This document shows positions 1 through 24,387 of a stretch of DNA of 24,387 nt, piece after piece. The stretch lies in NCBI GenBank assembly GCA_041751515.1, contig JBGSXH010000075.1, positions 1 to 24,387 of the forward strand, given 5' to 3'. The stretch comes from Cyclobacteriaceae bacterium (GTDB lineage: Bacteria > Bacteroidota > Bacteroidia > Cytophagales > Cyclobacteriaceae). Made by a program: the position numbers and the translations under genes. The number at the start of each line of letters is the position of its first letter. Position 1 is the stretch's first letter. Under the pieces are notes generated by a model. The model had not been told where the DNA came from. It did not search any database and saw nothing but the letters and a program-made list of their open reading frames with translations.

Positions 1-151
1 AAACGCTCATTAAAGGCTTTTCTATCAAGTTTTAGTAATTTCATGCAATTGTAATTTACTACAATATAACGCTTAATAACCTCATAATCAACTACTTGAT
101 ATCTAAATAAGTAACCCTATAAATAAATTCAATGATGGGTCTGTATCGTTC

Positions 152-862
152 GTGAAAGCATTAAATAATGATGAAACTCTAATTGGGGGATTTTTCGATA
201 GCTTCGATGGTTGGGAAGGGCCCCTACGATATGTTAAACTTTCTAAAAATGGCGAAATCGTTCCTGAGTTTTTGGAAAATCAAGAGTCAAAATTGCTACT
301 TCCACATAGTCCATCTAGAGCAAAGATTATTCAGGTCGACAATATTATATTCATCAATACCGCGTTAGGCCAGATTTTAGCAATGGATATAGATGGCAAT
401 AATATTAACCTAAATTTACCTTTCCCGAACGAAAACATAAGCCATATTCTAGCGGCACCTGACAATAAACCATCAAACGCACGCACAAAAAATGCGTCTA
501 AAAAGCTATTGGTATTCAGAGATTTAGCAACTCTAAAAGAAGGCGAATCCTTTATGGTTGAAGTCGCTGTAAATGAGCAATTAGTCACGAGCATTACCGA
601 CCCAAAATTGCAGAAAACCTTTCTCATCTACCCAAATCCAGCTAACAACAATTTGTATATCCAGCCGACCAAGGCAGCGGAAAGCCTTATAATTGTATTG
701 CATAACAATCAGGGTAAAATGGTGGAAAGTGTCACTTTCCTGCATGTTGGCGAAAATGAGCCTGTTACTATGGCCATAGACAATTTATCTTCAGACATTT
801 ATTTCGTGCAGTATAAAGACAGTAATGGAGAACACTATACCAGCAAGTTTATGAAGCAATAA
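152..862 (+). CDS. T9SS type A sorting (CTD) domain protein, probably an N-terminally truncated fragment
   Basis: The C-terminus 'FLIYPNPANNNLYI...LHNNQGKMV...LSSDIYFVQY...TSKFMKQ' matches the T9SS type A CTD pattern (YPNP ... G/DxY ... K-F/I). The N-terminal part 'LIGGFFDSFDG...VKLSKNGEIVPEF' resembles a delta-60-like beta-propeller repeat. There is no signal peptide. The start is GTG, with an in-frame TAA at 104-106. Confidence 0.7.
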   Translation: MKALNNDETLIGGFFDSFDGWEGPLRYVKLSKNGEIVPEFLENQESKLLLPHSPSRAKIIQVDNIIFINTALGQILAMDIDGNNINLNLPFPNENISHILAAPDNKPSNARTKNASKKLLVFRDLATLKEGESFMVEVAVNEQLVTSITDPKLQKTFLIYPNPANNNLYIQPTKAAESLIIVLHNNQGKMVESVTFLHVGENEPVTMAIDNLSSDIYFVQYKDSNGEHYTSKFMKQ

Positions 863-878
863 ACGGTACTGGACGGAT

Positions 879-1997
879 TCAGACCAATTGCAAAAACCAA
901 AATATCAGCATAGCGCAAAGCGCTCCTACAGGCAAAGTCAATACCCAGGAAAGTACAATAGAAGCAACCATACTCTTGTCTGTACTTTTAGTGATTTTTC
1001 CGATTCCGAAAATTGCCCCTACTGAAACGTGGGTGGTAGAGACTGGCAGTCCAAAAACACTTGCGCTTGTTACCAATAACCCTGTGACCATATTTGCGGT
1101 AAACCCCTGTCCCTGATTCATCGTGCTGATTTTATTGGACATTGTTTGGGCTACTCTTCTGGAGTTTATTAGTCCGCCTATGGCCATAGCAGTGCCAATG
1201 GCCAGCATACCCCATTGCACATTCAGGGTGTTAACAACCAAAAGCAGACTTAGAATTTTGGGGGTATCATTCAAACCACGGGCGAAGCTCGTTATGCCAG
1301 CACTCAAAAAGTGTGCTATTGATAACAATCGATTTGCGCTAAGCCCCAAAACATCTCCCTGATAAACCTCCTGACAGTATCCTTCCGTACCGACTATCAT
1401 TCTTTTCTCCCTTTTTAATAGTACAGCACTGGCCTGCACTTCACAAGCGCTTTCTACCGGCACTACTGTATCGCCGATACATAAACACGTTTTTCTATCT
1501 ACCTTCATCAATTTACGACAATTCGTAAATAGCAGATAAAGCAGCAGGCTGCCAACGAAAGCCGCAACCGGGCCGAGAATCAACGGCAGCAGGAAAGTTT
1601 GACCTAGTTTAATATAGTTAAACTGTCCGCCCAACACCAGCATACCAATACCCCACAAACCGCCTACTAAGGCATGAGTGGTTGACACCGGCATACCGAT
1701 TTTAGTGGCAATAAATACCGTAATCCCGGCCCCTAAAGCAAGGGACAAAGCAAAATCAGTATTGAGCAGCAAGGCATCAGGCACCAATCCTTTGCCAGAG
1801 AAATTCTCCAAAAGTGTGCTTGCGAGTACCAAGGCAGATATGGATCCAAGAAAAGTCGTGATCGTAGCCCAGGATAATGCCTGCTTAAAACTCGCTACAC
1901 CACTTCCATACAAGGTGGCCACTCCTTTAAAATTATCATTTGCCCCATTACTATAAGACAAGAAGAAAGTGGCAATGCCAAGTACAATTATCACCAT
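879..1997 (-). CDS. PiT/PHO4-family inorganic phosphate (anion) transporter with a Cys-rich central loop
   Basis: PiT signatures 'NGANDNFKGVATLYGSG' and 'RGLNDTPK', a duplicated 'PVSTTH' motif, and multiple hydrophobic TM segments. Confidence 0.92.
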   Translation of the reverse strand: MVIIVLGIATFFLSYSNGANDNFKGVATLYGSGVASFKQALSWATITTFLGSISALVLASTLLENFSGKGLVPDALLLNTDFALSLALGAGITVFIATKIGMPVSTTHALVGGLWGIGMLVLGGQFNYIKLGQTFLLPLILGPVAAFVGSLLLYLLFTNCRKLMKVDRKTCLCIGDTVVPVESACEVQASAVLLKREKRMIVGTEGYCQEVYQGDVLGLSANRLLSIAHFLSAGITSFARGLNDTPKILSLLLVVNTLNVQWGMLAIGTAMAIGGLINSRRVAQTMSNKISTMNQGQGFTANMVTGLLVTSASVFGLPVSTTHVSVGAIFGIGKITKSTDKSMVASIVLSWVLTLPVGALCAMLIFWFLQLV

Positions 1998-2110
1998 TTA
2001 TATAGCGCTTATCATGAGATGAAGAATTTAAAAACCTGCAATATATCCAAGTAATGCAGGCCTTCTATATTTGAGAATCTAAAACTTTACGCATCAGCAT
2101 AGACTATAAT

Positions 2111-2150
2111 TGTACGAACAATGAAAGTACAGTGGATTTTGCTTAAAGAA
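2111..2150 (-). promoter_or_regulatory. Candidate operator/promoter motif upstream of the PiT gene (copy 1; TGTAC-N11-GTACA dyad)
   Basis: 2113-2150 matches 5756-5793 at 28/38 positions without gaps. The core TACGAACAAT-nn-AAGTAC matches at 16/18. It lies 116 nt upstream of the PiT start codon. Confidence 0.5.
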
Positions 2151-2357
2151 AAAAGTTTGCTCCCTGATTTCACATCAACCCGTATAAATTATTTACGTAG
2201 CCGCAGTTTATACCGGGAAAGTATAGAATAAACCGGTAATACTATTTTATCTAAACCATATCGCTTATTAGTAAAATTGGTATATAGTGGGTAAGCAATC
2301 GGTTGAATGGCGCAAAATATTTTAACTTGGACTCGTCTTCAATCGATGCTTATACTT

Positions 2358-3497
2358 ATGAAAACTCTGTTTTTATCGTTTTCCCTTATCCTCCTCGCCA
2401 TTAACTTTTCGCTATCGCAAAAACAGCTCATCGATACTGATGCGACCAGTGAAACCCGGGCTCTGTACCGTAATCTCGGCAAGCTGGCAAAAAAGCATAC
2501 ACTCTTTGCTCACCAGCATGCGACGGAGTATGGCCACGGCTGGTCTGGTGATGAAGACCGCTCCGATGTAAAATCGGTCACGGGCACACATCCCGCCATG
2601 ATTGGTGTGGATATCATGGGATTCAGTGGTAAATCACAGGAGGAGATTGCCCAAAACAAGGCGAGTTTAAAGCAAAATGTACTGGACACTTACCATCGTG
2701 GTGGTGTTACCACTGTGGCCTGGCATTTCGCTAATCCAGTTTCCGATGGTGGCTTTTACTGGAAAGACAGCGTTTCGCTGCCAGCCGTCAGCTATATCAT
2801 TCCCGGCGCTGAAGCCCATGAAGCGTACAAGGCTATTCTGGACGATATCGGCGATTGGGCCAATAGTCTGCAGGCAGAAAACGGCGAATTGGTGCCGCTC
2901 ATTTTTCGCCCTTACCACGAATTTGATGGCGATTGGTTCTGGTGGGGTGCCAGGCATTGCAGCCGCGAGAAATTCATCGACCTATGGCAATTTACAGTCA
3001 GCTATCTCCGCGATACGCTTGATGTGCATAACTTCATTTATGCCTTCACCCCAGACAATCGTTTTGACGACGAAGCTTCTTTTCTGGAAAGATACCCTGG
3101 CGACGAGTGGGTGGACATGGTAGGGATGGACAATTATGCCGACCTGGGCCGCGACCGCTACGATATTGAAACTGCTGCAGCTAAGCTCAAAATCGTGTCC
3201 GACTACGCAAAAAAAGCCAACAAGCTGGCCGCCTTTACCGAAACCGGACTGGAATCCATTCCCGACACTACCTGGTGGACGAAAACCCTACTTGCCACTA
3301 TGCGCAAGCACGATATGCAGCTCTCCTATGTGCTGGTATGGCGTAACGATATCAATAGTCCTACGCACTATTACGCGCCGTTCCCCGGCCACGAAAGTGT
3401 GCCCGACTTCATTAAATTCCGCAAAGACGAATACACCCTTTTCGAAGAAGACCTGGATAATATTTACAAAAGAAAACGGTTTTTAGGCATATTTTAG
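2358..3497 (+). CDS. Glycoside hydrolase family 26 beta-mannanase with a signal peptide
   Basis: GH26 motifs 'RPYHEFDGDWFWWG' (acid/base Glu), 'YPGDEWVDMVGMDNY' and 'AFTETG' (nucleophile Glu). The ATG at 2358 (MKTLFLSFSLILLAINFSLSQ) begins a typical signal peptide and is preferred to the ORF-track start at 2307. Confidence 0.92.
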   Translation: MKTLFLSFSLILLAINFSLSQKQLIDTDATSETRALYRNLGKLAKKHTLFAHQHATEYGHGWSGDEDRSDVKSVTGTHPAMIGVDIMGFSGKSQEEIAQNKASLKQNVLDTYHRGGVTTVAWHFANPVSDGGFYWKDSVSLPAVSYIIPGAEAHEAYKAILDDIGDWANSLQAENGELVPLIFRPYHEFDGDWFWWGARHCSREKFIDLWQFTVSYLRDTLDVHNFIYAFTPDNRFDDEASFLERYPGDEWVDMVGMDNYADLGRDRYDIETAAAKLKIVSDYAKKANKLAAFTETGLESIPDTTWWTKTLLATMRKHDMQLSYVLVWRNDINSPTHYYAPFPGHESVPDFIKFRKDEYTLFEEDLDNIYKRKRFLGIF

Positions 3498-3532
3498 ACT
3501 TTAGAATAATCAAATCCTTGTTTTATGCCTTA

Positions 3533-4492
3533 TCAGAAATAAATAGGATGCATGATAAGTTGTTTTTGCGTATTGTACTCCAGGGCAGGCATTGGAATTC
3601 TGTACATGCTTATCAAATAGATGGCAGTCTTCAAAAACTTATTCTTCACAGGAAGATATCGTAAATCGATATCAGGTGAAATAAAGAATTGCCGATAGGA
3701 ATTATAGCCATGTGCCAAATTTTTATCAGGATTCCCGTAAACCATGCCTCCTGCGCCATAGCCAGCAGCGATATTCAGCCATTTGGGGAAATTACTATCG
3801 TTTTTTAGAAATGCGAATATGTCCACAGAGTACCAATACGTCTGTCCGTTATAATCCTGCAGCAGCTGTTCAGCAAAAGTACTTCCAAACATTTCTAGTC
3901 GCTGGGGAGAATATTCCGATCTGCTGAAAGAAAATTTCGGCATAATGCGAATTTCCTTCCAGGTAAGCTCCTGCGCAATGACAGCTGCAGAGCCCAGCGT
4001 ATTGGCTGCAAAATCACTGACCGAAAAGCCATATTGTGAACTGAATCCGTCAAATATTTCGATGGGAGTCTGTAAAACAAAACCAAGCATTCCGCCAATC
4101 CAGATTGCTTTCTTCTCCTGCACACCCGCCCAACGCAGGGCATCTATGCCGGCACGGCTCTGGTGAAAAGCCGTGTAGAAATGGCCTGCTTTGTCCATTT
4201 GGTTCCAATAAAGCAGGTCATCGTGAAATTGAAAACTGCTTCTGGTATCCTGAGAATACCAGATATGATTTAAGGCAACAAGACTTGCTGCATAGCCGAC
4301 CCCAAAGCCTACGGATAAGCCTATCAAACGCCGCTTCTTTTGTTCGGCCGTAAGTGTGTCAGCTGGCGTCTCGCTCCCTTCTTGTGCCTGAGCATTAACC
4401 TGTATGTTCAGGGAACTACAAACGAGGCATAGTACAAGGAAAAGAGATAAATAGCACCTCCTAAAAATGCGATACAGCATTGAGATAGGCAT
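3533..4492 (-). CDS. DUF2279 (YfiM-like) domain-containing protein
   Basis: Signal-peptide-like N-terminus, 'WNQMDKAGHFYTAF' (DKxGH), 'IEIFDGFS..YGFSVSDFAANTLG', 'DYNGQTYWYS', and a C-terminal aromatic residue. This pattern is typical of Bacteroidota DUF2279 proteins. Confidence 0.8.
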   Translation of the reverse strand: MPISMLYRIFRRCYLSLFLVLCLVCSSLNIQVNAQAQEGSETPADTLTAEQKKRRLIGLSVGFGVGYAASLVALNHIWYSQDTRSSFQFHDDLLYWNQMDKAGHFYTAFHQSRAGIDALRWAGVQEKKAIWIGGMLGFVLQTPIEIFDGFSSQYGFSVSDFAANTLGSAAVIAQELTWKEIRIMPKFSFSRSEYSPQRLEMFGSTFAEQLLQDYNGQTYWYSVDIFAFLKNDSNFPKWLNIAAGYGAGGMVYGNPDKNLAHGYNSYRQFFISPDIDLRYLPVKNKFLKTAIYLISMYRIPMPALEYNTQKQLIMHPIYF

Positions 4493-4623
4493 TAATGAAC
4501 CGGTTAAAAATAAAATGCCGCATTATACTAACATTTTAATAAATTAACTACCGAAAGTATAAATTATAGAGGAACTTTGTCATCCATTAAACAACTTCAA
4601 ACGCTTTCCTTAGGCCAAAAAGC

Positions 4624-4658
4624 AACAGGGCTGCTAATGGTTAATTAACAGCCCTGTT
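4624..4658 (-). terminator. Probable intrinsic terminator downstream of arsM
   Basis: Perfect 10-bp inverted repeat AACAGGGCTG (4624-4633) / CAGCCCTGTT (4649-4658), followed on the minus strand by GCTTTTT. It lies 25 nt past the arsM stop. Confidence 0.7.
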
Positions 4659-4682
4659 TAGCCAATTCGGTGCTATAGTGCA

Positions 4683-5654
4683 TCAGCAACATCCGCCTCC
4701 ATCATAATAAAAAGTACTTTCTGACAGATAAATATCTTTCCTTTCAAGTCCAGCCAGCGCTTTGGCCGTCTTATCGCAAACCGCCAATGGCTGATTGGGC
4801 ACTAGTGTATGCCCCTTATGATCATCAAAATACTCCTCATTACCATAGTAAATGGCTGTTTTACCTGTAAATATGCATGGACCATCCTCAGGCATAGGGT
4901 CTTTGATAGCGCAGATTTCGACACTTTCGATATAGATTAACTCCTGCGTATCATATTGCCCTGGCGCCAATATGCGGTAAGGTCGTTTGGCACGTATTTC
5001 AACTGTACCAAAGCCAACTTCCGTGATGGTATCAAGGTAGGCTTGCAGCGGCAGTGAACCGCTGAGGCAAAGGGCACGCAGCCTATCATCTTCCCGCAAA
5101 CTTTCCGGCATATCCTGCTCACAGATAGGATCACTCATCACAAGCCGACCATTTGGTTTCAGAACTCGGTACATTTCCTCCAGAGCTTTCTTCAGATCCT
5201 CCACTTTAAATATATTGAAAAGACAGTTTTGTGCAGCTACATCAATACTGTTATCGGCTACCGGCAAGTTGAGCGCATCTCCCTGCTTCAGGCTCACAAA
5301 ACTTTTATCGAACCAGGGGTTCATTTTTTCAGCTTCTAAGAAATTTTGTGCAGAAGCTTCAAGCATTTCTTCTACCACATCTACCCCGATCACCCCGGCA
5401 GGTTTTCTACTAAAATAAGCAAACTGTAGCAGCTCCATGCCACCACCAACACCCACATACAATACTGTAGGTGCGTTAGCCAGGTCACGAGGGTTTACCG
5501 TACTGCCACAGCCATAATTCATCTCGAGCATGCGTTTGGGCATGGACAGCTCCGGCAATTGCCAGATGGGCGTTGTGGTGCAACAAAGCCCTACATCTGG
5601 CGTAATGGCTGCGGTCTTATAAACATCTTTCGTAGTTTCTAAATAAGTATTCAT
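4683..5654 (-). CDS. arsM: Arsenite S-adenosylmethionine methyltransferase, cyanobacterial/arsenosugar-associated type
   Basis: The N-terminus 'YLETT..VY...A..PDVGLCC' with 'MNYGCGSTV.P.DL', SAM motif I 'VLYVGVGGG', 'QNCLFN', 'ALCLSG' and a terminal 'GGGCC' match, from recall, the Synechocystis-type ArsM subfamily. The ArsM catalytic Cys positions are present. Confidence 0.88.
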   Translation of the reverse strand: MNTYLETTKDVYKTAAITPDVGLCCTTTPIWQLPELSMPKRMLEMNYGCGSTVNPRDLANAPTVLYVGVGGGMELLQFAYFSRKPAGVIGVDVVEEMLEASAQNFLEAEKMNPWFDKSFVSLKQGDALNLPVADNSIDVAAQNCLFNIFKVEDLKKALEEMYRVLKPNGRLVMSDPICEQDMPESLREDDRLRALCLSGSLPLQAYLDTITEVGFGTVEIRAKRPYRILAPGQYDTQELIYIESVEICAIKDPMPEDGPCIFTGKTAIYYGNEEYFDDHKGHTLVPNQPLAVCDKTAKALAGLERKDIYLSESTFYYDGGGCC

Positions 5655-5753
5655 ATATTCCCGTATTTTTCTTTAAATAGTAATAGGTATAATTAATTGC
5701 GCTGGCTGTTACTTGACCATACAAAAGCTGATGCTAAATATATAGATATTAGG

Positions 5754-5793
5754 TATACGAACAATTGAAGTACGGCAGATCTGATTTAAAAAA
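5754..5793 (-). promoter_or_regulatory. Candidate operator/promoter motif upstream of arsM (copy 2; TATAC-N11-GTACG on the + strand)
   Basis: Ungapped 28/38 match to 2113-2150. It lies 102 nt upstream of the arsM start, in the same orientation relative to the gene as copy 1. Confidence 0.5.
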
Positions 5794-6006
5794 TTAACGG
5801 TCTTCTGTAAAAAATTCATAGTTTAAATTATTTTCAGCAAATGCGTCGTGGTAAGGATTGGCTACGGGAATGGTGATGCCTTCAGTTAAGAAGGCGCCGG
5901 GGGGGGCCTGTAGATGAAATTTCAGGAACCGCTGCTCACCGAGAAATTAAGTAAGGCGTCGAAAATTCAGATTAGATAAGGAACAGCGTTGAACTTTAAT
6001 TTGCAG

Positions 6007-6014
6007 CAAAAATA
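6007..6014 (-). promoter_or_regulatory. Bacteroidota primary-sigma -7 element pointing toward arsM
   Basis: The minus strand reads TATTTTTG(C), an exact match to the TAnnTTTG consensus. No clear TTTG -33 box sits at canonical spacing. Confidence 0.45.
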
Positions 6015-6221
6015 CAGCAATCGCCCATAAAGATTATTAAAACCTCTACGGTTTTCAGATAGCCGATAAAATTTAGAGCGCTGCATTGACGCATACATTC
6101 TTTTCCCTGACCTGAAAGATAGTGTAAGAAGCAGAGCAGTGACCAGCGATCGTCTACATAATTTTTCATCTCATTAGCAACTTTAGCTAACAAGGCAAAC
6201 ACTTTTTTGCTGATGCCAAAA

Positions 6222-6252
6222 GCGTCAACACTTTATTTAAAAGTATTGACGC
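6222..6252 (-). terminator. Probable intrinsic terminator after the DUF6249 gene
   Basis: Hairpin GCGTCAA-c-ACTT ... AAGT-a-TTGACGC, followed on the minus strand by TTTT. It lies about 27 nt past the stop at 6279. Confidence 0.65.
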
Positions 6253-6278
6253 CTTCCTGCAGCGTTTTTTTCCCTCCT

Positions 6279-6641
6279 TTACAGCTTATCCTTGTCAGAC
6301 AACCTATTGACAATAAAGAAATAAAGCAGAAAGCCCAGGGCAATCGAAAAGGTAAATAAGCCATAAGGCAATGGAGAATGCGGACTAACAGGTATAAATT
6401 CCATCACCATCAAGGCCAGACCGCCAAAAAAGATGATCAATCCCCATTTTAGTGCTTCGTATTTATTGTTTGCGTTGTGTTCTTTGAATATGGCCTGCGT
6501 GTCGTCATTGACATAACCCTTGTCGACCATCCGCTTTCTGAGAAAATAGGTGGTGAGTGTTTTAACAAAAAAGACAATGGTAGCCCCTATGGTAGCAAGC
6601 ACGCCAACAGGCGTTAGGAAATCTGCGAGATTCTGATCCAT
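6279..6641 (-). CDS. DUF6249-type small membrane protein (three predicted TM segments)
   Basis: '..IVFFV....Y.LRKRMVDKG' followed by 'ALKWGLIIFFGGLAL' and 'YGLFTFSIALGFLLYF'. It is divergent from an ECF sigma factor, the arrangement I recall for DUF6249 in Bacteroidota. Confidence 0.75.
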   Translation of the reverse strand: MDQNLADFLTPVGVLATIGATIVFFVKTLTTYFLRKRMVDKGYVNDDTQAIFKEHNANNKYEALKWGLIIFFGGLALMVMEFIPVSPHSPLPYGLFTFSIALGFLLYFFIVNRLSDKDKL

Positions 6642-6676
6642 GATTTTTTCTTTAAGTTTGAATTGTTACTCCATTG

Positions 6677-6708
6677 GACATGACGTGTATGGCTATCGGT
6701 TGCAATTA
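6677..6708 (-). promoter_or_regulatory. ECF-type promoter driving the DUF6249 gene
   Basis: The minus strand reads TAATTGCAACCGATA-N13-TGTC. The -35 block, spacer length and -10 are identical to the promoter at 6775-6806. Confidence 0.75.
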
Positions 6709-6774
6709 AATTTAAATCTTTTTAAAGATTGATAAAATTGGGTTTCGGCAGCAGTCCGAAAATTAATTTATCCC

Positions 6775-6806
6775 TAATTGCAACCGATATACCGCAATAG
6801 CTTGTC
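6775..6806 (+). promoter_or_regulatory. ECF-type (autoregulatory) promoter driving the sigma / anti-sigma operon
   Basis: The plus strand reads TAATTGCAACCGATA-N13-TGTC, with an AAC-containing -35 and a GTC-containing -10 as in ECF promoters. It ends 10 nt before the ATG at 6817. Confidence 0.75.
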
Positions 6807-6816
6807 TTATCAAATA

Positions 6817-7389
6817 ATGAATGAAGAAAAAGCCAGGGTAAACCAGATTTTGCAGGGAGATATGAAAGCCTTTACGCTGCTCATCAAAGATTATGAGCGG
6901 CTCGTAAAACATATGGTTTGTCGTGTCCTGAGCAATCAGGAAGATGTGGAAGAGCTTTGTCAGGATGTGTTCATCAAAGTATATGAAGAACTAAAAAACT
7001 TCAAGTTTCAGTCCAAACTTTCCACCTGGATCGCCACTATCGCTTATCGCATGAGCATTAATCATGTTCGAAAGAAAAGGCTGCCTATAGAAGATCCTGC
7101 TCAGGCTGAAAAGCAATTTCTGAAGTTTGCCGTCCATACAGAATCGCCAGAAAAACATATCGCAGCAGAAGATCTGGGCAATTACATACGGCAAATGATT
7201 GCGCAACTTCCCGTGCATTACAGCGTAGTCATCACTTTATACCATCTGGAAGAAATGAATATTGGAGAGATTTGTGAAGTTACTCAGATGCCCGAAGGCA
7301 CGGTGAAAAACTATTTGTTCAGAGCAAGAAAACTCATGAAGGAGAAGCTTGAAAAATTTATGGCAAAGGAGGATTATTATGAACGATAA
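6817..7389 (+). CDS. ECF RNA polymerase sigma-70 factor (SigW/RpoE-like)
   Basis: Region 2 'DVEELCQDVFIKVY..L..F.FQSKLSTWIATIAYR.SIN' and region 4 'QLP.HY..VITLYHLEEM..GEICEVT.MPEGTVKNYLFRARK'. The ORF-track TTG at 6778 lies inside the promoter, so ATG 6817 is preferred. Confidence 0.95.
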   Translation: MNEEKARVNQILQGDMKAFTLLIKDYERLVKHMVCRVLSNQEDVEELCQDVFIKVYEELKNFKFQSKLSTWIATIAYRMSINHVRKKRLPIEDPAQAEKQFLKFAVHTESPEKHIAAEDLGNYIRQMIAQLPVHYSVVITLYHLEEMNIGEICEVTQMPEGTVKNYLFRARKLMKEKLEKFMAKEDYYER

Positions 7390-7777
7390 GGAAAGAAAAA
7401 TACAGGAAGCGGCTGAAAAAGGAATTGAAGATCTGGAAAATGCAGGTGACATTAAAATGTATCAGTTATTGTACAAAGGCATCAAGCAGCAGTCAGCGGA
7501 TCCAACGCAGGTCTTTAGCGCTGATTTTGCTGCAAAAATTACTAGCCGAATTACCGAAAAAGCAGCTGCAAAAGCCTACCGACAAGAGTATTGGATAAAA
7601 ACGCTGGGCCTTTTAGGGATCCTTGTTCTTTCCATCATCTCCTTGCTATCTTTTGATCTTTATGATAGATTATCCGCTAACTTCAAAGGGTTACAATGGT
7701 ATCTACTCTTAGGAATAGTCCTGTTTTTAGCAATAGAATTCCTTGATAAGAAATTCGTCAGAAAAACGATCGTCTAA
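7379..7777 (+). CDS. Putative membrane-bound anti-sigma factor
   Basis: The ATG at 7379 overlaps the 3' end of the sigma gene (translational coupling). It has a short soluble helical N-terminus with 'FSADFAAKI' and two C-terminal TM segments. Confidence 0.7.
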   Translation: MNDKERKIQEAAEKGIEDLENAGDIKMYQLLYKGIKQQSADPTQVFSADFAAKITSRITEKAAAKAYRQEYWIKTLGLLGILVLSIISLLSFDLYDRLSANFKGLQWYLLLGIVLFLAIEFLDKKFVRKTIV

Positions 7778-8103
7778 GTAAGGTCCAAATGCACAACCTG
7801 CTGGCATTGTGAACCTACCGTCAATCCACGATGAATTAACAACCTGCAGGTCTAGCACAGTGTCTTTATAAAAGGTGAATTTAATATGATCGCTAATCAA
7901 AGTTTTTGCACGACTTTACCGTGGTGAAATGCTCCGGAGGCATTTGAACTTCAAACGTACCGTGACGAATTTTGTAATTTCTTATGATTCCAAATCGATT
8001 GTAAATTTCTTTTTATTAACAAATACAGAATAAATATTAAGTATAATGGTTTAAAATATAATTTTTTTTGCTGAAATTTATACAGGTGCTTTAAGTTTCA
8101 GCC

Positions 8104-9078
8104 ATGAACAGAGTCTTAAAAATATTCATCTATTTATTTTCGGGACTGCTGGTTTTAATTACAGCCGGCATCGCCTATTTGATGCTTGCCATGCCCAGGG
8201 CGCAGTCTGCTCCGGAAATCACTTTAGACCACAGTGAGGAACAAATTTTACGAGGTAAATACCTGGCATGGAATGTAATGCAGTGCGTCGATTGCCATTC
8301 AATCAGAGACTTTGGCCAGTACAGTGGACCGCCCCGACCCGGCACCGAATTGGCGGGTGGTGAGCGATTCGACCAGACGATGGGCCTTCCGGGTGTTTAT
8401 ATCTCTCCCAACATCACTCCTGCAGGCATTGGAGACTGGACGGATGGTGAATTATTCCGGCTCATCACCACCGGCGTCAAAAGAGATGGAGAGCCCATAT
8501 TTCCGCTGATGCCCTATTACAATTATGGCCAAATGGATGAAGAAGACATTAAAGCTGTCATTGCATACCTGCGCACTGTGGAACCCATTCAAACCAATCA
8601 CCCCAAGTCTGTCTCAGATTTCCCCATGAATTTAATCATAAGAACGTTGCCGAAGCCGGCAGCTTTCAATCCAAAGCCTCCACGTTCCGATAAAATAGCT
8701 TATGGAAAATACATGGCCATTGCCACCGGCTGCGGGGAATGTCATACAAATTTTGAGAAAGGAAGGGTTACAGGTGAATTTCTTGCGGGTGGCAGAGTGT
8801 TTGGCTTTCCTGATGGTTCAGTAGTTCGCTCCCCTAACATTACCCCCCATGAGACCGGACTAAAAAGTTGGTCCGAAGCGCAATTTGTCAGGAAATTTAA
8901 AAGTTTCGCAGACAGTACCTACAAGCCTGCTGTCGTAGCACCGGACGAATTTCAGACCGTTATGCCATGGATGATGTATGCCGGCCTAGAAGATAAAGAT
9001 TTGGAGGCTATTTATGCATATATAATGACAGTGCCTCCTGTGGACCATCAGGTAGACCGTTTCACAACAGCCAGATAG
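8104..9078 (+). CDS. Membrane-anchored di-haem c-type cytochrome (related to the cytochrome c subunits of gluconate/alcohol dehydrogenases)
   Basis: Two haem-binding motifs, CVDCH and CGECH, each preceded by 'RG.YLA' / 'YGKYMA' and followed by 'SPNITP' and 'MP(Y/W)'. It has an N-terminal TM helix. Confidence 0.88.
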   Translation: MNRVLKIFIYLFSGLLVLITAGIAYLMLAMPRAQSAPEITLDHSEEQILRGKYLAWNVMQCVDCHSIRDFGQYSGPPRPGTELAGGERFDQTMGLPGVYISPNITPAGIGDWTDGELFRLITTGVKRDGEPIFPLMPYYNYGQMDEEDIKAVIAYLRTVEPIQTNHPKSVSDFPMNLIIRTLPKPAAFNPKPPRSDKIAYGKYMAIATGCGECHTNFEKGRVTGEFLAGGRVFGFPDGSVVRSPNITPHETGLKSWSEAQFVRKFKSFADSTYKPAVVAPDEFQTVMPWMMYAGLEDKDLEAIYAYIMTVPPVDHQVDRFTTAR

Positions 9079-9148
9079 TATTACCGTTTTTCGCAACATG
9101 AGGCCAAAAGAAATGAAGGTTGACCTTGAAAACAAATGCAGTGGCACT

Positions 9149-9892
9149 CTAAACAGGGGCAGCCTGCAGCAAATAAAATGTACCAACAGCAAGCATTGCG
9201 CCCAGTAGCGGTCCTACAACAGGCACCCAACTATACGGCCAGTCGCTCATGCCTTTCCCATGAATGGGCAAAACCCAATGTGCCAGTCGCGGACCTATAT
9301 CCCTGGCGGGATTGATTGCATAGCCAGTTGTGCCACCTAACGATAAACCAATAACCCATACTAGGAAAGCAACCGGAAGTGCACCCAGTGAGCCCAGCCC
9401 CACCGGCGTTTGTGCTTCGTCTTCCATGGCGGCCGGCGTAAAATACAGGATCACCAGTATCAATACATAGGTGCCGACAATTTCACTGAACAGATTGAAA
9501 GGGTAGTTCCGGATGGCAGGTATGGTGGCGAAAACACCAAGTTTGACTAATGGATTTTCTGTTTGCTTAAAATGATCATAATAGATGACCCAAACGAATG
9601 CAGCTGCAACAAAAGCACCGGCGATTTGCATGCAGGTATAAGGAATGACCAGCAACCAATCAAACTGCCCGGCCATTGCCAGGCTGAGACTCACAGCCGG
9701 ATTCAGATGCGCACCGCTATAAGGTGCAGCCACAGCCACACCTATGAACACTCCCAGGGCCCAGCCAGTGGTTATGACAATCCAGCCACTGCCGTGCCCC
9801 TTGGTACCGGGGAGGATGACGTTGGCTACCACACCGGTACCCATGAGTATCAATAAGCCTGTTCCAATAAATTCAGCCAGGAAGGGATGCAT
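9149..9892 (-). CDS. glpF: Glycerol uptake facilitator (MIP aquaglyceroporin)
   Basis: Two NPA motifs, 'SGAHLNPAVS' and 'GYAINPARDIGPRL' (the Asp after the second NPA marks aquaglyceroporins). It is the last gene of the glpDKF operon. Confidence 0.95.
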   Translation of the reverse strand: MHPFLAEFIGTGLLILMGTGVVANVILPGTKGHGSGWIVITTGWALGVFIGVAVAAPYSGAHLNPAVSLSLAMAGQFDWLLVIPYTCMQIAGAFVAAAFVWVIYYDHFKQTENPLVKLGVFATIPAIRNYPFNLFSEIVGTYVLILVILYFTPAAMEDEAQTPVGLGSLGALPVAFLVWVIGLSLGGTTGYAINPARDIGPRLAHWVLPIHGKGMSDWPYSWVPVVGPLLGAMLAVGTFYLLQAAPV

Positions 9893-9901
9893 AACTAATA
9901 T

Positions 9902-11404
9902 TTATGATGAAAGCCATTTTTTACTTCTTTCCACTGCCTTGTGCCAGGTCTTAAGATTTTCAGCGACTTTTTCTGCATCCATTTTGGGCGTAAAGGTTTC
10001 ATCCTCTTCCCATAGCTTTTTAAGTGCTGATTCATTTTCCCAATAACCAACAGCCAAGCCAGCAAGATAAGCGACACCGAGTGCTGTTGTCTCGAGCATT
10101 TTTGGCCGCTGCACCTTGCAATTAAGCAAATCGGTCTGAAATTGCATTAAAAAATTGTTAACGGCAGCACCGCCATCGACTTTCATCAAAGGAATAGTAG
10201 TTGCTGTGTCTTTCTCCATTGCATGCAAGACATCATACACCTGATAGGCAATTGCCTCCAGCGCAGCCCTGGCAAAATGTGCTGGGGTAGTCCCTCTTGT
10301 AATGCCAAAAAATGCCCCTCGGGCATCCTGGTCCCAGTGGGGAGCTCCCAGCCCCGTTAATGCAGGCACAAAGTAGACGCCATCATTGTCGTCCAGCGAC
10401 TTGGCCAACTTTTCACTTGCTGCCGCATCGCTTATCAGTTGCATGCTATCACGCAACCATTGAATGCCCGCGCCGCCAATAAATACGCTGCCTTCCAATG
10501 CGTAGCTTACTTTGCCATTCAACTGCCAGGCGATGGTAGTAAGCAGTTTATTTTTTGATTCAATTGGCGTGCTGCCCGTGTTCATCACCATAAAACAGCC
10601 TGTTCCATAGGTAGTCTTCGCCATGCCTTTCTCCAAACAAAGCTGTCCGAAGAGTGCTGCCTGCTGATCTCCCGCGATGCCAGCGATCGGAATTTTCGTA
10701 GAAAAAATTTTCCCGGAAGTGGTGCAGAATTCTTCACTACAGGATTTTACTTCAGGTAGAATTTGATGAGGAATATCAAACAAGTCCAGCAGTTCATCAT
10801 CCCAAACATGTTCATATATATTGAACAACATGGTACGGCTGGCATTGGTAATATCAGTAAGGTGCTTTTTGCCATTAGAAAGCTTCCATATCAGCCAGCT
10901 ATCTACCGTACCAAAACAAACCTCCCCTCTTGTCGCCTTTTCTCGTGCCTGGGGTACATGATCTAGCAGCCACTTTACTTTAGTCGCGGAGAAGTAGGCA
11001 TCTATTCTTAGACCTGTTTTTGCTTTAATAACCTTTTCTGCACCACCCGATATCAATTCATCACAGAAAGGCGCAGTGCGCCTGTCCTGCCAGACGATGG
11101 CGTTATGCAGTGGTTTTCCTGTTTGCCTGTCCCAGAGAATGGTGGTCTCACGCTGGTTGGTGATCCCTATAGCAGCAATTTGTTCTGCAGCAATATTGGC
11201 TTTTGTAATTGCTTCCGTTGCTGCCGAAGCCTGAGAGGTCCAGATCTCCATAGGATCATGTTCCACCCAGCCCGGTCTGGGAAAATACTGCGGAAAATCA
11301 CGTTGTGCGCTGGCAATCACCTGACCTTGTTTATTAAAGAGCATTGCTCTTGAGCTGGTCGTTCCCTGGTCTAAAGCCAGAATATATTGGCTGGAGTCTG
11401 TCAT
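9902..11404 (-). CDS. glpK: Glycerol kinase
   Basis: '[11 protein letters not shown]', '[10 protein letters not shown]', 'WQDRRT', '[10 protein letters not shown]', 'KTTYGTGCF', '[14 protein letters not shown]'. Confidence 0.98.
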
Positions 11405-11416
11405 GAGGTAGCTTGT

Positions 11417-12979
11417 TTATTGATCAATCATATATTTACTGGCAAGGGCCCTGAAGGCTTCCACCTGTTTTGCTGCCCAGTTATCACTTTTCTTTAAAAA
11501 TTCCTGCATAATTTCGGCCACTTTCGGAGCCATTTCTGCGGCAGCTTTAGCATCTAAAAATAGTATTCGCAGCCTTCTGGCCAGCACATCTTCAACTTTC
11601 ACTGCCATTTCTTCACGCATGGCCCACACCACCTCCGCTGCTGTATAGGGGTAATTTTGATGCAGCAGACTACCAAGCGCTGCATCTTTATCTATTAAGC
11701 TCTTGATTTTCCCAGCTTCACTGCCATAGACACCCCAATGTCCATCATGCGTTTTCTGGGTGGCACCCACCATGGGAATATTTTCGCTGTTCTCCTGCTT
11801 TAGCTTCAGACCATGTATTTTACTGACTGCTTCTATCGTATCTTCCCCCATCTTGCGATAGGTAGTCCACTTGCCTCCAATGATAGAAATGAGTTTACTA
11901 CTGCTGACAGCAACTTTATGACTTCTTGAAACCTCTTTCGTTTTAGCGCCTTCTTCGCTGGGAGCAGCCAAGGGACGCAATCCGGCAAATACGGAGCGCA
12001 CGTCTTGCCGGCCGGGAGCCTTGGCAAGATAATGCTTGCAGGTGTCCAGAATAAAAGTAATTTCGCTTTCCAATGCTTTCGGTTCCAGTTTCGGATTTTT
12101 ACGAATAGTATCGGTTGTTCCCACCAGTAATTTCCCTTGCCAGGGAATACCAAACAATACCCTGCCATCGCTGGTCTTAGGAATCATAAAAGCTTCTTTG
12201 CCGCCCAGGAATGATAAATCCAATACAAGGTGAGCCCCCTGACTCGGCATAATGGATCGCCTGGCATCGGGCGCATCCAGCTTCAAAATCTTATCGGCAA
12301 ATACACCGGTGGCATTGACTACAGCGCTGGCAGTAACATTATACTCTTGCTTGCCGAGCTGGTCTTTCAGCACAGCGCCAGTCACGTCCCCTTTATCGTT
12401 TTTCAGCAATTGCGCTATCTTCATATAATTGAGCATGCAACCGCCCATGGCATCACAGGTTTGCACTATATTGATAGCTAGCCGGGCATCGTCGAATTGT
12501 CCGTCGTAGTATAAAACGCCTCCTTTTAGACCGGTTTTGTTAATATTTGGCAGATGCTGCAGCACACGGCGTGAAGACAACCATTGTGACTGCCCTATCC
12601 TCAATTTACCAGCCATAATATCGTAGACCTTTAGCCCGATGCCATATTTTAACAGGTCAAAAAAACTATATACGGGTATCACAAATGCCTGACGGGAGGC
12701 AATGTGTGGGGCATTTCTCATAATAATGCCGCGTTCTTTCAAAGCTTCAAAAACCAGCCCTATATGCCCCTGCGCAAGATACCGCACTCCCCCATGCAAC
12801 AGCTTGGTACTACGACTGGACGTACCCTTAGCAAAGTCAGATTTATCTACCAGCAACACACTTAGCCCTCTGCTCAATGCCGATAACGCCACACCGAGCC
12901 CGGAAGCACCTCCACCTATGATCAAAACATCCCAGGAATGGGTTATTTTCAGTTTTTCAATATTTCTATTCCTATCCAT
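11417..12979 (-). CDS. glpD: FAD-dependent glycerol-3-phosphate dehydrogenase/oxidase
   Basis: 'IIGGGASGLGVA', 'DFAKGTSSRSTKLLHGGVRYL', 'DGQFDDARL', 'LVGTTD', 'FAGLRPL', 'GGKWTTYRKM'. Confidence 0.96.
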   Translation of the reverse strand: MDRNRNIEKLKITHSWDVLIIGGGASGLGVALSALSRGLSVLLVDKSDFAKGTSSRSTKLLHGGVRYLAQGHIGLVFEALKERGIIMRNAPHIASRQAFVIPVYSFFDLLKYGIGLKVYDIMAGKLRIGQSQWLSSRRVLQHLPNINKTGLKGGVLYYDGQFDDARLAINIVQTCDAMGGCMLNYMKIAQLLKNDKGDVTGAVLKDQLGKQEYNVTASAVVNATGVFADKILKLDAPDARRSIMPSQGAHLVLDLSFLGGKEAFMIPKTSDGRVLFGIPWQGKLLVGTTDTIRKNPKLEPKALESEITFILDTCKHYLAKAPGRQDVRSVFAGLRPLAAPSEEGAKTKEVSRSHKVAVSSSKLISIIGGKWTTYRKMGEDTIEAVSKIHGLKLKQENSENIPMVGATQKTHDGHWGVYGSEAGKIKSLIDKDAALGSLLHQNYPYTAAEVVWAMREEMAVKVEDVLARRLRILFLDAKAAAEMAPKVAEIMQEFLKKSDNWAAKQVEAFRALASKYMIDQ

Positions 12980-13156
12980 TTATTTCGAATTCCTAATTTA
13001 TAGTTAATAATAGATACAAAAAGATATAAAAGCAAATATTAGCAGTAATTATTGCTTATTTATTTTATTTTATCCTTTCTTTAAATACCTTTAATGGCAG
13101 GGGAAGACGTCGGCTAATTAAGATAAGTAGAAAGAAGCACATTAACAGTTATATTC

Positions 13157-13921
13157 ATGACAATTGCAGAAAGGCATCAGTTTATCATAGAAAAGCTTCG
13201 GAGGGAGGGCTTCGTGGGCGTAGCGGAACTTAGCAAAACGATGGAAGTTACAATGGTCACTGTACGCAAAGATTTGAAGATGCTTGAAGACAAAGGGATG
13301 CTCTATCGCTCGCATGGCAGTGCCACTTTAACTTCCCCTTATGTCAATGACAGACCTGTGCAGGAAAAAAAGCTAGAGCAGGTGTCCGAGAAGCAGAAAA
13401 TCGCCCATGCGGCGGCTAAGCTATTGGAGGCTGAAGAGGCCATCATAATAGGATCGGGCACTACCGTCATGGCCTTCGCCCAGGCCATCCCGTCCGACCT
13501 CAAACTCACAGTGCTCACCGGTGCAATGAATGTGACCTTGGCTTTAGCTGCAGATCCGAATATTGAAGTGGTTCAGCTGGGAGGCGTGGTAAGGCGAAGC
13601 AGCTCGTCTGTAGTGGGACATTTTGCAGAAGAAATGCTGGTGCAATTTGCCTGTAGCAAGCTATTTCTAAGTGTCGATGGTATAAGTCCGGAATTTGGGC
13701 TCACCACCTCCAATATGATGGAGGCGCACCTGAATGCCAAAATGATAAGGTCCGTACAAAAAACGATCGTGCTGGCCGACAGTACCAAATTCGGAAAAAA
13801 AGGCTTTGGCAAAATTTGTAATATTGAAGATGTAGATATGCTCATTACGGACACAGGCCTTTCCGAATCTTATAAAAAAGGTCTGGAAGATCGTGGCCTT
13901 GAAGTACTCATTGTTCAATAA
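13157..13921 (+). CDS. glpR: DeoR/GlpR-family transcriptional regulator, probably controlling glpDKF
   Basis: HTH 'V.ELS..MEVT.VTVRKDL..LE..G.L.RSHGSA' and a DeoRC sensor domain 'GSGTT', 'LFLSVDGI', 'LADSTKFG'. It is divergent from glpD. Confidence 0.85.
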   Translation: MTIAERHQFIIEKLRREGFVGVAELSKTMEVTMVTVRKDLKMLEDKGMLYRSHGSATLTSPYVNDRPVQEKKLEQVSEKQKIAHAAAKLLEAEEAIIIGSGTTVMAFAQAIPSDLKLTVLTGAMNVTLALAADPNIEVVQLGGVVRRSSSSVVGHFAEEMLVQFACSKLFLSVDGISPEFGLTTSNMMEAHLNAKMIRSVQKTIVLADSTKFGKKGFGKICNIEDVDMLITDTGLSESYKKGLEDRGLEVLIVQ

Positions 13922-13927
13922 AGCCCA

Positions 13928-15058
13928 ATGAGAGTTTTATTTATAAGCCACTATACTGCTTTATACGGTGCCAATAAATCCTTGCTGGGTTTATTGGACG
14001 GGCTTGGCGACAGCATACAGCCCATGGTATTGCTCCCGGAAGAAGGACCGCTTTCCGAAGCACTCGAGAAGAGGAAAATACCAGTACACATTACTGATTT
14101 TTATTGCTGGTTCTATCGCAACTGGCGAAGTCAGATACGCATCCCGCTTCGCATGCTGAAGAATCTTCAAGCTGCTAAAGCATTAGCGCCCATCATCAAC
14201 AATTTTAAACCTGACCTCATTTATGCTAACAGCTCGGTGATTGCATTAGGCTATTTATTGAGCAAACGCTATAGAATTCCCCACATCATACATGTGCGTG
14301 AATTCATCAAACAGCATTATTATGTTCAATACGACCTGGGCACCACAGGCATGAACTATGTTTACAATAATACCGATGCTGTCATCGCTGTTTCTACGGC
14401 CATTGCTACCGGCCTGCTTTCCGCTGTTGATGCCAAACGCAAACATGTCATTTACAATGGCATTATTGAAGACAATAATTTCACTAGTAAAGCGAGGGAG
14501 TTGAAACCTGGAAGCATTACCTTCGGTATTATAGGACTCCTCAGCGAAGGCAAAAAATTTGAAGAAATGATCGCTGCCTTTAAAATATATCACCATAAAC
14601 ATCCTGAGTCGCGGTTATTGGTCGTAGGAGATAGTGAGCTGGAATATTATAAAGCAGCATTGCGCCAACAAGCAGGTTCGCTGGTGAAAACAGGAACTAT
14701 TCAATTTACTGGTTATGTGCATGATATGCAAACCATCTATGAGCAACTTGATGTGCATGTGATATGCTCGGCAGCAGAGGCTTTGGGCAGAGTTACCATA
14801 GAAGCAATGAAGTATGGTGTGCCGAGTATAGGCTATCGTGGAGGTGGCACTCCTGAGATCATAGAAGATTACCAAAACGGATTACTGTATGATGGAGGCC
14901 CTGAGGAACTTGCCGTCAAAATGGAGGAAATTACCACAGCAGCTTACTACCAACAATTTAGTCGTAACGGCTTGACTACAGCCACGACAAAGTTTACACG
15001 CGAAAGCTATTGCCGGAAGGTTTTTGCCGTCATGCAGGACATTACAAAGAGAAGTTAG
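13928..15058 (+). CDS. Glycosyltransferase family 4 (GT-B fold)
   Basis: N-terminal 'RVLFISH....GANKSLL', 'IHVRE', 'VIYNGI', and the C-terminal GT4 signature 'EALGRVTIEAMKYGVPSIG...GGTPEII'. Confidence 0.92.
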   Translation: MRVLFISHYTALYGANKSLLGLLDGLGDSIQPMVLLPEEGPLSEALEKRKIPVHITDFYCWFYRNWRSQIRIPLRMLKNLQAAKALAPIINNFKPDLIYANSSVIALGYLLSKRYRIPHIIHVREFIKQHYYVQYDLGTTGMNYVYNNTDAVIAVSTAIATGLLSAVDAKRKHVIYNGIIEDNNFTSKARELKPGSITFGIIGLLSEGKKFEEMIAAFKIYHHKHPESRLLVVGDSELEYYKAALRQQAGSLVKTGTIQFTGYVHDMQTIYEQLDVHVICSAAEALGRVTIEAMKYGVPSIGYRGGGTPEIIEDYQNGLLYDGGPEELAVKMEEITTAAYYQQFSRNGLTTATTKFTRESYCRKVFAVMQDITKRS

Positions 15059-15061
15059 CGC

Positions 15062-15814
15062 TCAGGACTTTACGAGCCATTGCAAAACAGCCCTTTTGAA
15101 CCAGTAGCCTTTCCAGTTAATAAAGCCATATTTATACTGGATCCTATAAGTTTCCAAAGCACTCTGTTTAGAGTAAGAAATGCCCCCTACGAAAAAATTG
15201 GCCAGAATTTCTTCGAGGAAATGAAAGCTCACTAATTTCTCCCGACTGAGTTTTATAAAATAATCGTAATCAGCTACACATTGATAGCTTTCATCATAAC
15301 CGCCAAACTGCTCATACACCTCCCTATTGATAAAGCTGCCCGGGTGGGAGATCATAGACTGAGGCAACTGGTTGACGGTACCACCTTGCACTTCAATGCA
15401 CTGGTTGCCTTTCCAAAACCGTGTTAAGCTGTGGTACACATGCAGCCCTGGTAAATAGGCCTTTGCTATCACTGCGCAACTTTGTGGCTCATAAGTATCT
15501 CCACCATTCAAGATACCTACTATATTCCCTTTTGCCAGTTTAATACCCTTGTTCATCGCATTATAAATACCTTCATCGGCTTCGCTGCGCCAGTAATCAA
15601 TGAGTGCCTCATTTTGTTTGATGATTGCCAGGGTCTCATCGGTTGAAGCGCCATCAATGATGATATGCTCAATATTCCGGTAGGTTTGGGCTTTAATGCA
15701 TTGGATTGTCCGGCTTAGCTCAGGATTATTTTTAACTACGGTAATAATAGAAATGAGCGGCGTCCCGGCCTCACCCCTTTTATATTTTCCCTGAAGCCTG
15801 AGTCCTCCTTCCAT
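15062..15814 (-). CDS. Glycosyltransferase family 2 (WcaE-like GT-A)
   Basis: 'PLISIITVVKN', 'EHIIIDGASTDET', 'SEADEGIYNAMNKGI..A.G.IVGILNGGD', 'HPGSF', 'ADYDYF'. Confidence 0.92.
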   Translation of the reverse strand: MEGGLRLQGKYKRGEAGTPLISIITVVKNNPELSRTIQCIKAQTYRNIEHIIIDGASTDETLAIIKQNEALIDYWRSEADEGIYNAMNKGIKLAKGNIVGILNGGDTYEPQSCAVIAKAYLPGLHVYHSLTRFWKGNQCIEVQGGTVNQLPQSMISHPGSFINREVYEQFGGYDESYQCVADYDYFIKLSREKLVSFHFLEEILANFFVGGISYSKQSALETYRIQYKYGFINWKGYWFKRAVLQWLVKS

Positions 15815-16043
15815 AGCGAGTAAAAATACATCCTAAGATGCGTGCAAAATCACAACCAGTAAACTGCGGAACAGGTTTCTATACCGATCCTTTTTCTGCA
15901 GAGCAAGCAAAGTTTCATATAGTCTCATGAATATGCTCATAGCGACCCCTCTGCATCAATGCTTGATAATTATACATCTTCCATACCATTCAAGCAAAAA
16001 AACTCGTTACTTCGCAGTCTCATTGGTGGAATAAGGAATAAAA

Positions 16044-17585
16044 ATGGATAAAGAAGCAGCTATAACCCCCGGGCAGATTAAGGCCTGCATTGCCACATTG
16101 GCGCAATTGGCTGAAGACAGTGAACAGCTCGTTCACCTTCCGGAAGAAGACCGGGTAGCTTTATTGAAAGCTGCAGGACAGCTTTCCAGACCGGACCGGG
16201 ATGAATTTCGGAAAAGACAGAAACTTAGCAAAAAAGGCCGTCGTCAGCGCATCGTCAAGCAGGACAAACGAGCTCGCGCAGCAACAGGCATTCGAAGTGC
16301 CAGAACTTCCGCCGTTTTTGTTGCTCCAGCACAACTGTCCTTAAATATGCCAAAAGAAAGTGAGGGAGAAAAGACTCTCAGTTCTCCAAGAAATTGCTAT
16401 GTCTGTAAAGAATCGTATAGCACGCTCCACTTCTTTTATGATACCATGTGTAAAAGCTGCGGTGACTTTAACTATCAGAAGCGCTTTCAAACTGCAGATC
16501 TTAGCGGGCAGGTAGCATTAATCACCGGTTCCCGCTTAAAAATCGGCTACCATGCTTCTTTGATGATGCTGCGTGCGGGTGCTACTGTCATTGCTACCAC
16601 ACGTTTTCCAGTTGATTCTGCCATAAGGTTCTCGAAAGAAAAAGACTTTGGAGCCTGGGGCGATCGCCTTCAGATACACGGTCTGGACCTGCGTCATACG
16701 CCAAGTGTGGAAATTTTTACTAGCTATATCACACAGCATTACGACCGGCTCGATATCCTTATGAACAATGCTGCGCAAACGGTGCGACGTCCACCTGGCT
16801 TTTATGCGCATATGATGGAGAATGAAGCGAAGGAGTTTCATTCTTTGCCTCAAGACGTTCAATCCCTGTTGCATAATCACCATGATTGCACCACACAGCT
16901 AAATGCTTTTGCTGGCAAAAATTTGTCAGAGGAAACTGCGCTGCCGGTTGCCTGGCATGGACAAGGGCCGGGCATTGGGCTTCGTGCATCGGCTAAGCTT
17001 TCTCAAATTCCTTATAGCTATGATAATTCGCTCGAAGCTGCGGAGGTATTCCCTGAGGGCAAGCTGGATGCTGATCTTCAGCAGGTTGACCTGCGCACCA
17101 CCAATAGCTGGAGGCTCAAAATGGGAGAAATTCAAACGCCAGAAATGCTGGAAGTGCAGCTGGTGAATGCTATTGCACCTTTTGTACTTTGCAACCGGTT
17201 GACACCACTCATGCAACGCGACAATACCGGCAAGAAGCATATTGTCAATGTCACGGCAATGGAGGGGAAATTTCACCGATTTAAAAAGGAAGCAAGGCAT
17301 CCGCATACCAATATGGCCAAAGCTGCACTCAACATGATGACGCATACCTCGGCAGCGGAGTTAGCCAAAGACGGTATCTTCATGAATGCCGTAGATACAG
17401 GATGGGTAACGGATGAAGATCCTGCACAGCTTTCTAAATTCAAGGAAGAAGTGCACGACTTTCAGCCACCTTTGGATATTGTAGATGGTGCGGCACGTAT
17501 CTGCGATCCGTTTTTTGACGGGATCAATACCGGCAAGCACTGGTGTGGCAAATTCCTGAAAGATTACTTCCCTATTGACTGGTAA
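16044..17585 (+). CDS. Atypical long SDR-family oxidoreductase with an N-terminal Zn-ribbon
   Basis: Rossmann '[11 protein letters not shown]', '[11 protein letters not shown]', 'IVNVTAMEG', '[11 protein letters not shown]', 'MNAVDTGWV'. The motif C-x2-C-x14-C-x2-C precedes the SDR domain. Confidence 0.85.
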
Positions 17586-17638
17586 ATCAGGTCAGGAGAG
17601 TATCGTCACTGCCGATGGAAACGAAAATGCTACTCTAC

Positions 17639-18682
17639 TTATAGCCACTTCGAATCCGGCAGTGCCAAGATGAGCTGATGGCCAAAAAGTCCTGCCGGAG
17701 TATAGTACCCTGCATGTTCATGGGTTTTCATCAATTGTTGCGCAATATGGAGTGACATGGCAGCTGTTAAGGCATATCCTCCGGCACATTCCAATCTTGC
17801 TTCTATCTTATCGCCTTGCCTATTGTATACAGCACCCCATACAAGGGACTTAGCTGTTTCGTTTTCTTCGGCCGTAGGACCACTAATATTTTTATCAACA
17901 TACGCTTGAATTTTCTTTTTTACGAAACCTATGCGCAATAGTGGGTTGAAAAGAAATTGCAGCTTCATCATCCTGTAGCTATTTTTGGGAACAGCTGTAT
18001 ACACGCAAATATTTGGGATGCCTGTGGTATGGTGCGCAGTAGACACATCACCCCAGGGAATCGTCATCGCAAAGCGCGGTTTTATCCCAAAATCGATGGT
18101 TTTACCCTGCTTGCCTATAGGCTCTTGAATAATGCTCCCCTCAACTCTTATAGCACCAGGATTCCCCAGGTTTTCAACCATCGTGCTCATGGTACCATGC
18201 GAGACACCTCCTCCAAGGCTTGCAAAAGCCAGTTCCAAATGGCTGGCATCAGGCAACTTCTCTTTCAATATGGCCGCCACACAATCTGTAGGCACCACAT
18301 CGAACCCTACACCCGGCATTAGCACTATTTGCTTTGCTTTCGCCTGAGCATTGTAAGTTTTTATCATTTCAAAAACAGCCAGCTCTCCCGTAATATCCAG
18401 GTAATGAACACCTGCCTCCAGACACGCTTCTACCATTGGCTTTGCCGTTTTACTAAAAGGTCCGGCACAATGCAACACCAATGATACATCTTTCAGCTTT
18501 TCTACAACACTATCATGAACCTCCAGGCCAAATACCCGGTACTCCAGTGTATAGTCCTGCGCCATTCGCTTTATTTTCTCCGGAGATCTTCCTGCAATAA
18601 TGGGCTTTAGACCTAGTGCTATCGCACTTTTGACAATCAGCTTTCCGGTATAGCCATTGGCACCGTATATTAGTAAAGACAT
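17639..18682 (-). CDS. Saccharopine dehydrogenase-like NAD(P)-binding oxidoreductase (trans-acting enoyl reductase family)
   Basis: 'LIYGANGYTGKL', 'IAGRS', 'VLHCAGPF..TAKPMVEAC...GVHYLDITGE', 'GVGFDVVPTDC'. Confidence 0.88.
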   Translation of the reverse strand: MSLLIYGANGYTGKLIVKSAIALGLKPIIAGRSPEKIKRMAQDYTLEYRVFGLEVHDSVVEKLKDVSLVLHCAGPFSKTAKPMVEACLEAGVHYLDITGELAVFEMIKTYNAQAKAKQIVLMPGVGFDVVPTDCVAAILKEKLPDASHLELAFASLGGGVSHGTMSTMVENLGNPGAIRVEGSIIQEPIGKQGKTIDFGIKPRFAMTIPWGDVSTAHHTTGIPNICVYTAVPKNSYRMMKLQFLFNPLLRIGFVKKKIQAYVDKNISGPTAEENETAKSLVWGAVYNRQGDKIEARLECAGGYALTAAMSLHIAQQLMKTHEHAGYYTPAGLFGHQLILALPDSKWL

Positions 18683-18962
18683 GATGATTTTTTAATTTTC
18701 TCGCTTAATGCACTGTAATGATACTGAAAATGAACACTTATGCAGCAGTAACTCATAGTTTATTACGACGATAAATTTGTTACGATGGTTCCCGCCTATC
18801 CCTCCGTCGTTATCAGGCTTTAAATATCATAATTAAGTATTGCATAGTTGAAAACTATATACTTTATTGATGGAAGTATTAATATATTATCATCGATATA
18901 ATTACTTTAGGAAAGATGTAATAAAGCACCTTTTCTAAAGCGAAAACAAGCTTACTTGCAAC

Positions 18963-19982
18963 ATGGGGAAAGACAATTATTCCTATAATATTTTAGTTAT
19001 TGAAGATAATCCCAGTGATTATTTTCTTATACAGGAATATCTCGAAGAGCAAATGGACTTGCCTTTGTTAGAGCATGTTCAAACTTATAGAGCTGCCGTT
19101 AAAGCTTTATCTGCCCACGGAGGACTATACGATGCAATTTTGCTGGATCTCTCGCTTCCTGATGCCAATGGCGAGGAGCTTATTCAAAACATCCTTGAAT
19201 TCACCGGAAAAATTCCTGTCATCGTTTTAACAGGCCATACCGACCTGCGCTATGCTGTCAGCTCTTTGGCGCGTGGGCTGGCGGACTATATTCTGAAAGA
19301 AGACTTAAATTCAACAATGCTTTACAAAAGCATCATTTACAATATTGAGCGATACAAATACATTGAAACCATTCAGGATTCAAAAAAGCGCTATAGCGAT
19401 CTGTTCCACGTTTGCCCGATCCCTATGTGGGTGCTTGATCTGGCAACTTTAAGCTTTCTCGATGTCAATGAGGCGGCTATTCGAAATTACGGCTTTTCAA
19501 AAGAGGAGTTTATGAACATGTCTATTCTTGACCTGCATCCGGAAGACAGCATTGGTGATATTGAACGAATATTAAAATTGTCTGCTGGAAATGAGAATTT
19601 CTATTTTCAGGGCTTGTTCAAGCAGCGCAAAAGAAATATGGAGGAGATTTTTGTAGACATCAGGAGCAATATGTTGTCATCAAACGATAAATCTGCCATC
19701 ATACTTTCCAACGACGTTACTGACAGGATTCAGCATACGATTACCATTGAGCAGCAAAATGAGAAGCTTAAGGAAATTGCATGGCTGCAGTCACATGTGG
19801 TACGAGCGCCGTTGGCCCGAATGATGGGCCTCATCAACCTGATCTTAGATGCAGACCTAAGTAAAGAAGAGCAAAAACAGTATTTACTTTACACTTTAAA
19901 TGCTGCCAACGAACTCGATGACATTGTCAAAGATGTCGTAAATAAATCGCAGGAAATAAAACTAAACCGACCCACGCAATGA
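18963..19982 (+). CDS. REC-PAS-HisKA(DHp) signalling protein lacking a HATPase domain
   Basis: REC 'ILVIEDN...ILLDLSLPD..G...VIVLTG...YILK'; PAS 'PMWVLDLATLSFLDVNEAAIRNYGFSKEEF..MSILDLHP'; H-box 'QSHVVRAPLARMMGL'. The protein ends 61 residues after the His. Confidence 0.85.
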   Translation: MGKDNYSYNILVIEDNPSDYFLIQEYLEEQMDLPLLEHVQTYRAAVKALSAHGGLYDAILLDLSLPDANGEELIQNILEFTGKIPVIVLTGHTDLRYAVSSLARGLADYILKEDLNSTMLYKSIIYNIERYKYIETIQDSKKRYSDLFHVCPIPMWVLDLATLSFLDVNEAAIRNYGFSKEEFMNMSILDLHPEDSIGDIERILKLSAGNENFYFQGLFKQRKRNMEEIFVDIRSNMLSSNDKSAIILSNDVTDRIQHTITIEQQNEKLKEIAWLQSHVVRAPLARMMGLINLILDADLSKEEQKQYLLYTLNAANELDDIVKDVVNKSQEIKLNRPTQ

Positions 19983-20386
19983 GCCTCAACGTACTTTTGG
20001 TTGATGATGACGAAATTTTTATTTTGCTATCAAAAAAAATAATGGCCAGGTCGGATTTCCACCAAAGTCCATTAAGTTTTGAAAATGGCCAAGTGGCATT
20101 GCAATATTTTGAGGAGCATTATAGCTCCGAGGATAGCCATGCCATTTTTCTGGATATCAATATGCCTGTCCTGAACGGTTGGGAGTTCTTAAATGAGATC
20201 AAACGTTTTGCAAATCCAAAAAACACTTTTGTGATAATGGTATCCTCTTCTACAGACCAATCCGATATCGACAAAGCCTCAAGCAATGCATTTGTCATTC
20301 AGTTTTTGTCTAAACCATTAATGCCAGATCAGTTTATGTTGCTGAAAAAATTACCTCAATTCAGCCAATTTTATCCAGCAATATAG
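19979..20386 (+). CDS. Single-domain CheY-like response regulator
   Basis: 'VLLVDDD', phosphoacceptor 'IFLDINMPVLNGWEFL', 'MVSSS', 'FLSKPL'. It has an ATGA overlap with the upstream gene. Confidence 0.93.
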   Translation: MSLNVLLVDDDEIFILLSKKIMARSDFHQSPLSFENGQVALQYFEEHYSSEDSHAIFLDINMPVLNGWEFLNEIKRFANPKNTFVIMVSSSTDQSDIDKASSNAFVIQFLSKPLMPDQFMLLKKLPQFSQFYPAI

Positions 20387-20722
20387 GCGCTTTTTATCCA
20401 AGCGCATAGGTTAATCCTCAAAGCTCTTTGTTGATTTGTTCTAATAAACTATCCGAAATCCACTGGCAGAACAGTTCGTATAAAAGCGCCAATGAAGCAA
20501 AAAGCTTTTTCGAGAATACAGCCTTATCCTTTGTTGCTATCGAAATTGTGGTAACTATAATAACGAATAAGCACTCTCTCCTTTCCACAATATTGAAGCT
20601 GCCAGCGCTTTTACTTGTCGATCATTTACTTGTAAGCTTTACAACAACGAAAAAGACAAAACCTTTTCACCTTCAATCTGTTTAATTTTAAAACCGATAA
20701 ATTAAACATAAATAGATGTAGT

Positions 20723-22381
20723 ATGAAAAGAGTTCTCACTTACCTCATTATTCCCCTCATGGCAGGCTTCCTGGCTTGTTCAGATGACGACGACACCATG
20801 ATTACCCCGGTTCCGGATGAAGATGTCGATGAAACACCGGCTTCCATCGTAGAAATTGCACAGGACACAGAAAACTTAAGTACCTTAGTTCAGGCTTTGC
20901 AAACAGCAGATCTTGTGGATGCCCTTTCCGGTCCTGGGCCATTTACTGTGCTAGCGCCAGTGAACAGCGCTTTCCAGGCATTATTAGACTCAAACGAAGC
21001 ATGGAACAATCTGGAAGATATTGATGAAGACTTGTTAAGACAGGTTTTGCTCTATCACGTAGCAGAAGGCACTGTGAATAGTGCTGACCTCAGCGAAGGG
21101 GATGAGCTCACCATGCTCAGCGGTGCTATTGTGACGGTAACTTCCGTTTCCCAAACCATCACTTTTAACAATAGTGCCAATGTTTTGGAAGGCGACATTG
21201 CTGCATCCAATGGCGTAATTCACATTATTGATGCTGTTTTAGTGCCTGAAATGGGCGATGCCAGTACATTAACCCTGACAGATCACCCTGAACTTGGCAC
21301 TGTATTTACGGATGGACAGGGCAATACCTTATACTACTTCTCCAATGATGTAGGTGGCGAAAATAATTGCAGTGGAGGTTGTGCAGATAACTGGCCGATC
21401 TACTATGCTGAAGATATAGACATAGACAACCCTAGTTTTGACGTTGATCTCATTGGCGAGATTGAAGTGGATGGTAATATGCAGACAACCTATAATGGAT
21501 GGCCGCTATACTACTTTGCCAATGATGCCGCTCCGGGAGATGCTAATGGCGATGGTGCCAATAGCGTATGGTACGCCGCTATGCCTGACTACTCCATTAT
21601 GGTAGCCAATGAGCAACTTGTGGGTGCGGATGGCGAAAATTATATCATAGAAGAAGGTGATTACATAATTGGTGAAGGCAGAACCCAATATTTTGTCGAT
21701 TTCAACACAGGCAGAACGCTATACGCTTTTGCCAATGATGAAGCTAATCAAAGCAATTATGGTGGCAATCCGGAAAACTGGCCATTGTATACCACCGAAG
21801 CAATGACTTTACCATCAACTATCAGCACGGACGACTTCAACGCGATAGATAATGATCAGGTAACTTTTAGGGCTAACCCAATTTACTTCTTCGGACAAGA
21901 CATGGACCGCGGAGATACACGTGGGGTAAGTGTACCGCAACCAGGCATCTGGCAAATTATTAATAGCAATACTGAATCGCTCAATGGTGTGGATGACGCG
22001 GCTACAGTCACCATTACCTTGGGCAATGCCGGAGCTTCGGCATATACGATTGCCAACATAGAAGGCGCTGATATGGCAGATGTTGTTTCTGGCGATCCCG
22101 ATGAAAATCCGACCTTAAATTTAACAGAAGGTGTTCGCTATATTTTTATAGTGAATAATATGGGACCGCATCCGCTGGACTTCAGGAATGCTGAAAATGA
22201 GATACTACTTTCTTTTAATGATGCTGAAGGAAGTTTTGAAGGCGATAGCGCGGTAGATTTCCAAAAAGATAGTGACAATTCCCTCAGTTTCACACTGACA
22301 TCGGAACTTGCCGCTGTCATCAGTGAATATGCCTGCACAGTACATGCTGGCAGTATGCGAGGAACAATTGCCGTTAATTAA
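20723..22381 (+). CDS. Lipoprotein with a fasciclin (FAS1) domain, four Lipoprotein_15/COG4315-type repeats and a C-terminal cupredoxin-like domain
   Basis: Lipobox FLA-C19 followed by SDDDD; FAS1 'TLVQAL..ADL...L.G.GPFTVLAP.NSAF', 'VLLYHV', 'ASNGVIHIIDAVL'; four Y-x-[FYW]-x-x-D repeats ending in W; terminal 'GPHPL...YACTVHAGSMRGTI'. Confidence 0.85.
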   Translation: MKRVLTYLIIPLMAGFLACSDDDDTMITPVPDEDVDETPASIVEIAQDTENLSTLVQALQTADLVDALSGPGPFTVLAPVNSAFQALLDSNEAWNNLEDIDEDLLRQVLLYHVAEGTVNSADLSEGDELTMLSGAIVTVTSVSQTITFNNSANVLEGDIAASNGVIHIIDAVLVPEMGDASTLTLTDHPELGTVFTDGQGNTLYYFSNDVGGENNCSGGCADNWPIYYAEDIDIDNPSFDVDLIGEIEVDGNMQTTYNGWPLYYFANDAAPGDANGDGANSVWYAAMPDYSIMVANEQLVGADGENYIIEEGDYIIGEGRTQYFVDFNTGRTLYAFANDEANQSNYGGNPENWPLYTTEAMTLPSTISTDDFNAIDNDQVTFRANPIYFFGQDMDRGDTRGVSVPQPGIWQIINSNTESLNGVDDAATVTITLGNAGASAYTIANIEGADMADVVSGDPDENPTLNLTEGVRYIFIVNNMGPHPLDFRNAENEILLSFNDAEGSFEGDSAVDFQKDSDNSLSFTLTSELAAVISEYACTVHAGSMRGTIAVN

Positions 22382-22405
22382 TATACTCCCAGTTCAATTT
22401 GATTT

Positions 22406-22438
22406 AAAGGTAAGGCCCGACAGCCTTGCCTTTTTTTT
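22406..22438 (+). terminator. Intrinsic terminator after the fasciclin lipoprotein gene
   Basis: AAGGTAAGGC-ccgaca-GCCTTGCCTT (10-bp stem with one G-U pair) running into a T-tract, about 25 nt after the stop. Confidence 0.85.
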
Positions 22439-22682
22439 ATGGGAGAAAGCGAAAAATACCATACTGGTCTCTTGTCTGTATTTTTTGTATTTTTACTTCA
22501 ATTGATCAAAATTTTAAAGTACCGACTATCAAATAACTTACCCTTCATCCAATGCAACTGAGTGCTGCAGACGCCTTTCACACCAGGACTTTTTAAGGTG
22601 CGTAGCGTTTTAATAATCTATTATTTGTAATTGCAGGTACTTTTCTCCAACTTCTTTACTCATATTCAAATCAGTAAAACCT

Positions 22683-23735
22683 ATGAATACAATAAAAGGA
22701 CCTGCCATATTTTTAGCCCAGTTTATGGACGACAAGGCGCCATTTAACAATTTGAACGATATTGCCGACTGGGTAGCTCAATTGGGTTATAAAGGAGTGC
22801 AGCTTCCCACCTGGGACTCCCGCTGTATAGACCTGGCAAAAGCCGCAGACTCCAAGACCTATTGCGATGAAATTAAAGGCAGTTTGAAAGAAAAGGGCCT
22901 TATTGTTACTGAGCTTTCCACCCACTTACAGGGTCAGCTCGTAGCAGTGAACCCTGCCTATGATACAGGATTCGACGGTTTCGCACCTGAAAAAGTCAAA
23001 AATGACCCTGCTGCACGGACCGAATGGGCCAATCAGCAGATGATGCTGGCAGCCAAAGCCTCAGCCAATTTTGGCCTGACTGGTCATGCTACTTTTTCAG
23101 GGGCTTTACTATGGCATACCATGTATCCATGGCCTCAGAGACCCGCTGGGCTGGTCGGTATGGGTTTTGAGGAGTTAGCCAAAAGATGGCTGCCCATTCT
23201 CAATGCCTTCGATGAAGCTGGCGTGGACGTTTGTTATGAACTGCATCCGGGGGAAGACCTGCATGATGGCATTACCTTTGAAATGTTCCTGGAGAAAGTG
23301 GACAATCATCCTCGAGCAAACATTCTGTACGACCCATCTCATTTTGTACTGCAATGCCTTGACTATAAGCAATTCATCGATTTTTACCATGAGCGCATTA
23401 AGATGTTCCACGTCAAAGATGCCGAGTTCAATCCTTCCGGAAAACAGGGCGTCTATGGCGGCTACCAAAGCTGGATCGATCGCGCGGGCAGGTTCAGAAG
23501 TCTTGGTGATGGTCAGGTAGACTTCAAAGCAATCTTCAGTAAACTGACACAATATGGTTTCGATGGCTGGGCAGTACTGGAGTGGGAATGCTGCATCAAA
23601 GACCCGGTGCAGGGTGCTACCGAAGGCGCTCCTTTTATTCAGCAGCATATCATTGAGGCCACCCAAAAAGCATTTGATGACTTTGCCGGAGGTGGCGTAG
23701 ATGAAGCGACGAACAGGAAAATATTGGGGCTATAA
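22683..23735 (+). CDS. Sugar phosphate isomerase/epimerase (xylose isomerase-like / AP_endonuc_2 TIM barrel)
   Basis: Metal-ligand motifs 'YELHPGED', 'LYDPSH', 'FHVKDAE' and 'VLEWECC', plus the family N-terminus 'IKGPAIFLAQF'. Confidence 0.9.
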   Translation: MNTIKGPAIFLAQFMDDKAPFNNLNDIADWVAQLGYKGVQLPTWDSRCIDLAKAADSKTYCDEIKGSLKEKGLIVTELSTHLQGQLVAVNPAYDTGFDGFAPEKVKNDPAARTEWANQQMMLAAKASANFGLTGHATFSGALLWHTMYPWPQRPAGLVGMGFEELAKRWLPILNAFDEAGVDVCYELHPGEDLHDGITFEMFLEKVDNHPRANILYDPSHFVLQCLDYKQFIDFYHERIKMFHVKDAEFNPSGKQGVYGGYQSWIDRAGRFRSLGDGQVDFKAIFSKLTQYGFDGWAVLEWECCIKDPVQGATEGAPFIQQHIIEATQKAFDDFAGGGVDEATNRKILGL

Positions 23736-23831
23736 AAAGCTCAGTCATCAAAAGAACATTAAAAACAGGCTGTTGTCATTCAAAACAAATTGGACGATAA
23801 ACAAAAGCCCTCATCAACACTTTATCATTTC

Positions 23832-24387
23832 ATGGAATACAGACAATTAGGCGCATCAGGGATACAGGTACCGGTTTTAAGTTTTGGCACTGCAACATTC
23901 GGGGGAGGTAACGAATTTTTTAAGGCCTGGGGGAGCACTCAGGTAGAAGAAGCAAGGCGAATGGTCGACTTATGCCTCGATGCCGGGGTAAATATGTTCG
24001 ATACAGCCGACATGTATTCCGATGGGATGGCAGAAGAAATCCTGGGAAAAGCCCTGGAGGGCTATCGCGATAAAGTATTGATTTCTACTAAAGGCACTTT
24101 CCCTTTTGGCGAAGCCCCAAATAACCAGGGCTCATCCCGGCATCATCTCACAAAACAGGTAGAAGGAAGCCTTAAAAGGTTAAAAACCGATTATATTGAC
24201 ATTTACCACATGCACGGTTTTGACGGCAACACCCCTGTAGAAGAGACCCTGCGCACATTAGATGACCTGGTGCAAAGCGGAAAAATACGCTACCTTGCTG
24301 CCAGCAATTTCTCCGGCTGGCACCTGATGAAATCATTAGCCATTTCTGAGAAATACGGATGGAACCGCTATGTGGGGCATCAGGTGT
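23832..24387 (+). CDS. Aldo/keto reductase (partial, runs off the 3' end of the window; absent from the ORF track)
   Basis: Manual translation from ATG 23832: MEYRQLGASGIQVPVLSFGTATFGG...FDTADMYSDG.AEEILGKAL...VLISTKG...SLKRLKTDYIDIYHMH... The AKR catalytic Asp/Tyr/Lys/His residues are present, and there is no stop before the window end. Confidence 0.93.
   Translation, partial: MEYRQLGASGIQVPVLSFGTATFGGGNEFFKAWGSTQVEEARRMVDLCLDAGVNMFDTADMYSDGMAEEILGKALEGYRDKVLISTKGTFPFGEAPNNQGSSRHHLTKQVEGSLKRLKTDYIDIYHMHGFDGNTPVEETLRTLDDLVQSGKIRYLAASNFSGWHLMKSLAISEKYGWNRYVGHQV

Follow-up and report, generated by a model that had tools for sequence, protein, structure and literature searches.

Arsenosugar biosynthesis clusters are among the closest described relatives of the locus analysed here, which lies in a stretch of 24,387 nucleotides from a Cyclobacteriaceae bacterium (the window). 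The cluster families are the peroxidase-like protein TIGR04169, ArsS (TIGR04167), the rhodanese NF045521, the methyltransferase ArsM (NF038099) and the glycosyltransferase TIGR04282. Profile searches bore out the first-pass gene calls for arsM and for a PiT-family permease gene (Table 1). The ArsM of the window is a full-length member of NF038099, with residues 3-323 aligned to profile positions 1-321 well above the cut-off of 400 bits, and shows 72-79% identity to orthologues across Bacteroidota. The matches of the permease to the NCBIfam models for PitA and CysP fell far under their cut-offs, and its best homologue among 5.8 billion proteins reached only 59% identity. In other genomes a PiT permease is the final gene of the cluster, whereas here it is detached from arsM. 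The cluster is scattered across at least three contigs of the host genome: contig C753 carries the genes for the peroxidase-like protein and ArsS, and C53 a fragment of the glycosyltransferase gene. arsS lies immediately 5' of arsM in 55 of 80 named Bacteroidota loci; in the host, where the assembly is broken into 789 contigs, ArsS is not beside arsM, which is a terminated monocistron.

The linkage of arsM and PiT was examined in other genomes. Of 80 metagenomic PiT loci, 25 have an arsenosugar-type arsM (68-78% identity) encoded on the strand of the PiT orthologue. The two were directly adjacent in 22 of the 80, and the order was arsM>PiT in 17. They also adjoin in the relative genome G027, and locus L090 holds a full cluster of peroxidase-like protein, ArsS, rhodanese, TIGR04282 glycosyltransferase, PNP, ArsM and PiT. 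The proposal that arsM and PiT of the window once sat in one ancestral cluster, since split by the GH26 and DUF2279 genes, is thus well supported. No synteny of DUF2279 with other genes of the window was found in the loci of 19 relatives. The partner of PiT is in some cases a canonical ArsM-like methyltransferase. Because the pair recurs with both kinds of ArsM, the PiT subfamily is suggested to handle an arsenic oxyanion, beyond phosphate nutrition alone. A literature search yielded no description of the arsM-PiT gene pair, and its recurrence is a sturdier by-product of this work than the regulatory claim developed below. Separate transcription of the two genes, as the first-pass annotation had it, is supported by an intrinsic terminator after arsM and by GH26 on the opposite strand. 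The arsM promoter therefore cannot serve PiT, which, once split from arsM, needs a control region of its own.

Table 1. Positions of genes and control elements at the arsM-PiT locus, numbered along the window
Feature	Position	Strand	Details
PiT-family anion permease, 372 aa	879..1997	-	PF01384 PHO4/PiT, 211.7 bits, profile 1-350/350
PiT-leader hairpin	2030..2065	-	CCUGCA/UGCAGG core, then U5, ~33 nt 5' of ATG
52-bp block, PiT-proximal	2099..2150	-	core GTACTTTCATTGTTCGTA at 2113-2130, TTG at 2119-2121
GH26	2307..3497 (ORF)	+	likely start 2359; between arsM and PiT
DUF2279	3533..4492	-	between arsM and PiT
Intrinsic terminator 3' of arsM	4624..4658	-	15-bp stem, then T run
Arsenosugar-biosynthesis arsenite methyltransferase ArsM, 323 aa	4683..5654	-	NF038099, 560.6 bits
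arsM promoter candidate, Bacteroidota-type	5735..5764	-	TTG 5762-5764, 19-nt spacer, TATATTTA 5735-5742
52-bp block, arsM-proximal	5742..5793	-	core GTACTTCAATTGTTCGTA at 5756-5773
DUF4221-family paralogue, C-terminal remnant	5794..5946	-	stop codon directly abuts arsM block
Supposed third copy, TTACTTCAATTGATCAAA	22493..22510	+	14/18 vs arsM core, 12/18 vs PiT core

The upstream regions of arsM and PiT share a block of sequence. The reported repeat was reproduced in full: the 38-mers at 2113-2150 and 5756-5793, both recovered from the sequence, match ungapped at 28/38 positions with a core of 16/18, are identically oriented relative to their own genes and lie 116 nt (PiT; 2113 vs 1997) and 102 nt (arsM; 5756 vs 5654) upstream of the start codons. 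The core reads GTACTTnnATTGTTCGTA on the minus strand, the sense strand for both genes, and its 16 specified positions are exact in each copy. The ungapped similarity grows to 52 bp with 36/52 identical positions (~69%). Matches are distributed evenly along the 52 bp (clustering p 0.24), no core stands out as significantly better conserved, and such an even spread fits a duplicated segment. Beyond the block all similarity between the two sides is lost. In Logan contigs assembled independently from the source run, both blocks were recovered without differences. The dyad symmetry that had been attributed to both cores is perfect in the PiT copy (TGTAC-N11-GTACA), but the arsM copy is symmetric only at TAC-N11-GTA; the dyad is weak, and the two copies do not have it in common.

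The block was compared with known control elements. In published work on Bacteroides and Flavobacterium promoters, the Bacteroidota consensus is TTG at -33 and TAnnTTTG at -7. The arsM copy fits this housekeeping layout, with the -33 TTG inside the block core and, after a 19-nt spacer, TATATTTA, which agrees with TAnnTTTG at 7/8 positions. The TTG is present in the PiT copy as well, but the equivalent -7 position is occupied by TGCTGATG (2092-2099), which is no -7 box, and a search of the 303 nt before PiT for TAnnTTTG, allowing up to one mismatch, found nothing. The similarity of the copies also runs ~30 bp upstream past -33, more than a basal promoter needs. The locus resembles ArsR/SmtB-controlled ars operons in its arsenic-related genes and in an upstream element that is partly dyad-symmetric. 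However, the ArsR of the host genome is encoded on contig C473, with none adjacent to arsM or PiT, and the promoter region of arsR-arsC-acr3 has nothing in common with the block. An ArsR/SmtB operator is not supported: local alignment with the upstream region of the genome's arsR did not exceed that of shuffled sequences, and the arsM-copy dyad is imperfect. As to a Pho box, the PiT copy contains a TGTAC/TGTTC repeat with an 11-bp period; the assembly offers no reference Pho promoter, and neither PhoD nor a PstB above cut-off was found in it.

Copy number was assessed in the 3.75-Mb, 83%-complete assembly, a low-coverage hot-spring metagenome-assembled genome. A third copy of the block was absent from it: matches with two or fewer mismatches occurred at the two sites only, and the next-best genome-wide match to the 36 shared positions was 25/36. 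With two copies only, a motif model cannot be built. The first-pass annotation had envisaged a hidden two-gene regulon; a wider one is not supported, as the block was not found upstream of the peroxidase-like/arsS operon, the arsenosugar glycosyltransferase or arsR-arsC-acr3 in the same genome. Two sites, with none at these other arsenic genes, do not make a transcription-factor regulon motif with several sites. The further copy claimed upstream of a TIM-barrel gene agrees with the arsM core as reported (Table 1), but 34 matches of this quality occur genome-wide, so that ~0.2 extra would be expected per window-sized stretch. Its flanks do not align with the block, and the similarity is at chance level.

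The block was likewise missing upstream of orthologues in other genomes. It was absent before the arsM orthologues of 12 relatives, before the upstream-first arsM genes among 35 regions and in 70 regions upstream of PiT, where the matches to ATTGTTCG fall inside the coding sequence of an upstream gene. Upstream of arsM in ~70 named Bacteroidota loci, the best core match of 7-12/16 was background. In 300 family genomes, matches with one mismatch or fewer equalled a reversed-pattern control, i.e. background frequency, which speaks against a family-wide motif. A dispersed repeat of the REP or MITE type is not supported, given the two copies in the genome and the control-level counts in the family.

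The finding amounts to a putative promoter/operator block that is specific to this lineage and present in two copies. We tentatively favour, with slightly less than even confidence, the reading that the 52-bp block is a copied part of the arsM control region by which co-expression was kept after the operon had split. The ancestral state would have been an arsenosugar arsM followed directly by a PiT-type permease in one transcription unit, the arrangement seen in many bacteria, Bacteroidota among them. In this genome the pair has been broken: a strong terminator now ends arsM, and DUF2279 and the opposite-strand GH26 lie in between. Upon this split, part of the arsM control region may have been duplicated or recruited: the arsM block spans the -33 TTG of the candidate promoter plus ~30 bp further upstream, and its 69%-identical copy lies at an equivalent distance before PiT. 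The block could serve as a docking site for the same regulator, or for the same polymerase contacts, on both genes, and oxyanion transport would stay co-expressed with arsenic methylation. It is plausible that the block makes arsM and PiT co-regulated, a claim drawn from a single pair of sequences in this one low-coverage genome. The locus resembles a general evolutionary pattern in which promoters are duplicated or recruited once an operon has been disrupted: a formerly co-transcribed pair now has inserted genes and a terminator between its members, and the downstream member would carry a copy of the upstream one's control region. However, two other split cases, G003 (arsM and PiT unlinked) and L101 (a gene inserted between them), have no such copy, and no common upstream motif was found in them. 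A terminator-like hairpin positioned between the PiT block and the ATG also counts against the copied control-region reading. If the block is functional, the locus is a natural experiment in which an insertion broke an operon and a copied control region restored co-regulation. We know of no regulator of arsenosugar genes in Bacteroidota, and the 52-mer would then be a handle for fishing one out. A more specific version appears doubtful: in it, an arsenic- or phosphate-responsive regulator would bind the block as its operator and couple oxyanion uptake by PiT to the first methylation of arsenosugar synthesis. If true, it would make the arsM-attached PiT a feeder of arsenate (or a related oxyanion) for organoarsenical biosynthesis, and selection would have rebuilt the coupling once the operon was broken.

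The pair was chosen post hoc out of the entire window, and it might be a chance likeness of two AT-rich intergenic regions, which we consider unlikely. Matches of 16/18 are common by themselves, with 9 direct pairs within the window, and the block is conserved nowhere else. Under gapped Smith-Waterman alignment with harsher penalties, 11 of 300 shuffles equalled or beat the pair (p ~0.04, marginal only). An inverted intergenic pair, 5998-6050 vs 22601-22653, outscores it (score 37). The upstream regions of arsM and PiT are the best same-orientation intergenic pair of the window. For the ungapped match the result was different. The window contains one direct 28/38 pair, compared with 0.05 on average when it was shuffled locally 40 times, and 28/38 was reached by just 1 of 4000 random pairs (0.00025) from 998 real upstream regions of the same genome. 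Among 3000 upstream-region pairs, the segment score was at least as high as observed in 0.0003 (1/3000) with +1/-1 scoring, 0.011 with +1/-1.5 and 0.02 with +1/-2, the last value to be set against ~50-100 possible upstream pairs in one window. The low score of the next-best genomic match to the shared positions also argues against coincidence. In addition, the likeness involves the sole two genes whose functional link is independently known, and its copies share their orientation and stand at similar distances from the start codons. As it falls on one recurrently linked gene pair, it counts for a common block.

A common descent of the two copies, which we infer under the copied control-region reading, would also apply to a functionless relic, a segment duplicated in the rearrangement that split arsM and PiT and now decaying neutrally. 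The uniform identity over the 52 bp, the missing -7 box of the PiT copy and the lack of both a third copy and conservation in other lineages would suit such a relic. However, 52 bp with 31% divergence, zero indels and the same start-codon distance are unexpected for neutral persistence, and the flanks have lost all similarity. Moreover, PiT must have a promoter in its 360-bp region, and no canonical one was seen elsewhere there. We regard the relic as rather improbable.

It is very improbable that an alternative (ECF) sigma, for example that of the gene 1 kb off at 6778-7389, uses the block as its promoter. This sigma gene adjoins the arsM upstream region and no housekeeping -7 box is present in the PiT copy, but the 15-bp block TAATTGCAACCGATA of the sigma gene's own twin promoters is exact at 6694-6708 and 6775-6789 only, any match near PiT or arsM has two mismatches, a kind abundant genome-wide, with nothing specific at either copy, and in the sequences as read the copies have no common AAC-type -35 with a CGT-type -10 spaced 16-17 nt from it. 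The first-pass suggestion of an alternative sigma was therefore not upheld. It is equally hard to credit that the block acts as RNA, as a shared 5' leader (attenuator or protein-binding) with promoters further up, e.g. the exact TAnnTTTG of arsM at 6007-6014. A short GUAC...GUAC/GUAU hairpin is possible in the block, and the PiT leader has a hairpin with a U-run, taken from a minimum-free-energy fold; the terminator scan, limited to loops of up to 8 nt, does not list it. However, the leaders folded no better than shuffled sequences (z -0.55 for PiT and +1.41 for arsM), the arsM leader has no terminator-like hairpin, and the Rfam covariance models gave no match within the window. Furthermore, most of the sequence from the far box to the arsM block is a DUF4221 pseudogene remnant. 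A Pfam search of the remnant itself was without match; by tblastn, 45 aa of it align with G000 C342:12431-12565 at 58% identity (E 4.6e-9), and the ORF adjoining that match is a PF13970 DUF4221 protein.

The firmest result of the analysis, and the one most readily reused, is the recurrent pairing of arsM with the PiT permease gene. Eighty metagenomic loci were surveyed (L080-L159, including L130, L134, L153 and L158), namely those encoding the closest relatives of the PiT protein at 46-57% identity. An arsenosugar-type arsM with 68-78% identity was present on the PiT strand in 25 of the 80. It lay directly upstream of PiT in 17 of these loci, directly downstream in 5, and 0.7-4 kb away in 3. 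The two genes are likewise adjacent in the related genome G027, and one metagenomic locus (L090, e.g. 629-6104) carries a full cluster of peroxidase-like protein, ArsS, rhodanese, TIGR04282 glycosyltransferase, purine-nucleoside phosphorylase, ArsM, and PiT. In several more loci, which are GC-rich, PiT is preceded instead by a methyltransferase of the canonical ArsM-like type (27-33% identity, Cys-rich C terminus). Viewed from arsM, PiT as a neighbor is a minority arrangement: among 80 named Bacteroidota loci, arsS was directly upstream of arsM in 55 and PiT was found within 2.5 kb in only 4. Both genes are typical of their known families. The recurrent arsenic-methyltransferase neighbors of this PiT subfamily suggest an arsenic-related substrate of the permease. 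A literature search found no paper describing the pairing.

In the window, the minus strand shows the majority order arsM...PiT, with two foreign genes and a terminator interposed. The proposal of the first-pass annotation that an ancestral cluster was split by the GH26 and DUF2279 genes is supported by this arrangement, and separate transcription of PiT and arsM is borne out by the terminator after arsM and the opposite-strand GH26 gene between them. To date the insertion, DUF2279-GH26 synteny was sought, and no conserved neighborhood was found. Compared with arsenosugar clusters elsewhere, the version in this genome is scattered over several contigs of a fragmented assembly.

Features of the arsM-PiT region and arsenic genes on other contigs of the same genome
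Feature	Position	Strand	Remarks
PiT/PHO4 permease	879-1997	-	PF01384, 211 bits
Terminator-like hairpin	2030-2065	-	CCUGCA/UGCAGG core, then U5; ~33 nt upstream of PiT start codon
GH26	2307/2359-3497	+	between arsM and PiT
DUF2279	3533-4492	-	between arsM and PiT
Terminator	4624-4658		15-bp stem; downstream of arsM
Arsenosugar-type ArsM	4683-5654	-	NF038099, 560 bits, cut-off 400
DUF4221-family paralogue, C-terminal remnant	5794-5946	-	58% over 45 amino acids to a gene on contig C342
ECF sigma gene	6778-7389		beyond the long arsM upstream region
Peroxidase-like protein + ArsS	C753:2864-4239		receiver protein and histidine kinase adjoining, other strand
TIGR04282 glycosyltransferase start (fragment)	C53:4737-4898		contig end
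arsR-(DUF)-arsC-acr3 operon	C473:401-2943		classical

Both genes are preceded by a repeated block on their sense strand, the minus strand. The gapless alignment of two 38-mers at 28/38 was reproduced, as were the distances to the start codons of 116 nt for PiT (2113 vs 1997) and 102 nt for arsM (5756 vs 5654). The gapless similarity extends further, to 52 bp (2099-2150 vs 5742-5793) with 36 positions identical. Its 18-bp core reads GTACTT-nn-ATTGTTCGTA, all 16 specified bases being the same in both copies. With 36/52 identities overall, no significant clustering in the core was seen (permutation p 0.24), so that the repeat is better called a ~50-bp block with 69% identity than a compact site flanked by random sequence. 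The dyad symmetry ascribed to the core is perfect in the PiT copy (TGTAC-N11-GTACA), whereas the arsM copy is symmetric in TAC-N11-GTA only. Both blocks recur without differences in an independent set of contigs of the source run; their depth is only ~3-7x, and none of them covers the region in full. A small plus-strand ORF across the block was rejected on reading the sequence, its ATG being found in the PiT copy only and its frame not being conserved.

The verdict on whether the block exceeds chance depends on the statistic chosen. Matches of 16/18 by themselves occur often, the window having 9 direct pairs of this kind; a direct pair at 28/38 occurs once, whereas locally shuffled windows contain 0.05 on average. 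As the fairest background, 998 actual upstream regions were taken from this genome and oriented according to their genes. Random pairs of upstream regions reached 28/38 in 1 of 4000 cases, and a maximal-segment score at least as high as observed was obtained in 0.0003 (+1/-1), 0.011 (+1/-1.5), and 0.02 (+1/-2) of 3000 pairs. For gapped Smith-Waterman alignment with harsh penalties, the corresponding count was 11 of 300 shuffles, and one other intergenic pair in the window, in inverted orientation, outscores the block pair. The similarity is unusual per pair; per window it would be borderline but for the independent functional link of the two genes. We consider it unlikely that the resemblance arose by chance. 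The proposed third copy at 22493-22510 does match at 14/18, but this is at chance level, with 34 such hits genome-wide and ~0.2 extra expected per window. No alignment extends into its flanks, and against the PiT core it scores only 12/18.

Nothing supports widening the hidden two-gene regulon of the first-pass annotation to further sites. In a scan of the 3.75-Mb assembly, which is 83% complete, the core with at most two mismatches occurred at the two sites only, and the runner-up against the 36 shared positions (25/36) lay on a smooth tail. In the same genome, the regions in front of the peroxidase-like/arsS operon, of the glycosyltransferase gene, and of arsR-acr3 showed no similarity to the block. 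Across 300 genomes of the family, hits with at most one mismatch were as frequent as for the reversed control, with no exact hit, and no conservation was detected upstream of orthologues in relatives, in the 80 metagenomic PiT loci, or in the 80 named arsM loci. Where the pair has separated, in genome G003 (unlinked) and at locus L101 (interrupted), no shared motif was found. At four PiT loci, ATTGTTCG seemed enriched at -109 to -138, but these hits fell in the coding region of a conserved ArsM-like gene lying upstream. The block bears no resemblance to the arsR promoter of the same genome or to any Rfam family and is not a dispersed repeat; pst/phoD reference promoters for a Pho-box comparison were not found in the assembly. 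Only DNA runs, from a hot-springs metagenome, contain the sequence. Because the closest PiT homologue has only 59% identity among 5.8 billion proteins (57% among metagenome contigs) and no genome of the same genus was among those compared, close-range footprinting is impossible. The 10-mer TACGAACAAT, which is the core in reverse-strand reading, sits right at the start codon of arsM in L002, the locus of the closest arsM orthologue (genome G002), and ACGAACAAT lies 29 nt upstream of arsM in L008 (genome G036). Both are probably coincidence, as their orientation is opposite to that of the window copies.

At the arsM copy, a 19-nt spacer separates the core TTG (5762-5764) from the downstream TATATTTA (5735-5742). 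The Bacteroidota housekeeping promoter consists of a -33 TTG and a -7 TAnnTTTG, and the arsM copy shares this layout; the block therefore would cover the -33 element and ~30 bp upstream of it, the zone where activators, repressors, and UP-like contacts act. The terminator and the GH26 gene on the opposite strand prevent reading from the arsM promoter into PiT, which must be driven from the 360-bp region common with GH26. The sole notable PiT-strand feature of that region is the second block copy, at about the same distance from the ATG as the arsM copy. The position of the block and the need of PiT for its own promoter favor a control segment duplicated or recruited in front of both genes. We tentatively consider it quite possible that such a segment keeps the former operon partners under common input. 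Against common input, however, the PiT copy reads TGCTGATG at the position of the -7 box, no near-consensus -7 box is present in the 303 nt upstream of PiT, and the PiT leader contains a hairpin with a U-run. No gene upstream on that strand requires a terminator there; the hairpin might act as an attenuator or mark where a short transcript starting near the block ends. The missing -7 box at the PiT copy and the even spread of the 69% identity would also suit a functionless relic of rearrangement, which we regard as improbable. An RNA leader element is very doubtful, since no Rfam family matches and folding is no better than that of shuffles. A promoter of an alternative (ECF-type) sigma factor is scarcely credible: the 15-bp -35 block of the neighboring sigma gene is exact at its own twin promoters only and absent from both copies. 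On sequence grounds, the block is best classed as a putative promoter/operator module that is specific to this lineage and present in two copies.

Much of the DNA upstream of arsM is not truly intergenic: it contains a decayed gene within 5794-6232(-). The stop codon of its DUF4221-like remnant adjoins the arsM block, and an ORF neighboring the similar gene on C342 matches PF13970; a pseudogene of an arsenosugar gene was thereby ruled out. The remnant comprises 50 amino acids with a G8 tract at 5900-5907, and its C342 counterpart itself reads in three frames. The decayed region also holds one partner (5998-6050) of the top-scoring intergenic similarity in the window, a gapped, inverted match of ~53 bp with a Smith-Waterman score of 37 compared with a shuffle maximum of 31. 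The other partner (22601-22653) lies 30-80 nt upstream of a xylose-isomerase-like TIM-barrel gene.

The former operon partners differ strongly in divergence. ArsM has homologues at 74-79% identity across several Bacteroidota orders and PiT none above 59%, suggesting that PiT evolved fast or is of foreign origin. Aquaglyceroporins are known entry routes for arsenite, and one (MIP) is encoded in a glycerol operon at 9149-13921 together with GlpK, GlpD, and a DeoR-type regulator; nothing ties it to the block. Tandem TTTACTTGT repeats at 20600-20660, upstream of a fasciclin/cupredoxin lipoprotein gene, are unrelated to the arsM/PiT block.
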